A stretch of 64,000 bases of DNA, from NCBI GenBank assembly GCA_937873795.1, contig CALMWE010000268.1, positions 32-64,031 of the forward strand, written 5' to 3'. The first letter of the stretch is position 1. Every line of letters starts with the position of its first letter. The notes beneath the pieces are model-generated. The model did not search any database, was not told the origin of the DNA, and worked only from the letters and a program-made list of their open reading frames with translations. This document shows positions 1-64,000 of this stretch, piece after piece. The position numbers and the translations under genes were made by a program. The DNA comes from an uncultured Bacillales bacterium. Its GTDB lineage: Bacteria; Bacillota_I; Bacilli_A; RFN20; CAG-826.

Positions 1-1
1 T

Positions 2-337
2 CTTTTCCTAAAAGAATACGCTCTCTATCTTGCTTTGGCCGGCGTTGCGATTATTCTGATTGCAGTTTTTTTGATTTACTTTTCGGGGCGTCGCAAAAAG
101 ACCGCCGAGAACTATAATCCATTGATTACGGTTTTAGGAGGAAAAGAAAACATCATCCATGCCGAGGCCCGAGGATCCAGGCTAACGCTTCAAATCAAAG
201 ATGACACGAAAGTTGCTTACGACCAATTCCCCAAAGAACTCGTTTCAAACTATATTAAAATGACCGGTAAGTTAACTCTGGTTGTGGGTGAAAAAGGCAA
301 GCAAATCGCGGATGAAATTAACAAAAAAGCGGATTAG
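2..337 (+). CDS. partial CDS (5' end outside window): TM segment plus PTS EIIB(Glc)-like domain lacking the phospho-Cys
   Basis: The frame is open from nt 2, with no stop upstream of the TTG at 35. LITVLGGKENIIHAEARGSRLTLQIKD has the shape of the EIIB LGGxxNI...C-TRLR signature, but no Cys sits at the active-site position. Confidence 0.5.
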   Translation, partial: LFLKEYALYLALAGVAIILIAVFLIYFSGRRKKTAENYNPLITVLGGKENIIHAEARGSRLTLQIKDDTKVAYDQFPKELVSNYIKMTGKLTLVVGEKGKQIADEINKKAD

Positions 338-885
338 TCCGTTTTTATTTTTAGATGCTTAATAATGTCTTCCGTGGGGAATCCCATGACGTTATCATAA
401 CTTCCCTCAATGTGATCAACAAGCGGGAAATCTTTGTCTTGGATTCCGTAGGCACCGGCTTTGTCCATTGGAGAACCGGAACGTACATAGCGATCAATTA
501 GATCGTCCGATAATTCTTTGAAATAAACCTTTGAGACAACGCTCCGGGAGAGTTCATAGTTTTTGCTAATAATCGTGTACCCAGTGATGACAAGATGGGC
601 TTTTCCGGATAAACGTTTGAGAATTTGTTTGGCATCTTCATGATCAATGGGTTTTCCAATAATCTCGTTATCGACGAGGACGACCGTATCACTTGCGAGA
701 ATAGTATCTTCAGGAAACTTTGAAAAGACGGCATATGCTTTCATTTTCGAAATTTTCACTGGCAATTCCCGTGCGGTTGCTTGAATCGACTTCTCATCGA
801 TGTCGCTGACGACCACACGAAAATCAGGGGTTATCTTCTTTAAAAGCTCTTTTCTTCTAGGGGATCCGCTTGCAAGAATTAACAT
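334..885 (-). CDS. maf: Maf-like nucleotide pyrophosphatase (septum formation protein Maf)
   Basis: 183 aa. LILASGSPRRKELL at the N-terminus and DKAGAYGIQD near the C-terminus are Maf-family hallmarks. Confidence 0.9.
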   Translation of the reverse strand: MLILASGSPRRKELLKKITPDFRVVVSDIDEKSIQATARELPVKISKMKAYAVFSKFPEDTILASDTVVLVDNEIIGKPIDHEDAKQILKRLSGKAHLVITGYTIISKNYELSRSVVSKVYFKELSDDLIDRYVRSGSPMDKAGAYGIQDKDFPLVDHIEGSYDNVMGFPTEDIIKHLKIKTD

Positions 886-886
886 A

Positions 887-2563
887 TTAGGAATTTTTGT
901 TCATGATGACCGGAATGATCATTGGGTTTCTCTGCGTTTTTAAGAAGAGGTATTTACCAACTGTGGAACGGATAGTGTTTTTAATTTCACCGAAGGTCAC
1001 TTTACCCTTCATCAATTCTTCCAAAGCGTCATTGACGCGGCGTTCAGCGTGAGGAATGAGGTGACCGCTGCTGACATAAACGAAACCACGGGTAGAAATT
1101 TTGGGCGTGGTCAAGAGTTTGTTTTGACGGGAATCGATGGCCACCAGGACGCTCACCATGCCATCGTCGGCTAAAACCTTGCGGTCACGGATGACGGCGG
1201 TGCTTAAACCATTGATGTCATTGCCATCAATGTAAATATCGTCCGCTTGAACGCGTGGACCTTGGGAGCAAACACCGCGTCTTAAAACGACGGTATCGCC
1301 ATTGGCACAAATAAAGGTGTGATCGCGCGGTAAACCTAAACTGACCGCGATGTCCGCGTGGAGTCTAAGCATGCGATACTCACCGTGAACAGGCATGAAA
1401 TAGTGAGGGTTAAAAAGTTTTAAAGCAATTCGCAATTCTTGTCTCGCAGGGTGACCGGACGAGTGCAAATTGTAGAAGACTGAATTCGTTAAAACGTTGG
1501 CGCCGGCACGGGTTAATGCGTTGACGACACGGTCAATCGACATTCCGTTTCCGGGAATGGGGGAGGAAGAGAAAACAACGGTATCACCAGGGATAACGTG
1601 AAGTTGTTTGTGTTCGCCGTTTGCGATACGCGCCAAAGCAGCCATCGGCTCACCTTGTGAACCCGTGCAAAGAACGACGGTTTCCTCGGCTTTTAAGGTC
1701 CGGATATCTTCAATGTCTACGAGATTGGCATCCGGAATATGGATGTAACCGAACTCGCGTGAAGTGGATACGGCATTTTCCATGGAACGTCCGATAATGA
1801 CGATCTTTTTCTTGTGATTGACAGCAGCTTCGACGATTTGTTGAATACGGGAAATATTGCTGCTGAAGGTTGAAATGATAAGGCGTCCGGTTGCTTTCGA
1901 GAAAATCTCGTTAATGGAACTGACGACGTTACGTTCGCTAGGTGTATAGCCTTCAATTTCAGCGTTGGTGGAATCACTCAGAAGTAAATCAATGCCTTCG
2001 GTACCTAAACGGGCCATCTTTCCAAGATCGATATCGGGTCCGATCGGAGTCAAGTCAATCTTAAAGTCACCGGTCGTAACGATCCGGCCTTCGGGAGTAT
2101 CGACGCAAACGCCAAAAGCATCCGGAATGGAGTGGGTCACATGGAAAAATTGAACATTAAAATCATCAATCTTGATCATGGAATCAGCATTGTATTCGAT
2201 GATCTTCACTTGTTCTTTAATTCGGCCTTCCTCGAGCTTGTGTTTAATCAACGCCGCCGCGAGTCGCGGGGCATAAATAACCGGGATATGCACGGTTTGA
2301 ATCAAAAAAGGAATTCCACCGATGTGGTCTTCGTGACCGTGGGTAATGATGAGCGCTTTGATCTTAGAACGGTTATTACGAAGATAGGTATAATCGGGTA
2401 TGACATAATCAACCCCGGGGAGATCCTCTTCAGGAAACCGCACACCGGCGTCGATGATAATCAACGTTTTTTCGTTTTCAATGCAGTAGGTATTTTTACC
2501 TACCTCACCGAGTCCGCCAAGCGCAAAAACTTGCACGGGCGAGGACAAAAGAGAATTTGCCAT
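887..2563 (-). CDS. rnj: ribonuclease J
   Basis: 558 aa. Metallo-beta-lactamase motif ITHGHEDHIGG, beta-CASP-like middle region, and N-terminus VFALGGLGEVGKN typical of RNase J. Confidence 0.9.
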   Translation of the reverse strand: MANSLLSSPVQVFALGGLGEVGKNTYCIENEKTLIIIDAGVRFPEEDLPGVDYVIPDYTYLRNNRSKIKALIITHGHEDHIGGIPFLIQTVHIPVIYAPRLAAALIKHKLEEGRIKEQVKIIEYNADSMIKIDDFNVQFFHVTHSIPDAFGVCVDTPEGRIVTTGDFKIDLTPIGPDIDLGKMARLGTEGIDLLLSDSTNAEIEGYTPSERNVVSSINEIFSKATGRLIISTFSSNISRIQQIVEAAVNHKKKIVIIGRSMENAVSTSREFGYIHIPDANLVDIEDIRTLKAEETVVLCTGSQGEPMAALARIANGEHKQLHVIPGDTVVFSSSPIPGNGMSIDRVVNALTRAGANVLTNSVFYNLHSSGHPARQELRIALKLFNPHYFMPVHGEYRMLRLHADIAVSLGLPRDHTFICANGDTVVLRRGVCSQGPRVQADDIYIDGNDINGLSTAVIRDRKVLADDGMVSVLVAIDSRQNKLLTTPKISTRGFVYVSSGHLIPHAERRVNDALEELMKGKVTFGEIKNTIRSTVGKYLFLKTQRNPMIIPVIMNKNS

Positions 2564-2684
2564 AAGAAATCAACTCCTAACATAGTCTATATAACTTATT
2601 AAAATTATATGAAACATTTCAAGGCAACTGTATTATAACGGTTGAAAAGCCGAAAGTAAAGCAAAGTACTACACGTGAAAACGC

Positions 2685-3224
2685 TTAAATGGATATTGCG
2701 TTTTCGTCTTGTTTCATCGGGCTCGTTTTATCAATTCGGTCGTAGAATAAAATGCCATCCAAGTGGTCCATTTCATGTTGCAAGACAATCGCTTCAAAAC
2801 CGCGGGCCACAATCTCGACCGGTGCGTTTTTGATGACATCAAAAGCTTGAATCGTTACTTTATTCGGACGATAGACGTATCCAGGATGTTCGGAGTCTAC
2901 GGAAAGGCAACCTTCACCCGTGGATAAATAAGCCATTTTAACGCTATGAGCGATGATTTTGGGATTGACTAAAGCGTGGACGATCAACTCTTCGTCTTTC
3001 TTAAAATAGACGGCAAGCATGCGCTTATTCAGACCAATTTGAGGAGCCGCCAAACCAACGCCTTCGCGGATGTGATGCTTCTCGACAAATTCGGGATCTT
3101 GGCTGTTTTTGAGATACTCAACCATATTGAGCAATGTCTTTTTATCATGTGCGTTTAAAGGGAGTTCCACGGGAACGCTTTTTTCACGCAACTTTTTTTC
3201 GGTATCTTTAACAATGGTAAACAT
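2685..3224 (-). CDS. def: peptide deformylase
   Basis: 179 aa with the three PDF motifs GVGLAAPQIG, EGCLS and HEMDHLDG. Confidence 0.95.
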   Translation of the reverse strand: MFTIVKDTEKKLREKSVPVELPLNAHDKKTLLNMVEYLKNSQDPEFVEKHHIREGVGLAAPQIGLNKRMLAVYFKKDEELIVHALVNPKIIAHSVKMAYLSTGEGCLSVDSEHPGYVYRPNKVTIQAFDVIKNAPVEIVARGFEAIVLQHEMDHLDGILFYDRIDKTSPMKQDENAISI

Positions 3225-3325
3225 AATTTCCTCAACGAAATATTACCATAAGACCTTCTTTAAATAAAGAAGTACACATTTTAACGACACCTAAAATTTG
3301 TTATGATTATCAAGGGGGTAAGAAC

Positions 3326-3691
3326 ATGACTGAAAAAGACATCACGATGCTTGCGTTTTCTCTAGCGGACAGCATTGAAAAAGACCCCCGCGTCCTGGCT
3401 TTGAAAAAAGCGGAAAAGGCCATGGAAGAAAATGATGAAGTCGGTCGCTTGGCGTTTGCTTTCGATACGGCTCAGACCCGCTATAATGATTTTTTGAAAA
3501 TCTACTCTGAGACATCACCCGAAGTTCAAAAAGCACAAAAAAACTTGTATCTTCATAAGAAAACTTTGGACGAGCATCCTTTTGTTCGCGAATATCTCTC
3601 ATGCTATCAAGAAGTTCGGAAAATGTATGATGAACTTCAAACCGTCATTTTTGCGCCTTTTAACGAACATCAATGCGGAGAAAAGAAATAA
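3326..3691 (+). CDS. YlbF/YmcA (UPF0342)-like helical protein
   Basis: 121 aa, helical. It has the size, the position upstream of rsmD-coaD and the C-terminal Cys typical of the YlbF/YheA family. Assigned by overall resemblance only. Confidence 0.5.
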   Translation: MTEKDITMLAFSLADSIEKDPRVLALKKAEKAMEENDEVGRLAFAFDTAQTRYNDFLKIYSETSPEVQKAQKNLYLHKKTLDEHPFVREYLSCYQEVRKMYDELQTVIFAPFNEHQCGEKK

Positions 3692-4230
3692 TGAGAATCA
3701 TCGGAGGCCTCTATCGGCATCGCAACATCGATTTTCCTTTGAATGCTAAAACCAGACCCACAAAGGATATGGTTCGGCAAGGGATTTTCAACGCGATTGC
3801 CCCGGATATCAACGGCAAAACCGTCTTGGATTTATTCGCCGGAAGCGGAGCGATGGGGATTGAAGCCATTTCCCGAGGAGCAAGTAAAGCAATTTTCATT
3901 GACCACGACTATGAGGCTATTTCTTGCATCAAAAAAAACCTTTCTTCATTGAATATCACGGCGTTTGAAGTTTACCGCATGGAAGCCCAAAAAGCTCTCG
4001 ATTTCTTTGCCTCTAAGCAATATGTCTTCGATGTGGTTTTCTTAGATCCCCCGTATGCTGAAAACCTATTTGTTTTAATCATCGGACGTTTGATTAACGA
4101 GGGTCTGCTGGCTCAAAATGGTATAATTGTTTTAGAAAACCAAAAGCCCATTATTCCGGACTCAATTCCATTCAAGAAAAGCAAGACTTATCATTATGGA
4201 ATAACCGAAGTCACGATCCTGTGGAGGTAA
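3691..4230 (+). CDS. rsmD: 16S rRNA (guanine966-N2)-methyltransferase RsmD
   Basis: MRIIGG start overlaps the upstream TAA (taATG). SAM motif LDLFAGSGAMGIEAISRG and the DPPY motif are present. The track start at 3673 is probably too early. Confidence 0.85.
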   Translation: MRIIGGLYRHRNIDFPLNAKTRPTKDMVRQGIFNAIAPDINGKTVLDLFAGSGAMGIEAISRGASKAIFIDHDYEAISCIKKNLSSLNITAFEVYRMEAQKALDFFASKQYVFDVVFLDPPYAENLFVLIIGRLINEGLLAQNGIIVLENQKPIIPDSIPFKKSKTYHYGITEVTILWR

Positions 4231-4232
4231 TT

Positions 4233-4706
4233 ATGAAAATCGCAGTTTATCCAGGAAGTTTCGATCCCATCACCAACGGTCACCTTGAAATCATTCGCCG
4301 GGCGATGAACCTTTTCGACCAAGTGATTGTCTTGTTGGCGGTTAATCCCGGGAAAAAGTACACCTATTCTGTTGAAGAACGGTTGGAATTGATTCGCGGC
4401 GCTGTAAAAGGAATGCCTCATGTCAGCGTGGACGTGAACTATGGCCTCTCTGTTCAATATGCCAAAGAAAAAGGTGCGATTGCGCTGGTCCGCGGCCTTC
4501 GCGCGGTCAGCGACTTCGAATATGAGTTTACCCTTTCTGCCGGTAACGAATTCATCGACGGTTCGATTGATACGGTATTCTTCATGAGCCGTGCGGAGTC
4601 GACCTTCATCTCTTCTTCCACGGTCAAAGAACTCAGCGAAAACGGTGTGGATGTCTCCAAATTAGTTCCCCCAAATGTCGCCGAATTCTTACACAAACAA
4701 AAATAA
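4233..4706 (+). CDS. coaD: phosphopantetheine adenylyltransferase
   Basis: KIAVYPGSFDPITNGHLEII (T/HxGH nucleotidyltransferase motif). A GGAGG RBS precedes the ATG at 4233. Confidence 0.95.
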   Translation: MKIAVYPGSFDPITNGHLEIIRRAMNLFDQVIVLLAVNPGKKYTYSVEERLELIRGAVKGMPHVSVDVNYGLSVQYAKEKGAIALVRGLRAVSDFEYEFTLSAGNEFIDGSIDTVFFMSRAESTFISSSTVKELSENGVDVSKLVPPNVAEFLHKQK

Positions 4707-4730
4707 AAAAAAGCCCGCTGGGGCTTTTTT
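4705..4730. terminator. bidirectional terminator between convergent coaD and pgeF
   Basis: AAAAAAGCCC-GCTG-GGGCTTTTTT. Confidence 0.7.
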
Positions 4731-5508
4731 ATTTGAACTTGATGACCGACATTTGTCTGCCAGTCAGGTTATTACGCCGATAGGAGAAGAAGAGGTCTTT
4801 GTTTTCGAATGTGCAATAATCAGAAATCGTGATGTTGACGGCTGGGACTCCTTTTGCGCGGAGCTGCAAGAAATTTAACAAGGGAACATCGAGGAACGTT
4901 TGCCCATTGGTTTCTTTCAAGCCGAAGACATAATCTGGGCCCATGGCAATGATCTTCTTTTTAGTTTCTTCATCAATGACATTGTGTGAGAACGTCAACG
5001 AAGGTCCAAGGTGCGCATAGATATCTTTGGGGTCAACGCCCTCAAAATCGATTAAATGTTGGATGGCGATAGCGGTGACTTCTTTAAGAGTTCCCGCTTG
5101 GCCGGCATGGACGATACCGATAATGCCCTCTTTTTTAGCGTATAGGAAGACCGGAACGCAATCGGCGTGGAAAATTCCTAAGGCAATATCCTTTTCTTCC
5201 GTATATAAGGCGTCTGCGGGAATTCCAGTTTCATAAGCGGTTTCTCCGCTGCCATAATGCTTGGATGAAACTTTGGCGATGGTTGTGCCGTGGCTTTGAT
5301 AGGCAGAAATGAGGTGCAGAGGTTTGATTTTATAATCTTTGTAAAGAACCTGACGGTTTTTCAAAACATCGGCGTGATTGTCGCCGACATGATAGGCAAG
5401 ATTGAATGTATCAAAAGGCGGAAGGCTGTTGCCTCCTTGCCGTGTGGTCGTAAATGCTTCAATGTCAGAAAATCGATCCCATTTAATGTATCCCATAATC
5501 GTTATCAT
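4729..5508 (-). CDS. pgeF: YfiH/PgeF family (laccase-domain) protein
   Basis: 259 aa. The HADC, VHAGW-like (VHAGQAG) and C-terminal SYRR motifs are typical of the YfiH/DUF152 family. The start may be the ATG at 5496. Confidence 0.8.
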   Translation of the reverse strand: MITIMGYIKWDRFSDIEAFTTTRQGGNSLPPFDTFNLAYHVGDNHADVLKNRQVLYKDYKIKPLHLISAYQSHGTTIAKVSSKHYGSGETAYETGIPADALYTEEKDIALGIFHADCVPVFLYAKKEGIIGIVHAGQAGTLKEVTAIAIQHLIDFEGVDPKDIYAHLGPSLTFSHNVIDEETKKKIIAMGPDYVFGLKETNGQTFLDVPLLNFLQLRAKGVPAVNITISDYCTFENKDLFFSYRRNNLTGRQMSVIKFK

Positions 5509-5545
5509 CTCCTTATTTATTATAGCAAGAAAAGAAAAATAGGCA

Positions 5546-5579
5546 TAAAAAAACCGCTCATAGAGCGGTTCATTTTTTT
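5546..5579 (-). terminator. rho-independent terminator after the thioredoxin-fold membrane protein gene
   Basis: AACCGCTC-ATA-GAGCGGTT with a T-run on the minus strand. Confidence 0.75.
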
Positions 5580-6357
5580 ACTTAGCGCCGGCAGCCGAGA
5601 ATTCTTCGGTATGCGTCCAGCAGTGAGCCAGTAATTCGGCTTTGTCGTAAGACGTATCGCCGGTAACACCGAACATCACTTCGCTGATTCCGGTGACGCC
5701 ACTGGAATTGCTCGCAGTGTTGTCATAAAGGAAGAGCGTCGGAGTGGTCATATTCGATCCATCTTCCAAGCCTTCAATCGCAGAATCTTCGATGTTGCCC
5801 CAGTACTTGTAGTAGGAGTTGGCAGCGACGTCCGCGGCTTTGACAAGGAATTCATCGTTACGATCGATGAAGGCGTCCCAAGGAGTGGCGTACTTGCCAT
5901 CTTTGTCGTCCCAATCGGCATCGTTCAATTCTTGATCCGTAAAGACCGTATAGAATTTAAAATCACCAAATTCTTCGGTATCGTAGAAACGGCTGGTTTT
6001 TTCTTTGAGAAGTTTAACCGCCGGTTGCATTTCTTCGCATCCAGAGCATCCTTCTTGAACGATCATCAGGAAGAACTTGTCTCCGTAGGTGTCTTCGTCA
6101 TTGACCATGGCGTTGACAATCTTTTGAACTTCGCTGTCTTCATCGTATTTCAGCGACTTATCAAACTTTTTGTAGTAGGTTTCGGCACTGGTCGCGCTAT
6201 CGGCTAATCCTTGAATCCAGCTGGTCACGGACGGGATCGAAAATATGACTCCGAAGATGATGCCTACAATCAATAAGGGCTGAATCCAGGCGGTCTCCTT
6301 GATCCAAGACCAAATTTTCACGAAGATGGCACCGATTCCGGCTAAAACATTTTTCAT
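5578..6357 (-). CDS. membrane-anchored, acidic thioredoxin-fold-like protein (CSGC motif), function unknown
   Basis: One N-terminal TM helix (WIQPLLIVGIIFGVIFSI), then an acidic domain with FFLMIVQEGCSGCEEMQP in a CxxC context. Followed by a terminator at 5546-5579. Confidence 0.45.
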   Translation of the reverse strand: MKNVLAGIGAIFVKIWSWIKETAWIQPLLIVGIIFGVIFSIPSVTSWIQGLADSATSAETYYKKFDKSLKYDEDSEVQKIVNAMVNDEDTYGDKFFLMIVQEGCSGCEEMQPAVKLLKEKTSRFYDTEEFGDFKFYTVFTDQELNDADWDDKDGKYATPWDAFIDRNDEFLVKAADVAANSYYKYWGNIEDSAIEGLEDGSNMTTPTLFLYDNTASNSSGVTGISEVMFGVTGDTSYDKAELLAHCWTHTEEFSAAGAK

Positions 6358-6534
6358 CGAGATATCCTCCTATATATACATATAGCACGATAATATTATC
6401 ATTTAGAAACCGTGATTTCAATACAAAGTTACTTTTTGTCCTTGGTACAAAGTTTAACCTGAAAAACCATACACGCGCAAGCAAAAGATGATTGTATTTA
6501 TACCCATATTTACTTAAAATACGTTCGTAAGAAG

Positions 6535-7551
6535 GTGATCACTTTGTTTAAGACTGAAAAAATTAAAAAGAAATATACCGATTATATGTTCGATCACAAG
6601 GGTGCGCGGTTGGCTTTAGACTATGGCATCGCAACGCTGGTTACCATACTTTCTGCGTTTATTTATGCTTTCGGCTTCAAAGCGTTCTTGGCACCCATGT
6701 TTTTTTCGGATGGGGTCACTCCGGTTATTTCATTTGTTACCGGGGGTGTGAGCGGACTTGCTCAAAACATTATCCTTTTATTCAAAATAATCATCGGTGG
6801 AAACAACTGGAGTCCTGATACGGTGTATACGCTCCAATCCGTCATCTATTTTGTTTTGAATATTCCTATTTTTATTGTGGGTTATAAAGGCGTGGGCAAA
6901 CGCTTCGCCATTTTCTCTTTTCTTAACGTCATTTTCGTCTCGTTATTTGTCAAATTCTTGCCGACAATCGCGATCGATGAAATTCTGACGGATAATCTTG
7001 GAAGAGCACTGTTTGCGGGTATCTGCACCGGGCTTTCCAGTGCGATTGCTTTTAAGTTTGAGACCAGCGCCGGCGGCTTGGATGTTATCAGTTATTATAT
7101 TGCCTACCATAAATCCACATCAGTTGGAAAATATTCCATTGCTTTCAATGCTGTCACTGTTACGATATTCACACTCTTATCCTATATTTTGAATCCAGGC
7201 TCAGGTTGGACCGTCTTAACGATTACCTTATATACGATTGTTTACTTTTTCACTGCCTCGATGGTGGTGGACGCGCTCAATACGAGAAACAAAAAAGCAG
7301 AGTTGCAGATTATTACTTCCAAGCAAACTCTGCCGAAGATCATTTTGGCCAATTTCCCGCACAGTTGTACGGTGGTTCCGGCCAAAGGCGGTTTCTCCAA
7401 TGAAGATCGCATCATTATTTATATTGTTGTGTCCAGTTTTGAAGTCAAGAGACTGGTTAAAGTCGTCCGTGCGGTGGATGCCGAAGCTTTTATCAACGTC
7501 AGCAGCTCGTCGCAAGTCTACGGCAAATTCTTTATCAAACCCGTTAAATAA
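6535..7551 (+). CDS. YitT family membrane protein with C-terminal DUF2179 domain
   Basis: 338 aa. Polytopic N-terminal part and a C-terminal soluble tail (LPKIILANFPHSCTVVPAKGGFS...AFINVSS) typical of YitT. The start may be the TTG at 6544, just after GAAGGTGA. Confidence 0.75.
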   Translation: MITLFKTEKIKKKYTDYMFDHKGARLALDYGIATLVTILSAFIYAFGFKAFLAPMFFSDGVTPVISFVTGGVSGLAQNIILLFKIIIGGNNWSPDTVYTLQSVIYFVLNIPIFIVGYKGVGKRFAIFSFLNVIFVSLFVKFLPTIAIDEILTDNLGRALFAGICTGLSSAIAFKFETSAGGLDVISYYIAYHKSTSVGKYSIAFNAVTVTIFTLLSYILNPGSGWTVLTITLYTIVYFFTASMVVDALNTRNKKAELQIITSKQTLPKIILANFPHSCTVVPAKGGFSNEDRIIIYIVVSSFEVKRLVKVVRAVDAEAFINVSSSSQVYGKFFIKPVK

Positions 7552-7556
7552 AATAT

Positions 7557-8066
7557 TTACTTGTCATCAAAGTGAATCTTGGTTTCATCGTACCGTTCTC
7601 CCGGCACTCTCGTTTCGTTTGGATGCCCGATGGCGATAAGTCCGATAGGAACCATGTTTTCAGATAGTTTGAGTTGTTCGATGATGGGCTTATACCAACG
7701 TTGTTGACGTAACGTTCCTAGCCAACAGCCCCCGAGGCCAAGGCCGTTAGCAGCAATCAAAATATTTTCGATAACCGCACTGCCGTCATCAATCCGTAAA
7801 TCCGAATAGGTTTCAAGCGTTTTATCTGCTACGATTGCTAAACATAAAGGCGCATGAGCCAACATACGGGCGTTAATGTTGTTATGGCTTAAGATATCCA
7901 AAGTTAGTCTGTTTCGGATGACATAAATGTGAATGGGTCGACGATTGCAAGCGGAAGGGGCTGCCAAGCCGGCTTTCAAAAGCAAATCCAAATGCTCGTC
8001 GGAAATAGGTTCATCGGTAAATTTGCGAACGCTTCGTCTGGTAAGAATTGCGGTTAAAGTATCCAT
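7557..8066 (-). CDS. nitroreductase family protein
   Basis: ILTRRSVRKFTDEPI and APSACNRRP are nitroreductase signatures. A GGAGG RBS precedes the ATG at 8066, so the track start at 8105 is too early. Confidence 0.8.
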   Translation of the reverse strand: MDTLTAILTRRSVRKFTDEPISDEHLDLLLKAGLAAPSACNRRPIHIYVIRNRLTLDILSHNNINARMLAHAPLCLAIVADKTLETYSDLRIDDGSAVIENILIAANGLGLGGCWLGTLRQQRWYKPIIEQLKLSENMVPIGLIAIGHPNETRVPGERYDETKIHFDDK

Positions 8067-8104
8067 AAAACCTCCAAGAAAAAAGTTGCCCGAAGGCAAC
8101 TTCA

Positions 8105-8518
8105 TTATAGCGGATATTTGATCATTTGTTTGTGCATGTGAAGAATGATATCTTTTCGCGTCACAATGCCGATAAAGAGTTCCTGATCATCGAGAACGGG
8201 AATAAAGTTTTGATTGATCGATTTGGCAACCAAATCATCAAAATTGGTCGTGATTTTTACTGCAAAGTTATCACGCAGACGCGGAATTCTAGAAACCGGA
8301 GTCTCTTGGGCCTTTTTGAGACTCAATTGTTCATTGTTTTTCAAAAACCAAAGAATGTCACCTTCGGTAAGAGTCCCGATGTACCCGCCTTCATGATTAA
8401 GAATCGGAATAGCGGAGTAACGATGAAATTCCATTTTTTCAAGCGCTTGACGCAAGGAAAAATCATCGAAAATGTAAGCTACTTCACGCTTTGGAGTTAG
8501 TAAAAGAAGGATATTCAT
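8105..8518 (-). CDS. CBS-domain pair protein
   Basis: 137 aa. Two CBS-like repeats (AIPILNHEGGYIGTLTEGDIL and FIPVLDDQELFIGIVTRKDII). Confidence 0.75.
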   Translation of the reverse strand: MNILLLLTPKREVAYIFDDFSLRQALEKMEFHRYSAIPILNHEGGYIGTLTEGDILWFLKNNEQLSLKKAQETPVSRIPRLRDNFAVKITTNFDDLVAKSINQNFIPVLDDQELFIGIVTRKDIILHMHKQMIKYPL

Positions 8519-8585
8519 AGACGATTCCTCCTAAGTAAGTCAATTATAACATCTTTGGAAAAAACACAAGGCGAATGTAAAGCGA

Positions 8586-9158
8586 CTACTTCAGCAACGA
8601 TTTCAAAGGAGAAATATGTCCGCCGATTAAGCTTCCGATTTCATTATTAACAATCATGGCGTTCGCATCTGCCAGTTGAATGTCCTTAATTAAAGCCTCG
8701 CTTCCGCGACGGTTGGTGTAGATCATTAAAATCTTGCGAGCTTCAGCCTTTCCTTGGGCGTCAACAATCGTGACGCCACAGCCTTTAGCACGCAAAGTAG
8801 TGGCGATTTGCGGTCCTTTTTCGCTGGAGGTAATGACTTGAATCAACACTTTGCCGAAAGCAATCTTGGATTCGAGCAAGGAACCCATGAAAATGCCCGT
8901 GGTGAATCCCAAACAGTAGGCAACACCTTTGATGGGAGAATCTGCGACCCCGGTAATAACGCGGCTTGCGACGAAGACCCAGAGGAAGATTTCGACTAAA
9001 GAAAGAATGACCGCGGGTTTCCGGTATCCTTTATTCATAAGGATCGAACGTAATGTACCGATAGACACTTCGATGATTTTTGCAATAAAAATAAACAATA
9101 ATTCAACTGCCGTCGCGTTTCCGATTAAACCGTCCCAGACCTCTTGTAGCCAATTCAT
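8586..9158 (-). CDS. UPF0316/DUF2179-type membrane protein
   Basis: 190 aa. Three N-terminal TM helices plus a C-terminal domain resembling the YitT tail (GVTIVDAQGKAEARKILMIYTNRR). Confidence 0.6.
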   Translation of the reverse strand: MNWLQEVWDGLIGNATAVELLFIFIAKIIEVSIGTLRSILMNKGYRKPAVILSLVEIFLWVFVASRVITGVADSPIKGVAYCLGFTTGIFMGSLLESKIAFGKVLIQVITSSEKGPQIATTLRAKGCGVTIVDAQGKAEARKILMIYTNRRGSEALIKDIQLADANAMIVNNEIGSLIGGHISPLKSLLK

Positions 9159-9294
9159 AACATACCTCTATGCACTCTACTCTAGGAGCGCCCAATCATT
9201 ATATATTACCTAAAGTGATTTTTGAGGGGGCAGCAAGACAAAATTTATACAGTGTCTATTTTTGTATAGATTTTTTAGATTTGGTCGCAATATT

Positions 9295-9325
9295 TCAAAA
9301 AAGAAAACCCGGTAGACCCGGGTTT
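9295..9325 (-). terminator. rho-independent terminator downstream of tRNA-Ser(CGA)
   Basis: AAACCCGG-N5-CCGGGTTT stem, followed by a T-run on the minus strand. Confidence 0.7.
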
Positions 9326-9335
9326 GAAATCATTC

Positions 9336-9426
9336 TGGCGGAGAAAAAGGGATTTGAACCCTTGCAGGACTTGCATCCTCTATCAGTTTTCGAAACTGAC
9401 CCCTTCAGCCGCTTGGGTATTTCTCC
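9336..9426 (-). tRNA. tRNA-Ser (anticodon CGA)
   Basis: The reverse complement folds by eye. Acceptor GGAGAAA/TTTCTCC, anticodon arm TCAGT-TTCGAAA-ACTGA, long variable arm, T-loop GGTTCAAATCC, encoded CCA. Confidence 0.9.
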
Positions 9427-9624
9427 AGCGAGAGTAATTATAGCATAAACTAAGCCGATTTCTAGATGGAAAACGCCCAAAGCGGAAAAAAGCTAAACGA
9501 AAGCTGAAACCGGTAAATGGCGAAACATTTAATCTTCAAAGAAGATTATTTTAGGAATGTCGCCGAGTAAATTTCGTTGTTTAAAACCGACCCAAAGTAT
9601 ATAATACCTATTAGGGTGAAACGC

Positions 9625-11382
9625 ATGGCTCCTTATTTCTTACCAGTCCCAGATAACACAGGCGATTTGATCATCGTCTTCATCGTTGCTTTAATCATCA
9701 TCCTCCTTGTTTTATTGGGGGCTTTTGCTGTTGCTAATACCCGAGATAGCCGGAATTTGATGCTCATCCGCAACCAGAGCAACAGCATTCGCGTCTATAT
9801 CATTGATATGAATAAAAACGAGGTTCGGCACTTTAACCAATCGGACCTTCGAAAGCAAGAACTTAAATCGGTTGAAGATTTTTACCAGAAGTTTGTCGAA
9901 TCTGACCGCAAAAAAGTGGAAGACTGGATCAAAGCGATTCTGAAAGATACCAGCGATGTCCCTCATTATCTTGAAGCGGACGTGAAAATTAACCGCGACA
10001 AGAAGAGTTACTTCTCCTTATTAGAGTTGAAAAAAGCCGATACCCGCCAACAAATCATCCACTTGGAAAGTTATATCCTGCGTTATAGCTTGCCCAAAAG
10101 CCGTAGGGCTCGCAAAGGCAATTCCCTTGTGGCTACCGAAGAACAAATTCAAACCATTCTGACCGATACTCGCAACAAACAAAAAGGCGCAACCTATGTT
10201 CTTCGCTTCTTCCCTGTGAAGCGAAAAGGTACTCCGACCAAAGAAATTTCGAACATCTTCATGTCTCAACTTAAAGGCCGCATCTTCCCATTCTTGAGTC
10301 CGACCCGCTACTTGGTGGAAGTCACCGATAACGAGTTTGCCATTGTGGATACCAAAGCCTCTTCCAGCAATGCTTGCATGCAATTGGCGCACTCGATTGC
10401 CCGTTCGATTTCCCGATACCTGGATATTAACGCCATTCGCGAAGACTTCGGCTTTGTCGTCGGTATTTGCGAAAACAAGTATTTCCCGGGCGATTTCCAA
10501 AAACTTTATAAAACAGCACGCATTATGTCCCTGGTTTCGCAAAACCGGTCAGTCCGTGTCTCGCTGTACGATAAAACAGTCAGTTTGACAGAATTCAAAA
10601 CAGACTCCTTCAACGAAGAAATCGATTTGATGATCGCCGAGAACCGTTTTGAATACATGTATCGTCCGGTGCTCGATGTTCGTAACATTTCGACGTTTGG
10701 TTATTTCTCTTACGTCAAAGCGAAAAGTTCTGTATTCACCAATGTTAACGAAGCAAAAACCTACGCGCGGACATCCAAATTTAACCAAGACAAGGATTTG
10801 TTCGCGGCGATTGCCAGCAACATCGTTCCCAGTTTCATATCCCAAAGAGATGGCGAACACCTAAAACTCTTCTTCAATATGTTTATGGCGGAACGCGTGT
10901 TTATCCCTGAAGTCCTCAACGTCATTCCAAGAGTTAAAGAGGCCAACTTAGTTCTAACGTTCGATGAGCAGGATATCCATACCTTCACTGTCGAGAACTC
11001 CCAAATCATCCCCGAACTTTTAAAATTAAAAGAGAATGGCTATGAATTGGCATTGACTTTAAATAATAAAGATTTATTATTGTCCTCGGAAATCTACTCG
11101 ACGTTTGATTATTTCATCGTCGACGGCAGGATGACCAAAGACATTGACCGTAATAACCGCCGCCGACAATTCCTTTATACCCTTTGCGAAAAACTCGTTC
11201 GCTATAAAAAGCCGATCATCGCAACGGACCTTGACAATTGGAACAGCATTGAACTGATGACCAAATCCGGCATCAACATGCTCTCCAGCAACGTCATCAG
11301 CGAGTCGGACGAAATGGTCCTTCCGTTCGATCGTAAGAAGATTCCGAAGATTAAATCATTCAATGTGGCCAACCGTGCCTAA
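9625..11382 (+). CDS. membrane protein with degenerate GGDEF-like (TDNEF) and degenerate EAL-like domains
   Basis: The ATG at 9625 follows AGGGTGA. One TM helix. RYLVEVTDNEFAIV aligns with the RxGGDEF strand, and YRPVLDVRNISTFGYFSY with the EAL domain start. LTLNNKDLLLSS replaces DDFGTGYSS and IIATDLDN replaces AEGVE. Confidence 0.6.
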   Translation: MAPYFLPVPDNTGDLIIVFIVALIIILLVLLGAFAVANTRDSRNLMLIRNQSNSIRVYIIDMNKNEVRHFNQSDLRKQELKSVEDFYQKFVESDRKKVEDWIKAILKDTSDVPHYLEADVKINRDKKSYFSLLELKKADTRQQIIHLESYILRYSLPKSRRARKGNSLVATEEQIQTILTDTRNKQKGATYVLRFFPVKRKGTPTKEISNIFMSQLKGRIFPFLSPTRYLVEVTDNEFAIVDTKASSSNACMQLAHSIARSISRYLDINAIREDFGFVVGICENKYFPGDFQKLYKTARIMSLVSQNRSVRVSLYDKTVSLTEFKTDSFNEEIDLMIAENRFEYMYRPVLDVRNISTFGYFSYVKAKSSVFTNVNEAKTYARTSKFNQDKDLFAAIASNIVPSFISQRDGEHLKLFFNMFMAERVFIPEVLNVIPRVKEANLVLTFDEQDIHTFTVENSQIIPELLKLKENGYELALTLNNKDLLLSSEIYSTFDYFIVDGRMTKDIDRNNRRRQFLYTLCEKLVRYKKPIIATDLDNWNSIELMTKSGINMLSSNVISESDEMVLPFDRKKIPKIKSFNVANRA

Positions 11383-11395
11383 AAGAGGAAACACC

Positions 11396-12835
11396 ATGAA
11401 CAACAACGCAATCAAAAACGATGCCATTACCAGCCGTGATGCCGACTTTGCCCAATGGTACACCGATGTGTGCCGCAAAGCCGAGTTGATGGATTATTCA
11501 TCCGTCAAAGGTTTCATTATTTATCGTCCCTATGGTTATGCCATTTGGGAGCAAATCCAAAAATATCTGGATGACAAATTCAAAAAAACCGGACATGAAA
11601 ACGTCTATATGCCGCTCGTCATTCCCGAATCTTTATTTAATAAGGAAAAGGAACACGTCGAAGGATTTGCTCCGGAAACCCTGATTGCGACTATCGGCGG
11701 CAAGAACCAATTGGATGATCGGCTCATCATCCGTCCGACCTCCGAAGTCTTGTTCTGCGAACACTATGCGAAGATTATTTCCAGCTATCGTGATTTACCG
11801 AAGAAATACAATCAATGGTGCTCGGTCGTGCGGTGGGAAAAAACTACCCGCCCGTTCTTAAGAGGATCTGAATTCTTGTGGCAAGAAGGACATACTGTCC
11901 ACGCCACGGAAGAAGAAGCCCGTCACGAAACGCTCAAAATGCTAGACATTTACGATGGCCTGGGCAAGGAACTCCTTGCGGTTCCGTTCATGACTGGACG
12001 TAAAACCGAAAAAGAAAAGTTTGCCGGCGCCAAAGAAACCTACAGTATCGAAGCTTTGATGCACGATGGAAAAGCACTTCAAAGCGGTACCTCTCACTAT
12101 TTCGGAACGGGATTTGCTGAAGCTTTTGGCATGAAGTTCCAAGATAAAGACAATGTTCTTCGCTATGTCCATCAAACCAGCTGGGGCGTCTCGACCCGCT
12201 TGATCGGCTCCATCATCATGGTCCATGGCGATGATAACGGTCTTGTTCTCCCGCCCTATGTCGCTCCGATTCAAATCGTCATCATCCCTGTCCAACAACA
12301 AAAAGAAGGCGTGTTAGCCAAAGCCCGCGAAATCGAAACTGCGCTTTCCGCCAAAGGATACCGCGTCAAACTCGATGACAGCGATCGCACGCCCGGTTGG
12401 AAGTTCGCCGAATACGAAATGAAGGGTGTCCCCCTCCGAATCGAAATCGGTCCTCGAGATTTGGAAAAGAACGTGGCTGTTTTAGCTAAACGCAATGATG
12501 GTATCAAACACACGATTGCCATTGAAGAATTACCTTCGCAAATCGAACCGATGATGAAAGCCATGCATCAAGAAATGTATGAACATGCTTTAGCCCACTT
12601 GAACGGACACATTACCGAAGTCAAGACTTTGGATGAACTCAAAGAAGTCGTTGACCACAAAGGCGGTTATGCCAAAATGATGTGGTGCGGCGATGTCGAA
12701 TGCGAAAACCATATTAAGGATTTGACAACCGCGACCGCCCGCTGCATGCCCTTCAACCAAACCCCGTTTGACGAGACTTGTCCGGTGTGTGGCAAAAAGG
12801 CTCATAAAGTCGTTTTATTTGCCAAAGCTTATTAA
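11396..12835 (+). CDS. proS: prolyl-tRNA synthetase (archaeal/eukaryote-like short type with C-terminal zinc-binding domain)
   Basis: About 479 aa. Has FAQWYTDV, class II motifs (IRPTSE, RWE...RPFLR, GTSHYFG) and a C-terminal Cys cluster (WCGDVECE...CPVCGKKA). Confidence 0.92.
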   Translation: MNNNAIKNDAITSRDADFAQWYTDVCRKAELMDYSSVKGFIIYRPYGYAIWEQIQKYLDDKFKKTGHENVYMPLVIPESLFNKEKEHVEGFAPETLIATIGGKNQLDDRLIIRPTSEVLFCEHYAKIISSYRDLPKKYNQWCSVVRWEKTTRPFLRGSEFLWQEGHTVHATEEEARHETLKMLDIYDGLGKELLAVPFMTGRKTEKEKFAGAKETYSIEALMHDGKALQSGTSHYFGTGFAEAFGMKFQDKDNVLRYVHQTSWGVSTRLIGSIIMVHGDDNGLVLPPYVAPIQIVIIPVQQQKEGVLAKAREIETALSAKGYRVKLDDSDRTPGWKFAEYEMKGVPLRIEIGPRDLEKNVAVLAKRNDGIKHTIAIEELPSQIEPMMKAMHQEMYEHALAHLNGHITEVKTLDELKEVVDHKGGYAKMMWCGDVECENHIKDLTTATARCMPFNQTPFDETCPVCGKKAHKVVLFAKAY

Positions 12836-12840
12836 TCACA

Positions 12841-12872
12841 AAGACGTCTCAAAAAAGGGACGTCTTTTTCAT
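12841..12872 (+). terminator. rho-independent terminator after proS
   Basis: AAGACGTC...GACGTCTT stem followed by a T-run. Confidence 0.75.
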
Positions 12873-12924
12873 TTTTTAATTCCTTGAAAGCCATACTTTC
12901 CTATGGTAATATTAAATGCGCTAC

Positions 12925-13014
12925 GGAGTAATACCCAAGCGGTGAAGGGGCGTCCCTGCTAAGGACGTAGGTCGGGCAACTGGCGCGAGGGTTCAATTCC
13001 CTCTTACTCCGCCA
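12925..13014 (+). tRNA. tRNA-Ser (anticodon GCU)
   Basis: Acceptor GGAGTAA/TTACTCC, anticodon arm CGTCC-CTGCTAA-GGACG, long variable arm, GGTTCAATTCC T-loop, encoded CCA. Confidence 0.9.
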
Positions 13015-13023
13015 TTTAAAATT

Positions 13024-13049
13024 AACGCCGATTCAATCGGCGTTTTTTT
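13024..13049 (+). terminator. rho-independent terminator after tRNA-Ser(GCU)
   Basis: AACGCCGAT-TCA-ATCGGCGTT stem followed by T7. Confidence 0.8.
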
Positions 13050-13152
13050 ATATTTTCTACTAAAAACCATAAAAGTTTCACGAAATTATCAAAATAACAC
13101 TTTACCAATTTAGCGTAATAAAGTATGATGTTTGTATTTCGGAGGAAATTTT

Positions 13153-13986
13153 ATGAAAACGAAAAGTATTAAATCGCTTGGATTGATGGCGGCCATTACG
13201 TTGGTGGGTTGCTCTCAAAATCTGAATTTTGGAAGATCACTTGTGAAAGTTGATTCGATGGTCGATATTTTGACCGAATTAACCGCAGGAACAAGTGATG
13301 TCGGCATTATGGATTCGATTATGGCCAATTATTATATGTCGATGGATTCAAACTATGGGAATTCGCTCATGGTGATTCCCAATCTTGTGCTTTCCCAAGA
13401 ACAATATGGGATTGCCGCTCGGAAAGACGCTCAATACACCGCTGCAAAAATCAGCCAAAAACTTGTCCAACTGATGCAAGACGGAACCGTCACTCAAATC
13501 GCCGATCGTTATGGGCTCAACGACGATGTGATCATCGATGACGCTTATACGGTCGATCTTGAAACCCTTTCTGGGACATCGGATTGGGACTATATAACTA
13601 ATAAAGGAACCCTTGTCATCGGTTACACCGTGTTTGCTCCCATTGCCTTTGAACAAGACGGAGAGTTTGTCGGTTTTGATATCGATTTAGCGAAAGCGGT
13701 GGGTGCGGCATTGAATCTACAAGTTGTTTTCCAAGAAATCAATTGGGACACGAAAGAAATCGAACTCGCCAACAAAAATATCGACCTCATCTGGAACGGA
13801 ATGACGATCACCGAAGAACGCCAACAAAGCATGTCCATTACCATTCCTTATTTGGCCAATAAACAAGTCGCTATCATCCGTCAAAGTGATGCCGAAAAAT
13901 ACCAAACCACGGATGATATGAGTCAAGCGACTATCGTGGTTGAATCAGGATCGGCCGGACAATCCGTCGTCGAAAAACAATCATAA
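13153..13986 (+). CDS. amino-acid ABC transporter substrate-binding lipoprotein (family 3 SBP), circularly permuted segment order
   Basis: GGAGG RBS plus the ATG at 13153. Lipobox LVGC. SBP motifs are all present but in the order C-terminal half (QYGIAARKD...DGTVTQIADRYGL) then N-terminal half (GFDIDLAKAV...NGMTITEER...VESGSAG). Confidence 0.8.
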   Translation: MKTKSIKSLGLMAAITLVGCSQNLNFGRSLVKVDSMVDILTELTAGTSDVGIMDSIMANYYMSMDSNYGNSLMVIPNLVLSQEQYGIAARKDAQYTAAKISQKLVQLMQDGTVTQIADRYGLNDDVIIDDAYTVDLETLSGTSDWDYITNKGTLVIGYTVFAPIAFEQDGEFVGFDIDLAKAVGAALNLQVVFQEINWDTKEIELANKNIDLIWNGMTITEERQQSMSITIPYLANKQVAIIRQSDAEKYQTTDDMSQATIVVESGSAGQSVVEKQS

Positions 13987-13987
13987 T

Positions 13988-14656
13988 ATGATGCTCGCTG
14001 TTTCTTTTTGGGAGGTCACCGAAGCTCTCTTAACAGGATTCGGGAACTCTTTGATCATTTTCTTCTTCACGCTCCTTTTTGCTCTTCCTTTAGGTTTTAT
14101 TTTTGCCTTTGGTGCCATGAGCCGAAAGAAATGGATCCGTTTGTTATTCAGAGGGTTTATCTGGGTGATCCGCGGGACTCCTTTGATGTTACAAGTTATC
14201 CTAGTTTTCTATGGCCCAGGGTTGCTTTTCGGGCCGACGTTCTCGTTTCAATCCCGGCTGGCTGCAGTCATCCTTGCATTTGCCATCAATTACGCTTGTT
14301 ACTTCGGCGAAATCTATCGTGGTGGAATTGAAAGTATTCCTCAAGGCCAGTACGAAGCTGCACAGGTCTTAGGTTTAAATCGAAAACAAACCTTTACCAC
14401 CATCATTTTTCCGCAAGTTGTCAAACGCATTATTCCGGCCATGAGCAATGAGATCATCACGTTGATTAAAGACACCGCTTTGGCCAACATCATCGCCGTG
14501 GGAGAAATCATCATGGTGGCTAAGGAAACCGTTTCAATCAATGGCGTTCTTTGGCCGTTATTTTTCACCGGTGCATTCTATCTTATCTTCAGCGGTTTAT
14601 TGACGCTTCTATTCTCAAAATTTGAAGCGCATTATCGCTATTACAGGAGCATTTAA
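13988..14656 (+). CDS. amino-acid ABC transporter permease (His/Glu/Gln/Arg family)
   Basis: The ATG sits 1 nt after the SBP stop. The EAA-loop region QYEAAQVLGLNRKQTFTTIIFPQ is typical of polar amino-acid permeases. Confidence 0.88.
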   Translation: MMLAVSFWEVTEALLTGFGNSLIIFFFTLLFALPLGFIFAFGAMSRKKWIRLLFRGFIWVIRGTPLMLQVILVFYGPGLLFGPTFSFQSRLAAVILAFAINYACYFGEIYRGGIESIPQGQYEAAQVLGLNRKQTFTTIIFPQVVKRIIPAMSNEIITLIKDTALANIIAVGEIIMVAKETVSINGVLWPLFFTGAFYLIFSGLLTLLFSKFEAHYRYYRSI

Positions 14657-15405
14657 TGGCTTATTTAGAAATAAAGAATCTTTCAAAAAAATATGGGGAA
14701 AAAGAAGGTATTCAAAACCTTTCGTTCAACCTTGAAAAAGGAAAAATACTCACTGTCCTTGGCGCCAGCGGTAGTGGAAAAACGACGCTTTTGCGGTGCT
14801 TAGTTGGTTTATCATCCCCCGATCAAGGAACAGTGACCCTCGAGGGTAAAAATCTCATACAAGTCTCGCAAGAAGATAACATATTCTCGCGAATCGGTCT
14901 TGTTTTTCAAAGTTTCCATCTATTTCCGCATTTGACCGTTCTCGAAAATGTCGCGTTAGCGCCCCTTCTTGCTTCTCAAAAGAAGATCATTTTTAAACAG
15001 AAAACGGTGCTCAACGATGACCGTGCACGAACCGAAGCCGAACGTCTTCTCGAATGGGTGGATATGTCGGCAAAAAAAGATGCTTATCCGTGCGAACTGT
15101 CCGGAGGCCAACAACAACGCGTTGCGATTGCCCGTGCTTTGGCTTTAAATCCTGAGATTCTCGCGTTCGATGAGCCCACCAGTGCTTTAGATCCGGCTTT
15201 ACGAGGCGAAGTCACGCGTTTGTTTAAGGACTTGAAGAGCCGAGGCAAGACGCTGATTGTGGTCACCCACGATTTAGACTTTGCCCGATCGGTCAGCGAT
15301 GATGTTTTATTACTGAAAGATGGAAAAATCGAGAGCCAAGGCCCAGCCAGCGAAATGTTTCAAACCTCCATTCCGATAGCATTTGAAAAAAATCTTGTCG
15401 AGTAA
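14656..15405 (+). CDS. amino-acid ABC transporter ATP-binding protein
   Basis: Walker A GASGSGKTT, signature LSGGQQQRVAIARAL, Walker B ILAFDEPTSALD. Its ATG overlaps the permease stop. Confidence 0.92.
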   Translation: MAYLEIKNLSKKYGEKEGIQNLSFNLEKGKILTVLGASGSGKTTLLRCLVGLSSPDQGTVTLEGKNLIQVSQEDNIFSRIGLVFQSFHLFPHLTVLENVALAPLLASQKKIIFKQKTVLNDDRARTEAERLLEWVDMSAKKDAYPCELSGGQQQRVAIARALALNPEILAFDEPTSALDPALRGEVTRLFKDLKSRGKTLIVVTHDLDFARSVSDDVLLLKDGKIESQGPASEMFQTSIPIAFEKNLVE

Positions 15406-15456
15406 ATCACGATTTACATTAAGGTGAACAAACGATACTATTAAATGGGTGATTCC

Positions 15457-15747
15457 ATGAAAGCATTTAAACCCTCTAACGAGAAACTCTTCGAAGCCTT
15501 AACGCATATTGATTCGGTCGATGAGGCCAGAGATTTTTTGGATGACGTCTGTACCATCAAAGAGATTGAAGAAATGAGTCAACGCCTCGAAGCCGCAAAG
15601 CTGCTTTTGAAGGGCATGACCTATGATGAAGTCATCAAAAAAACCGGCATCTCGTCAGCGACGCTAAGCCGGGTTTCAAGGTGCATCCGTTACGGTAACG
15701 GCGGTTACAAAAAAATCATTGATAAAATCGAGAAAAAAGCCGGATAA
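15457..15747 (+). CDS. YerC/YecD family TrpR-like protein
   Basis: About 96 aa. CTIKEIEEMSQRLEAAKLL...TYDEVIKKTGISSATLSRV...GNGGY matches the YerC/YecD (Trp repressor-related) pattern. Confidence 0.75.
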   Translation: MKAFKPSNEKLFEALTHIDSVDEARDFLDDVCTIKEIEEMSQRLEAAKLLLKGMTYDEVIKKTGISSATLSRVSRCIRYGNGGYKKIIDKIEKKAG

Positions 15748-15760
15748 TCCGGCTTTTATT
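15733..15760. terminator. bidirectional terminator hairpin between convergent genes
   Basis: AAAAGCCGGAT-A-ATCCGGCTTTT palindrome flanked by A- and T-runs. The yerC-like stop codon lies in the loop. Confidence 0.75.
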
Positions 15761-16031
15761 TTAGCATGTAGAACATAAAGAAACTGGCGACTACAATCGC
15801 GGCGAAGAAGAAGCCGCTGACTATTTTGTATATGGTTTTAAACAGGCACGGTGTTTTTAAGTGGTAGAAGAGCCCCAGCGAAAGCGGTAGGGCCAAGATC
15901 TGCGCAGCTGCGATTCCTTTAATTTTCTTTGAAAGCACGTAATATAGACGGAAACCAAATAACGTAACCGGTCCGCCGATGAAGGCAATCCAGAACGCAT
16001 AAATCATGGTGGCAATTCCTAACTCAAACAT
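15756..16031 (-). CDS. small hydrophobic protein (about 3 TM), unknown function
   Basis: 91-aa ORF. Its start overlaps the upstream 48-aa ORF stop (ATGTTTGA). No recognisable motif. Confidence 0.5.
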   Translation of the reverse strand: MFELGIATMIYAFWIAFIGGPVTLFGFRLYYVLSKKIKGIAAAQILALPLSLGLFYHLKTPCLFKTIYKIVSGFFFAAIVVASFFMFYMLK

Positions 16032-16170
16032 GTTGTTTACCTCCCATGAAGAACCATACTAACCCAGCAACGGGTAAAGCAAAGAAGTAATAGAACCCGG
16101 TGAAGAAAAAGCCGATGATTGCCCAGAAAAATAAACCAAAGACAACGAAAATTTTATCGCTCTTTTTCAT
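16024..16170 (-). CDS. small hydrophobic protein (48 aa, 2 TM), unknown function
   Basis: Not in the ORF track because it is under 60 aa. Hand translation gives MKKSDKIFVVFGLFFWAIIGFFFTGFYYFFALPVAGLVWFFMGGKQHV. It starts 2 nt after the phosphoesterase stop and overlaps the next ORF's ATG. Confidence 0.4.
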   Translation of the reverse strand: MKKSDKIFVVFGLFFWAIIGFFFTGFYYFFALPVAGLVWFFMGGKQHV

Positions 16171-16172
16171 AC

Positions 16173-17126
16173 TTACAGCTCACTTTCTACGAGGAGATAA
16201 GATGAGAGCACATGGCCGGCATCGACATCGATGATGCGAGCGCCTCGTTCCAAAATGCCATAACCGTTATATCCGGTGCTTTGGCCATACGCCAACAGAA
16301 TGCCATCTTTCATAAAACTGAAGTTGTTATTGTGGTCATGACCCACGAATAAGCCTTTGGTCATGCCTTCATCGACCATCGCATCAAAGAACCCGGTATC
16401 GACGCCTTGGTAACAAATGACGCCTTCTTCCATCACACCATCAATGAGTGTAGAAGTGGCGTAATCTTCGTATTGAACGATGGGCATATGCATAAAGGCC
16501 AAGGATTCAAGACCATCGATTTGATCTTGTGCGGCGTGGGTCCGATACCAAGCAACTTGATCAAGGGTCATGTAGTCGTAACCGGATAATGTATTGTCAT
16601 TCTCGGTTCTCGAATCCATCATATAAAGATTCATAAACGGAGTTCCGGAGACTTCGGTTTGAATGATGAAGTTGCCATAACTTCCTGTGGTAATCTCGGG
16701 TCCTGCTTTAAAAATCAAGTATTCCGGATCTTGGATTTGAGCGAGATAACGGGTGTAATCCTTAAAATCGGTTTCGTGATTGCCGAAAACAAAAGTCCAT
16801 GGAATTTGTAAACGTTCCATGCGGTTATAGAGCGTCTTGAAAAGCGACGGTCCCATCGGGGACATCGCGATATCACCGGTGATGACGATCAAATCGGGAT
16901 CGGTGTATTCGGCCATATCTTCAATCAGGCGAAGCGTCATTCGGTCGTGGTAATCGATGCCATAGGTCAAATGCAAGTCGGTTACCTGCATGATACGTAG
17001 GCTCGATTCCGGTAACGAAAGCGTCAGAACAGAATCATCCGTGTAGTAATCGAGAGTTTCTCCCCCGCAGGAGGATAGGCAAAGGACTGCGGTTCCTAAA
17101 AGCAGCCAACGGCCTCGTGTTTTCAT
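16173..17126 (-). CDS. calcineurin-like metallophosphoesterase lipoprotein
   Basis: The ATG at 17126 follows AAAGGGA. Lipobox LCLSSCGG. Phosphoesterase motifs DLH, GDI, GNHE and GHDH are present. Confidence 0.8.
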   Translation of the reverse strand: MKTRGRWLLLGTAVLCLSSCGGETLDYYTDDSVLTLSLPESSLRIMQVTDLHLTYGIDYHDRMTLRLIEDMAEYTDPDLIVITGDIAMSPMGPSLFKTLYNRMERLQIPWTFVFGNHETDFKDYTRYLAQIQDPEYLIFKAGPEITTGSYGNFIIQTEVSGTPFMNLYMMDSRTENDNTLSGYDYMTLDQVAWYRTHAAQDQIDGLESLAFMHMPIVQYEDYATSTLIDGVMEEGVICYQGVDTGFFDAMVDEGMTKGLFVGHDHNNNFSFMKDGILLAYGQSTGYNGYGILERGARIIDVDAGHVLSSYLLVESEL

Positions 17127-17292
17127 TCGTTCATCCCTTTCTTGGACTTCAACACTATAAACGTCAAAAATGATTAGTTTTATTGTATTACATTTTCTGA
17201 CATCGTGGCGATGCATACGAATTATTCGAGCAAAAAAGCGCATTTTACTATATGATAGTATCGAGATTAAATTTTGTCAGAAAGGATTGCCC

Positions 17293-18501
17293 ATGAACAT
17301 TGCCATTATCGGCGGCGGAGCTTGCGGGCTTGTGGCCGCTTACCAATTAAAAAAGCAACGTCCTTCTTTGAACGTCACGGTTTTCGAAAAGAATCCCACC
17401 GTCGGAAAGAAAATTTTGATGAGCGGGAATTCTCATGGCAATCTTTCAAATACGCACGTCAATCCGAACGCTTATAACCATCCCGAATTCGTTGCTCCCG
17501 CCTTGGCTTTTGACTCTTCCTCATTAAGAAACCTAGCATCCGAACTCGGGGTCGATACCTTTGTGGATGAAGAAGGCCGCATTTATCCTTTCAGCAATTC
17601 CGCTAATTCATTTCTCGATGCGCTCCGTTTGGCTAACCGCGAACTCGGGGTCGTCGAAACCACCAATTACGAAGTTTTCTCGCTCACCAAAGGAAAAAAC
17701 GGGCAATGGTTAATCAACGGGACCGAACCTTTTGACCGCGTCGTCATCGCCACCGGTTCTTCCGCGGGTTATTATTTGAAACGCTCGACCATCAACCTTC
17801 CCAAAATGGGCCAAGGGCTCCAACATGTCTTGACCCCTTTATATCCTTCGTTAGCTCCCATCGGAGTTCAAGAAAATATTCGTTCTTTGACCGGCTTAAG
17901 GATATCATGTGGGGCCGCCATCGAAATTGACGGTGTCCGTTACTATCAAACCTCAGGTGAGATTCAATTTAAAGACGATGCCTTAAGCGGCATTGCCATT
18001 TTCGAACTTTCTTCTTTCCTTGCCCGCAAGATGGCCACCGGTAACGTCGGTTATGCCAACGTCGAATTGGATCTATTCCCGGATGTCAGTGAAGATGACC
18101 TCTTGGTTCAACTGAAAAACCGCCATGCCCATTTCCCGCAAAGAGACGGCGTCGCTTTCTTTGTCGGCATGTTTGCCAAAATGATCGGATGGTATTTGGC
18201 AACGCGTCTTAATCTGCAACAAATTCATCCCGAAACCCTCGGTGAAATCGCACATTTGTTGAAACATCTCCGTTTTGCCGTTGATTTAACATATGTCGCA
18301 ACCAACAACCAAGTGGTGTGCGGTGGTGTCCGTCTCGACCAAGTCCACCCCGAAACCTTGGAGTCGCGCGTTGCACAGGGTTTATATTTCGGTGGCGAAG
18401 TGCTCGATGTCGATGGCTTATGTGGGGGTTATAACCTCCATTTTGCCTTTGCCTCGGGTGTCTTGATTGCCCAGTCGATCCTCAGAGGGGTTTCCGAATG
18501 A
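17293..18501 (+). CDS. HI0933/BaiN-family NAD(P)/FAD-dependent oxidoreductase
   Basis: The start MNIAIIGGGACGLVAA is a dinucleotide fold. ILMSGNSHGNLSN and GEVLDVDGLCGGYNLHFAFASG resemble the HI0933-like family. Confidence 0.75.
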   Translation: MNIAIIGGGACGLVAAYQLKKQRPSLNVTVFEKNPTVGKKILMSGNSHGNLSNTHVNPNAYNHPEFVAPALAFDSSSLRNLASELGVDTFVDEEGRIYPFSNSANSFLDALRLANRELGVVETTNYEVFSLTKGKNGQWLINGTEPFDRVVIATGSSAGYYLKRSTINLPKMGQGLQHVLTPLYPSLAPIGVQENIRSLTGLRISCGAAIEIDGVRYYQTSGEIQFKDDALSGIAIFELSSFLARKMATGNVGYANVELDLFPDVSEDDLLVQLKNRHAHFPQRDGVAFFVGMFAKMIGWYLATRLNLQQIHPETLGEIAHLLKHLRFAVDLTYVATNNQVVCGGVRLDQVHPETLESRVAQGLYFGGEVLDVDGLCGGYNLHFAFASGVLIAQSILRGVSE

Positions 18502-20084
18502 TACAAGTACTCAATATCCGCCAGGATTTGGACGAACCGCTTGAAGCGGCCAAAACCCGTGTTTTCAAAAAATTACATATTACCGAAAAGGACGTCACTT
18601 TTATCCATTTGGCGAAGAAATCCATCGACGCCCGCGATAAAAAAGACATTTTCTTTTTGTGCCATTTTTTCGTAAAAACCACCTTTGATGAAAAACGTTT
18701 TTCTTCGCTTCCCAATGTGCAATTCATTGAAGATGATTTCTTAACCAAAATGCTGCCATCCGGCCACCTCCATATCCCTCGCCCCGTTGTCGTCGGAGCG
18801 GGTCCTGCCGGACTGTTCGCCGCCTATGCTTTGGCCAAGATGGGAACCAAACCGATTTTAATCGAACGGGGACAATCCATCGAAAAACGCGAAGAAGCTT
18901 TAACCCGCTTTTATCAAACCGGCGAACTGAATCCCGAAAGCAACATTCAATACGGCGAAGGTGGCGCTGGCACCTACAGCGATGGCAAGTTAACGACCGG
19001 AACCGGTAACGAAATCATTCCTGTTTTAATCAACGAATTCGTCGCCCACGGAGCCCCCGAAGAAATCAAATATAACAACAAACCGCACCTTGGCACCGAT
19101 AACCTCAAAGACATCGTCAAGAACATCCGGGAACACATCCTTGCTCTCGGCGGTGAGGTCTTTTTTGAAACTAAGCTGGTTGATTTCCATCTCAAAGATC
19201 AAACCCTTAAAGGCGTGGTAGTGGACCATCACGGTGAACAACGCGTCATTCCTTGCCAAGACGTCATTTTGGCTCTCGGCCACTGTGCCCGAGATACCTT
19301 TGAAATGTTATTGAAACGTCAGCTGACCATCGAACAAAAACCCTTTTCGATGGGAGTTCGGATTGAGCATTTGCAAAGCAAAATCAATGAAGCCCAATAC
19401 GGTCCTTCCGCCCATCATCCCGCTTTACGAAGCGCGGATTATAAACTTGCGGTCCATCTTCCCAATGGTCGAGGGGTCTATACGTTCTGTATGTGTCCCG
19501 GAGGCGAAGTCGTCGCCGCGACCAGCGATGTCGGAGGGGTTGTCACCAATGGCATGTCCTATTTCTCGCGCTCGGGAAAATTTGCCAACAGCGGCCTTTT
19601 GGTGAACGTAGAAACGTCCGATTTCCCGAGTACCCATCCGTTGGCAGGCTTTGATCTCCAACGCACCTATGAACAAAAAACTTATCAACTTTCCAAAGGT
19701 TACGGTCCTGTGGTCCAAACCGTCGGTGACTTTATGGCGAATCGCCCCACGACCCGTCTTGTCCGTGAGAGTACATGCGCCATGGCGGTGACGCCCGGAG
19801 AAGTCCATGCGTGTCTTCCGCCCTTTGTCACGTCATCACTCAAAGAAGCGTTACCGATGTTAGGCCGAAAACTCAAAGGCTTTGATGATCCGGATACGCT
19901 TTTATATGCGATTGAATCGCGTTCTTCCTGCCCCATTCGCCTGACCCGCGAACTGGATTTCCAAGCGATTGGTTTCCAGGGCATCTATCCTTGCGGAGAA
20001 GGTTCGGGATATGCCGGTGGCATCACGACTTCGGCGGTGGACGGCATTCGCGCCGCTCGCGCTTTAATGGCCAAATACCTCTAG
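18498..20084 (+). CDS. uncharacterised FAD-dependent dehydrogenase (COG2509-like)
   Basis: 528 aa. VVGAGPAGLFAA, YTFCMCPGG and YPCGEGSGYAGGI motifs are present. The start overlaps the upstream stop (ATGA). Confidence 0.7.
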   Translation: MIQVLNIRQDLDEPLEAAKTRVFKKLHITEKDVTFIHLAKKSIDARDKKDIFFLCHFFVKTTFDEKRFSSLPNVQFIEDDFLTKMLPSGHLHIPRPVVVGAGPAGLFAAYALAKMGTKPILIERGQSIEKREEALTRFYQTGELNPESNIQYGEGGAGTYSDGKLTTGTGNEIIPVLINEFVAHGAPEEIKYNNKPHLGTDNLKDIVKNIREHILALGGEVFFETKLVDFHLKDQTLKGVVVDHHGEQRVIPCQDVILALGHCARDTFEMLLKRQLTIEQKPFSMGVRIEHLQSKINEAQYGPSAHHPALRSADYKLAVHLPNGRGVYTFCMCPGGEVVAATSDVGGVVTNGMSYFSRSGKFANSGLLVNVETSDFPSTHPLAGFDLQRTYEQKTYQLSKGYGPVVQTVGDFMANRPTTRLVRESTCAMAVTPGEVHACLPPFVTSSLKEALPMLGRKLKGFDDPDTLLYAIESRSSCPIRLTRELDFQAIGFQGIYPCGEGSGYAGGITTSAVDGIRAARALMAKYL

Positions 20085-20085
20085 C

Positions 20086-20115
20086 AAAAAGGTGCCAAAA
20101 GGCATCTTTTATTTT
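20086..20115 (+). terminator. rho-independent terminator
   Basis: AGGTGCC-AAAA-GGCATCT stem followed by a T-rich run. Confidence 0.65.
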
Positions 20116-20240
20116 TCTCAGTGGATGGAATGCCATTTATTTATGGAAAGTTCGGATATTTCATTCCAAGCCGGTCCGTTGCAATGCTATAATCATAATA
20201 TGATTCGTTAGGGATTGCCCCAAAACGTCTTCGTGTTCGA

Positions 20241-21032
20241 ATGAAAGAGGAAAACATGGAAGAAAGTATCGCCGCACCCGCAGAAACCGTCGGCAAATCG
20301 CATAAAAAAGTATTAGTCATCTTGACAATAATCACCACGATCCTCAGCTGGGCCATCGGGTTTTTATTCGTGGGTGATTCGGTCTTCGGTTTCATGGATC
20401 CCTTTAAGGAATTTATTGCCGGACTCGGTTCATGGTCATGGATCGTGTTCTCGATTTTGTTTGTCGCCATTACCAGTTTATTATTCTTTGTCGGTGGTAT
20501 CGGAAGTTCCTTCATCCAATTGTCGGTTCTTCTGTTTTCTCCCACATGGAAAGCGTTTATCCTTTCAACCGTCTGCATTTTTATGGCGTCGCTGGCCCAA
20601 TATTGGATCGGCCGTCGCATCGGTGTCAAACCTTTTAAATGGGTGATCGGCGAAAAAGATTACGAAAAAGCCGTGAAGGTCACCGGATCTCCGACCATCA
20701 TCGGATTAGCGTTACTTCTTCCGTACTTCCCCGACAGCTTGGTCTGCTTCTTGGCGGGCGCAAGCAAGAATAAGTTCTCTTCCTTCTGGATTATTGCCCT
20801 CATTATGAGAACGGTGGGGGTTGCCGGCATTTGCTTCGTCAGCTCATCCGTTTTGAGCTTATCGACATGGCAATTGGCCATCACCAATATCGGTTTGGTT
20901 CCGACCCTATGCATTATGTTCAGTGCAGCGGTCAGTTTTATCTTAGTCATTGTCTCATTATTTTTTGCCGGCCGTTGGCTGGAAAAGAAGACCGCCGAAC
21001 ATCACCGCAAACACGAAAACACCGAACAATAA
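20241..21032 (+). CDS. TVP38/TMEM64 (DedA-related, VTT domain) membrane protein
   Basis: Polytopic. The PYFPDSLVCFLAGASK region is typical of the VTT domain. The start may be the ATG at 20256, after GAAAGAGGAAAA. Confidence 0.7.
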   Translation: MKEENMEESIAAPAETVGKSHKKVLVILTIITTILSWAIGFLFVGDSVFGFMDPFKEFIAGLGSWSWIVFSILFVAITSLLFFVGGIGSSFIQLSVLLFSPTWKAFILSTVCIFMASLAQYWIGRRIGVKPFKWVIGEKDYEKAVKVTGSPTIIGLALLLPYFPDSLVCFLAGASKNKFSSFWIIALIMRTVGVAGICFVSSSVLSLSTWQLAITNIGLVPTLCIMFSAAVSFILVIVSLFFAGRWLEKKTAEHHRKHENTEQ

Positions 21033-21205
21033 GCGCTTTTTCTGCCCATTCATTCGCTCACCACAATTTCGAATTTCATTGAAGAAAATCGGCCAAACTC
21101 CAGTCAATGAAAAAAATACCGTTCTTTTTGTTTTTCTTTAGTTTAAAATAAATACATAAAAACATCGCTTCCGTGCGTTCATATAGATGAAAGGTTTTAT
21201 CCTCA

Positions 21206-22456
21206 ATGTTTGAAAGAAACAAAAAGAAACCCATCGTGAGGTTTCGCCATCGCTTCTTTAATGGCATCTTAAGGACTTTCTTCGGTCCTATTTTTAGGCA
21301 TATGTATCGCTTTCATGGCAAATTGAACCGTCTACGGAAGAAGGGCCCCTTTTTGATTTTGGTCAACCATACGGTCAATCTAGACCCGATTCTCTTGGGC
21401 ACCGTCTTTAATTTCCCGATTTACTACGTCGCTTCGGATCAAATCCTCAACCAAGGCTTTACCAGTGCGCTTTTGAAATATTTCTTTGCCCCGATCGGCA
21501 AAACCAAATCGATGCCGGATATCGCCGTGATCACGACCATCAAACGCATCATCAACCAAGGCGGCAGCGTTGCCATTTTCGTCGAAGGCAATGTCACAAT
21601 GACCGGAGAGACGGCCACGATTCCGCCCGCCATCGGAAAATTAGTCAAATTGGTCAACCGGCCCGTTATTTTTTACACCAACCACGGCTTGAATTTCAAC
21701 GATCCGCGTTGGTCGGTTCACCGTAAACATGGCTATGCCACGGGTTCCATCAAACGCATCATGCAACCGGAAGAATACAAGGATGTTTCGGCTGAAGATC
21801 TTAACGACTTGGTTAAGGAAGAGCTTTATGTCAACGCGTATGAAAAAGACCCTAAGCTTGAATACAAAGGAAAGAAACGGGCCGAAGGGCTCCAACGTTT
21901 AGTGTTCGTTTGCCCGCACTGCCATCAACCCTTTGGCATGTCTTCCCACGATGACAAACTGCTTTGTTCCCATTGCGGTTTCATCGGCACCTATGACACA
22001 AAAGGTTACCTCCAAAGTGAATTAGGCCAACAAACGATGATCGAACTCAACCGCACGACGCTCAACGATTGGACACATTTCTTAAAACACAACCCCGACA
22101 CGGTTTTGAAGGATTCTGCTAAAATCTTCATTACCTATCGAAATGCCCGCAAACGCACCCGTAAGGGCAAGCAAACCTTCTCGGTAACCCCCTTAGGCGT
22201 CACGGTCACCCGCAACGAAGAAATCCAAAACTTCACCTACAATGACATCATGGGTTTTGCCATGCAGCAGAAGAATAAAATCATCGTCTATCTCCACGAC
22301 CAACTCACTATTTTTGTGAAGTTCAATAAATGCGTCAGCGCCTATCAATACTTGGTGACTCTGCAGCTCTACCAAAATCGCTATACAATCCAAAAAGGAG
22401 AAAAAACATATGACTATTTCAGCGTGGACGAGCCTTGTCAATATTTGGGACTATAA
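21206..22456 (+). CDS. lysophospholipid/glycerolipid acyltransferase family protein with C-terminal zinc-ribbon region
   Basis: HX4D motif (VNHTVNLD) and the FVEGN motif. Later CPHCHQ...CSHCGF. Confidence 0.7.
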   Translation: MFERNKKKPIVRFRHRFFNGILRTFFGPIFRHMYRFHGKLNRLRKKGPFLILVNHTVNLDPILLGTVFNFPIYYVASDQILNQGFTSALLKYFFAPIGKTKSMPDIAVITTIKRIINQGGSVAIFVEGNVTMTGETATIPPAIGKLVKLVNRPVIFYTNHGLNFNDPRWSVHRKHGYATGSIKRIMQPEEYKDVSAEDLNDLVKEELYVNAYEKDPKLEYKGKKRAEGLQRLVFVCPHCHQPFGMSSHDDKLLCSHCGFIGTYDTKGYLQSELGQQTMIELNRTTLNDWTHFLKHNPDTVLKDSAKIFITYRNARKRTRKGKQTFSVTPLGVTVTRNEEIQNFTYNDIMGFAMQQKNKIIVYLHDQLTIFVKFNKCVSAYQYLVTLQLYQNRYTIQKGEKTYDYFSVDEPCQYLGL

Positions 22457-23876
22457 CGTTTACTGGGCGAACATCGTACAGATTGCCATCGTTTGTGCCA
22501 TCTTGTTGGTGTCCAACGCCATCCGTCGAAAGGTCAAATTCATCCGCAACAGTCTGATGCCGACCGCCATCATCGGTGGCTTCCTCGGGTTAGGCATCAA
22601 GTACTTGCTCATGGGCATTGCCGATTGGACCAACATTCCCGAAATTGCCATTTTGACGAATGACTTCTTAGGTGTTATCACGTACCATGCCTTAGCCCTC
22701 GGTTTCATTGCCATCGGCTTAAAAGAAGTGGAAAAAAATAAGGAAACCGGTAAAGCCATCGGACGTCCGATCAAAAGCGGTCTCTTCATCGTTTGTAACT
22801 ACGTGCTCCAAGGTATCTTAGGCCTTGTCATTACCATTGGTCTTTCGTTCGTCTTCACCAAAGTTGCGCCTTACGCTGGAGTCCTCTTACCGATGGGGTA
22901 TGGTCAAGGACCTGGACAAGCGTTCAATATCGGCACGATTTTCCAAACTGCCGGATTTGAAGGCGGGCAATCCTATGGATTGATGATTGCCACGATGGGC
23001 TTTGTCAGCGCCAGCGTCGGCGGCGTCATCTACCTCAACGTGATGGCCAAAAAAGGAAAACTCAAACGGAAAAACAATGAAGGCATGAGTGAATCGCAAG
23101 AAGGCGGTTATGTCGAAGCTACCAACGAGATTCCTTTAGTCGAATCCGTGGATAAACTCACCATCCAAGTCGCCTTGGTCGGTGTGACCTATCTTCTTAC
23201 TTGGGTGATTTTGACAGCATTGACGCTTGCCATCGATAACAGTGGTGTTAACTTCCTCATCAATAGCGTCAAACCGCTGCTCTGGGGCTTCAACTTCATC
23301 TTCTCTATCGCTATGGCTAATCTTGTCAAATTTATCATCAAACGGCTCAAAAAGAGAAAACTGATGAACCGTACCTATACGAACAATTACATGCTCAACC
23401 GTGTTTCCGGCGTGGCCTTTGACTTCATGATCATCGCGTCCATCATGGCCATCGACGTCCAAGCCATTTCTAACTGGGGTTCAATCATTTCACTCATTAT
23501 CATTTGCGTCTTAGGCGCTGTGGTGACGATGTGGTACGACTCCTACGTTGCCAAACGCGTTTACAAAGGCTACGAGCAAGAAGCGTTCCTGGTGTTCTAC
23601 GGCACGATGACCGGAACCGCCTCGACCGGTATCGCCTTGCTCCGCGAAATCGATCCGGAATTCAAAACTCCGGCGGCCACCGAAATCGTCACCGGTTCCT
23701 CGACCGCCATCATGTTCGGGTTCCCGCTGTTTTTGATTACCGGCGTCATCTTCAACGGCTGGTGGTGGATCATCGGCTCGCTTGCCTTATTGATCGTGAT
23801 GTTCATCGTGTTCCATTTCTTCTTGTTGCACGAACCTAAAAACAAAACCGCTAAACCGGTCGCCCAAAAAGAATAA
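22410..23876 (+). CDS. gltS: sodium/glutamate symporter (GltS/ESS family)-like
   Basis: 488 aa, polytopic. The overall pattern (MPTAIIGGFLGL..., central charged loop, GTASTGIALLREIDPEF) resembles GltS. A strong AAAGGAG RBS precedes the ATG at 22410. Confidence 0.7.
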   Translation: MTISAWTSLVNIWDYNVYWANIVQIAIVCAILLVSNAIRRKVKFIRNSLMPTAIIGGFLGLGIKYLLMGIADWTNIPEIAILTNDFLGVITYHALALGFIAIGLKEVEKNKETGKAIGRPIKSGLFIVCNYVLQGILGLVITIGLSFVFTKVAPYAGVLLPMGYGQGPGQAFNIGTIFQTAGFEGGQSYGLMIATMGFVSASVGGVIYLNVMAKKGKLKRKNNEGMSESQEGGYVEATNEIPLVESVDKLTIQVALVGVTYLLTWVILTALTLAIDNSGVNFLINSVKPLLWGFNFIFSIAMANLVKFIIKRLKKRKLMNRTYTNNYMLNRVSGVAFDFMIIASIMAIDVQAISNWGSIISLIIICVLGAVVTMWYDSYVAKRVYKGYEQEAFLVFYGTMTGTASTGIALLREIDPEFKTPAATEIVTGSSTAIMFGFPLFLITGVIFNGWWWIIGSLALLIVMFIVFHFFLLHEPKNKTAKPVAQKE

Positions 23877-23885
23877 TGGACTCTC

Positions 23886-23917
23886 AAGCCAATTCCCTCG
23901 TGGAGTTGGCTTTTTTT
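23886..23917 (+). terminator. rho-independent terminator after gltS-like gene
   Basis: 11-bp stem AAGCCAATTCC / GGAGTTGGCTT followed by T7. Confidence 0.8.
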
Positions 23918-23980
23918 ATGCGTCCAAGTTGTCAAACTTGGGCTAAAAAGTGATAATTGGGAATGAAGAGGTACAACACT

Positions 23981-25675
23981 ATGAAAATCATTATCGTCGG
24001 AGGCGTTGCCGGAGGAGCCAGTGCCGCTGCTCGGTTACGTCGCTTAAAAGAAGATGCCACCATCGTCATGTATGAAAAAGGCCCGCATATCAGTTATGCC
24101 AACTGTGGACTTCCTTATTACGTCGGCGGAGAAATAACCGACCAAGAAGAATTACTGTTACAAACCCCAGAAGACTTCAAACAACGCTTCAACATCGACG
24201 CCCGCGTCAATCACGAAGTTTTGTCGATTGATAAAGCCAAAAAGGAAGTCACTGTCGTAAACCGGATCAGTGGCAAGACTTTTGTCGATACCTACGATAA
24301 ACTCATCCTTTCGCCCGGTGCCGAACCGGTTGTTCCTCCATTTGAAGGTTTACCTTCCCCGTTAGTTTTTACGTTAAGAACGGTTCCCGATACCATCAAA
24401 ATCCGTAAATTCATCGAACGTGAAAAACCCAAGACTGTGCTTATCGTCGGTGGGGGCTATATCGGCGTGGAAATGGCTGAGAACTTATCCCATGCCGGTC
24501 TACAAGTGACCGTAGCCGAACTCATGGACCACGTCATCATGCCGCTTGACTTCGACATGGCCGCTGAAGTCCACCAATACCTTCGTTCCAAAGACATAAG
24601 TCTGTTATTGAACCAAGGCGTTCAATCATTCCAAACCCAAGGCAAAAAAGTCAAAGTCAAAATTTCCGATATCTTCTATGAATTTGACATGGTTTTGCTT
24701 TCCGTCGGCGTCCGTCCCGATACCAAATTTGTCGCTTCCACCGGTTTGGCTTTAGGTCAACGCGGGGCGATTGCGGTGGACGAACACATGCTCACCAGCG
24801 ACCCGAATATTTACGCGGTCGGTGATGCCGTTACCGTGAAAAACTTCATGACCCAACAAGACGGCTACATTCCTTTAGCCGGACCTGCCAATAAACAAGG
24901 CCGTATCGCCGCGGATAACATCGCCGGCATTCCTTCCACCTACAAAGGCACCCAAGGAACCGCCATCTTACGTTTATTCGATATGGTGGTGGCGACCACC
25001 GGTCTCAACGAAGGCGCAGTTTCCAAATTAGGTTTACCTTACGAAAAAATCTACAATTTCGATGCCAACCAAGCGGGTTATTATCCCGGTGGCACGAATA
25101 TGACCATTAAACTGGTTTTTAACCCGAAAGACGGCAAAATGTATGGCGCCCAAATCGTCGGTTTTGCCGGCGTCGATAAACGCATCGATGTCTTATCAAC
25201 GGCCATCCGCTCCGGTTTAACGGTCCATGACTTGGTTGACCTTGAACTGGCTTATGCGCCTCCATTCTCCACAGCCAAAGATCCGGTCAATATGACAGGC
25301 TATATGGCGGAGAACGTCATCAATGGCACCATCAAACAATTCTATATCGAGAATATCTGCCAACTTCCCATCGACGGAAGCGTGACGTTCCTCGATGTCC
25401 GGACGCCCGCCGAATACAAACGTGGCCATTTAGAGACCGCTATCAATATTCCTGTTGATGAACTTCGCGACCATCTCTCGGAACTGGATAAAAACAAGAA
25501 AATCTACGTGAACTGCCAAAGCGGCTTCCGCAGCTATTTGGCCTGCCGTATTTTAACCGCCCATGGCTTCGATTGTGCCCACTTGGCCGGAGGTTATCGG
25601 CTGTACCGTGTCCTCGATAAAGAAGCCGAACATGAAGGCGGACTTCGTGGCCGTTGCGGGATGCCCGTAAAATAA
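23981..25675 (+). CDS. CoA-disulfide reductase-type flavoprotein fused to a C-terminal rhodanese domain
   Basis: The start MKIIIVGGVAGGASAA follows a GAAGAGG RBS. Active-site SYANCGLPYY and a second dinucleotide fold IVGGGYIGVE are present. The C-terminal rhodanese domain carries VNCQSGFRS. Confidence 0.85.
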   Translation: MKIIIVGGVAGGASAAARLRRLKEDATIVMYEKGPHISYANCGLPYYVGGEITDQEELLLQTPEDFKQRFNIDARVNHEVLSIDKAKKEVTVVNRISGKTFVDTYDKLILSPGAEPVVPPFEGLPSPLVFTLRTVPDTIKIRKFIEREKPKTVLIVGGGYIGVEMAENLSHAGLQVTVAELMDHVIMPLDFDMAAEVHQYLRSKDISLLLNQGVQSFQTQGKKVKVKISDIFYEFDMVLLSVGVRPDTKFVASTGLALGQRGAIAVDEHMLTSDPNIYAVGDAVTVKNFMTQQDGYIPLAGPANKQGRIAADNIAGIPSTYKGTQGTAILRLFDMVVATTGLNEGAVSKLGLPYEKIYNFDANQAGYYPGGTNMTIKLVFNPKDGKMYGAQIVGFAGVDKRIDVLSTAIRSGLTVHDLVDLELAYAPPFSTAKDPVNMTGYMAENVINGTIKQFYIENICQLPIDGSVTFLDVRTPAEYKRGHLETAINIPVDELRDHLSELDKNKKIYVNCQSGFRSYLACRILTAHGFDCAHLAGGYRLYRVLDKEAEHEGGLRGRCGMPVK

Positions 25676-25724
25676 CAGGCTTTATTTTTGTTCTAAACAT
25701 TTTTGAAACGAAAACCGACAAAAA

Positions 25725-25753
25725 TTGACAAAGTGTTGGTTAATGGTTATATT
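25725..25753 (+). promoter_or_regulatory. sigma-70-type promoter upstream of the GT4 gene
   Basis: TTGACA (25725-25730), a 17-nt spacer, then TATATT (25748-25753), about 40 nt upstream of the ATG. Confidence 0.6.
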
Positions 25754-25793
25754 GGACTGGGCTCGACTTTAGTCGGGCAAAGAGGTTTTTGAT

Positions 25794-26936
25794 ATGATTA
25801 TTACCATCATCTGCGATGTCCTTGGCGAGGAAAATAATGGGACGACCATTACCTCCAAACGGCTCATCGATAATTTAAAAGCCCGTGGTCATGAAGTCCG
25901 CGTGGTCTCACCCAGTCCCATTAAAGAAGCAGGGTACTATCAAGTCGGTACCTACAATTTTGGGGTCTTCAATAAATATGTGGCCAAGAACGGTGTCTCG
26001 TTAGCCAAAGCCAACAAGCCCACGATTCTCAAAGCCATCGAGGGTGCGGACATCGTCCACATCATGCTCCCGTTCTCATTAGGTCAAACCGCCATTAAAA
26101 TCTGCAAAGAACGCCATCTTCCGGTCACCGCCGGATTCCATACCCAAGCTGAAAACGTGACTGCCCACGTCGGTCTTAAAAACGCACGTTGGGCCAACAA
26201 TTTGGTCTACAAATACCTTCGTCACGTGCTCTATAAGAAAGTGGATGCGATCCATTGCCCGAGCCGGACCATCTCAGTCATCATTTCCAAACAGAATTTC
26301 CGCGTCAAGAAATACGTCATCAGCAATGGCGTCGATCCGATGTTTAAACACATTCCTACTCCGAAACCCGAGGGACTTGAAGACAAGTTTTTGATTTTGT
26401 TCGTCGGCCGTTTTGCCCATGAAAAACGCCACGACCTGCTCATCGATGCGGTGAAGTATTCCAAACACGAAAAAGATATTCAGCTCATCTTCTGCGGAGA
26501 AGGCCCCTTGGAAGAAAAAATCAAGGCTCGGGCCAAAGGATTGACCAACGCTCCGATCCTGGGTTTCCATCCCAAGCAAGAACTCGTCCCGATTCTCAAT
26601 TATTGCGATCTCTACGTGCATCCCAGCGATGCCGAAATCGAAGCCATCAGCTGCTTGGAAGCCATCACCTGCGGTCAAGTCCCGGTCATCTCGGATTCAC
26701 CCGCGTCGGCCACCAATTCGTTTGCCTTAGGACCTGAACATTTGTTCAACCACAGAGACCCCAAAGATTTAGCCAGAAAAATCGACTATTGGATCGAACA
26801 TCCCGAAGAGAAGAAGCAAGCCTCACAAAAGTATCTCGAATATTCCAAGCAATTTGCTATCGAGGGCAGTATCGACTTGATGGAAAAGATGTTCAAAGAT
26901 GCGATTGCGCTGCATAAGGAACCTTTGAAAAAATAG
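25794..26936 (+). CDS. GT4-family (GT-B) glycosyltransferase, possibly a glycolipid synthase
   Basis: 380 aa. The N-terminus (GEENNGTTITSKRLIDNLKARGHEV) and the C-terminal EAISCLEAITCG (E-x7-E region) are typical of GT4. The substrate is not inferable. Confidence 0.7.
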   Translation: MIITIICDVLGEENNGTTITSKRLIDNLKARGHEVRVVSPSPIKEAGYYQVGTYNFGVFNKYVAKNGVSLAKANKPTILKAIEGADIVHIMLPFSLGQTAIKICKERHLPVTAGFHTQAENVTAHVGLKNARWANNLVYKYLRHVLYKKVDAIHCPSRTISVIISKQNFRVKKYVISNGVDPMFKHIPTPKPEGLEDKFLILFVGRFAHEKRHDLLIDAVKYSKHEKDIQLIFCGEGPLEEKIKARAKGLTNAPILGFHPKQELVPILNYCDLYVHPSDAEIEAISCLEAITCGQVPVISDSPASATNSFALGPEHLFNHRDPKDLARKIDYWIEHPEEKKQASQKYLEYSKQFAIEGSIDLMEKMFKDAIALHKEPLKK

Positions 26937-26944
26937 CGATGAAC

Positions 26945-26978
26945 AAAAAAACACGCCCACTTGGACGTGTTTTTGTTT
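26945..26978. terminator. bidirectional terminator between convergent GT4 and hsp20 genes
   Basis: AAAACACGCC...GGACGTGTTTT hairpin flanked by A- and T-runs. Confidence 0.65.
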
Positions 26979-26981
26979 GCC

Positions 26982-27410
26982 CTATTCGATGGTGATGTAT
27001 TTCTTGTTCTTTTCTTCGGGTCTTTCTTTCGGGAAGGTGATGGTGAGAACGCCTTTTTCGTAAGCGGCTTTGATGGTGTCTTCTTTGACATCGCCCACAT
27101 AGTAGCTGCGGGTCATCGTGCCGGAGAGACGTTCGTGACGGATGTAGCGACCTTTCTTATCTTTCTCATCGGTCTCTTTTTCATGTTTGGCGGTCACGGT
27201 CAAGTAACCGTTGTCGAGGTTCAGGCTGAGATCGGATTTTTCGAATCCCGGCAAATCAATATCGAGGATGTAGTCGTTGTCGCTTTCTTTAATATCCGTT
27301 CTCATCAGGTGGGGCCGATTTTCATTTAAGAAAGGCCAATCGAACCAATCTTCCAAGAAATGTTCTTCGGGCAAACTGACTTCTGCTTTTTTTGTAGGAA
27401 ATAATACCAT
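26982..27410 (-). CDS. Hsp20/alpha-crystallin small heat-shock protein
   Basis: 142 aa. Has MRTDIKESDNDYILDIDLPGFEKSDLSL...GYLTVTAKHE...GVLTITFPK, the alpha-crystallin domain. Confidence 0.9.
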   Translation of the reverse strand: MVLFPTKKAEVSLPEEHFLEDWFDWPFLNENRPHLMRTDIKESDNDYILDIDLPGFEKSDLSLNLDNGYLTVTAKHEKETDEKDKKGRYIRHERLSGTMTRSYYVGDVKEDTIKAAYEKGVLTITFPKERPEEKNKKYITIE

Positions 27411-27425
27411 AATGTTTCACTCCTT

Positions 27426-27452
27426 TTAGCACTCCGTTATCTCGAGTGCCAA
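27426..27452. promoter_or_regulatory. CIRCE (HrcA operator) element 1
   Basis: TTAGCACTC-N9-GAGTGCCAA. One mismatch to the consensus TTAGCACTC-N9-GAGTGCTAA. It abuts the hsp20 RBS. Confidence 0.85.
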
Positions 27453-27456
27453 GATT

Positions 27457-27484
27457 ATTGTAGCATATAAATTGGCACTGTCAA
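27457..27484 (-). promoter_or_regulatory. hsp20 promoter (TTGACA -35, extended TGCTACAAT -10)
   Basis: On the minus strand: TTGACA (27484-27479), a 16-nt spacer, then TGC-TACAAT (27465-27457). The -35 lies inside CIRCE 2. Confidence 0.7.
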
Positions 27485-27498
27485 GCAATGAGTGCTAA
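27472..27498. promoter_or_regulatory. CIRCE (HrcA operator) element 2
   Basis: TTGGCACTG-N9-GAGTGCTAA. Two mismatches to the CIRCE consensus. It overlaps the -35 box. Confidence 0.75.
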
Positions 27499-27626
27499 AA
27501 AAATTATGACACGTGTTTTACCCCCCAAAAAAGCGCTTTACCAAAAGAATAAATTCTTTTATGCCCATTTTTGATTTATTAATTCTGGTTTTGTTATATG
27601 ATAATCCTGTAAAGATTAATCCATAA

Positions 27627-28934
<1,308 letters not shown>

Positions 28935-28950
28935 CGGAAAACAACAAAAG

Positions 28951-28980
28951 AAAATCGGCTCACGCGAGCCGATTTTTTTA
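28951..28980. terminator. bidirectional terminator between convergent eno and rdgB
   Basis: AAAATCGGCTC-ACGC-GAGCCGATTTT, a perfect 11-bp stem with flanking A/T runs. Confidence 0.85.
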
Positions 28981-29565
28981 TATCAATTTTTTGAGTTTCA
29001 GATAATCGATGACTTGAGAGGCTGCCTTCGAGCGGTGGCTGACTTTGTTTTTATCATCCTCGCTTGCAAGCCCGAAACTTTGATGCAGTTCAGAGCTCAC
29101 GAAGATCGGATCATAACCGAAGCCGTGACTGCCTTGAGGTTCGCTGTCGATGCTTCCTTGAGCGATGCCGGTGAAAACCAGCGGCCGAGGAGTCAGGTTA
29201 CAAAGCGCGATCACGCAGGTGAATTGGGCGCTTCGATCTTCATAAGGTTGCAACATGCGGATGATTTCTAAGTTCTTTTCAAAGTAGGAATGACCTTCCA
29301 TGAACCGTGCGGAATAAATCCCGGGGAAGTTTCCGAGCGCTTTGACTTCCAGCCCGGAGTCGTCCGCCATGACCGGTAAAGAGGTCAGCTGGGCAATAGC
29401 TTCGGCTTTAATCAAGGCATTTTCGGTAAAGGTCTTTCCGTTTTCGATCACGTCTTTTTTGATGCCCACATCGCTCATGCTCAGTAACTCAACCGAAGTT
29501 GAGGCAAACAAAGCGCGCATTTCGCTGAGCTTGTGGGGGTTGTTGGTAGCTAAAACGATTTTCAT
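28978..29565 (-). CDS. rdgB: non-canonical purine NTP pyrophosphatase (RdgB/HAM1 family)
   Basis: MKIVLATNNPHK start after GAGGAAA. Has the FGYDPIF and SHR motifs. Confidence 0.9.
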   Translation of the reverse strand: MKIVLATNNPHKLSEMRALFASTSVELLSMSDVGIKKDVIENGKTFTENALIKAEAIAQLTSLPVMADDSGLEVKALGNFPGIYSARFMEGHSYFEKNLEIIRMLQPYEDRSAQFTCVIALCNLTPRPLVFTGIAQGSIDSEPQGSHGFGYDPIFVSSELHQSFGLASEDDKNKVSHRSKAASQVIDYLKLKKLI

Positions 29566-29589
29566 AACGGTTTCCTCATTCACTACATT

Positions 29590-31320
29590 CTATTTGAGAA
29601 AACGTTTTTTGTCATCGGGTAAATCAAGACCCAAGGTGCCTCCCGGATTCATGATGTTGTCCGGATCGAAGTGTTGCTTCAAGGTTTTGATCGTGGAATA
29701 TTCAAGACGTCCCATTTGTCCTTCAAGCCATGGCCCGAACATTTTGCCGATGCCGTGGTGGTGGCTCATCGTCGCTCCCGATTTTTGGATTGCATCAAGA
29801 ATGCCACGGTGATAGGACAAATAATCATCCAACGTGTTCATCTTCGCAAAGAAAATAAAGTAGAGGTTGGCTCCTTGCGGATAGGCATGCGATAAGTGCG
29901 TGGTCACGATCGTATCGGGACGGCTGTGGCAATATTCGCGGACTTTATCGTGGACTTCCGCCATGTTTGACCACATGACGGTGCATTCCAAGGTATCGGT
30001 GATGATGCCGAAATCTTGCATCGTATCACGTAAATACGGGTCGGTGAAACGGCCTTTTTCCCAGGATTTGGTGACGATTCCGGTGAGACTCATACCGCCA
30101 TATTTCTTGGCAATCCGATGGATATTTTTTGCGACATTTTTGCTGAATCCTTTTTCGCCTTCGCTCCAACCAAGGAACAGGCTGCGTTTCATGGGTTCAT
30201 AACCTTTGATTGCGAAGAGCTTGGCTAACGGGCTTTCATCGACACCGTAAAGACGCATCATGACATTGGTTTCTTCGGCATCGGAAAGACGGAACACGCT
30301 GGCGAATCCCGCTTCGCATTGCATCATTTCGCGAGTCGCATCCATGCCGTCCTGCCATGTTTTGAACATATAGGAGAACATCTTGCGATTTTCTTTGGTA
30401 AGACGGAACACGCGCAAGGTCACATCGGTCAACACCCCGAAGGCGCCTTCCGAACCCATCATGATGTGGTTCAAGGACGGTCCGGTGGCTTCGCGCGGAT
30501 AACGGGAAGTCACGATATTGCCAATCGGAGTGGCGTATTTTTGTTCGGTTACGATGTCTTCAATTTTGCCGTAATAGGTGCTGTTTTGTCCGGCGCCGCG
30601 GGTGACGACCCAACCGCCGACGGAACTGTATTCAAAACTTTGCGGGAAATGGCCACAGGTATAGGCCCGTTTGGCACCAAAAAGTTTTTGTGCATCATTC
30701 AGCGTTTGTTCCAACTTCGGGCCGCTCATGCCTGCTTGCACGGTAATGGTTTGGTCGATTTCGTTGAACGCGATGACTTTGTTGAAACGAAGACGCATAT
30801 CTAAGGAAACGCCGCCTTTGACACATTCCACGCCACGAGTGACGGAACTTCCTCCGCCATAGACATAAACGGGGATCTTATGGATCGAGCAATAAGCCAC
30901 AATGGCTTCAATCTGTTCGCGGGTATCCGGATAAATGACGGCTTCGGGAAGATTCTCGATGACGTTTTGACGGATCCGTAACACGTCGTACATGGTTTTG
31001 CCATAAGCGACGCTCAGGCGGGCATAATCATCGGTACGGACAAAATCATCGCCGACGATTTTTCGGAACGCCGCTAAGTGTTCTTCACTCATTTTCGAGG
31101 GATTGGCAAGGCGGACTTCCTCCATGCCGGTGCTTCCGTCATATTTCTTAAAATCTTCATCGGTCATATGGAAAGCTTCTTTGAGCATTCCATAGAGGTT
31201 TTCTTTGGGCCAAGAAAAATAAGCGGGATCGCCCCAACGGAAAATGGAACGATACGAATTCTTGGGGGCTTCTTTGGTAATCCAGGCGGGCTCGAATCCT
31301 TTGTAATGGGTTTGTGACAT
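29590..31320 (-). CDS. FAD-linked oxidase resembling alkyldihydroxyacetonephosphate synthase (ADPS-like)
   Basis: 576 aa. About 100-aa N-terminal extension (FRWGDPAYF), a PCMH-type FAD domain (VYVYGGGSSV), and a C-terminal SHHHGIGK (HHH codons at 29755-29763) followed by FDPDNIMNPG. Confidence 0.6.
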   Translation of the reverse strand: MSQTHYKGFEPAWITKEAPKNSYRSIFRWGDPAYFSWPKENLYGMLKEAFHMTDEDFKKYDGSTGMEEVRLANPSKMSEEHLAAFRKIVGDDFVRTDDYARLSVAYGKTMYDVLRIRQNVIENLPEAVIYPDTREQIEAIVAYCSIHKIPVYVYGGGSSVTRGVECVKGGVSLDMRLRFNKVIAFNEIDQTITVQAGMSGPKLEQTLNDAQKLFGAKRAYTCGHFPQSFEYSSVGGWVVTRGAGQNSTYYGKIEDIVTEQKYATPIGNIVTSRYPREATGPSLNHIMMGSEGAFGVLTDVTLRVFRLTKENRKMFSYMFKTWQDGMDATREMMQCEAGFASVFRLSDAEETNVMMRLYGVDESPLAKLFAIKGYEPMKRSLFLGWSEGEKGFSKNVAKNIHRIAKKYGGMSLTGIVTKSWEKGRFTDPYLRDTMQDFGIITDTLECTVMWSNMAEVHDKVREYCHSRPDTIVTTHLSHAYPQGANLYFIFFAKMNTLDDYLSYHRGILDAIQKSGATMSHHHGIGKMFGPWLEGQMGRLEYSTIKTLKQHFDPDNIMNPGGTLGLDLPDDKKRFLK

Positions 31321-31325
31321 AATGA

Positions 31326-31676
31326 TTACTCCTTTTTTAAGTTTGCGGTGGTGATGATGTCGACGTGGGTATCGAGAATGTTAGTGATGACGACGGAACC
31401 TGAGGGCAAGTAGTCGTTCACGACGACCCGATTGATGATTTTCATCATTTCGAAGATCAGCGGCTTGGGCACTTCGCCGGACGTTTTGACCGGTACCACC
31501 GGGATTCCCGGAAGTGATGTTCGGACGGTGGTGGTCAAGGTCCGCATCGGATGCGTCAATTCGTTTTGGGCGAAGGTGACCCCGCGGGCACATTTATTGC
31601 CGGTCACCGCGTGGGTGACTTCGTCAATCGTGAGGTGGCAGGAGTTTGGACAAACAATGCAAATGAATTCTTTCAT
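31326..31676 (-). CDS. DUF1667-family small Cys-rich protein
   Basis: 116 aa. The pattern CIVCPNSCHL...GNKCARG is typical of the DUF1667 partner of FAD-dependent oxidoreductase pairs. Confidence 0.75.
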   Translation of the reverse strand: MKEFICIVCPNSCHLTIDEVTHAVTGNKCARGVTFAQNELTHPMRTLTTTVRTSLPGIPVVPVKTSGEVPKPLIFEMMKIINRVVVNDYLPSGSVVITNILDTHVDIITTANLKKE

Positions 31677-31677
31677 G

Positions 31678-32919
31678 TTATTTTTCCATCCTGAATTCTA
31701 CGGAGTGGATGGCTCCGCTGGTTTTCAAATCCAACGCCCAACGTTCCATCTCGGGCGGTTTCAAATGGGTAAAGACACGTTGCGCGAACATTTTGCCGTT
31801 TACAAACAGCTTCACCTTCATCGTATCGTATTCGGCACTGCTGCGGAAATAGAAGACGACCGGTGATAAAGGTCCTTGGACATCGATGTGTGAAGGAACC
31901 ACATAGCCAAAATGGTTGTCAAAACCGACTTTAACTAATTCTCGAATCGTATTCTTATTTAACGATGCGGAAAGGCCCGCCAAATCGCCTGTTTCCGAAA
32001 CAAAATCGGCCAAATCGCTGACGTGAAGCGCGTTCCCGCAGGAATAGATATTCGGTTGCAAGGTCATCAAGGTTTGATCGCAGAAAGGTCCTTTGGTTTT
32101 GGGATTGAGTTTTATTTGGACCATTTCTCCGATTTCGTTTTCGGGAATCAAACCCACGGAGAGAATCAAAGCATCGCAAGGAATAACTCGTTGCGTCCCT
32201 TCGATCGGATTCATTTTTGCGTCGACCGAAGCCACTTCTACAGCCTCTAAGCGATCGGTTCCAAACACCCGTGTGACGGTGGTGGAAAGATGGAGCGGAA
32301 TGTTGAAATCATTGAGGCATTGAACGATGTTCCGAGTTAATCCCGAAGGGCTCGGTTTGATTTCGTAAACACCTTCGACGGTGCCGCCTTCCAAGGTAAT
32401 GCGACGGGCCATGATCAATCCGATATCGCCGCTTCCGAGGATGACGCATTTTTTGGTGGGCATTTTTCCAAGGATATTGATGTAATATTGTGCGGTTCCG
32501 GCGGTGAAAACACCTGCCGGATTGGTGCCTTGAATGAAGACCTGACGGGAGGTCCGCTCACGGCAACCGGTCGCTAAAATGATTTTCTTGGTTGTAATAT
32601 GTTTCATACCCTTGCGAGTAATGAGGTCTAAATGATAGAGATCGTCTTTGCGTTGAATCGCGGAAACAAACGTCAAAAGTGAAACATGGACAGTAGTCTG
32701 TTCAAGTTTTGCAATTTCTTTTTCGGCGTATTCGGGCCCACTAAGTTTGGTTTGAAAACGGGTGACGCCAAAACCATCATGAATGCATTGTTTGAGAATG
32801 CCACCCAGTTTGCCTTCGCGTTCGATGAGCAGCGTCTTGGCACCATGATTGGAAGCAGAGGTGGCAGCGGCGATTCCGGCGGGACCGCCGCCGATGACTG
32901 TGACTTCATACATTTCCAT
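31678..32919 (-). CDS. NAD(P)/FAD-dependent (pyridine nucleotide-disulfide type) oxidoreductase
   Basis: The likely start [19 protein letters not shown] at 32919 follows AAAAGGTGAAG and overlaps the upstream stop. There is a second dinucleotide fold, ILGSGDIGL. Confidence 0.8.
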
Positions 32920-34630
32920 GAGCTTCACCTTTTGAATTTCCGAGAAGAATCTTCCCTGTTCCTTTTTTGGCAATCGACTCGAGATCCAGTTTCATCTCCG
33001 AAGCCATGATTTGCAGAACCAACGGTTGGCAGAATCCGCCTTGGCAACGTCCCATTCCGGGGCGCACACGGCGCTTAATGCCATCGACCGTCAATACGGG
33101 CAATGGGCGATGAAGGGCGTCGATGATTTCCCCGCGGCTGATTTCTTCGCAGCGGCAAATGATATGACCATAATCGGGATTGGCCTTAATTCGGGCGTCT
33201 CTTTCTTCAAAAGACATGTCACACAGAGGTTTTGCAACTTCCCTGACCGATCTGAAATCGGTCTTTCTTACCAACGGTTTTTCGAGCAAGGTACTCACCA
33301 TGTGAACGACGTCTTCGGCAATCGCCGGAGCGGCGGTCAAACCGGGTGATTGAATGCCTGCGGCATGGACGATATTACGGGTCCATTTTCCGGGTTGAAT
33401 GACAAAATCTTCTTCATAAGTAGCGGCGCGGATGCCACTGAAATAGGTAATCACATCGCCATAGGTTACTCCCGGGAGCGTGCGACGGTGTTTTTCCAAA
33501 ACCGAATCAAAACTGTCTCGATCCGTTTCAAAATTTTCGCGATAAATCGTTTCACGGGCGGTGGGGCCTGCTAAAAGATTGCCATCGGTGGTGGGAACTA
33601 GACCGCCGCCTTTGGTGTGGGCTTTGCCGCGGCTTTTTTTACTTTCGTAAAGAGAAATGGTTGTATTGGTGAGTCTCTTTTGAATCTTTTTATCAAAGAT
33701 AACATCGAGTCCTTCGCGCGGATGGATGGTGAAAAATTGGTCTTCTGCCATGTCGGCAACTTTGTCGGAAAAAACACCCGCCGCGTTGATGACAATTTTG
33801 GGATAAATCGTGCCGCGATTGGTTTGTACTCTTTCGATGACATGGTCCTTGACGGTCATGCCCAAAACGGCCGTTTCCAAAAGGACTTTTGCTCCGTTTT
33901 CGATGGCGTTTTCGGCAAATGCAATCGTGACATGATAAGGAGATACGACGGCCCCTCTAGGAAAGTGAAGCGCAAACTTGGCGCTATCGGTAATTCCGGG
34001 AGCCACGGCTTTAACTTTTTTGGCACTCCAAATCTGCATATCGGGATTTCCCTTTCGGGCAAACATGATGCGTAATAACGGGCCCAAAAGGCGTTCGGCT
34101 TTATTTTCGAAAACGACGGTTTGGCCGGTTTTCACATAATCAAAACCTAGGTCTTTGGCCAGTGTTTCATAAACCGGAACAGCGCGTCTCAAATAATGGT
34201 ACTTTTTGGAATGTCGGCTTAAGTCGGCACCGACGTGAATGCAGCCATCATTATGGGAACTGGCATGCAATGCCACATCGTTTTCTTTTTCGAGCAAAAC
34301 CGCGTCGACGTGGTATTTGGATAGTTCACGTAAAATCGCACACCCGACGACGCCTCCGCCGATGACTAAAACTTCGGGTCTTAAACCCTCATACAACGAG
34401 TCCTTGATGGGACTGATTTTCATCGCTGGTTCTTGGTAGTCTTTTAAGGCTATTTTATTAATGACGCCACCAGAATGAACACGTGCTGCAAGATAGCCGA
34501 TTTCATTGATTTGATCGAGTGATTCGACGGTTCCTTCCAAAAGCAAACAATCATCTTTTTTGGAGACGCTAATTTGCGGATAATTATGTGCAATGATCGA
34601 ACGGAATTTTGATTCTTTTAAGTGTTTCAT
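32906..34630 (-). CDS. FAD-dependent glycerol-3-phosphate-dehydrogenase-like oxidoreductase (GlpA/DAO type) with C-terminal BFD-like [2Fe-2S] Cys motifs and an N-terminal BON-like extension
   Basis: [18 protein letters not shown] is the DAO fold. The C-terminus has [12 protein letters not shown]...[10 protein letters not shown]. The first ~95 aa precede the FAD fold. Confidence 0.7.
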
Positions 34631-34633
34631 GAG

Positions 34634-35194
34634 CTACCCAAGTTTCTTGATTTTGGTGATGAGCCGATCGAGGGGCCAATCGCTGGCTTGTATGCCTTCT
34701 TGAACCAGCAAACCATCAATAATGAGCATCAGAATATAAGCGGTGGCATCCGGGTCTTTATCGTTGGGGAAAACGCTTCGGACGCCTTTAGTCAATGTCT
34801 CTTTCCATTCATCCCACTTTTCGATGTACCGAGCGCGGATCAATTGGTTACCGCTCAAGCATTCGTTGATTAAAAATAAATGCATTTTGGCACGGTCGAA
34901 CAACATGACACCTTTGCTTAAAATGACTTCCAAAAAGCGGTCGGGTGAAATGCCTTCTTGGTGACGGGCAAACCATTCTTCGAATTCTTTCTTCATTTCG
35001 TCGACATGCTTTTCGATGACGTCGAAAATGATGTCGTCCTTGGCCGAGTAGTGGTAATAAATCGTGCCTTGGCTGAGTCCCGAGGCACTGGCGATGTCGG
35101 CAATCGAAATGTTCTTCACACCTTTGACGGCAAGCAACTTTTCAACAGCGGAAAGGATTTTCTCTTTGCTTCGGCTTCCAATGGGTCTGGCCAT
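34634..35194 (-). CDS. TetR/AcrR family transcriptional regulator
   Basis: The N-terminal HTH is ILSAVEKLLAVKGVKNISIADIASASGLSQGTIYYHY. Its stop is 3 nt from the next gene's start. Confidence 0.9.
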   Translation of the reverse strand: MARPIGSRSKEKILSAVEKLLAVKGVKNISIADIASASGLSQGTIYYHYSAKDDIIFDVIEKHVDEMKKEFEEWFARHQEGISPDRFLEVILSKGVMLFDRAKMHLFLINECLSGNQLIRARYIEKWDEWKETLTKGVRSVFPNDKDPDATAYILMLIIDGLLVQEGIQASDWPLDRLITKIKKLG

Positions 35195-35205
35195 AATTGT
35201 TAATT

Positions 35206-35225
35206 ATTCGGGCAAACACCCGAAT
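35206..35225. promoter_or_regulatory. 7-bp inverted repeat upstream of tetR (candidate operator)
   Basis: ATTCGGG-CAAACA-CCCGAAT lies 12-31 nt upstream of the tetR ATG. No U-run follows on the minus strand, so a terminator is less likely. Confidence 0.25.
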
Positions 35226-35319
35226 TACTCCCAGCCCTATTTTACCACAAAAAAAGAGGAATGAAACCCCTTTCTTATGTAATTATGGATTTTTCGGGCA
35301 AGATTATGGAAATTTTATA

Positions 35320-36261
35320 CTAAATCAAATTGAAATTATGGAAAAAAGTGATGAATAAAAAGATGGTGACTGAACTCAATAGAGTCGTGGATATGACCAA
35401 GAGCCTGGCCAGTTTTGTATCGGCTTTGAGCTGGATAGCCATCTGGTAAGAGGAAACCGCAGTGGGGGCGCAGACGACACATAATAGACCCCCAAGATCC
35501 ATCCCTCGGAAACCCAGCAAAGCGGCGAGGCCCAAGATGACCGCAGGAACCGCAATCAAACGGAATGCGGTGGATACAACCACACCGGAGATGTTGCCTT
35601 CGAACTCGCTTTTGTTGAGGCGGATGTCCGCCCCCAAAGCAATCAGGGCCAAAGGCGTGGCAAACTTAGCAATGGTCGTAATCGTATCGTCGATGAGGGT
35701 GGGAAAGCGGAGGCCGGTGAAGACAAAAATGAGACCGATGATGGTGGCGACGATGAACGGATTGGTGATAAGCCCCAACCCGATTTTCTTGAAATTGACC
35801 TTTCCATCGTCTTGATATAAGGTCAAAATAATGACGGTTATTACATTCGTAATAGGGATTGTCACGGCGGACAAAATCGCACCGACGCCGCTGGCGGCAA
35901 CGCCGTACATATTTTCGAGTAACGGGATGGCAAACAGGGTTTGGTTCATCCGCACGAAACCTTGGATGATGGAACCCTTCTTGGCTTTGTCCTTGAACGT
36001 GAAATGAATAATCAAAGTGAAAAGCAGTAAAACGATCGGTATCGCAATGAGGGCATACCACAAGAGATTAACGTTGAACGTTCCCAAGTCGGAACGATAC
36101 AAGTTATAGAAGACCACCAAGGGAATGGTGACCTTATAGGAAAAGGTATTGAGGCCTTTGATAAAGGGTTGATCCACGAGTTTCAAAATGCGAAACAAGT
36201 AGCCCAAAGCCATATAGATGACTAACGGCGCAATGATTCCTAAAGCAAACAGCCAATCCAT
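35320..36261 (-). CDS. AEC (auxin efflux carrier) family transporter
   Basis: The ATG at 36261 follows GGAGGG. Polytopic, about 313 aa, with the overall AEC/malate-permease-like pattern. Confidence 0.7.
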   Translation of the reverse strand: MDWLFALGIIAPLVIYMALGYLFRILKLVDQPFIKGLNTFSYKVTIPLVVFYNLYRSDLGTFNVNLLWYALIAIPIVLLLFTLIIHFTFKDKAKKGSIIQGFVRMNQTLFAIPLLENMYGVAASGVGAILSAVTIPITNVITVIILTLYQDDGKVNFKKIGLGLITNPFIVATIIGLIFVFTGLRFPTLIDDTITTIAKFATPLALIALGADIRLNKSEFEGNISGVVVSTAFRLIAVPAVILGLAALLGFRGMDLGGLLCVVCAPTAVSSYQMAIQLKADTKLARLLVISTTLLSSVTIFLFITFFHNFNLI

Positions 36262-36428
36262 ATGCGACCCTCCACGGAAAGCTTCCGCAAGTAATTTTGC
36301 CACAAGTGAGCCCATAAAGCAAAACAGATGAATCATCAAAAAACGGACATTTTCACGCGCTCGGGGTTAAGTTGCAAATGATTTTTGTCTATCGTAGTAT
36401 AAAAACGAATAGAAGAGGTATAATCACC

Positions 36429-36650
36429 ATGTCAACTCTCTCTCTGCAGAACCTCGATAAAATTTACGACAACGGTTTTCATGCGGTCCACAACTTTTGC
36501 TTGGACATCAAAGAAAACGAATTCATCGTCTTGGTCGGTCCTTCCGGATGCGGAAAATCAACCACCCTGCGGATGATCGCCCGCTTGGACGATCCATCCT
36601 TTTTTCTCCCGTCACATCCATTTGTTGGATTTAACGGTCTTAGCCGATAA
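36429..36650 (+). pseudogene. 5' stub of a sugar-type ABC transporter ATPase (MalK/UgpC/MsmK-like)
   Basis: Has a RBS and [51 protein letters not shown]. Family-like sequence stops after Walker A (about 36590) and the frame terminates at 36650. Confidence 0.75.
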
Positions 36651-37428
36651 ACATTCGCCCAATACCGATGGATGCGATCCGGAATCGTGTGACGATGTCC
36701 GTATTCTCGGAGTCCGTTTCTCGGTCGGTGATGATTGCATCGCGATCAAATCTGGAAAACTGGCCATGGCACAAAAATTCCATACGCCCTCAAGCCATAT
36801 TACGATTCGCAATTGGTTGATGAACGACGGTCATGGTGCGGTGGTCCTTGGAAGCGAAATGGGTGCCGGTATCAAAAACCTTAACGTATCGTACTGTATT
36901 TTCGAAAATACCGACCGTGGCGTCCGTGTCAAAACCCGTCGCGGCCGTGGAAAATTAGCGGTGGTAGATGGGGTTACGTTCCATCACATCGTCATGAAAA
37001 ACGTACTGACCCCGTTAGTCATCAACATGTTCTATAACTGTGATCCACTCGATGGAAAAACCTGGTATGTGTGGACCAAGGAAAAACTCCCCGTGGATGA
37101 ACGGACACCCTATTTAGGAAAGTTTGTTTTCTGCGATATGGTTTGTGAAGATGCTTCCGCCTGCGGTGGATTCTTCTATGGCCTACCGGAAGCGCCGATT
37201 GCCTCAATAACCCTGCAAAACGTCTCGATTTCCTTTAAGGAAAATCCGGAATTGAAAAAACCCGCGATGATGTCGTATCTGCAGCCTATGAAACAAAAAG
37301 GCTTGTATCTCAAAAATGTCGATGAAGTGATCTTGAAAAACGTTCAAATCAACAATTTCCGCGGTTCACCGATAACCCGTTCCAATATCGGAAAAATCAC
37401 GGGCCGTCTGGCCAAGGAGGTTCTATGA
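36577..37428 (+). pseudogene. 3' fragment of a GH28 (exo)polygalacturonase gene
   Basis: The frame is open from 36577. It retains the GH28 catalytic motifs NTDG, GDDC, GHG and RVKT but lacks the N-terminal part of the beta-helix and any RBS or ATG. Confidence 0.7.
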
Positions 37429-38072
37429 AGAAAGAAGAAATCATCAGCCGTATTACTCAAGGAGGAATCGTTCCGGTCGTCCGTGCCGAAACGCCTGAAA
37501 TCGCCGAGAAAATTGCCTTAGCATGTGTCGAAGGTGGCATTCAAACCATCGAAGTCACGTTCACCGTTCCTCATGCCGAAAAGGTCATTGCGGCACTCTG
37601 CGAAAAATTCAACGATGGATCATTACTTGTCGGTGCGGGAACCGTCTTGGATGTTGCGACTGCACGTTTGGCTCTTGAAAACGGTGCCAAGTTTATCGTC
37701 AGCCCCGGCTTTGATTTGGATGTTGCCCATTTATGCACACATCATCAAATCCCCTATTTAGCCGGTGCCTTAACTCCGACCGAAATTTACAACGCGATGA
37801 AAAACGGCGTTGAAATCGTCAAGATTTTCCCGGGAAGCGCCTTTGGTCCTTCCTATATCAAAGCCATCAAAGGCCCCTATCCGAACGGCCGTTTCATGCC
37901 GACCGGAGGCGTCAGCCTTGAAAACGTCGAAGAATGGATCCACAACGGCGCCGTTGCCGTTGGTATCGGTTCCGAATTGACCGCCCCGGCCAAAAAAGGC
38001 GACTTTGCCGGTGTGACTGCCTTAGCCAAACAATTTGTTGTAAAAGTCCAAGCCGCAAGAGGAGGAAAATAA
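37425..38072 (+). CDS. eda: 2-dehydro-3-deoxyphosphogluconate (KDPG)/4-hydroxy-2-oxoglutarate aldolase
   Basis: 215 aa. Has GGIVPVVRA, IEVTF, VKIFPG and PTGGV motifs. Confidence 0.9.
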   Translation: MKKEEIISRITQGGIVPVVRAETPEIAEKIALACVEGGIQTIEVTFTVPHAEKVIAALCEKFNDGSLLVGAGTVLDVATARLALENGAKFIVSPGFDLDVAHLCTHHQIPYLAGALTPTEIYNAMKNGVEIVKIFPGSAFGPSYIKAIKGPYPNGRFMPTGGVSLENVEEWIHNGAVAVGIGSELTAPAKKGDFAGVTALAKQFVVKVQAARGGK

Positions 38073-38073
38073 C

Positions 38074-39096
38074 ATGGCAAAAATCGTTACGATGGGTGAA
38101 ATCATGCTCCGCCTTGCACCGTCCGGATTTGAACGGTTCGTGCAAGCCGAGCGCTTCGATGCCGTTTATGGCGGTGGCGAAGCCAATGTTGCCGTCTCGT
38201 TAGCCAACTACGGTCATGAAGCCTATTTCGTGAGCAAGCTTCCGAAGCATGAAATCGGCCAAGCAGCCGTCAATTCGCTACGCCGCTTTGGAGTGAATAC
38301 CGCCTATATTGCCCGTGGGGGTGAACGCGTCGGCATTTACTTCCTTGAAAATGGCGTTGCGATGCGTCCCTCGAAAGTCATCTATGATCGTTCGGGAAGC
38401 GCCATTGCCGAAGCCAAAGTCAGTGATTTCGATTTCGATAAGATTTTCACCGGCGCCCAATGGTTCCACTTTACCGGAATCACACCGGCCATTTCGGATT
38501 CCGCCTGTGCCGTTTTGGAAGAAGCCCTCAAGGCTGCCAAACGTCATCAAGTCATGGTATCCTGCGACTTGAATTACCGCAAAAAACTCTGGACTCCCGA
38601 AAAAGCCCAGCAAATCATGCGTCATTTGATGCAATATGTCGATGTTTGCATCGGCAACGAAGAAGACGCCGAGAAATGTTTAGGCTACAAAGCCGGAAGC
38701 GATGTCACCAAAGGTGAGCTCGAACTTTCGGGTTATGAAAACATCTTCAAACAAATGAAAGAGGCCTTTGGTTTTAAATACATCGTGACCTCACTCCGTG
38801 AATCCCATAGCGCCAGCGACAACGGCTGGAGCGGTCTTGCTTATGATGGTCACGAATTCTACCATTCCAAGAATTATGAAATCCGGATCGTTGATCGTGT
38901 GGGTGGAGGAGACTCCTTTGCCGCCGGATTCATCCATGGTTTATTTGCTTATAAAGATGATTTCAAAAAGGCGCTTGAATTTGCCGTTGCGGCCAGCGCT
39001 TTGAAACATACGGTGCTTGGGGACTTCAACCAAGTGTCGGTCAGCGAAGTGGAAACGCTCATGGGCGGAGACGCCTCTGGACGCGTCCAACGCTAG
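38074..39096 (+). CDS. kdgK: 2-dehydro-3-deoxygluconokinase (PfkB family)
   Basis: 340 aa. VTMGEIMLRL, GGGEANVA and the C-terminal DRVGGGDSFAAG motif, in a kdu/eda context. Confidence 0.88.
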   Translation: MAKIVTMGEIMLRLAPSGFERFVQAERFDAVYGGGEANVAVSLANYGHEAYFVSKLPKHEIGQAAVNSLRRFGVNTAYIARGGERVGIYFLENGVAMRPSKVIYDRSGSAIAEAKVSDFDFDKIFTGAQWFHFTGITPAISDSACAVLEEALKAAKRHQVMVSCDLNYRKKLWTPEKAQQIMRHLMQYVDVCIGNEEDAEKCLGYKAGSDVTKGELELSGYENIFKQMKEAFGFKYIVTSLRESHSASDNGWSGLAYDGHEFYHSKNYEIRIVDRVGGGDSFAAGFIHGLFAYKDDFKKALEFAVAASALKHTVLGDFNQVSVSEVETLMGGDASGRVQR

Positions 39097-39112
39097 ATAG
39101 GAGGAGCTCTTT

Positions 39113-39949
39113 ATGAAAATGACTGTCCGTTACGCGAATCACCCCGAGGATTCCAAATCTTACGATACCCAAAAGCTTCGGGACCAATACTTATTTGAAC
39201 CGGTATTCGTCGAAGATGAGATTAACCTTGTTTACTCCCATCAAGACCGGATCATCGCCGGTGGTGCCAAACCCGTCAAAGAGGAACTTGCCCTTGAAGG
39301 CGCAGACACGCTTCGCGCGGCTCACTTCTTGGAACGCCGTGAAATGGGCGTCATCAACATCGGGGGTCCCGGTTATGTCCTCATCGATGGCAAACGCTTC
39401 GAAATGAACCATTATGACGGCCTCTATGTCGGCATGGGAACCAAAGACGTCGTGTTCGGTTCCAAAAATGTGAAAGAACCGGCTAAATTCTATTTGGCCA
39501 GTGCGCCCGCACACCATACATATGCGACCGTCGAGATTCCCTTAAGCAAAGCCAACAAAGTCAAATTAGGCGATCCTGCCACCTTAAATTCGCGCACGAT
39601 CAACCAATACGTCCACCCCAATGTCTGCGCTTCTTGCCAATTGTCGATGGGTTTGACCATTTTGAATCCCGGCAATGTCTGGAATACGATGCCGTGCCAC
39701 ACGCACGAACGTCGCATGGAAGTTTATTTCTACTTCGGAATGGATAAAGATACCCTTGTGTTCCATTTGATGGGCACACCGAACGAAACCCGTCACATCG
39801 TCGTCCGCAATGAACAAGCGGTCATCTCTCCGGCTTGGTCGATTCACGCCGGCATGGGAACTGCGGCCTATACCTTCATTTGGGCAATGTGTGGCGAAAA
39901 CCAAGTCTTTACTGATATGGATGAGGTCCCCATGGGAGACCTGAAATAG
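39113..39949 (+). CDS. kduI: 5-dehydro-4-deoxy-D-glucuronate isomerase
   Basis: 278 aa. Near-colinear with E. coli KduI from memory (FLERREMGVINIGG, NTMPCHTHERRMEVYFYF, YTFIWAMCGENQVF). Confidence 0.95.
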   Translation: MKMTVRYANHPEDSKSYDTQKLRDQYLFEPVFVEDEINLVYSHQDRIIAGGAKPVKEELALEGADTLRAAHFLERREMGVINIGGPGYVLIDGKRFEMNHYDGLYVGMGTKDVVFGSKNVKEPAKFYLASAPAHHTYATVEIPLSKANKVKLGDPATLNSRTINQYVHPNVCASCQLSMGLTILNPGNVWNTMPCHTHERRMEVYFYFGMDKDTLVFHLMGTPNETRHIVVRNEQAVISPAWSIHAGMGTAAYTFIWAMCGENQVFTDMDEVPMGDLK

Positions 39950-39957
39950 GAGGAATT

Positions 39958-40728
39958 ATGATTTTAGAAGGATTCAAACTCGATAAGAAAGTCGCGATTG
40001 TCACAGGCTCTTCGACCGGTTTAGGTCAAGGAATGGCCACTGCGCTTGCCGAGGCCGGCGCGGATATCGTCGGTGTCGATTATGTCGCCGACCAAAAAGA
40101 TACCGCCGCCCGCATTCAAGCCACCGGCAGAAAATTCATGCCCTATCAAATGGATTTGATTCATGCCAGTGTCGAAAGCTTATCCAAACTGGTCGCCGAT
40201 GTCGTCAAAGAATTCGGACATGTCGATATTTTGATCAATAACGCCGGCATTATCCGCCGCAACGATGCCGACAAATTCACCGAAGCCGAATGGGACGATG
40301 TCATGGACATCAACCTGAAGCATCTCTTCTTCTTAACGCAAGCGGTGGGACGTCAATTCATCGCCCAAGGTAAGGGTGGAAAGATTGTCAGTGTCGCTTC
40401 GATGCTTTCCTACCAAGGAGGCATCCGCACGATTTCTTATACGGCCTCGAAGTCAGGTGTCAAAGGCATTACGATGACACTGGCCAACGAATGGGCGAAA
40501 TACGGCATCAACGTCAACGCCATCGCGCCGGGCTATATGGCCACCAACAATACCAAAGCGCTTCGCGAAGATGAAGTCCGTGCCGGACAAATCCTCGAAC
40601 GCATTCCTGCCGCCCGATGGGGAACGCCTGCCGATGTGGCGGGTGCCGCTGTGTTCCTTTGCTCCGATAACGCTTCCTACATCAACGGCTTCACACTCGC
40701 CGTCGATGGTGGCTGGCTGGCTCGCTAA
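39958..40728 (+). CDS. kduD: 2-dehydro-3-deoxy-D-gluconate 5-dehydrogenase (SDR)
   Basis: 256 aa. VTGSSTGLGQG, YTASKSGV and a C-terminal AVDGGWLAR identical to the KduD pattern. Confidence 0.95.
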   Translation: MILEGFKLDKKVAIVTGSSTGLGQGMATALAEAGADIVGVDYVADQKDTAARIQATGRKFMPYQMDLIHASVESLSKLVADVVKEFGHVDILINNAGIIRRNDADKFTEAEWDDVMDINLKHLFFLTQAVGRQFIAQGKGGKIVSVASMLSYQGGIRTISYTASKSGVKGITMTLANEWAKYGINVNAIAPGYMATNNTKALREDEVRAGQILERIPAARWGTPADVAGAAVFLCSDNASYINGFTLAVDGGWLAR

Positions 40729-40746
40729 ACTTTCCACTTTCTTCAT

Positions 40747-40777
40747 AAAACCGCCGCTAAACGCGACGGTTTTTTTC
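40747..40777 (+). terminator. rho-independent terminator after kduD
   Basis: AAACCGCCGC...GCGACGGTTTTTTT. Confidence 0.7.
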
Positions 40778-40873
40778 TTTTTCTTTCGGACACGCGTATA
40801 AAAACGGGTTTTAAAGGGCAAAAAAGACTTATGCTAGGATACTTTTAGAGGGATTCCTCACAAGGAGACACTT

Positions 40874-41335
40874 ATGAATAAAATTGCGGAAAACTGGAAG
40901 CTCCTTTTTGCAGATAAGAAACGGTTTATTGTCGAAATCGTCAAAGTCGGTATTGGATTTCTTTTCATGATTAACCTTTCGATTCCGTTTTTCCGTTTGA
41001 CCGGGGGAACATTGGCGCAAAGTTTCGCCATTGATGATTATCTCGGTCTTTGGGCCCTTGTCATTGTCTTCTTCTTGGCTTGGGTGGCCTACCCGGTCTT
41101 ACTTCTTATGGGCATGAATAAAATCGCTTGGTTCGTTTATATCGGCCAAGGCGGCGTCGGTGCCTTAATGTTCCTCATCCTTTTATTGACCTTCTTTAAC
41201 GTGAATACCCAAATCAACGTCCATTTGAGTTTCGGATTCTTTATGTTCATCATTCTGGTGGGCTTGTTATTCGTGATTGCGTTCTTGGAAAAACCGCTGC
41301 TGGCAATGATTGAAAAATCTGTCGGAAAAAAGTAA
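40874..41335 (+). CDS. hypothetical membrane protein (about 4 TM)
   Basis: AAGGAGA RBS. 153 aa, hydrophobic, with no recognisable motif. Confidence 0.5.
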   Translation: MNKIAENWKLLFADKKRFIVEIVKVGIGFLFMINLSIPFFRLTGGTLAQSFAIDDYLGLWALVIVFFLAWVAYPVLLLMGMNKIAWFVYIGQGGVGALMFLILLLTFFNVNTQINVHLSFGFFMFIILVGLLFVIAFLEKPLLAMIEKSVGKK

Positions 41336-41349
41336 AAAAGCCAAAAAAG

Positions 41350-41379
41350 AAAACTATGCATCGCGCATAGTTTTTTTTA
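41350..41379. terminator. bidirectional terminator (hypothetical gene on the plus strand, tRNA pair on the minus strand)
   Basis: AACTATGC-ATCGC-GCATAGTT stem flanked by an A-run and T8. Confidence 0.75.
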
Positions 41380-41383
41380 TGTC

Positions 41384-41457
41384 TGGAGCAGGTGACGGGA
41401 ATCGAACCCGCATAATCAGCTTGGAAGGCTGATGTTCTACCACTGAACTACACCTGC
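41384..41457 (-). tRNA. tRNA-Gly (anticodon UCC)
   Basis: Reverse complement GCAGGTG...CACCTGCTCCA. Anticodon arm TCAGC-CTTCCAA-GCTGA. T-loop GGTTCGATTCC. Confidence 0.9.
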
Positions 41458-41460
41458 GAA

Positions 41461-41536
41461 TGGCGGATCAGACGGGAATCGAACCCGCGGTCTCCTCCGT
41501 GACAGGGAGGCATGTTAACCGCTACACCACTGATCC
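41461..41536 (-). tRNA. tRNA-Asp (anticodon GUC)
   Basis: Reverse complement GGATCAG...CTGATCCGCCA. Anticodon arm CCTCC-CTGTCAC-GGAGG. Confidence 0.9.
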
Positions 41537-41615
41537 TTCTCCGCTATGAAATAGCGAAATAAATGATAACATACTAAAAAATTTAGTCAATGAGTTAGAG
41601 GCTAAAAGAAACAAC

Positions 41616-41930
41616 TTAAGCTTTTTCGATGAAGCGGGTGAGGGGGCTTAAGGGCAAATACCCGACATTGCGGGCTTTTTCTTGGCCTTCGCCAAAGACA
41701 ATCAAGGTCGGAATCGAGTAGACGCCGTAGCGGCTCGAAATCTCGTCCAAAATGTCCACGTCGACTTTTGCAATCGGGGTGGCATCGCCATGTTCGGCCA
41801 AATACGATTCAAGCACCGGACCTTGCATGCGGCAGGGACCGCACCAGGTGGCAAAAAAATCGACCAAAACTTTTTTCTGTTTGATGAAGGCGTCGAATTC
41901 TTCAACGGTTTCGATGTGTTTAACTTCCAT
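41616..41930 (-). CDS. trxA: thioredoxin
   Basis: The ATG at 41930 follows AAAGGAGA. WCGPC active site. About 104 aa. Confidence 0.92.
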   Translation of the reverse strand: MEVKHIETVEEFDAFIKQKKVLVDFFATWCGPCRMQGPVLESYLAEHGDATPIAKVDVDILDEISSRYGVYSIPTLIVFGEGQEKARNVGYLPLSPLTRFIEKA

Positions 41931-41950
41931 AATTGTTTCTCCTTTGTGAG

Positions 41951-42793
41951 TTAAATCAAGATATAGCTGAGTAAATTCAGCAGGATGATGTGGAACGGAT
42001 AGTAAGCATAAGTTCCGAAACGGAACCACTTGGAATCATAACCGCGTTTTCCGCTATAGAAGAGCAGGATGATCCCGGTGAGGGCCGATAAGCTTTGGAA
42101 CGTGATGAAAACAGTGTCCCAAGACGAATCAATCCTGAAAATAATATACCAAAGGATGTTCGTCGTGAGTAGCGATATGCTTGCAGCCGCGTTCGCATTC
42201 GATCGATATTGGCGGGTTAAGGCATACCCTTCAAAATCAATCCCATATTTTCCGCAGGCAGCTTTGCTGGCGGCTTCATTGATGAGGTAAGCAACGTAAT
42301 AAAACACGCCCATGGTCAACCCATATAAACCGTATTGCGGCGAAGTGAAGGGCGACACCACCGAGAAATTGAGTTTGAAATCCAAGAAAATATAAAGCGC
42401 CGGCACAATGGCCAACAGTTTTAAGTATTCTTTTTGTCTTAATAACCAGACCACCAAGGCAATCGCCAAAAGGTCCACGAAAATATTGCCCGTAATCATC
42501 GGTTCCCCGCCGATGAGTTGCCCGATCCAAAGCGCCAGCCCGATAAAAATACCGGAAATCGCTAAGCGGGCAAAATAGCGGAGCGGATGTTTCGTATGGA
42601 TGACGCCTTCGACGACCATGAACACGAAGAGCGGAAAAGCCGCACGGCCGATAATCCGGCTCACCAAATAGAGGCTGGTATTGGCCAAACCGACATTATG
42701 CAAAACGATGGCCCCGATATGATCGATGGTCATGGTGGCTAGCGCAATGATTTTAAGGACAAACGACGAAAACGGATATTTTTTGTTTTTCAT
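41951..42793 (-). CDS. TraX family membrane protein
   Basis: 280 aa, polytopic. LKIIALATMTIDHIGAIV is the TraX-family N-terminal signature. Confidence 0.7.
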   Translation of the reverse strand: MKNKKYPFSSFVLKIIALATMTIDHIGAIVLHNVGLANTSLYLVSRIIGRAAFPLFVFMVVEGVIHTKHPLRYFARLAISGIFIGLALWIGQLIGGEPMITGNIFVDLLAIALVVWLLRQKEYLKLLAIVPALYIFLDFKLNFSVVSPFTSPQYGLYGLTMGVFYYVAYLINEAASKAACGKYGIDFEGYALTRQYRSNANAAASISLLTTNILWYIIFRIDSSWDTVFITFQSLSALTGIILLFYSGKRGYDSKWFRFGTYAYYPFHIILLNLLSYILI

Positions 42794-42796
42794 AAA

Positions 42797-43663
42797 CTAA
42801 AGAATTTTGGTGAGTGCGCCGGTCGAGAAAAGATAGGTTGAGAGATAGGAAACCAAGTTGTTGGTGACGTGCGCATAAATGGAAGTCGAAAGGTCTTCTT
42901 TATCGTAGGCATAACAAAGGATTGCGCCCGCCGACATGTAGTAGGGGAGGTTGAGCAATTCATTGGTCCAGTTCGTCGTTTGGAAATCAAAGTGGATTAA
43001 TCCGAAAAGCAAGATAACGACGATGTAAGCGGCAATTTTGCTGTAGCGGCGGATCCCGGAGAATAAACCCAAACGATAAGTCAACTCTTCGCAGACCGGC
43101 CCGAGAATGACAAACGCCACAAACGACATCAACGGATAGGCTTTCATCATGGCGACGACCGCGGATTCGTTCGCGTTATCCGTGGGAGCGATGCGTAATA
43201 ATTGGTAAATCAAACCGATCACCGTTCCGGCGATGATGACGCCGACGCCGTACGAGACACCTAAAACCAAAGGCCGCCATCTCTTAAATTGTTTGAGCAA
43301 AGGCTTCACGATCGGAAAAACGATCGCCAACAAGCATCCGAAAAGAGCGGTATAAGCAAAGAAATTGATGTACATCGAGATTTGCAGCGAATGCATCGCC
43401 AAAGTGACTTCGGCGGGATCGCTGTATTTCCAAGAAAGGATCAGTTGGATAATGAGCGAAATGATGGTGGCTAAGATATCCAAGCCGAGCCATCCGGACA
43501 CAAACGCCAAAATCTGCCGTCCTAACGGAAGGTCGGTTCTGTTTTTCTTTTCATTTATTTGGCCAGTCGTCGAAAAGTCATTCTTTTCGTGACACGTGGG
43601 ACATTCGGGCAAAGTTTCATCATAATATGACCCACATTTGGGACAATTTCTGGTTTTAATCAT
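42797..43663 (-). CDS. CPBP (CAAX/Abi) family intramembrane metalloprotease with N-terminal zinc ribbon
   Basis: NCPKCGSYYDETLPECPTCH, then TM helices carrying the CPBP motifs EELTYR, FGLIHF and HVTNN. Confidence 0.8.
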   Translation of the reverse strand: MIKTRNCPKCGSYYDETLPECPTCHEKNDFSTTGQINEKKNRTDLPLGRQILAFVSGWLGLDILATIISLIIQLILSWKYSDPAEVTLAMHSLQISMYINFFAYTALFGCLLAIVFPIVKPLLKQFKRWRPLVLGVSYGVGVIIAGTVIGLIYQLLRIAPTDNANESAVVAMMKAYPLMSFVAFVILGPVCEELTYRLGLFSGIRRYSKIAAYIVVILLFGLIHFDFQTTNWTNELLNLPYYMSAGAILCYAYDKEDLSTSIYAHVTNNLVSYLSTYLFSTGALTKIL

Positions 43664-43783
43664 AAAGTACCTCTAAGTTTGTTTATATTTGTAATCATAG
43701 CATAGCAATCGCGAAAAGTATCCCCTACTCACGCCCGCGATATCGTGTGTATAATGAAAATATAAAATGGAGATGGTATTTTT

Positions 43784-46700
43784 ATGAACATTGCTTCACT
43801 CAGTACCGCTATTCTCACGAATCTTCCGATTGCGCCCGATCAAGTCCAATTGTATTTCACATTGGGCTTTTTCGTCATCGTCCTATTCCTTGTCCTCGGT
43901 TTCCTCATCGGCCTATGGCGAGGGATTTGGAATGCCAGCTTCCGATTAATCTTTGTCGGTGGCTTGGTCATTGTCGCGTTCCTCTTCACGCGCAACATCG
44001 CTGATGCCCTCAGCAACATCGATATCAAAGCGTTCCTCGCGAACTTTGGTGTCAACCTCACGACCATCGATGTGCCTCTGGGTGAAGATACGATCGTTGT
44101 GGAAGTGACCAGCGCCCGCGAAATGGTCCTCTCCTTAATCTCCCAAGCCTACGAAGCCTTTGGCCTTGGATCGGCCGATTCCGCTGCCGCCTCGGAACTC
44201 ATCCTGGCGTTGGCGTTGGTCTTTATCCGTTACATCATCTTCATTGTCGAAGCACTCCTCATCGTCTTCGTCATTGATCCGCTGAGCGGTCTGCTTTACC
44301 ACCTCATCTTTAAATGGTTCATTCCCAAACCCGTTCGCAAACACATGAAAAAACGCCTGATCGGCGGTTTCGAAAACATGGTCAAGGTGGGCTTAGTCAC
44401 CACCATGATGATGATTCCGTTTACTTCATTGCTTAATACCATCAACCAAGCCGTTCGCGATCGCGATACCGTTCGTGTAGAAGGTAATAGCGAAACTTAC
44501 GACACGATGATGTCGTTCTTGGATGCTTATAATAACTCTGCTTTCGCTCAAATCTTATTTAACTGGTCTGTCAACGAAGACGGCAAAACGCTGGACGTGG
44601 TGCTGATGGACTTTGTCACGCAAGAAAACATGGATGATGCTACCTTGGCGTTATCTACGGAAATGTATACCGTCGCTCAAATCGGGACCACCCTGATTTC
44701 TTCGGGCATCATCGAAGATGCCCAAGTTGCTCTATCGACTCAAATCTTAACCAATGAAGACCTCGTTTCTTCCTTGTTCTTAAGCTTAGCCAACTCCGCC
44801 TTGATCGTGAAAGCCATCCCGATCGCGTTAGCGGTCGCGATGAACATGCCTGAGGTCCAAGAATACGTGGATCCCACGCTCTTAGATTTCGATGGCGTCG
44901 ATTGGCGCGAAGAACTCCTCAATTTGAGCACGATCACCAATCAAGTCGTGGCCTCGGGTGTCGTCACCTCGATTTTGAATGCCGGCGATGATCCCAACGC
45001 CGTGCCGGTCGCGGCCCTCCGTTCGTTGACCGCAGCAACGGCCCATGACGATGTCAAAGCGGCTTTAACCGCGATTGACGATTCCGAATTCTTATCGCAA
45101 GTCATCCCTGCCGTTCTCTACACCATGGTTCAAAGCGAAATCGCCACGCCGCTCCCTGAAGGAAGTCTCGGCCTTTCGACGTTCCTCCCGACCGACTGGG
45201 CAGACTATGAAGACTTCCACTTCGGTGAAGAACTTGGACTTGTTTACGATACTTTCTACAACCTCATGAATGTCACGCCGGACTTTACCGACATGGTCAT
45301 TGATACGCTCTTCACGCAAACGGAAGAACCCAGCCCTGCCATCCGAACCACCAAAAATGCGCAATCCAACTCGGATCCGTATTCCTATGGCGGCGGTGGC
45401 TTGGTCCGTGATCCTTCCTATATCTTAGGCGTCTGGACCAAAGATGACCTGATTGCCGAAATCCGTGATAACATCGATCCCATCCTTGCTTTGATCGTCG
45501 GTGCTACCGATGATGACGGCGATCCGCTCAACGTGGATGCCGAAGGCAAAACCGACTTGACCGTCGCGGGAGCCAAACCCTGCATCCTCGACTCGGATTT
45601 ATTGATGTCAGGCATGCGCGGAATCCTTGATTATGGCTTGACTCAATTAGGCAGCATGGACGCCCTGACTTCCATGGGCTTTGCCCTTGATGAAACTAAA
45701 AAAGATGAAGTCTTGACCGACCTCGAAGGCGCGACCTCGGGTGAACGCCGTGTCAACTTCAAACGCGAATACGGCTCAGTCTTAGGCATCGTCGGTGCCT
45801 TGATCGGCAACGATAAACTCGTCGAAGCCTTAGGACTTACCTCCTCCGAAAGTTCATCCTCGGAGCAAAGTTCCGCAGCCGTCCAAGCGGACAACCCTGA
45901 AACCGAACCTGGTGCCAAAACACCGTTACGTTCCTCCGTCGATTCTTCCAGTTCCAGCTCTTCCGAAGATAACGCCGTCTTAGACCTCTTCCAAGATGAA
46001 GAAGTCCGCGAATACATCAAAGATGAAGTGTGCCCGCGTCTGGATAATTCCCACTTGATGGGATTCCTCTTGCCAGATATCCTTGAGGCCGTTGTCGGCG
46101 GTACGGACTTTACCGAAATCCGCGACTTCATCGGACTCGATGTCACCGATTTGAACTTTGATCTCGATTCGATCGGTACCGAAATGGGCGTGTTCATTGA
46201 TTTGATGGGTTATGCCCTCAACGTCATGGATGCGGACATGAACGATATCGAAACGTTCATCGGCGAACACGCCGGCGATATCACCGGAATTCTCGATTGC
46301 ATCTATCAATCCAACATCTTCAACCCGAAAGATGCGTTGGGCAATTTCGAAAGCGAAAACTATTACACCATCCTTGAAACCATCTTCACCGGAAGCGGCG
46401 ACTTTGGTTTTGATCCCGATGAAGTCTCCGCTGCCGTCCGCAGCGTGGATGAAACCGGATGGGCGACCACCTATGACGAAGAAGGCAATGTTGTCCAATA
46501 TGGCGAAAACTATTACATGATCCACACGATTTCCACCGTGTTTGACGAAGGCTTGTTCGATTTGATGGGCGAAACCAATATTTTGACCGCTCTCAACTCG
46601 CCCGAATACGATGGTGCTATTACCGCCGTCTTCTCTTCGATTGAAGATTCCGAAGTCATGTCCAGCTGTTTCGGAGGCCTCTTGGATAACCTCTTCAGTG

Positions 46701-49672
46701 GGGATACCACGATCGTCGACCCGGATGGCCTGGGAACCAGTTTCCGCAACGTCACCGACTGGGCCGCAGAAGGCGCCAACCTCGAATTGATGCTCGACAC
46801 CCTCAATACCTTTGGTAATGACCTAGAGGGCATCGACTTCATGGACTTCTCCGCCGAGAACGTCGAAAGCCTGTTGACCGAACTGGCCCACAGCGGCATC
46901 TTTGATGATCCCGACGGCGATTACCTCTTAGGCGAATTCCTCTATTCGAAATTCATCGGCGCCGGCATGGGCGAATACCTGCTGGATAAAGATGAAGTCT
47001 CTACCGATCCGTCTCCCTACGATGAAGTCCATAGCGACTTCCTCAGTGTCGGACCGACGACCAGCGAAGCTGATAAATTAGCTTGGGAACAAGAAATCAG
47101 CGCCATCGCCAATGTCATCGGGGCCGTCAATGATTTGGAAACCGCGCTTGGTTCCACCGATGGACTCGGCGCGTTGACCAATGGCAGTGCCAGTGCCGCG
47201 CAAATCGAAACCGTCGTCTTAGCGGTCAACGATTGCTCGGTGCTCCGTATGGCCATCTACAATGTCTTCGATGATATGTTGGGCGGAGGTTCCATGAACA
47301 TGGGCAGCCTCAATCCGTCGGATGCCAATACCGCCATCCTCATCGACTGCACCAAAGCCGAACGTGCCACCGAAATCGGCTACACGCTCGACATCTATGA
47401 TGCCGTCCAAACCTTGGCGCTCGATACCGGCTTCAGCGAAGCCAACCTCAACGCCGATACCATCGAAACGATGTTAACCAATTTGCATAATTCCAAACTC
47501 TTCAATACCATCAACGAAGACCATTCGCGCCTTGCCGGTGACTTGACCGTGTTTGAACAAACGATCAAGATGATCGAACAAACCGCGACGCTGGATGATT
47601 ATGTCTACAAACAATCGGCCGAAGTTTTACGCGATGGCTTATTGGAAGATGATATTCTCTTGATCGGCAACAACCTCGCCGGAACCACCCTCGATGTCGA
47701 TGGTTGGCTCGGTGTCGGCGGTGAAATCGCCAAACTCGGCGATTTGATGCAAGCCTTCAAAGATACCGCTCTGACGTTCACTTCCTTTGGTACCGATGGC
47801 GCCAACGCCGTCTCCACCTTAATGGATACGCCCGAAGGCATCATCAAAGTCCAAAACTTGCTCCTCGCCGTCAACCATTCCGAACTCATGTATCCGGCCA
47901 TCCCGAACTTATTTGATACGATGCTGACCGCGACCGATGTCGGTATTACCGGCGTCGACCTGTCCGCTGCCAATACCCACTATGTGGGTGACCGCGGCGA
48001 AGGTGCCTATCCCGACAGCGAGATCACTTCGATTACCGACCTGTTCTCGCAAATGAAGGATTTGGCGTCCACGTCCTATAACGACTTGTCCGCGTTAACC
48101 ACCGATACCCTCGATGATATCGAAGATCTTCTGACCAGCTTAGCCGAATCGGAAATCTTCCATCAACAAGGCGCCAGCAGTGGCGTCAATAGCGATCCGA
48201 CCGTCTTTGAACAATTGATGGTCAAGATCATGGATGACACCGGTATCAGCGGCCAAATCAACGATACCAACAACCCCAATCCGCTTTACTACGACGGCCT
48301 CGTCTACAAATTCGCCTCCGCTCATGAAAAAGCGTTATACCTCGTTGTCAATTTCGAAACGATCAACGATTCCGGTGATTTGTTTACCACCAGTTGGACC
48401 GGTACCGGCGGTGAAATCGAAGCCTTCATCCGCATCTTCCGCGAAATCAAACGCGCGATGCCGAGCATGACGACGGCGACCATCGATCCGACCGCCATCA
48501 ACCCGACCAATGTCTCTGACATCTTAGCCGCCTTGAACTACTCGAACCTCGGTTCGGATGCGGTCCCCAAGGTCATTAAAGACAGCTTCACCGATATCAG
48601 CATCAACACTTTCACCGGCGGAAACGAAGAATACTATCTGACCCCGATGGAATATGCGGATACCGAACTCGATGACAAAGATTATTCAACCCTGATTCCG
48701 ACCACGACTTCGACCGGCCTCTTCCATATCTTGCTCAACGCGTTCTGGGATGAAACCCTCGACCCGGATGGCTACATCGATATGAGTGGTGGGTTCAGCT
48801 TGGCCAACTATGTCAATGGCGGACACTCAACCTCCAACATCCTCCAATTCCTCGAAGGGTCCAAGATCTTTGGTCCGACCGTTCCGGGAAAAACCTATAA
48901 GGTTCGGTCGTTGGTTTTCTACAACTGGCTCGACCAAATCGAAATGGAAAAATACATCCGTACCCTCGCTAATGGCTCGATGACCGCCGATGAACGTTGC
49001 ACCAAACTTGAAAACGTGTTTGCCGGCGACTTCGACTATGTCATGGAAAGCGGCTCGTTGGATGGCCTTGTGGTCAACCTCAACGGCTTCACCGGTGCCG
49101 TCAACGCCGGCTCCTTGGAAGGCTTTGGCCAGCAAGCCTCGGCAATGATCTCCTCGACCTATGCCGTCGATGGTTCCAATAACATCGTCGACCGTGCTTA
49201 CTTGTCGAGCGAACTCGTGGCCGGGTTCTACACCGATATTCTCGCTTCTGAATATGCACTCGCCGGACGTACCGGCTTCGAAATCGACTTCTTCGCCTCC
49301 GACTTTGCCGAGTTGAATCCTACCGAAGCACTCGGTGTTAATGGAGCGCTTGAAGTTGTCCCCGAAATCAACGCCATCGTCAGCGGTGGAACGACTCAAG
49401 CCGAAGTCGACGCTTTACGCGCCAGCTTCGTGGACATGGGCAGTTATGTGGCTTGCCACACGCCCGGACCTGCTTGGAATAACGGCAACTCGCACATCGC
49501 CCAACTCATCTACGCGGCGCGTGTCGTGACCAACGCCAACTTTGTCGGCGCTAAAGCTGCTTACGAATTCCTCAATCCGGGTCAAACCATCGAAGATGAT
49601 CCGTATGTCTCCGGATTCGTCTTTGAAACCGAAGGCGGAAAGATTTGCGACTACTACGAAACCTTGATCTAG
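43784..49672 (+). CDS. giant (1,962 aa) acidic repeat protein with CvpA-like N-terminal membrane anchor, function unknown
   Basis: One uninterrupted ORF with TATAAT at 43750-43755, a GGAG RBS and a terminator at 49682-49712. It has N-terminal TM helices (GLWRGIWNASFRLI) and a D/E-rich remainder with recurring motifs. Confidence 0.85.
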   Translation: MNIASLSTAILTNLPIAPDQVQLYFTLGFFVIVLFLVLGFLIGLWRGIWNASFRLIFVGGLVIVAFLFTRNIADALSNIDIKAFLANFGVNLTTIDVPLGEDTIVVEVTSAREMVLSLISQAYEAFGLGSADSAAASELILALALVFIRYIIFIVEALLIVFVIDPLSGLLYHLIFKWFIPKPVRKHMKKRLIGGFENMVKVGLVTTMMMIPFTSLLNTINQAVRDRDTVRVEGNSETYDTMMSFLDAYNNSAFAQILFNWSVNEDGKTLDVVLMDFVTQENMDDATLALSTEMYTVAQIGTTLISSGIIEDAQVALSTQILTNEDLVSSLFLSLANSALIVKAIPIALAVAMNMPEVQEYVDPTLLDFDGVDWREELLNLSTITNQVVASGVVTSILNAGDDPNAVPVAALRSLTAATAHDDVKAALTAIDDSEFLSQVIPAVLYTMVQSEIATPLPEGSLGLSTFLPTDWADYEDFHFGEELGLVYDTFYNLMNVTPDFTDMVIDTLFTQTEEPSPAIRTTKNAQSNSDPYSYGGGGLVRDPSYILGVWTKDDLIAEIRDNIDPILALIVGATDDDGDPLNVDAEGKTDLTVAGAKPCILDSDLLMSGMRGILDYGLTQLGSMDALTSMGFALDETKKDEVLTDLEGATSGERRVNFKREYGSVLGIVGALIGNDKLVEALGLTSSESSSSEQSSAAVQADNPETEPGAKTPLRSSVDSSSSSSSEDNAVLDLFQDEEVREYIKDEVCPRLDNSHLMGFLLPDILEAVVGGTDFTEIRDFIGLDVTDLNFDLDSIGTEMGVFIDLMGYALNVMDADMNDIETFIGEHAGDITGILDCIYQSNIFNPKDALGNFESENYYTILETIFTGSGDFGFDPDEVSAAVRSVDETGWATTYDEEGNVVQYGENYYMIHTISTVFDEGLFDLMGETNILTALNSPEYDGAITAVFSSIEDSEVMSSCFGGLLDNLFSGDTTIVDPDGLGTSFRNVTDWAAEGANLELMLDTLNTFGNDLEGIDFMDFSAENVESLLTELAHSGIFDDPDGDYLLGEFLYSKFIGAGMGEYLLDKDEVSTDPSPYDEVHSDFLSVGPTTSEADKLAWEQEISAIANVIGAVNDLETALGSTDGLGALTNGSASAAQIETVVLAVNDCSVLRMAIYNVFDDMLGGGSMNMGSLNPSDANTAILIDCTKAERATEIGYTLDIYDAVQTLALDTGFSEANLNADTIETMLTNLHNSKLFNTINEDHSRLAGDLTVFEQTIKMIEQTATLDDYVYKQSAEVLRDGLLEDDILLIGNNLAGTTLDVDGWLGVGGEIAKLGDLMQAFKDTALTFTSFGTDGANAVSTLMDTPEGIIKVQNLLLAVNHSELMYPAIPNLFDTMLTATDVGITGVDLSAANTHYVGDRGEGAYPDSEITSITDLFSQMKDLASTSYNDLSALTTDTLDDIEDLLTSLAESEIFHQQGASSGVNSDPTVFEQLMVKIMDDTGISGQINDTNNPNPLYYDGLVYKFASAHEKALYLVVNFETINDSGDLFTTSWTGTGGEIEAFIRIFREIKRAMPSMTTATIDPTAINPTNVSDILAALNYSNLGSDAVPKVIKDSFTDISINTFTGGNEEYYLTPMEYADTELDDKDYSTLIPTTTSTGLFHILLNAFWDETLDPDGYIDMSGGFSLANYVNGGHSTSNILQFLEGSKIFGPTVPGKTYKVRSLVFYNWLDQIEMEKYIRTLANGSMTADERCTKLENVFAGDFDYVMESGSLDGLVVNLNGFTGAVNAGSLEGFGQQASAMISSTYAVDGSNNIVDRAYLSSELVAGFYTDILASEYALAGRTGFEIDFFASDFAELNPTEALGVNGALEVVPEINAIVSGGTTQAEVDALRASFVDMGSYVACHTPGPAWNNGNSHIAQLIYAARVVTNANFVGAKAAYEFLNPGQTIEDDPYVSGFVFETEGGKICDYYETLI
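45839..45970 (+). repeat. Ser-rich low-complexity linker inside the giant ORF
   Basis: TSSESSSSEQSS...RSSVDSSSSSSSED, encoded by mixed Ser codons (tcc/agt/tca/tcg/agc/tct). Confidence 0.7.
46277..48589 (+). repeat. divergent protein-level repeats of about 195-230 aa within the giant ORF
   Basis: Recurring motifs: LL..L..S.IF at nt 46277, 46859, 47459 and 48107. L.AVN.S.L...IP..F at 46625, 47213, 47858 and 48521. W.G.GGEI at 47705 and 48395. Confidence 0.55.
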
Positions 49673-49681
49673 ACGATACGA

Positions 49682-49712
49682 AGATCCCTCGGGCAACCGA
49701 GGGATTTTTTTA
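49682..49712 (+). terminator. rho-independent terminator after the giant ORF
   Basis: ATCCCTCGG-GCAA-CCGAGGGAT stem followed by T7. Confidence 0.85.
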
Positions 49713-49739
49713 TTCTTGTATGGTAAAATGGTTATCGCT

Positions 49740-50363
49740 ATGAACTACGGCATCGAAAAAGAAAACCAATTTACGCTGATCGTCGAAAAGTCCGAATTTA
49801 TCGGGCTTGTTTTTCCGCTTCATAATCTCGATGAAGTATCCGTTCATCTATCCCAAATCAAGAAACGTTATCCCGATGCCCGGCATTATTGTTATGCCTA
49901 TCGTTTGGGCAACAGCAGCCGTTCCAGCGATGACGGCGAACCCTCGGGAACCGCCGGACGACCGCTGTTAGAACTTCTGAACAAGAAAGAACTCGATCGA
50001 GTTTTACTTGTGGTGGTCCGCTACTTCGGTGGAACTAAACTTGGCGCCGGCCGTCTTTTACGGACGTATATCGAAGCCGGAAACTTAGCCTTATCGGGAT
50101 GCCACATCGGTACTTTTCAAACCTTTTCCGGGTTTCGTCTGGAACTTCCTTACTCATCCATCGATAACGTCAAACAATGGGCACGCGAATCCGGTGCCAT
50201 CATCGAACAAATAGTCTATAATGAAACAGTTGAAATGACCGTATACGGTCCTCTCGACGCTTGGCCTTCGCTCGAAGGCTTGCTTCCCAAACTTGAAAAA
50301 CGGGAAGTATTGACACCCAAAGAAGTCTTAGTTTTCAAGGAGGAAAAAGACCATGTGTCCTGA
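49740..50363 (+). CDS. yigZ: YigZ / IMPACT (UPF0029) family protein
   Basis: Has the hallmark DDGEPSGTAGRPLL and VVRYFGGTKLGAGRL. A TGGTAAAAT extended -10 at about 49725 argues for the ATG at 49740. Confidence 0.85.
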   Translation: MNYGIEKENQFTLIVEKSEFIGLVFPLHNLDEVSVHLSQIKKRYPDARHYCYAYRLGNSSRSSDDGEPSGTAGRPLLELLNKKELDRVLLVVVRYFGGTKLGAGRLLRTYIEAGNLALSGCHIGTFQTFSGFRLELPYSSIDNVKQWARESGAIIEQIVYNETVEMTVYGPLDAWPSLEGLLPKLEKREVLTPKEVLVFKEEKDHVS

Positions 50364-51174
50364 ACAAGAATGCAATCACGACTGCTCATCTTGCGGCGAG
50401 TCGTGTTCCGAACGGATCGAAAAAGCCAAGCTCAACGCCAAGAGCTCGGTCAAGAAAATTATTGGCGTTATTTCCGGTAAAGGCGGCGTTGGCAAAAGCC
50501 TCGTCAGTTCGCTTTTAGCGGTAGGCCTCAATCAAACCGGAGCTCATGTCGCGCTTTTAGACGCGGACGTCACCGGACCGTCGATTCCCAAAAGTTTTGG
50601 CATTGACGGCAAAGCCGTAGGGGACGGCGAAATGATTATTCCCGCAAAAAGCAGCCACGGAATCGACATTATGTCGGCCGCGATGTTACTTGAAAATGAC
50701 GATGATCCCATCGTTTGGCGCGGACCACTCATCGGCAACCTCGTCAAACAGTTCTATACCGACGTGTTATGGAAGGAAGTCGACTTTATGGTCGTCGATA
50801 TGCCCCCGGGAACCGGGGACGTCGCCCTCACGACCTTCCAATCGCTTCCCGTCGATGGCATCATCATCGTGACCACCCCGCAAGATTTAGTCGGCTCCAT
50901 CGTCAAAAAAGCCATCCGTATGGCGGAAATGATGAATATTAAAGTCCTCGGTATCGTTGAAAATATGTCGTACATCGCTTGCCCGCATTGCGATGAGAAG
51001 ATTTCCCTCTACGGCAAAGGACGTACCGACGAAATGGCCAAAACCTACAACTTGCCGGTGTTAGCCAAGATTCCTCTCCGCGAAGAGATTTCCCTCGCGG
51101 TGGACCAAGGAAACGTCGAAAGTTTGCATGTTGATTACCTCGATGATGCAATAAAGATGATAAAATCGTTATAA
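50353..51174 (+). CDS. mrp: Mrp/NBP35 (ApbC) family iron-sulfur cluster carrier ATPase
   Basis: Deviant Walker A SGKGGVGKS. N-terminal Cys cluster CNHDCSSCGESC. CPHC motif. Confidence 0.9.
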   Translation: MCPEQECNHDCSSCGESCSERIEKAKLNAKSSVKKIIGVISGKGGVGKSLVSSLLAVGLNQTGAHVALLDADVTGPSIPKSFGIDGKAVGDGEMIIPAKSSHGIDIMSAAMLLENDDDPIVWRGPLIGNLVKQFYTDVLWKEVDFMVVDMPPGTGDVALTTFQSLPVDGIIIVTTPQDLVGSIVKKAIRMAEMMNIKVLGIVENMSYIACPHCDEKISLYGKGRTDEMAKTYNLPVLAKIPLREEISLAVDQGNVESLHVDYLDDAIKMIKSL

Positions 51175-51188
51175 CAGGAGATAAACCT

Positions 51189-52445
51189 ATGGAAGTTATT
51201 ACCGAATATGCCGAACGTCGCGAGACGCTCATCCGAAAACTCAAAAACCAAAGCTTAACGCTCATTTATGCCGGCGTCCCCAAGATTGCGACCGCCGATG
51301 ACGAATATCCGTTTGTCGTCAACCGCAACTTCTTTTACCTCACCGGTATTTGCCAAGCCAACAGTGTCCTTTTCATCGTCAAGGGCAATGAAGGCCCGAA
51401 GACCTACTTGTTCGTCGACGAATACGATGAACTCAAAGAAAAATGGACTGGCAAACGCCTGACCCTTGATGAAGCCCGTACGCTTTCTGGTGTCCAAGAC
51501 ATCATGCTCACCAAAAACTTGGGAACCAAAATCGATGAAGCCCTCCGTGAAAGCGGACAATTCGGCGTCATCAAAACTCTTTACCTTGACTTGGAAAAAG
51601 AACTCAAAATCTCGATGGGTTTCACGACCAAAGATTTGTCCAATCAACTTGGTGCCCGCTATTCCCAACTCGAAATCCTCGATGTCTTTGATATGATCAT
51701 GCGTCAACGGATGATCAAATCCGCTGCCGAAGTCAATGCGATGAAAACCGCCGTGGCCACGACTCATTTAGGCCTTAAAGCCATCATGAAGAACATCCGC
51801 GTCGGGATGTATGAATACCAACTCGAAGCGCTCTTCCGTTACACGATCCGCGATGCCGCCAATGCCGGACTTGCGTTCGATACGATTATTGCCGCCGGCA
51901 AAAACGCGACCATCCTGCACTATCCCACCCCGAACGATAAAATCTCCGATGGCGCCTTAGTCCTCTGCGACTTAGGGGCCCGTTATGGCAATTACAGTGC
52001 CGATATCACCCGCACCTATCCGGCTTCGGGAACGTTCAATCCGCTGCAACGCGCCATTTACGAAATCGTCCTTAAATGCAACAAGGACATCATCTCGTTC
52101 ATCCGTCCGGGTTTGACCTTGCTGGATTTACAAAAACGCACGGTGGAACTTTTAACCCGTGAATGCCTTGATCACAATCTCATCAAGACCGCGGATGAAA
52201 TTTCCAAACACTATTATCACAACGTCTCGCACCATTTAGGTTTGAATACCCATGACGTCTGCGACCGCGAAGTCCCGCTTGCTCCGGGCATGGTCATCAC
52301 CGTCGAACCGGGTTTGTATTTCAAAGAATTCGGCATCGGCGTCCGGATTGAAGACGATGTCTTAGTCACTCCCACAGGATCGGACTGCTTAAGCAAAGAC
52401 ATCATCAAAGAAATCGAAGACATCGAAAAAGCCATCAAACGCTAG
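51189..52445 (+). CDS. Xaa-Pro aminopeptidase (M24B) with AMP_N domain
   Basis: 418 aa. Metal ligands lie in LCDLGARYGNYSADITRT, HHLGLNTHD, VEPG and RIEDD. Confidence 0.88.
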   Translation: MEVITEYAERRETLIRKLKNQSLTLIYAGVPKIATADDEYPFVVNRNFFYLTGICQANSVLFIVKGNEGPKTYLFVDEYDELKEKWTGKRLTLDEARTLSGVQDIMLTKNLGTKIDEALRESGQFGVIKTLYLDLEKELKISMGFTTKDLSNQLGARYSQLEILDVFDMIMRQRMIKSAAEVNAMKTAVATTHLGLKAIMKNIRVGMYEYQLEALFRYTIRDAANAGLAFDTIIAAGKNATILHYPTPNDKISDGALVLCDLGARYGNYSADITRTYPASGTFNPLQRAIYEIVLKCNKDIISFIRPGLTLLDLQKRTVELLTRECLDHNLIKTADEISKHYYHNVSHHLGLNTHDVCDREVPLAPGMVITVEPGLYFKEFGIGVRIEDDVLVTPTGSDCLSKDIIKEIEDIEKAIKR

Positions 52446-52453
52446 TTCAAGCG

Positions 52454-52486
52454 AATCCCTCATGAGCTTCATGGGGGTTTTTTTTG
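52454..52486 (+). terminator. rho-independent terminator after the aminopeptidase gene
   Basis: CCCTCATGA-GCT-TCATGGGGG stem followed by T8. Confidence 0.8.
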
Positions 52487-52738
52487 CCGTTTTTCAAAGA
52501 AAAGAATAGGAAGTCGCACGAATGTCCCGCCAACGAGACTTCTATGCGACAAATAAGGGCGTAAATGCAGCGTTTGAGACGTTTTAGCGACTAACTTGAA
52601 TGAATTCACATTGTGGCCCAATTCGCCTTTCATAAGCTGAAAAAAGAACGTTGTCTGCTTTTGCTTTTTGGCATCGACGTTGGATTCCTTTGATTGTCAC
52701 TGCATTTGGTTTTAGTATAAAGAAGCGAGGACAAAATC

Positions 52739-53419
52739 ATGGAATACCAAAAATTGATTGATCTTCTTTTTACGCAAAGAGATGAGAAGTATTCTGAGTT
52801 CAACAAAAAAATCGTCAATACGCAAATCAAAATCGTCGGTGTACGTTCTCCCGCCCTCGGGAAAATCATCAAGCAACTGAAAAAAGACAACGTCGATCCA
52901 AGCGCTTGGAAATGGCACGATTACTTGGAAGTGGATTTTCTCATTGCCTCGATGATGCTGTCCCATTTGAAAACCGTTGAAGAAAAATATGCCTTTATCG
53001 GAGAATTCCTAAAGGAAACGGATAACTGGGCGGTCGTCGATTCCCTCAGCGGCGGATTTTCCATTTCGGATTTTTCAATCGGTCTCAAATGGATCAAGAA
53101 GTTTTCGGTTTCCAAATACCCGTTTGTGAGACGTTTTGCTTATGTCCATGCATTGAACAACTTTGCTCAAAAGGAAAACTTGAGCGAAATATTCAAGGTC
53201 ATGAAACCCGATGAACATTATTACGTTCGCATGGGGCAAGCATGGCTTTTGGCGGAATGCTTTCTTGAAGATCCCGTTGCCACCGAAGCCTTTTTGAAAG
53301 AAAATCCGTTGGATGATTGGACCATCAATAAGGCGATTTCCAAAATCCACGATTCCTTCCGTGTCAGTTCAGAAACCAAGGAATATCTGAAAAAATATCG
53401 ACGAAGTCGAAAAAGTTAG
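52739..53419 (+). CDS. DNA alkylation repair (AlkD-like HEAT-repeat) protein
   Basis: 226 aa, helical. The pattern (KYSEFNKKI...GVRSPALGKI...WAVVDSL...FVRRFAY...YYVRMGQAWLLAE...INKAISK) is typical of the DNA alkylation repair enzyme family. Confidence 0.7.
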   Translation: MEYQKLIDLLFTQRDEKYSEFNKKIVNTQIKIVGVRSPALGKIIKQLKKDNVDPSAWKWHDYLEVDFLIASMMLSHLKTVEEKYAFIGEFLKETDNWAVVDSLSGGFSISDFSIGLKWIKKFSVSKYPFVRRFAYVHALNNFAQKENLSEIFKVMKPDEHYYVRMGQAWLLAECFLEDPVATEAFLKENPLDDWTINKAISKIHDSFRVSSETKEYLKKYRRSRKS

Positions 53420-53457
53420 TATAATGATTTTAAAGTGTAATTAGGGAGAGATTCATC

Positions 53458-54930
53458 ATGGAAAAGTTCATTCTTTCGATTGACCAAGGAACGACCTCGA
53501 CACGGGCCATTCTTTTTGATTCCAAAGGGACCAACCGCTTTCAGGCCGTCAACGAAGTCAAATGCTTATATCCTCATCCGGGTTGGGTCGAACAAGATCC
53601 GCTCGAGCTTTGGGTCAGCGTCATCAATGTCATCAACGAGGTGTTGATTAAAGCCAATCTGACCATGAAGAATATCGATTCCATCGGCATCACCAATCAA
53701 CGTGAAACCACGGTGGTTTGGGATAAAGAAACGGGCATGCCGATTTATAACGCCGTCGTTTGGCAAAGCCGCCAATCGCTTTCCATCTGCGACAAATTCG
53801 AAAAGCAGAAAACATTGATTCACCACAAAACAGGACTTCTTTTAAACCCGTATTTCTCTGCGTCAAAAATCCGTTTCATCCTCGATGCGACAAAAACGCA
53901 AAAACGTGCCGAAGCCGGTGAGCTCCTTTTCGGAACCATCGACAGTTGGATTTTGTATAAACTGACCAAAGGCGAAGTGCATGCGACCGATGTCACCAAT
54001 GCCTCTCGCACCATGCTCTTCAATATTTTTGAAATGAAATGGGACGATGAATTGCTCAAGTTGTTCGCAATTCCAAAATCCATGCTTCCTTCCGTCAAAC
54101 CTTCTTCCCATAAATTCGGAGAAGCCAAATTCTTCAAACCGGCAGTCCCGATTTGCGGTGTTGCGGGAGACCAACAAGCCGCTTTATTCGGTCAAGCATG
54201 TTTCAAAACCGGTGAATCCAAGAACACCTATGGGACTGGATGTTTCATGCTGATGAATATCGGTTCAACCCCGATTCTCTCCAAAAAAGGATTATTGACC
54301 ACCGTTGCCTGGGAAGTCGAAGGAAAAGTCACCTACGCTTTGGAAGGCTCGGTTTTCGTCGGCGGTGCCGCGGTCCAATGGTTGCGCGATCAGATGAAAT
54401 TAATCAAAGACGCTCCCGACAGCGAACGCAGTGCCTGTGAAATCAAAGATTCCGAAGGCGTCTATTTCGTCCCGGCATTTGTTGGCTTAGGAACACCTTA
54501 TTGGGACAGCGATGCTCGTGGCGCCATCTTCGGCCTTACCCGCGGAACCACCAAATACCACATTGTCCGTGCCACCCTCGAAGCCATTGCCTATCAAAGT
54601 AAAGACGTCATCGAAGTCATGAAAAAGGAAGCCCAAACCGAATTAGTGACCTTAAAAGTCGACGGTGGAGCAACCGCTAATCACTTTTTAATGCAGTTCC
54701 AATCCGACATCTTGCAATGTTCTTTGAAACTTCCGCAATGTCTTGAAACCACGGCCTTGGGCGCTGCCTACTTGGCAGGATTAACTACTGGCTTTTGGAA
54801 AAACTGTGAAGAAATCCAAAGAATCCATTCTTACCAAGCCGTTTATGAACCGTCCATGGATCCTCTTGAAATCAACCGACGGTACAAGGGTTGGAAAAAG
54901 GCTGTCGCCTCCACAAGAACCTTCCGATAA
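53458..54930 (+). CDS. glpK: glycerol kinase
   Basis: ILSIDQGTTSTRAILFD, GITNQRETTVVWD, GDQQAALFGQ and DGGAT motifs. 490 aa. Confidence 0.96.
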   Translation: MEKFILSIDQGTTSTRAILFDSKGTNRFQAVNEVKCLYPHPGWVEQDPLELWVSVINVINEVLIKANLTMKNIDSIGITNQRETTVVWDKETGMPIYNAVVWQSRQSLSICDKFEKQKTLIHHKTGLLLNPYFSASKIRFILDATKTQKRAEAGELLFGTIDSWILYKLTKGEVHATDVTNASRTMLFNIFEMKWDDELLKLFAIPKSMLPSVKPSSHKFGEAKFFKPAVPICGVAGDQQAALFGQACFKTGESKNTYGTGCFMLMNIGSTPILSKKGLLTTVAWEVEGKVTYALEGSVFVGGAAVQWLRDQMKLIKDAPDSERSACEIKDSEGVYFVPAFVGLGTPYWDSDARGAIFGLTRGTTKYHIVRATLEAIAYQSKDVIEVMKKEAQTELVTLKVDGGATANHFLMQFQSDILQCSLKLPQCLETTALGAAYLAGLTTGFWKNCEEIQRIHSYQAVYEPSMDPLEINRRYKGWKKAVASTRTFR

Positions 54931-54944
54931 AAAAACAGCGCGAA

Positions 54945-54972
54945 AAAAAAGATGGTTAGTAACCATCTTTTA
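54945..54972 (+). terminator. rho-independent terminator after glpK
   Basis: AAAAGATGGTT-AGT-AACCATCTTTT. Confidence 0.8.
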
Positions 54973-55016
54973 ATTTTGATAGGTTTGACCTAAAATATTA
55001 CTATGAGGTTTTTGCG

Positions 55017-57368
55017 ATGAACATGGAAGAAATGCTTCAAGCGGATATTCTTCTTGCGCCACGCTCCTGGCACGATTTTTTTCTTTTGCAACGAAACAAA
55101 AACCCTTTTTTGAAATTCAAATTAATGACCAAAGAAGATTTTCTAAAAGGTTTCTTCTTTGAATATTCCGATGAGGCCCTTCTTGATTTGATGGTTCATC
55201 ACGATGTTTCCTTTGAACTAGCAAAAACATTTTTGGATAACCTTTACTTTTTGCCTCAGACGTTTGCTGAAGATGCCCAAATCCAAAATCTTCAGATGAT
55301 AAAAAATGAGTTGGAAGAAAAAAAGCTTTTAAAACATGATGATTTGTTTCTGCCCTTGCTGAAAAACAAGAAAATCACCGTGTTTGGTTATGATGAAAAG
55401 GATGGAGAACTTCTTTCAATCCTCAAAAAGGTATCCGGAAGTTTTTCCTTTGGCCATCTTCCGTCATTAAACAAGACCTACCACCTTCAAGCCCATCAAT
55501 TCGAGACCATCGAAGACGAATTACAATGGGTCTTCAACCAAATCTCCAATCTTGTTTCATCTGGAGTGTCAGTGGATGATATCTTTTTATTTGACCCTCC
55601 CTCGGAATACACTTTTTTGTTGAAAAAAATGAGCGCGTTCTATGGAATACCTCTTAATATGCCAAGCCATTTGACCCTTGCTTCGTCAAAACCCGGTATT
55701 GATTTTTTGGCTTCATTGCTGCAAGGTCAATCACCCGAGGAAGCGTTATCCTCTTTATCAATCGACAGCCAAGATTCCATTGAAAGACAACTCGTTGATG
55801 AGGTCACAAGACTTCTTCCACTCAATCTTTCCTCCCAAAAGTATCACGACTTTTTTCTCAACAAGTTACGGGCAACTTCGCTGACGGAGCCTAAATTCGA
55901 CCACGCGGTCAGTATCTTGAAGGGTAATTTCATTCCCGAAAACAGTCACATTTTCCTTTTAGGATTCAACGAAGGCAATTTCCCGAAAGTCCATAAAAAC
56001 GTGGATTATTTGGATGACTCCAAGAAACGTTGGCTGGGCCGTAATGACTCAGATTTCGAAAACCAAAAAGATGAAAAGGCATTATTGAGTTTACTGGACG
56101 GAACGCATGCGGTGACCGTGTCTTTCAAAAACCAATCTTTAACCGATACCTTCAAACCTTCGCCGATGATATCGAGGCTCAATATGCCGATCTTGGCAAA
56201 TCCCATTTCGGTGGTCGAATACGGCAAAGAATGGGCAAAAATCCGGCTGGCAGAATATATGGATGGGGAACGGAAATATCAGAACAGAAATCCGCTTCAA
56301 ACCTCATTATCCGAACAAATCTCAATTCCTTTTCGCCAATACGACCATGGTTTTACCGGGGTAAATGCTGTTAACCCTGAATCCATGGGGCGATATTCCT
56401 ATACCAGTATCAGCGAGTTTTTTGAGTGTCAATTCAAGTATTACCTCAGTCGTGTTTTAAACATTGATCCGTTTGAAGATACTTTTTACACCAAATTCGG
56501 AAAGCTGGCCCACGCCGTTTTAGAAAGAAAGTACATGGATGCTTTTGATTTTGACACGGCCTTTGAGGAAGAAATTCAAGCTCAAGAATTTTCCACAAAA
56601 GAAAAGGTCTTTTTAAGTCGGCTCAAAACCGAGATTTTCAATGTGATCCAGTTTAATGAGGATCATGAAACAGCCATGGACAGCAAAGAGATTCTCACAG
56701 AGAAAAAGGTCGAACTTGTCCTTGATCCCAAAATCACGCTTGTCGGTGTTATCGATAAGGTCGTATTAACCGGGAAAACAACCCGTTATATCAGCCTCGT
56801 GGATTATAAAACCGGCACAGTCGATTTTAACCCCAATCATATCCGCTTTGGTTATTCCTTGCAGCTACCGATATATGCCTTGCTTGCCTCAAGAGACTCT
56901 TATCTTTCGAATCATGAACTCATCGGTTTATACATTCAAACCATCATCACTAAAAAACTCATTCGTCCTTCCGGAAAAGACGCTCAAAAATTCTATTCTG
57001 ATCAATTCCGCTTGAGTGGTCTTTTTACCGATGACTTTGAGAAGCTCCAAACTTTCGATATTACATTCCGGGACTCAAGATTCGTCAAGTCTCTGAAAGT
57101 TACGAACAGCGGAAATCTTGCGGTCTTTTCTCAAAAGAGGGCATTTTCGCAGGAGGTCCTTGCCCGTTATATTGAAACGACGATTCAAAAAATTAAAGAA
57201 GCAGATACTGCGATAAAAGCCAATGATTTCAGGATTAATCCAAAATCGCTCGATAACGGCGAATTACCTTGCCGTTATTGCACCTATCGCGATATTTGTT
57301 TCCGGGACGAAAAGGATATTGTGAATATCAATACAAAGGAGAACAACGATGGCGAGATGGACGCTTGA
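55017..57368 (+). CDS. addB: AddB-type helicase-nuclease subunit B (compact, Fe-S cluster type)
   Basis: 783 aa. PD-(D/E)XK motif ISLVDYKTG, a Cys at FECQFKYY and C-x2-C-x5-C (CRYCTYRDIC, nt 57270-57299). No GxGKT motif in the N-terminus. Overlaps addA by 20 nt. Confidence 0.8.
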   Translation: MNMEEMLQADILLAPRSWHDFFLLQRNKNPFLKFKLMTKEDFLKGFFFEYSDEALLDLMVHHDVSFELAKTFLDNLYFLPQTFAEDAQIQNLQMIKNELEEKKLLKHDDLFLPLLKNKKITVFGYDEKDGELLSILKKVSGSFSFGHLPSLNKTYHLQAHQFETIEDELQWVFNQISNLVSSGVSVDDIFLFDPPSEYTFLLKKMSAFYGIPLNMPSHLTLASSKPGIDFLASLLQGQSPEEALSSLSIDSQDSIERQLVDEVTRLLPLNLSSQKYHDFFLNKLRATSLTEPKFDHAVSILKGNFIPENSHIFLLGFNEGNFPKVHKNVDYLDDSKKRWLGRNDSDFENQKDEKALLSLLDGTHAVTVSFKNQSLTDTFKPSPMISRLNMPILANPISVVEYGKEWAKIRLAEYMDGERKYQNRNPLQTSLSEQISIPFRQYDHGFTGVNAVNPESMGRYSYTSISEFFECQFKYYLSRVLNIDPFEDTFYTKFGKLAHAVLERKYMDAFDFDTAFEEEIQAQEFSTKEKVFLSRLKTEIFNVIQFNEDHETAMDSKEILTEKKVELVLDPKITLVGVIDKVVLTGKTTRYISLVDYKTGTVDFNPNHIRFGYSLQLPIYALLASRDSYLSNHELIGLYIQTIITKKLIRPSGKDAQKFYSDQFRLSGLFTDDFEKLQTFDITFRDSRFVKSLKVTNSGNLAVFSQKRAFSQEVLARYIETTIQKIKEADTAIKANDFRINPKSLDNGELPCRYCTYRDICFRDEKDIVNINTKENNDGEMDA

Positions 57369-60300
57369 ACAACAAAAAGCCATCGATGTCAGAGGCCATA
57401 ATATCATCGTCAGCGCAGGCGCCGGCAGTGGCAAAACGGCTGTTTTGACCGAACGGGTTTTCCAAATTTTAAAGCAAGGGGCTTCTCTGGATGAGATTCT
57501 TGTTTTGACATTCACCAACGCCGCGGCTTCCGAAATGAGAGCCCGCATTCGCAGCAAACTGCGAAATGAACCAAGCCTAGAGAACCTTGCATCCAAAATC
57601 GACGCCAGTGATATTTGCACATTCGACGCTTATGCGTTGTCGTTGGTTAAAAAGTATCATTATGTGCTTGGAGTCAGCGCCAATGTCAGCATCATCGATG
57701 AGAACATCGTTAAAATTAAGAAACGGAAACTGCTCAATTCAATTTTTGATAGTCTCTATGAGCAAAAGAACGAACCTTTCTTGACCTTCATCAATAAATA
57801 CGCGCTTCGCTCGGATGACGACCTTCAAGATTTTGTTCTCCGAATTGATGAAATGATCAATCTAAAAATTGATAAAAAAGGTTATCTTAAGAACTACCTT
57901 TCCGAGTATTATTCAATTTCAAGAATTCAACACGATTTAGAAGAGTTCCGTCAACATATCCGTTCGATTGCAATCACCACACAGCGGGGAGCTTTGGAAT
58001 ACGAAAATCCTAAAATGAGCGACAGTGTTTGCAAAGCGCTTGAGCCCATCATTACGGCTCCGGATTATGACACATTTAATGAGGCCCTCTCACTGTTTAA
58101 ATTCCCGTCGCGCAACAAGCTCTCTGAAGAAGATTCCTTGCTTCACGAATCGCTTAGTTCGGCCTGTGATAAATTCACGAGCTATGCCGCTATTGGAAAG
58201 AGCTCTGACGTCATTTCACGATATCAAGCTACCCAAGAAACCGTGGCGCTTTTGCTAGAAATAATTGAAAAACTGAATGAAAAGCTCGACCGTTTTAAAA
58301 AGACCTATGAGGTTTATACTTTCTCTGACATCGCGAAGATGGCTTTGATGTTAGTCAAAAATACCGAAGTGGGTAAAACTCTTCAAAAGAAACTCAAGTT
58401 CATCATGATTGACGAATATCAAGACACCTCGGACATTCAGGAAGAATTCGTTTCAAACATCGGTAATGAAAATGTTTATATGGTCGGAGATATCAAGCAA
58501 TCGATTTATCGATTCCGGAATGCCAACAGCGAAATTTTCGCTAACAAGTATTCCCAATATAAAAAAGGCCTTGGCGGTGAAGCCATTGATTTAAATAAAA
58601 ACTTCCGTAGCCGGTCAGAAGTCATTCAAGATATCAACACTCTGTTTTCGGATATCATGTCAGCCGATTTCGGTGGTGCCGATTACCGCCGTGAACACCT
58701 CATTGAGGTAGGAAACATAGCTTACGACCAATTAGGGGCAAACTCCGAAAATCACCATCTTGAAGTTTTGCGGTATGAAAAAAAGGACCCGGGTGAAAAA
58801 ATGGAAATCGAAGCCGCTCTAATCGCCGAGGATATTTTGTCTAAGATCCAAAAGGGCTATTCGGTTTTCGATAAAGACAAGAATCTGCCAGGTCAAGCGG
58901 AGTTCAAAGACTTTGCCATTTTAATCGACCGAAAAACAAAATTCGAAATATTCCAAAAAGTCTTTTCGGAGTATGGCATTCCCCTAAAAGTTGAGAAAGA
59001 TGCCGACCTTTCCGATTCCGATGTCATTTTGGCTTTCCAAAATCTCGTCCGTTTGTTCTTCTTAACCTCGCAAAACCTTTTCGATGAGACATTTAGGCAC
59101 TCTTTCATGAGTATCGCTCGCAGTTTCCTTTTCCGTTTGCCCGACCAAATGATTTTGGATATTTTGAAATCGAAACAATACGAACAAAACGAAATCATAG
59201 TCAAAATGCGAAAAATTACAGAAGCGAGAAAATCGTATCCTCTGAGTGAAATTCTTTCCTCTCTCGTGGACGAATTCGCCTTTTTCGAAAAAACCGTCGA
59301 AGTTGGAAATGTTGCGGAAAATCGCCATAAGATTCAAGGGCTGATCGAGTTATCCTTGTCACTCGAAAAGATCGGATATGGAATCAAGGAGTTCGTGGAT
59401 TACTTTGATGACCTTTCCACCTACGAGATTACGCTTGCGGTTCCCAATCAAGAAGTGGTTGAAAACTGCGTGCGTTTGATGAGCATTCATAAATCTAAAG
59501 GATTGGAATTTCCCATCATCTATTACGCAGGCCTTGGTAGTCGTTTTAATGATCAAAACATGAAGAGCAGTTTCTTGGCGGATTCTCGTTACGGAATCGT
59601 TCTTCCGATTATTGACGAAATGGAAGCCAGCAACCTCTATCATTACCTCATCAAAATCAATGAGCGGAAAGCGGAACTCAGTGAACAAATCCGTTTGTTC
59701 TATGTGGCGTTGACCCGTGCCAAAGAAAAAATGATTTGTCTGTACCAAATTCCACAAAAAGAAAAGGTCCCGCTTCTTTCAGTCGATGGGGCGAACTCTT
59801 TTTCGGACTTCATTCGGTTTGTCGAGGCAGAACAAAAGTATGGAAAAAATGTCGAACTGACCGGAATCAAGACCAAGTTTTCAAAAGAAAATATTAAGGA
59901 TTTGCACGTAATTTTAAAAGAAAATTCCATCCCAGCGATGGTTATCACTTCGAAACGGGCTAGTAAAACATCCTCCGAAAAAGTGGATCAAAAACTACTT
60001 GATTTCGGTACCCGTATTCACGCTTTGCTTGAAATTGTGGATTTCAAAAAATCGGATTTGAGTTTCATTACGGATGTCCGTGAAAAAGCACTGATTGAGA
60101 AAGCCCTAAAAGCGTCCATTTTTCAATCACTGGATGGTGCTGAAATTTTCAAAGAATATCAATTTATTGACACCGATAATCATGTTAACGGAATCATCGA
60201 CTTGCTTCTCGTTTTTAAAGAACATTGTTTGATTGTTGACTATAAGCTTAAAAACTTGGATGATGAAGCATATCGTCAACAATTGACGGTCTACCAACGT

Positions 60301-60387
60301 TTCGTTGAACAATCGTTCAAACGAAACACTGAATGTTTCTTATTATCGGTTCTCACCGGAGAGGTTAAAAAGGTTAATACACTATGA
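57349..60387 (+). CDS. addA: AddA-type ATP-dependent helicase/nuclease subunit A (UvrD/Rep superfamily 1)
   Basis: 1,012 aa. Helicase motifs AGAGSGKT, IDEYQDT, VGDIKQSIYRFRNA, SIHKSKGLEFP and LFYVALTRAKEKM. C-terminal nuclease motif GIIDLLLVFKEHCLIVDYKL. Confidence 0.9.
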   Translation: MARWTLEQQKAIDVRGHNIIVSAGAGSGKTAVLTERVFQILKQGASLDEILVLTFTNAAASEMRARIRSKLRNEPSLENLASKIDASDICTFDAYALSLVKKYHYVLGVSANVSIIDENIVKIKKRKLLNSIFDSLYEQKNEPFLTFINKYALRSDDDLQDFVLRIDEMINLKIDKKGYLKNYLSEYYSISRIQHDLEEFRQHIRSIAITTQRGALEYENPKMSDSVCKALEPIITAPDYDTFNEALSLFKFPSRNKLSEEDSLLHESLSSACDKFTSYAAIGKSSDVISRYQATQETVALLLEIIEKLNEKLDRFKKTYEVYTFSDIAKMALMLVKNTEVGKTLQKKLKFIMIDEYQDTSDIQEEFVSNIGNENVYMVGDIKQSIYRFRNANSEIFANKYSQYKKGLGGEAIDLNKNFRSRSEVIQDINTLFSDIMSADFGGADYRREHLIEVGNIAYDQLGANSENHHLEVLRYEKKDPGEKMEIEAALIAEDILSKIQKGYSVFDKDKNLPGQAEFKDFAILIDRKTKFEIFQKVFSEYGIPLKVEKDADLSDSDVILAFQNLVRLFFLTSQNLFDETFRHSFMSIARSFLFRLPDQMILDILKSKQYEQNEIIVKMRKITEARKSYPLSEILSSLVDEFAFFEKTVEVGNVAENRHKIQGLIELSLSLEKIGYGIKEFVDYFDDLSTYEITLAVPNQEVVENCVRLMSIHKSKGLEFPIIYYAGLGSRFNDQNMKSSFLADSRYGIVLPIIDEMEASNLYHYLIKINERKAELSEQIRLFYVALTRAKEKMICLYQIPQKEKVPLLSVDGANSFSDFIRFVEAEQKYGKNVELTGIKTKFSKENIKDLHVILKENSIPAMVITSKRASKTSSEKVDQKLLDFGTRIHALLEIVDFKKSDLSFITDVREKALIEKALKASIFQSLDGAEIFKEYQFIDTDNHVNGIIDLLLVFKEHCLIVDYKLKNLDDEAYRQQLTVYQRFVEQSFKRNTECFLLSVLTGEVKKVNTL

Positions 60388-61043
60388 ATGTTTTCTTACA
60401 AAACTTGATGGATTTATTCAGCGATGAAGATCCGATTATCTATAAAGCAGTTCGACAAAAAAAGGATTGGCTTTTTGTTCCGCTTTTCCTTCGTGGTGAT
60501 ATAAACCAAGTGGCCGATAGCCAAGGGTTAATTCATTATCGGAAAATCGAAGCATTGGTGGACGATGTTCTTCCCTTTGAAAAAGCAGTGCTTCCCGAAG
60601 AACTATCCTTGTCCTCTGATAAAGAAGCCGAAATAAAATCTGCTTACGAGGCCTATCGAGTCCTGCGGCTTGAAACCGATCCCAAGATGCTCTCCGATGC
60701 ACCTTTCTTTGTAGAGTATGACTTTACAAAAATCGACCAAAGAGGTTATCATGCGTTACTTGCCAATTTCTTCCCCTGTCTTTCCATTGAAGAATTGGAT
60801 ATCAAAGCAAACGATGATTTTTCAAAAGTAGTGAATCAACTCAAACCACTGATGGTGGGCCCACATGGACAATGTGTCTTGATTCTGGAAAACCACCTTC
60901 TGATTCAAGACTCGTTTTATGCCCCCGTTTTACGAAAAATCCATGCAAATCCGTCTTCTTCTTTGGAACTTAGAGAGGAACTTCGGCAAATTTGCAAAGA
61001 AAAAGGTATCATATATACGGAGGAACCGACATGCAAGAAGTAA
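60384..61043 (+). CDS. hypothetical protein (219 aa), translationally coupled to addA
   Basis: Its ATG overlaps the addA TGA (ATGA at 60384-60387). No TM helix, P-loop or nuclease motif recognised. Confidence 0.6.
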   Translation: MNVFLQNLMDLFSDEDPIIYKAVRQKKDWLFVPLFLRGDINQVADSQGLIHYRKIEALVDDVLPFEKAVLPEELSLSSDKEAEIKSAYEAYRVLRLETDPKMLSDAPFFVEYDFTKIDQRGYHALLANFFPCLSIEELDIKANDDFSKVVNQLKPLMVGPHGQCVLILENHLLIQDSFYAPVLRKIHANPSSSLELREELRQICKEKGIIYTEEPTCKK

Positions 61044-62206
61044 AACCGTTTGATTCCCAACGTTTTTTTAAAGTCCTTGACGCCTTGAAAGTTCCGGAAA
61101 TTTTAAGTCGGGATTTTCTTTTCGAAATCTATGATACTGTGGTGGAAGGCTTGAATGAATTCGGGAAAACCAACTTGCTTAGTTCCTTCTCAACCGTGAA
61201 TACGCTTTCGGTTATCAGCTATTTGATTAACGAACATTTCTATGGAATGGTCGGTCTTAGCAAAGAAGATATCACCCGTTTCGAAAACGATGAAAAATAT
61301 AAAACCAAGTTAGCCAGCATTGTCATGGACAAATATTTGACCAATGAGCATTTGGAGTACAAAGAAGTTTCTCCTAATTCACGTTTTTATCCGCCTATTT
61401 CTACCATGAAGCTTTATTTGAATTTTATCTTAGGAATGCTGACCCGTTTTAAGAAAAATAATCCTTATGAAACTCTCATTGTCGACATGTTGAATAAAGC
61501 TTTTTCGATGGGAAATTGCATCACTGATTTACTGATCAATGGCTTTGAAACTGAAGCTTTTTCGACATGGCGAACGCTTCATGAAACCGAATGTATGACC
61601 GCCATCCTATTTAAATATGGCAAACCGGTTGTTGAACGTTATCTTCGCCACATGACTTATGCCATTGCTTTCCGAAACGGTATCGGCAGCAAAGAAAAGC
61701 AAGACGAAATCTTTGTGGAAATCAAGGCCAACATGCGTGCGTTGGATCTTAAAAGCAAAGACATGAAACGTTATATCGAATACGGCTGGTTGATGGCCGT
61801 TCCAAATATTGAGCAAGTTGAAAACTTTAAGCTCAATTTCCGTGACGGTGTTGAACGTGTGGCCGAACTAAGTCAATACAGTTCAACCTATGAGATGAGC
61901 AGCGAGATTGCACACAGTTCTCCGTTGTTAATCTATTCACGGAAAACCTTCTTTAATGACCTGACGTTGGTCAATCTCTATGAATCGTTCTTCCGCCTTG
62001 AAAAGATCTTCTTCACAGTCTACACAAGTTCAATCTCCGAAGATGAACAACAAAAATACGCCGCCATGCGGAATGTCTATTATGCCCAAATGGCAGCAAT
62101 TCATCAACGGGAAAAAGGCAGGTTCATCCTAGCAGCCAAAAAACGGGGTTCGAAAGTTGAAAACCCCGGCAAAACCGACTCAGAAACAAAAGAAGCGGAC
62201 GATTAA
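61031..62206 (+). CDS. hypothetical helical protein (391 aa), last gene of the addBA operon
   Basis: GGAGG lies 7 nt before the ATG at 61031, which overlaps the upstream ORF by 13 nt. The protein is helical and K/E-rich with an acidic/basic C-terminal tail. I could not assign a family with confidence. Confidence 0.6.
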   Translation: MQEVKPFDSQRFFKVLDALKVPEILSRDFLFEIYDTVVEGLNEFGKTNLLSSFSTVNTLSVISYLINEHFYGMVGLSKEDITRFENDEKYKTKLASIVMDKYLTNEHLEYKEVSPNSRFYPPISTMKLYLNFILGMLTRFKKNNPYETLIVDMLNKAFSMGNCITDLLINGFETEAFSTWRTLHETECMTAILFKYGKPVVERYLRHMTYAIAFRNGIGSKEKQDEIFVEIKANMRALDLKSKDMKRYIEYGWLMAVPNIEQVENFKLNFRDGVERVAELSQYSSTYEMSSEIAHSSPLLIYSRKTFFNDLTLVNLYESFFRLEKIFFTVYTSSISEDEQQKYAAMRNVYYAQMAAIHQREKGRFILAAKKRGSKVENPGKTDSETKEADD

Positions 62207-62221
62207 TCCGCTTCTTTTTTT
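62189..62221. terminator. bidirectional terminator between the addBA operon and the convergent kinase gene
   Basis: AGAAGCGGA-CGATTAA-TCCGCTTCT stem followed by T7. The stop codon of the 391-aa ORF lies in the loop. Confidence 0.85.
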
Positions 62222-63863
62222 ATACGTCTTGGTAGCAAGAATCGCCGATGAATTCGCGAATGAGTGAGTTGTTGGGTACCCATTTGTCTTCCATGTCGAC
62301 GAAGTATTTCAACATTCTCACGAGACGCTCGGCAACAGGGTAAGCCGGAGATTCCGGTTCAATCTTGCATAAGAGCGGCATCGCATATTTCTTCATGATG
62401 CAAAGTTCGTAAGAGAGTAGTGAGTTAAACACATAGTCGGCGCCTTCTTGGGTTCCGTAAATCCAAGTGAATTCGCCTTTGCGGACGCTGGGCCACATGC
62501 CGATGGTTTCCGAAGCGGAAGCGTTCCGGAATTTCTTGTCACGGACGATGCGACGGAGAAGCCGTAAGTCGGTGAGGGAAATCGGGTTGTGGTTGTCCAA
62601 GTTGATTTGTGCTTGAGGAGAAATGTAAATCTTGAATTTTTGGTGCTTCGGAATGAGAGTGGTCAGTTGGTCATTCAGAGCGTGAATGCCTTCGATGATG
62701 ATGATCGTGTTGTTATCGATCTTCAAGATTCTGCCTGGGATGCGCTTTCCAGAGACAAAGTCGAACTTCGGAAGTTGAACTTCGCTGCCTTGAATCAAAT
62801 CGAGCATGTTTTGGTTGAAGGTGGCGATATCTAAGGCTTGAATCGACTCAAGGTCGGGTTGACCGTTTTCATCTTTAGGTGCTTGACCACGGGGCAAGTA
62901 GTAGTCATCGATCGAAATCCGAATCGGACGGATTCCACGGGATAAAAGTTCAATACGGAGACGGTTGGCGAAGGTTGTTTTACCTGAACTGGAAGGTCCG
63001 GCAATACAAACAAGACGGACATTGTCGATATCCTTTTCAATTTCTTCGCCTAATTCGCACAGCATGCGGTTGTGACGGGCTTCGCACATGTTAATGAATT
63101 CGATACTGCCTTGCGTGTCAATGTGTTCATTGATGCCGGCGACTGAATCCAAACCGGTGATTTTGGCCCAAGAGTGCGATTCCTTAAGGGTCTTTCCGAA
63201 AATCGGAGCGTCTTCAAAGGGAGGAATCTCACCATGGCATTCCGAACGCGGGTATTGAATGATGATGCCGGGCAAATAAAGCCGTAAACGCCAGGATTTC
63301 AAATAGCCGGTGCTGGGAACCATGTGGCCATACATATAGTTCAAATAGCCATCGCATTCGTATAAATGGACCGTCTTTTCGGGACGATACTTCAAGATTT
63401 CTAGTTTATCGTGGAATCCTCTTTCGGAATAAAGTTTGGAGGCTTCTTCGTTAGTCACGATGGTGCGGTTAAAAGGAATGTCGCGTTGAATCAATTTTTC
63501 CATTTCAACACGGATTGCTTCGACCATTTTGGTGTCCGCATGGACGCCTTCAGTCAAAATTTGCACGAAAATGGAACGCGAAACGTTGTAACAAAGACGA
63601 ACTTCGATTTGCGGATAGACGCGTTCAAAAGCCATCGCCACCAAATAACGGAGCGATGTTTCATAGGTGCGAATGGCATCTTGGTCTTTGACGGTCAGAA
63701 ATTCGATTTCCGAATCGTAATAGACTTCATACGTCAACTCGCGGATGCGGTTGTTGACCTTGGCGCAAACAAGGTCTTTATTCTCACTGCCTACCAGCGA
63801 AAGCAGGCTGACTTTTTTGGAATGTTCGGTGACTTTTCCATTGTACTTGATCGTAAACTTCAT
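62220..63863 (-). CDS. uridine-kinase/phosphoribulokinase-family P-loop kinase with N-terminal TGS/ThrRS-like domains
   Basis: 547 aa. The N-terminus resembles ThrRS-type additional domains. The Walker A IAGPSSSGKTTFANRL is followed by a uridine-kinase-like core (IIIIEGIHALN). Confidence 0.7.
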   Translation of the reverse strand: MKFTIKYNGKVTEHSKKVSLLSLVGSENKDLVCAKVNNRIRELTYEVYYDSEIEFLTVKDQDAIRTYETSLRYLVAMAFERVYPQIEVRLCYNVSRSIFVQILTEGVHADTKMVEAIRVEMEKLIQRDIPFNRTIVTNEEASKLYSERGFHDKLEILKYRPEKTVHLYECDGYLNYMYGHMVPSTGYLKSWRLRLYLPGIIIQYPRSECHGEIPPFEDAPIFGKTLKESHSWAKITGLDSVAGINEHIDTQGSIEFINMCEARHNRMLCELGEEIEKDIDNVRLVCIAGPSSSGKTTFANRLRIELLSRGIRPIRISIDDYYLPRGQAPKDENGQPDLESIQALDIATFNQNMLDLIQGSEVQLPKFDFVSGKRIPGRILKIDNNTIIIIEGIHALNDQLTTLIPKHQKFKIYISPQAQINLDNHNPISLTDLRLLRRIVRDKKFRNASASETIGMWPSVRKGEFTWIYGTQEGADYVFNSLLSYELCIMKKYAMPLLCKIEPESPAYPVAERLVRMLKYFVDMEDKWVPNNSLIREFIGDSCYQDV

Positions 63864-64000
63864 ATGAACCTCCTGAATCCTTTAAACGGACACTCTATTG
63901 TATATGTCGAACTAAGAAAATGCAAGCGGTTACAAAGACGTTCTTATAGAACGCCTTTATGTGGCTTTTTCGGCTTAACAAAGGTAAGAATAAACGGAGT

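Follow-up and report, generated by a model that had tools for sequence, protein, structure and literature searches.

What does a gene of 1,962 codons encode, in an uncultured Bacilli lineage, when a preliminary description could give its product no relatives? The window (the 64-kb stretch of DNA analysed here) carries one such gene, the giant gene, and raises three questions. Is the gene real? Of what parts is the protein built? Where in the cell would it act? The features on which our answers depend are listed in Table 1.

The giant gene, its family and its neighbours

The preliminary description gave the gene as a single uninterrupted open reading frame, and this is what we found; the frame is complete and ends with ...CDYYETLI. 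Homologue N-termini align from the same methionine, which backs the ATG. The protein has a mass of 212 kDa and, from its computed composition, a pI of about 4.05. An excess of acidic over basic residues, previously judged by eye, holds for the whole protein (D+E 299 versus K+R 86). The signals reported around the gene, namely a TATAAT hexamer, a GGAG ribosome-binding site and a terminator, are all in place. Note that the TATAAT is missing from the results of a scan for consensus promoters, there being no matching -35 hexamer. Read directly, and with TGTG just upstream, the site looks like an extended -10 element. The candidate promoter is a -10, or extended -10, resemblance only. The hexamer sits in a 120-bp divergent intergenic region common to the giant gene and a gene for a CPBP protease. 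That the giant gene forms its own transcription unit is plausible, but this divergent promoter region is conserved family-wide.

The protein is not an orphan, as had been supposed. A first homology search recovered 35 homologue clusters. With the module profile described below, an exhaustive search of 1.84 billion representative proteins extended this to about 205 clusters, defined at 50% identity; the count is 205 with an E cut-off of 1e-3 and falls to 174 with one of 1e-10. The clusters are mostly 1,200-3,000 amino acids long, with 5-14 stretches matched by the module profile. Members come nearly all from uncultured Bacilli or Bacillota genomes, where they stand without annotation. They occur in freshwater metagenomes and in at least one Erysipelotrichaceae-labelled metagenome-assembled genome (MAG). 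A literature search on the lineage found nothing specific. The N-terminal anchor begins at residue 1 in 158 of 180 fetched proteins. The other 22 are mostly much shorter, four being 1,760-2,399 amino acids, and are probably contig-end fragments for the most part. We conclude that one fixed architecture is kept in ~200 clusters: a polytopic anchor, 6-10 modules head-to-tail and a helical C-terminal domain. What varies between members is module number. The giant open reading frame has the three elements in this order, beside a CPBP gene. It alone is matched by the anchor, module and C-terminal-domain HMMs in the 64-kb window, where no paralogue was found.

Long repetitive genes invite suspicion. 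Repeats can cause misassembly and, in this family, module count differs between relatives. The repeat copies are, however, mutually only 15-25% identical at the protein level, and therefore far too diverged to mis-assemble. A near-identical protein (5 differences) and one 89% identical are present in independent assemblies. Homologues that are 35% identical, of 1,963-1,966 amino acids, are colinear over 99% of their length. Against the 89%-identical orthologue (locus L009), dN/dS is 0.10, with values of 0.04-0.16 in every segment. That the gene is a spurious long frame, or an assembly chimera, is on these grounds practically negligible. We conclude that the giant gene is real and under purifying selection.

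The preliminary description had proposed asking whether the CPBP and TraX neighbours are conserved. They are. A block consisting of thioredoxin, TraX and CPBP genes, then the divergent giant gene, then YigZ, was found across the 11 family loci inspected, most distant members included. In each of the 11, the CPBP gene adjoins the giant gene and is transcribed away from it. TraX is conserved in 10; the contig of the eleventh ends before the TraX position. Thioredoxin likewise follows, with TraX, in 10 of the 11, and is annotated at the matching position in L001, L003, L005, L006 and L031-L034. In most family loci, the giant gene is followed immediately by the YigZ gene. Conservation extends to two unrelated housekeeping genes, yigZ and pepP, and the CPBP/TraX adjacency may be general synteny in small genomes.

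Table 1. The giant gene, its parts and its neighbours. Positions are those of the window; aa, amino acid residues of the giant protein.
Feature	Position	Strand	Extent or description	Basis
104-aa ORF	41616..41930	-	sits where related loci have thioredoxin	ORF list
TraX-family membrane protein gene	41951..42793	-	second gene of divergent unit	Pfam PF05857, E 1.3e-20
CPBP / Rce1-like intramembrane protease gene	42797..43663	-	divergent from giant gene	Pfam PF02517, E 1.1e-15
-10-like hexamer TATAAT	43750..43755	+	resembles extended -10	direct sequence reading
GGAG ribosome-binding site	43769..43772	+	11 nt 5' of ATG	
Giant gene, coding sequence	43784..49672	+	ATG start, 1,962 aa, complete	
N-terminal polytopic membrane anchor (predicted)	43784..44443	+	aa 1-220	alignment, charge distribution, sub-threshold Colicin_V matches
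Module 0	44609..45250	+	aa 276-489, first complete copy	module HMM, E 2.5e-36
Ser-rich low-complexity insert	45839..45970	+	aa 686-729, inside degenerate second module	
Module 1 remnant	45944..46165	+	aa 721-794, module positions 128-196	module HMM, E 1.7e-9
Module 2	46196..46795	+	aa 805-1004	module HMM, E 8.8e-38
Module 3	46790..47395	+	aa 1003-1204	module HMM, E 1.3e-42; self-alignment, 43.1 bits
Module 4	47378..48043	+	aa 1199-1420, HMM core 1220-1420	module HMM, E 1.2e-56
Module 5	48038..48673	+	aa 1419-1630	module HMM, E 2.8e-43
C-terminal domain	48674..49669	+	aa 1631-1962, 332 aa; mostly helical, one small hairpin	
Intrinsic terminator	49680..49719	+	13-bp stem (49680-49709), 4-nt loop, then T run	
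YigZ / IMPACT-N (UPF0029) gene	49728..50363	+	downstream of giant gene	Pfam PF01205, E 1.9e-34

Modules, C-terminal domain and predicted folds

Short motifs recurring every ~195-230 residues had been noticed in the protein. Plain BLASTP of the giant protein against itself gave the identity match only. With fragments aligned to the whole, off-diagonal self-alignments appeared at offsets of 195-220 residues, scoring 52.4, 43.1, 39.3 and 36.2 bits; the best of 20 block-shuffled controls reached 30.4 bits. The period is thus borne out. The highest score pairs residues 1104-1267 with 1314-1486, and the lowest of the four pairs 802-973, in the Module 2 region, with 997-1168. All eleven motif positions were confirmed, in the same register in successive modules. 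Motif ii falls at module position ~31, motif iii at ~110-121 and motif i at ~146-162. Hence, these are not three separate motif types but three landmarks of one module of ~210 residues.

A module HMM, iterated to convergence, gathered 246 copies; complete family proteins have 6-10 each. For the giant protein, the preliminary description proposed at least 4-5 diverged helical modules of ~200 residues on a membrane tether. The outline is supported, but there are really five complete modules and one degenerate, and the array starts at residue 276 rather than ~800. According to the module HMM, modules abut without linkers (boundaries 1003/1004 and 1419/1420). Within the first homology-search set, the most distant members conserve Module 0 better than any other copy. 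Module 4 is the type duplicated in longer homologues. In homologues, the site of the Module 1 remnant holds some three quarters of a module (positions about 45-197). The Ser-rich linker reported here is present, as an insert confined to the closest relatives; it is found in P0002 and P0003 but not in P0004, P0009, P0021 and P0029. A possible transmembrane (TM) helix at residues 327-358 was rejected, being a buried core helix of the first module that aligns with motif ii. Note that MAFFT staggered tandem module pairs onto their shared modules, producing an alignment of 1,272 columns.

The family HMM finds the C-terminal domain in 84 of the fetched proteins. Its first ~200 residues are probably a diverged terminal module, judging from the comparison with the module profile (hhalign E 1.6e-4, probability 51%). 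Homology searches with C-terminal-domain profiles gave fragments only and added little.

Structures were predicted for single domains, namely one module and the C-terminal domain. For Module 4, the AlphaFold2 model has about 10 helices (pLDDT 86.5, pTM 0.83). The model of the C-terminal domain is almost entirely helical (pLDDT 88.0, pTM 0.86). Foldseek found no significant match in the PDB for either (the best E was 0.75 with the module and 0.58 with the C-terminal domain; TM<=0.24). Neither a Foldseek search of viral structures (BFVD) nor a sequence-profile search of the PDB returned a match for the module. Scanning the whole protein against Pfam and NCBIfam at E<=1 produced noise only (GET2, BclA_C, PilN and SAM decarboxylase). 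When 44 modules were scanned one by one against Pfam, three weakly hit ARMH3_C (E 3e-4) and nothing else was found. The analysis revealed neither a binding nor a catalytic site. We conclude that the module and C-terminal domain resemble no solved structure or curated family. The suggestion that the family is undescribed therefore stands for everything but the anchor.

The non-significant top Foldseek rows were ARM/HEAT proteins (beta-catenin, APC, STAG1 and MO25 among them). Armadillo/HEAT proteins share an all-helical composition with the giant protein. The repeat unit, however, is 210 residues in the giant protein and 40-47 in Armadillo/HEAT proteins, and the predicted location is extracellular. 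No significant profile or structural match to ARM/HEAT/TPR repeats of 34-47 residues was obtained.

The N-terminal anchor and its likeness to CvpA

Several hydrophobic helices had been placed in the first ~215 residues. These were found, at ~24-45, 55-72, 137-178 and 197-217. The anchor opens with TM1 (~24-45), a basic GxxxG/RG loop (46-54), TM2 (55-72) and an acidic loop (73-136). Its second half comprises a hydrophobic stretch of 44 residues (137-180), a K/R-rich loop (181-196) and the last TM helix (197-217). The sequence GLWRGIWNASFRLI, residues 42-55, lies within the first TM pair. In the family alignment F40, G43, G47, F176, R185, K186, K189, G194, G195, P212 and N218 are invariant; G39 and W49 are nearly so. 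No hydrophobic segment was found after residue 360.

The preliminary description likened this region to CvpA. To the Pfam family Colicin_V (PF02674), the N-terminus encoded in the window scores 14.8 bits (E 0.028), below the gathering threshold of 29.3 bits. Matches were obtained for 13 of 15 family N-termini, with a best E of 4.8e-5, all below that threshold. Ten further diverse N-termini scored 10-22 bits or did not match. Aligned with E. coli K-12 CvpA, the anchor profile places residues 30-66 on CvpA 6-42 (hhalign E 4.5e-4, probability 33%), so that only TM1, the RG loop and TM2 are covered. Here, the likeness is in the first TM hairpin, with GxxxG and an Arg-Gly loop that reads GLWRG in the giant protein and SLIRG in E. 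coli CvpA (b2313). The giant protein would also share with CvpA a polytopic N-terminal domain of approximately four passes and a C-terminus, variable in length, that is predicted to be extracytoplasmic. They differ in that the giant protein has a 65-residue acidic loop after TM2 and is 12 times longer. CvpA is a stand-alone protein of ~160-200 residues, and E. coli cvpA adjoins purF. The giant gene, in contrast, has CPBP, TraX and YigZ genes for neighbours. In sum, the first TM pair resembles CvpA at a sub-threshold level, and the resemblance recurs in the family.

Topology and possible roles

The distribution of charge in the anchor bears on where the remaining protein lies. Averaged over 15 diverse anchors, K+R number 0.2 in the N-tail, 2.7 in loop 1, 0.8 in loop 2 and 6.5 in loop 3. 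Loop 2 averages 5.8 D+E. This fits an orientation with both N-terminus and C-terminus out; the stretch at 137-180 could make one or two passes. Family-wide composition (D+E 15.4%, K+R 6.5%, Cys 0.43%), together with the Ser-rich insert, appears typical of exported Gram-positive proteins. From the positive-inside rule, and by analogy, we infer that residues 221-1962 are outside the cell.

The reading that we prefer, and consider an even bet, is that the giant gene specifies a core, single-copy, membrane-anchored envelope protein of this uncultured Bacilli lineage, forming an extracellular helical fibre or coat. Once inserted, the anchor would have its N-terminus and acidic loop facing outwards, and its first and K/R-rich loops on the cytoplasmic side. 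The last TM helix would then act as an uncleaved signal-anchor, exporting the acidic chain of 1,740 residues. Abutting modules would form an extended, strongly negative fibre outside the cell. We roughly estimate a length of a few tens of nanometres, allowing roughly 4-5 nm per module. The CvpA-like domain would hold the fibre at the membrane, where it might serve as a surface coat or spacer or, if these bacteria have a cell wall, as a fibre that spans it; module duplication would tune its length. Conserved adjacency suggests that the fibre protein may be processed or modified by its divergently encoded membrane neighbours, CPBP protease and TraX, together with thioredoxin.

If correct, the lineage has a conserved, possibly well-expressed, giant envelope protein that is named in no database, with two confidently predicted helical folds that have no solved relative. 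It would help explain how uncultured Bacilli of freshwater metagenomes build their surface, and would be a natural example of length tuning through module duplication. CvpA is a widespread membrane protein of unknown mechanism, on which the family would offer a handle. N-terminal, CvpA-like polytopic anchoring would also differ from the usual Gram-positive scheme of signal peptide and LPXTG motif. Even should the function be mundane, what was an 'orphan' now belongs to a defined family, with its domains mapped and with profile alignments usable for annotation.

Two known systems are useful comparisons for an envelope fibre. In Pfam, the TM region of MarP (Rv3671c, Mycobacterium tuberculosis) is assigned to the Colicin_V family. 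The protein has four TM helices at its N-terminus, and its C-terminal domain lies in the periplasm (PMC4992679). At the level of design, it is alike in using a polytopic N-terminal anchor to hold a large extracytoplasmic C-terminal domain (PMC4992679). The passenger, however, is a trypsin-like protease of 200 residues in MarP, whereas the giant protein carries 1,740 residues of non-catalytic-looking helical modules. The second comparison is Ebh of Staphylococcus aureus, a giant Gram-positive surface protein with helical repeats (FIVAR/GA modules). Ebh-type proteins are likewise very large, acidic, repeat-built and mainly helical, with repeat numbers that vary between strains or species. In these proteins a cleavable signal peptide stands at the N-terminus and the anchor (LPXTG or a TM helix) at the C-terminus, and the repeats are ~50-130 residues long. 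The giant protein differs in having an N-terminal, polytopic anchor and a module of ~210 residues and ~10 helices as its unit. No LPxTG-like motif was found in it, so it is not of the sortase-anchored kind, and Pfam and NCBIfam detected no wall-binding domain (SLH, CWB2 and similar) in the whole protein.

The preliminary description put forward, as a possibility, a surface scaffold or adhesin-like structure. Could the protein be an adhesin or attachment organelle? In that case, there would be no general coat, and the conserved C-terminal domain would bind a host, prey, particle or partner cell, in the manner of giant staphylococcal and streptococcal surface proteins. We regard this as unlikely, although much of the architecture is compatible: giant size, modular repeats of variable number, a distinct and conserved distal C-terminal domain and, from the anchor charges, probable surface exposure. 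Some family members are on contigs of 670-720 kb, compatible with small, possibly dependent, genomes. However, a dN/dS of 0.10, single copy and a fixed syntenic position are unlike the usual variable adhesins of host interaction. A gene kept in single copy and in synteny, under strong purifying selection, is more readily explained as a core part of the envelope. Furthermore, the arrangement of signal peptide and LPXTG is missing, Pfam and NCBIfam scans found no known adhesive domain, and the family is in free-water metagenomes as well as the Erysipelotrichaceae-labelled MAG.

A bolder version of the envelope fibre would make the family the main structural element of an unseen envelope type. 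A new-fold acidic fibre, with a length determined by the number of modules, would stand in a CvpA-like socket, matured by CPBP, TraX and thioredoxin as a dedicated system. Holding an extracellular passenger in the membrane would be the first concrete role for the CvpA fold. We consider this distinctly unlikely.

The opposite topology would put the protein to a different use. Were the stretch at 137-180 to form two helices, for which it is long enough as a helical hairpin, the last helix would run out-to-in. The large domain could then be cytoplasmic, with the K/R-rich loop outside, and might be a tethered scaffold lining the inner membrane face like a cytoskeleton. All-helical ARM/HEAT-like arrays are common inside cells, and the armadillo-type Foldseek rows (non-significant) and ARMH3_C hits point the same way. 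Nevertheless, a loop with 6.5 K+R outside and an acidic loop inside go against the positive-inside rule. For CvpA and MarP the predicted topology is C-out, which such a scaffold would contradict. A low Cys content, Ser-rich inserts and strong acidity are in keeping with an exported protein. We think a cytoplasmic scaffold very unlikely.

No more credence than this can be given to the membrane domain as the business end of the protein, with a CvpA-type function in transport or envelope stress and a huge extracellular tether, perhaps as a mechanosensor or envelope-stress sensor. In P0029-P0035, the most distant members from the first homology search, BLASTP similarity to the giant protein extends over residues about 24-520, with its peak in the anchor and first module. 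The C-terminal periplasmic tail of CvpA is variable yet required for function. CvpA is not known to have a second, canonical function that could be tested, which we count against a sensor. Remote similarity to MscS/MscL has been described for CvpA, as has a genetic link to the envelope stress response of sigma-E (bioRxiv 10.1101/2020.09.25.314492). In our Pfam scan of diverse N-termini, one distant anchor weakly matches a mechanosensitive-channel TM helix family. However, similarity to CvpA is sub-threshold and partial. Purifying selection on the modules and C-terminal domain is also as strong as on the anchor; hence, they are not a mere appendage.

Equally improbable, in our estimation, is a processed product, cut at or after the last TM helix by the CPBP protease or signal peptidase and released as a matrix or capsule-like protein, with TraX and thioredoxin involved in maturation. 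The constancy of these neighbours (CPBP in every locus inspected, TraX and thioredoxin next to it in all but one) is in keeping with this, and, taken together, the K/R-rich loop and the last TM helix have the look of a signal peptide. Conversely, the anchor alignment has no conserved AxA-type cleavage motif after the helix, and unrelated housekeeping genes are conserved in the same block. Finally, a polymorphic toxin was considered and rejected; a toxin/immunity signature was not found, and the C-terminal domain is conserved, not variable.

Integrity of the giant gene

The giant gene is a single unbroken ORF and its product, as first described, has 1,962 amino acids. The acidic character noted by eye is also confirmed, with 299 D+E residues against 86 K+R and a pI of ~4.05; the protein weighs 212 kDa. 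Of the expression signals proposed initially, TATAAT, GGAG, and a terminator are all present (see table). However, TATAAT was not returned by a consensus promoter scan, because it has no matching -35 hexamer.

An artefact is one rival reading, and the preliminary description had raised the possibility of an assembly chimera. Comparison with an orthologue of 89% identity put dN/dS at 0.10 for the whole gene and at 0.04-0.16 for each of ten segments. Furthermore, 35%-identical homologues (1,963-1,966 aa) are colinear with the window protein over 99% of its length. Hence, as far as sequence data allow, a chimera is excluded. We conclude that a real gene, under purifying selection, is well supported. 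Note that GC3 of the ORF (0.641) is the second highest among 53 window ORFs and near that of enolase (0.632); overall GC is 0.519, compared with 0.461 for the window. The high GC3 may hint at high expression.

Features of the giant gene, its protein, and the divergent neighbours (nt, window; aa, giant protein)
Feature	Position	Strand	Basis or remark
Thioredoxin-TraX-CPBP protease trio	nt 41616-43663	-	also at family loci L001, L003, L005, L006, L031-L034, and L036
TATAAT, TGTG just before	nt 43750-43755	+	read from sequence
GGAG	nt 43769-43772	+	read from sequence
Giant ORF	nt 43784-49672	+	
Ser-rich stretch	nt 45839-45970 (aa 686-729)	+	
Terminator, 13-bp stem	nt 49680-49709	+	
Complete module	aa 276-489		module profile
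Partial module	aa 721-794		module profile
Complete module	aa 805-1004		module profile
Complete module	aa 1003-1204		module profile
Complete module	aa 1220-1420		module profile
Complete module	aa 1419-1630		module profile

A repeated module and its predicted fold

Three recurring motif types (i to iii) had been described, and all 11 of their positions were correct. The proposed periodicity was also recovered by formal self-alignment. Fragment-against-whole BLASTP gave alignments off the diagonal by 195-220 aa, which score 52.4, 43.1, 39.3, and 36.2 bits; the maximum for 20 block-shuffled versions of the protein was 30.4 bits. A module profile, seeded with four copies and iterated over homologues, converged at 246 copies. 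Its consensus, LLxxLxxSxIFN ... TxFE ... DxWxGxxGEI ... LxxxNxSxxxxxAxPN, holds motifs ii (position ~31), iii (about 110-121), and i (about 146-162) in that order. Hence, the recurrence is real, but the motifs are landmarks of one ~210-aa unit rather than separate elements. Copies inside one protein share only 15-25% identity, and complete family members vary chiefly by module number (6-10).

The Ser-rich stretch lies where first reported, as a low-complexity insert that breaks up the degenerate second module. Apart from the window protein, just its two closest relatives, P0002 and P0003, have it. Hence, it is a recent lineage-specific insertion and not a family linker. P0003 (2,606 aa; locus L001, 8001-15821) has four consecutive copies at aa 1190-2056, each 49-56% identical to module 4 of the window protein (nt 47378-48043), which has one copy in the same place. 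Tandem duplication of one module type accounts for the length differences among homologues.

An AlphaFold2 model of one module (aa 1199-1420; 44-sequence alignment) has ~10 helices, with pLDDT 86.5 and pTM 0.83. The C-terminal domain (aa 1631-1962; 34 sequences) was modelled as helical apart from one small hairpin (pLDDT 88.0, pTM 0.86). Foldseek searches of the PDB gave no significant match, to a known repeat family or otherwise; the best E-values were 0.75 (module) and 0.58 (C-terminal domain), with TM-scores <0.25. There was likewise no match in a viral structure library or by PDB sequence-profile search. When 44 modules and 34 C-terminal domains were scanned one by one with Pfam, no family recurred; ARMH3_C matched 3 of the 44 modules. 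Profile-profile comparison aligned C-terminal domain columns 63-210 with module positions 31-193 (E 1.6e-4, probability 51%). Hence, the first half of this domain is probably a diverged terminal module.

The anchor and a possible role

Across 15 diverse N-termini, residues F40, G43, G47, F176, R185, K186, K189, G194, G195, P212, and N218 are invariant. The anchor had been likened to the CvpA membrane module. Pfam Colicin_V is indeed the sole recurring family (13 of 15 N-termini, best E 4.8e-5), but no score reaches the 29.3-bit threshold. Similarly, the hhalign alignment with E. coli K-12 CvpA (E 4.5e-4, probability 33%) is confined to TM1, the RG loop, and TM2. The CvpA evidence is recurrent but weak. 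In the literature, CvpA is predicted to cross the membrane four times and to end in a periplasmic tail that varies in length (bioRxiv 10.1101/2020.09.25.314492); in MarP, a periplasmic domain accompanies four helices at the N-terminus (PMC4992679).

Mean K+R and D+E counts are 0.2 and 1.6 in the N-terminal tail, 2.7 and 0.5 in loop 1, 0.8 and 5.8 in loop 2, and 6.5 and 0.1 in loop 3. By the positive-inside rule, this pattern fits an N-out/C-out protein. No hydrophobic segment or LPXTG motif was found past aa 360.

A family defined by anchor, module chain, and cap, with new folds and under purifying selection, is well supported. The last anchor helix could carry the acidic chain out of the cell, where it would make up an extended fibre or coat at the surface, with a length set by module number. 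We judge this reading to have an even chance of being correct. The chain might instead be an adhesin. A cytoplasmic scaffold would place it on the side of the membrane opposite to that suggested by the loop charges. A sensor of CvpA type carrying a giant ectodomain and a processed secreted product are further rivals to the fibre or coat. Giant surface proteins built of repeats are already known. Neither Pfam, NCBIfam, nor the PDB describes the polytopic CvpA-like anchor at the N-terminus, the helical module of 210 aa, or the C-terminal domain.

Family spread and gene neighbourhood

The protein is not the orphan it was first taken for. An initial homology search returned 35 clusters, all hypothetical proteins of uncultured Firmicutes/Bacillota. 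One differs by 5 residues, one is 89% identical, and the remainder (1,200-3,033 aa) are 27-48% identical. With the module profile as query, HMMER was run exhaustively against 1.84 billion representatives and retrieved 205 proteins at E<=1e-3, of which 174 pass E<=1e-10. With few exceptions, these have 1,200-3,000 aa and 5-14 matched stretches. The anchor starts at residue 1 in 158 of 180 fetched proteins. Most of the remaining 22 are far shorter; they resemble fragments from contig ends, although four have 1,760-2,399 aa. The C-terminal-domain profile matched 84 proteins.

The genome records with the gene are MAGs whose labels read Bacilli, Bacillales, Bacillota, Erysipelotrichaceae (one), and, for some, Staphylococcaceae or Staphylococcus epidermidis. 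Loci L022, L028, L009, L013, L014, and L024 are from environmental MAGs titled 'Staphylococcus epidermidis', 'Staphylococcus sp.', or 'uncultured Staphylococcaceae'. Among these, the giant genes are only 38-84% identical to one another and share a common non-staphylococcal context; the labels look wrong. In one MAG (L036 6001-12626, 188-kb contig), the gene is two adjacent ORFs (1,527 and 655 aa), 75 nt apart. The split is a frameshift or stop, reflecting a pseudogene or else an error of assembly.

The window is ordinary chromosome, encoding RNase J, ProRS, enolase, an ABC transporter, AddAB-type helicase and nuclease, and glycerol-type kinases. Upstream of the giant gene, and divergent from it, are a CPBP/Rce1-like gene, a TraX gene, and a 104-aa ORF in the thioredoxin position; downstream are YigZ/IMPACT, Mrp/ParA ATPase, and aminopeptidase P. 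Conservation of the CPBP and TraX neighbours was checked. The block, from thioredoxin-TraX-CPBP through the giant gene to YigZ (or the next conserved gene), is found at 11 of 11 family loci inspected, even around members with only ~20-30% shared identity. Note that L008 is seen only to CPBP, where its contig stops, leaving the TraX and thioredoxin positions outside. Genes farther away vary. Unrelated housekeeping genes are conserved along with the block, which could therefore reflect synteny of the lineage instead of a functional unit. The divergent trio is kept as a unit family-wide, with a methyltransferase gene between TraX and CPBP in L032. To our knowledge, the trio has no described function.

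Elsewhere in the window, a 488-aa ORF that no Pfam family matches (22410-23876, +) lies after an acyltransferase gene and before the enolase region. The locus of a distant relative, L003, has a matching order of acyltransferase, no-domain ~483-aa gene (314-1765), and enolase. In a 585-aa protein (9625-11382, +), an EAL domain is confined to the C-terminal half (aa 332-553), and the N-terminal 330 aa have no Pfam match at E<=1e-5. Other very large exported-looking proteins lie near the locus in relatives (L001 1-4631, L001 18645-21098, and L034 17513-20273). They are an RHS/YD-shell protein (>1,937 aa) and Endonuclease_1 proteins, extracellular and 817 to >1,171 aa long, that bear Big_2, Big_3, or LTD domains.

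Follow-up and report, generated by a model that had tools for sequence, protein, structure and literature searches.

A conserved DUF5677 gene and its small upstream partner behind addBA in RF39-type Bacilli: a link to AddAB that is probably one of position

The closest described arrangement to the locus studied here is found in Bacillus subtilis, in which an AddAB-type pair is likewise followed by two more genes in one unit, addB-addA-sbcD-sbcC. A second likeness is to type II toxin–antitoxin (TA) systems and two-gene abortive-infection modules, for example those in which a HEPN-type effector is preceded by a small partner, which have a similar overlapping layout. A third is to the DUF5677 proteins. 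Classical members of this family (400–430 aa), such as Slin_6990 of Spirosoma linguale pSLIN03, have an N-terminal helical region, a DUF5677 core and a C-terminal helix. They are encoded by sporadic accessory genes (1–2 contigs per cluster) in variable settings such as plasmids and islands; one of these genes, carried by a plasmid, is flanked by a transposase and a reverse transcriptase, and another is next to a STAND-like giant protein. The domain is also matched by a phage protein family, phrog_27456. DUF5677 has been reported to be enriched next to serine recombinases, and the DUF5677 ORF tested in that work is outside the five ORFs reported as protective (PMC12632615). The papers found to mention DUF5677 in a literature search assign no function to it.

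The RF39-type Bacilli, which have reduced genomes, are uncultured and abundant in the gut. The window, which is the whole stretch of 64,000 nucleotides that was analysed, contains four genes in tandem on the forward strand. An addB-like gene (55017–57368) encodes a protein of 783 aa with a PD-(D/E)XK nuclease, and an addA-like gene (57349–60387) encodes one of 1012 aa. These are followed by orfX (60384–61043, 219 aa), the ATG of which (60384–60386) lies within an ATGA whose TGA is the addA stop, and by orfY (61031–62206, 391 aa), which encodes an all-α protein and overlaps orfX by 13 nt. A ribosome-binding site for orfY, GGAGG (61019–61023, forward strand), is placed in the 3′ end of orfX, separated by 7 nt from the ATG at 61031. 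The reading frame of orfY is open back to a TTG at 60992; the alignment of homologues begins at the ATG at 61031. The coordinates of both overlaps given in the first-pass annotation are confirmed. A gene for a DNA-alkylation repair protein is also present among the neighbours of the locus.

The four genes appear to form a single transcription unit, on the basis of the overlapping start and stop codons, the lack of a convincing internal terminator and the presence of terminators on both sides. At the upstream edge, glpK stops at 54930 and is directly followed by a terminator-like hairpin (54947–54971, forward strand) with an 11-pair stem and a 3-nt loop. Between this and addB lies a promoter-like site, TTGATA-17-TACTAT (54976–55004, forward strand, 9 of 12 matches), a putative operon promoter assigned by consensus match alone. 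At the downstream edge a bidirectional intrinsic terminator (62188–62218) is common to orfY and a convergent PRK-like gene on the reverse strand (62220–63863). It has a 12-bp stem (dG −15.9 kcal/mol, z −4.0; equal stability in 0 of 200 shuffles) followed by a U run, and is the sole strong terminator downstream of the addB start. Terminator-like matches on the forward strand between 55017 and 62188 are all weak (5–8 pairs), and their number, 16 against 10.6 ± 3.1 in shuffles, is about 1.7 sd above expectation. An internal promoter may exist, but the idea was set aside for want of sequence support, since promoter-like matches are not enriched (16 found, 15.9 expected). The earlier proposal of a single operon, uninterrupted by a terminator from the addB start to the end of orfY, is therefore supported.

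The first two products are recognizable as an AddAB pair. The addA product matches the UvrD-helicase family (Pfam, E 9e-51), has a Walker A motif at residue 23 and ends in a C-terminal PD-(D/E)XK nuclease. The addB product matches PDDEXK_1 (Pfam, E 6e-27) and contains four cysteines (471, 752, 755 and 761) corresponding to the iron–sulfur motif; a Walker A motif was searched for in this protein and is absent. Both fall below the NCBIfam equivalog cut-offs (addA_Gpos, E 6e-125, 418.6 bits against 707.65; addB_Gpos, the best NCBIfam match of addB, 64.5 bits against 903.7), which indicates that the AddA and AddB of the window are divergent, shortened versions.

Both downstream genes had been described at first as uncharacterized. 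This holds for orfX, which is in no family library (Pfam, NCBIfam, PADLOC, PHROGs), but not for orfY, which matches Pfam DUF5677 (PF18928) with 45.1 bits against a gathering threshold of 27.1 (E 1.5e-11). The match spans residues 150–302 of orfY (61478–61936, forward strand) and profile positions 4–156 of 166, and the same profile is matched by 12 of 12 aligned RF39 relatives (best E 6e-13). On this evidence orfY is a DUF5677 member, and the 1908 matches returned by a search with it show that the gene is real. Aligning the profile of the RF39 orfY proteins with that of the classical DUF5677 proteins gives a probability of 98% in hhalign (E 2.3e-13, 181 columns, residues 113–302), and the layout of orfY is like that of the classical members. 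Residues R181, H184 and E185 (in the motif WRTLHE), H207, W253, Y287 and H295 of the orfY core are found family-wide and align with the classical invariant residues R200, H203, E204, H226, W279, Y307 and H315. The motifs common to the two groups are WRTLHE, ERYLxH, YGW and Y..M.S...H. The residues common to all DUF5677 proteins are now identified, which opens the family to experiment.

Within this family the RF39 proteins form, by alignment, a highly conserved subfamily of the RF39-type reduced-genome Bacilli. With identities of about 50%, the 12 aligned sequences have more than 100 invariant columns. Across the order orfY retains 50–56% identity, compared with 30–40% for AddA, 23–31% for AddB and 56–69% for glpK. 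As orfY is kept order-wide at this level, better than AddAB, it is likely to be important. The pattern of residue conservation, and this alone, suggests that orfY is most likely an enzyme; our guess would be a nucleic-acid or nucleotide-related hydrolase. An AlphaFold2 model (pLDDT 81.4) contains 17 helices, and Foldseek with the whole 391-residue model finds no similar fold, HEPN structures included, the best values being E 0.33 (PDB) and 0.42 (BFVD) for mostly generic helical proteins. PDB sequence-profile searches, including those with orfY and wider DUF5677 profiles, give no meaningful match, and permissive Pfam scans of 12 + 16 DUF5677 proteins give no consistent second family. A DinB-like or zincin-like metal site was rejected for orfY, given that an HExxH motif is absent and no fold matched.

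The orfX gene is also real, having 17 close relatives and 78 representative clusters among 1.84 billion proteins, all of them full-length. It represents a new small family, previously unclassified, of acidic α/β proteins (AlphaFold2 model, pLDDT 81.7). Its best PADLOC match, MTase_II (E 0.032), is weak and at chance level, and permissive Pfam scans of 28 relatives show no consistent family match. The broad alignment of these 28 sequences leaves just two positions invariant, L11 and K26, with F65 and Y122 nearly so, and orfX is therefore probably without a catalytic role. The absence of any recognizable P-loop, nuclease, HTH or TM feature in either protein, as reported in the first-pass annotation, fits these family scans. 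The orfX profile matches 11 loci, representing 7 lineages, and in each of them orfY follows directly, with a 1-nt gap or an 8–13-nt overlap. In 7 of 7 lineages examined orfX thus directly precedes a DUF5677 gene, whether addA is present or not, and it can be defined as a small protein family strictly coupled to DUF5677. This upstream partner is present in basal RF39-type lineages, whereas none is seen beside the classical DUF5677 members examined.

The history of the locus was followed in 80 species-level loci with orfY. The subfamily is syntenic, with orfY at the same place in 80 of 80 loci, and is, on these comparative data, vertically inherited. addA lies upstream of orfY in 30 of the 80, and in 24 orfY is directly behind it (gap ≤64 nt); orfY follows addA-orfX in the window clade and in one further locus (L091). 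In 45 of the 80, glpK and orfY are found without addBA, ‘addBA-less’ referring here to the orfY locus and not to the whole genome, and orfY keeps its place on the chromosome, with glpK on one side and the PRK-like gene on the other. In at least 20 of these loci the short ORF that separates glpK from orfY is recognized by a profile built from the AddB N-terminus (E 4e-29 to 1e-3). The fragment left behind indicates that addBA is deleted in situ with orfY kept, and the independence of orfY from AddAB is judged from these remnants. ORFs of 180–265 aa upstream of orfY in addBA-less genomes were considered as distant forms of orfX and rejected (orfX HMM E above 0.5); they are AddB N-terminal remnants. 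In a neighbour-joining tree of orfY the lineages with and without addBA are interleaved, which points to repeated loss, roughly 8–10 times. AddAB, the double-strand-break repair enzyme, is thereby documented to have been lost in situ repeatedly in the RF39-type order.

We consider it probable that orfX-orfY is an ancestral, vertically inherited module, formed from a DUF5677 enzyme and a dispensable partner, whose link to AddAB is positional and not functional. In this two-gene module of the RF39-type reduced-genome Bacilli, orfY would be a strongly constrained DUF5677 member, most likely an enzyme with a conserved Arg/His/Glu...His...His site. orfX would be a small, fast-evolving, non-catalytic partner that is translated in tandem with orfY and may interact with it physically; its loss by most of the order suggests that it is dispensable. 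In the genome studied here, read-through from the addB promoter, together with translational coupling, would most likely drive the expression of both genes. Their tie to AddAB would be one of position, as addBA has been lost time and again in related species while orfY stayed in place. The suggestion that the two genes are a passenger cassette is partly borne out by this, as the comparative data show something close to a passenger on addBA expression; the defence or TA character attributed to the passenger finds little support.

According to that second part of the suggestion, orfX-orfY would be a defence or TA-like cassette in the addBA operon, with the DUF5677 protein as effector and orfX as its neutralizer or sensor. 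The layout, a small and faster-evolving gene whose end overlaps the larger gene that follows, resembles that of type II TA systems, and orfY resembles abortive-infection effectors in its conserved Arg and His and in belonging to a wider family that is tied to mobile elements, as described above for plasmid, STAND-like, phage and serine recombinase contexts. The classical proteins also contain R198-x4-H203, a spacing reminiscent of HEPN RNases, which makes a HEPN link a lead for the DUF5677 family as a whole. However, the RF39 proteins have Ser or Thr in place of R198, the first of the Arg residues in the classical ARWRTLHE; their S-T-W-R181-T-L-H184 reads R-x2-H, the R-x4 position being taken by Thr, and so lacks the HEPN R-x(4–6)-H motif. 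The pairing is one-sided, orfX always being accompanied by orfY (7 of 7 lineages) but orfY being found without orfX in 77 of 80 species-level loci, a poor fit to a toxin that requires its antitoxin. Unlike TA effectors, orfY is kept alone in most species, does not move within the order and matches no defence or TA model: PADLOC gives nothing for orfY or for classical DUF5677 proteins, and the only TA family found is PezA (NCBIfam), an antitoxin, matched by orfY below threshold (12.7 bits against a cut-off of 290), with none for orfX. Searches of orfY by tblastn give no match in phage genomes and one in plasmids, at 25% identity. orfX also differs from antitoxins in the absence of a DNA-binding domain. 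The RF39 subfamily, syntenic, vertical and far more conserved than the sporadic classical genes, does not behave as a mobile cassette, and the tested DUF5677 ORF was not among the protective ones. A defence or TA function is for these reasons unlikely.

The first-pass annotation had also proposed an accessory or regulatory role for the two proteins as partners of a minimal AddAB, occupying the slot of sbcD-sbcC and acting in DNA-end processing. The tight translational coupling to addA, the direct succession of addA and orfY in the loci counted above, the alkylation-repair gene nearby and the fact that orfY is always spared by the addBA deletions speak for such a role. Synteny speaks against it, and by the linkage test set in the first-pass annotation itself the proposal fails: orfY, conserved above AddA and AddB, remains at the 45 loci from which addBA is gone, often with an AddB remnant, and so outlives the deletion as a repair partner in the sbcD-sbcC slot would not be expected to. 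In two loci of more distant lineages (L088 and L089) the orfX-orfY pair is present without addA, next to rRNA or tRNA methyltransferase genes, and in a third locus (L063) it lies 2.7 kb from addA, with three opposite-strand ABC transporter genes between. For the wider DUF5677 family no linkage to AddAB is seen in the contexts inspected. Neither protein has a nuclease or ATPase signature, and, in contrast to SbcD (Metallophos) and SbcC (SMC-like ATPase), no Metallophos or SMC-like ATPase domain is present in either (Pfam, NCBIfam, E up to 1). We regard a subunit role as improbable, and the tempting label of ‘AddAB accessory proteins’ has been removed from orfX and orfY as unsupported. A past functional link may nevertheless have existed, as the ancestral orfY stood directly behind addA and the deletions tend to keep the 5′ end of addB.

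A further idea, to which we give little credence, is that orfX-DUF5677 was a mobile defence-type effector with a His/Arg site, possibly a nuclease, that became domesticated in RF39-type bacteria as a core enzyme of nucleic-acid processing. It would be expressed with AddAB where this is present and would persist as an end- or RNA-processing activity where AddAB has been lost. If this is true, the DUF5677 family would gain a first function, and some of the smallest genomes of free-living gut bacteria would have put a defence protein to housekeeping use.

Finally, it is very improbable that orfX is an ADP-ribosyltransferase (ART) or a Tpt1 (tRNA 2′-phosphotransferase)-like enzyme acting on nucleic-acid ends alongside orfY, since the structure search that found no fold for orfY gave for orfX a single weak match, yeast Tpt1 (7yw4; E 0.042, probability 0.93, TM 0.56 on the 120-residue target), with a query-normalized TM of 0.34 and an r.m.s.d. 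of 5.8 Å, and this likeness of predicted fold to one solved structure of the Tpt1/KptA type is accompanied by no further Tpt1 or ART structure, no sequence-profile match (Pfam PTS_2-RNA, E up to 10, 28 family members) and no conserved Arg, His or Glu catalytic set (Arg-His-Arg-Arg or H-Y-E) in the 28-sequence alignment.

The AT-richness of the block noted at the outset is real: addB, addA, orfX and orfY all have a GC content of 0.40 and GC3 values of 0.39–0.45, the lowest of the window. This composition was considered as a sign of horizontal transfer and rejected as such, because synteny of the locus is kept throughout the order and its identity scales with that of the neighbouring genes.

The two genes behind addB-addA, orfX (60384–61043, plus strand) and orfY (61031–62206, plus strand), probably represent an old two-gene module, inherited vertically, that here would lie at the distal end of the addBA operon; considerable confidence is placed in this evolutionary and anatomical part of the picture. 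The coordinates and junctions that the first-pass annotation gave for both genes agree with a re-reading of the sequence. The addA gene ends at 60387 and orfX (219 aa) starts at 60384, within the ATGA. The ATG of orfY (391 aa) at 61031 lies 7 nt behind a GGAGG (61019–61023) in a 13-nt overlap with orfX, and the alignment of homologues begins at this ATG, not at the upstream TTG of the mechanical ORF listing. The pair is probably translated by coupling.

The edges of the transcription unit are clear on both sides. Upstream, the terminator scan places a hairpin at 54947–54971, 3' of glpK, and the promoter scan a promoter-like site at 54976–55004, 5' of addB. Downstream, an intrinsic terminator hairpin at 62188–62218 (12 bp, U run, folding ΔG −15.9 kcal/mol, z −4.0) separates orfY from the convergent gene at 62220–63863. 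This hairpin is the strongest of the region; it is absent from the consensus terminator scan and is confirmed by folding only. Inside the unit the consensus scan gave only weak terminator-like matches, and promoter-like matches stay at chance level (16 versus 15.9 expected). The four genes (55017–62206) have a GC of 0.40 and a GC3 of 0.39–0.45, the minimum of the window, compared with 0.44–0.53 and 0.45–0.64 in the remaining genes. Given the order-wide synteny of the locus, the low values probably reflect weak codon bias of an operon with low expression rather than recent transfer. The highest GC and GC3 in the window (0.52, 0.64) are found in a 1962-aa ORF (43784–49672, plus strand) with hydrophobic, membrane-like segments at its N-terminus and no Pfam match at E ≤0.001, which may encode a giant surface or membrane protein.

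The two genes upstream of orfX encode a shortened and divergent AddAB, as follows from their short lengths and from scores well under the NCBIfam equivalog cut-offs for both proteins. AddA (57349–60387, 1012 aa) consists of a UvrD-type helicase and a C-terminal PD-(D/E)XK nuclease. AddB (55017–57368), at only 783 aa, contains a PD-(D/E)XK nuclease and exactly four cysteines (471, 752, 755, 761) in an iron-sulfur pattern; no Walker A motif was found in its sequence.

The orfY protein belongs to Pfam DUF5677 (45.1 bits, cut-off 27.1, residues 150–302). Database searching gave 1908 relatives; the 120 best, from metagenome bins labelled 'Bacilli bacterium', share 50–95% identity with it. Its identity across the order (50–56%; tblastn with the window genes) is far above that of AddA (30–40%) and AddB (23–31%) and close to that of glpK (56–69%). 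Among 12 relatives with a mutual identity of only ~50%, more than 100 columns are invariant, including the stretches GFETEAFSTWRTLHE, LKSKDMKRYIEYGW, NFRDGVE and YEMSSEIAHSS, and the clusters of invariant Arg, His, Glu and Ser suggest that orfY may be an enzyme. AlphaFold2 predicts an all-alpha fold of 17 helices (pLDDT 81.4, pTM 0.73); Foldseek gave no significant match in PDB or BFVD, and the sequence profile none in PDB.

Profile–profile comparison joins the subfamily of the RF39-type, reduced-genome gut Bacilli, to which the window belongs, to classical DUF5677 with 98% probability over orfY residues 113–302, the common residues being R181, H184, E185, Y204/H207, G252-W253, Y287 and H295. 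The classical proteins (400–430 aa, e.g. Slin_6990 of Spirosoma pSLIN03, 101 bits) are sporadic, with 1–2 contigs per cluster. On the pSLIN03 plasmid the gene has an IS4 transposase on one side and a reverse transcriptase on the other, with a DUF4238 fragment 5'; of three further genes one adjoins RtcB, one lies beside a STAND-like protein of 1627 aa and one is found among hypothetical genes. In the plasmid locus (3919–6708 of L086, Spirosoma linguale) this C-terminal DUF4238 fragment of 214 aa directly follows the transposase and precedes DUF5677, which may be another two-gene arrangement. The A-R-W-R-T-L-H-E of the classical group resembles HEPN RNases in its R-x4-H spacing, whereas the RF39 proteins lack this spacing, because Thr or Ser replaces the first Arg; HEPN membership of DUF5677 is only a lead, drawn from motif spacing. 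Enrichment of DUF5677 beside serine recombinases has been described in a preprint, in which one DUF5677 ORF was tested and is not one of the five reported phage-protective ORFs (PMC12632615). That orfX-orfY is a defence or toxin/antitoxin-like cassette is unlikely. Of the readings in the first-pass annotation, that of a passenger on addBA expression describes the pair better than that of AddAB partners, though the passenger here consists of two conserved genes of the chromosome rather than a mobile cassette.

The orfY alignment was scanned against one genome per species, giving 248 relatives, and synteny was compared in the best 80 loci, which come from RF39-type Bacilli, among them Candidatus Enteromonas, Alloenteromonas and Coprobacillus sp. 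CAG:826. Many GenBank 'cleanbin' records with an RF39-type locus (L012–L015, L019, L028, L035, L043, L062 and others) carry implausible titles, including Escherichia coli, Bacteroides uniformis, Faecalibacterium prausnitzii and Roseburia hominis, which points to mislabelled bins. The common backbone (tblastn with the window genes) is glpK, addB-addA where present, orfY and, on the minus strand, the PRK-like gene. Upstream of orfY, addA is found in 30/80 loci (24 of them with a gap ≤64 nt), glpK with addBA nowhere in the 20-kb locus in 45, an AddB fragment only in two, and a short or otherwise different region in three. In addBA-less loci the glpK-orfY space is 16–100 nt or is occupied by an ORF of 80–298 aa. 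An HMM of the AddB N-terminus matches such ORFs in at least 20 loci (E 4e-29 to 1e-3; L013 9353–9958, L019 9384–9926, L050 9164–9961, L036 9055–9951 and ~16 others), so addBA was deleted in situ and orfY retained. Lineages with and without addBA are interleaved on the orfY neighbour-joining tree, implying roughly 8–10 independent losses on what is a rough tree and not a species tree. The frequent retention of the addB 5' end fits a dependence of orfY expression on the addB promoter, which we infer, rather than on AddAB protein.

A broad orfX HMM run on all ORFs of 94 loci matched in only 11, from 7 lineages, each with an orfY homologue directly 3'. The order addA-orfX-orfY is found in the window clade, L002 and L091, where the contig end interrupts orfY. 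In L063 and L084 (Coprobacillus sp. CAG:826) addA is followed by three ABC transporter genes on the opposite strand and then by 127 nt of intergenic DNA, so orfX-orfY has its own upstream intergenic region, and orfX stop and orfY start are 1 nt apart. The inserted minus-strand genes (L063 6637–9192) encode a substrate-binding protein, a permease and an ATPase. In L087 the pair overlaps by 8 nt. Without addA, it precedes a tRNA or rRNA U5-methyltransferase gene in L088, and in L089 lies between a divergent RsmB/F-type methyltransferase gene and a convergent PRK-like gene. The distant pairs are 37–43% (orfY) and 23–34% (orfX) identical to the window proteins. Present in only 3/80 species loci, orfX occurs in outgroups and basal lineages of the orfY tree and is missing from its large crown group, so that the pair looks ancestral and orfX was probably lost later. 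Thus the linkage of orfX is to orfY and not to addA. The adjacency to addA had led to the proposal that both proteins are AddAB accessories; with orfY kept without addBA in 45/80 loci and the pair without addA in L088 and L089, this is improbable, and the tie to AddAB is probably positional. The PRK-like gene (62220–63863, minus strand; 547 aa), whose terminator is common with orfY, carries a C-terminal PRK/uridine-kinase domain behind ~280 aa without family, and is the neighbour of the DUF5677 gene at most RF39 loci as well as in outgroup L089.

The orfX protein matched none of four family libraries and has 17 close relatives. A profile search run exhaustively over 1.84 billion representative proteins gave 78 clusters (63 at E ≤1e-10); the best 60 are stand-alone proteins of 156–229 aa, nearly all ~200–220 aa, and some weaker matches are fragments of 41–158 aa. 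What is new here, a modest novelty, is this previously unclassified partner family together with a separate branch of DUF5677, a known domain of unknown function, that belongs to the core genome. The orfX model is alpha/beta (pLDDT 81.7), and a Tpt1-like function, to which its sole Foldseek match points (yeast Tpt1, 7yw4; E 0.042, TMq 0.34), is very improbable, with backing from neither sequence profiles nor residue conservation. As only L11 and K26 are invariant in the broad alignment of 28 sequences, a catalytic role appears unlikely. The 'enzyme plus partner' part of the picture is tentative; the acidic (pI 5.0), fast-evolving and often lost orfX product suggests a dispensable partner or regulator.
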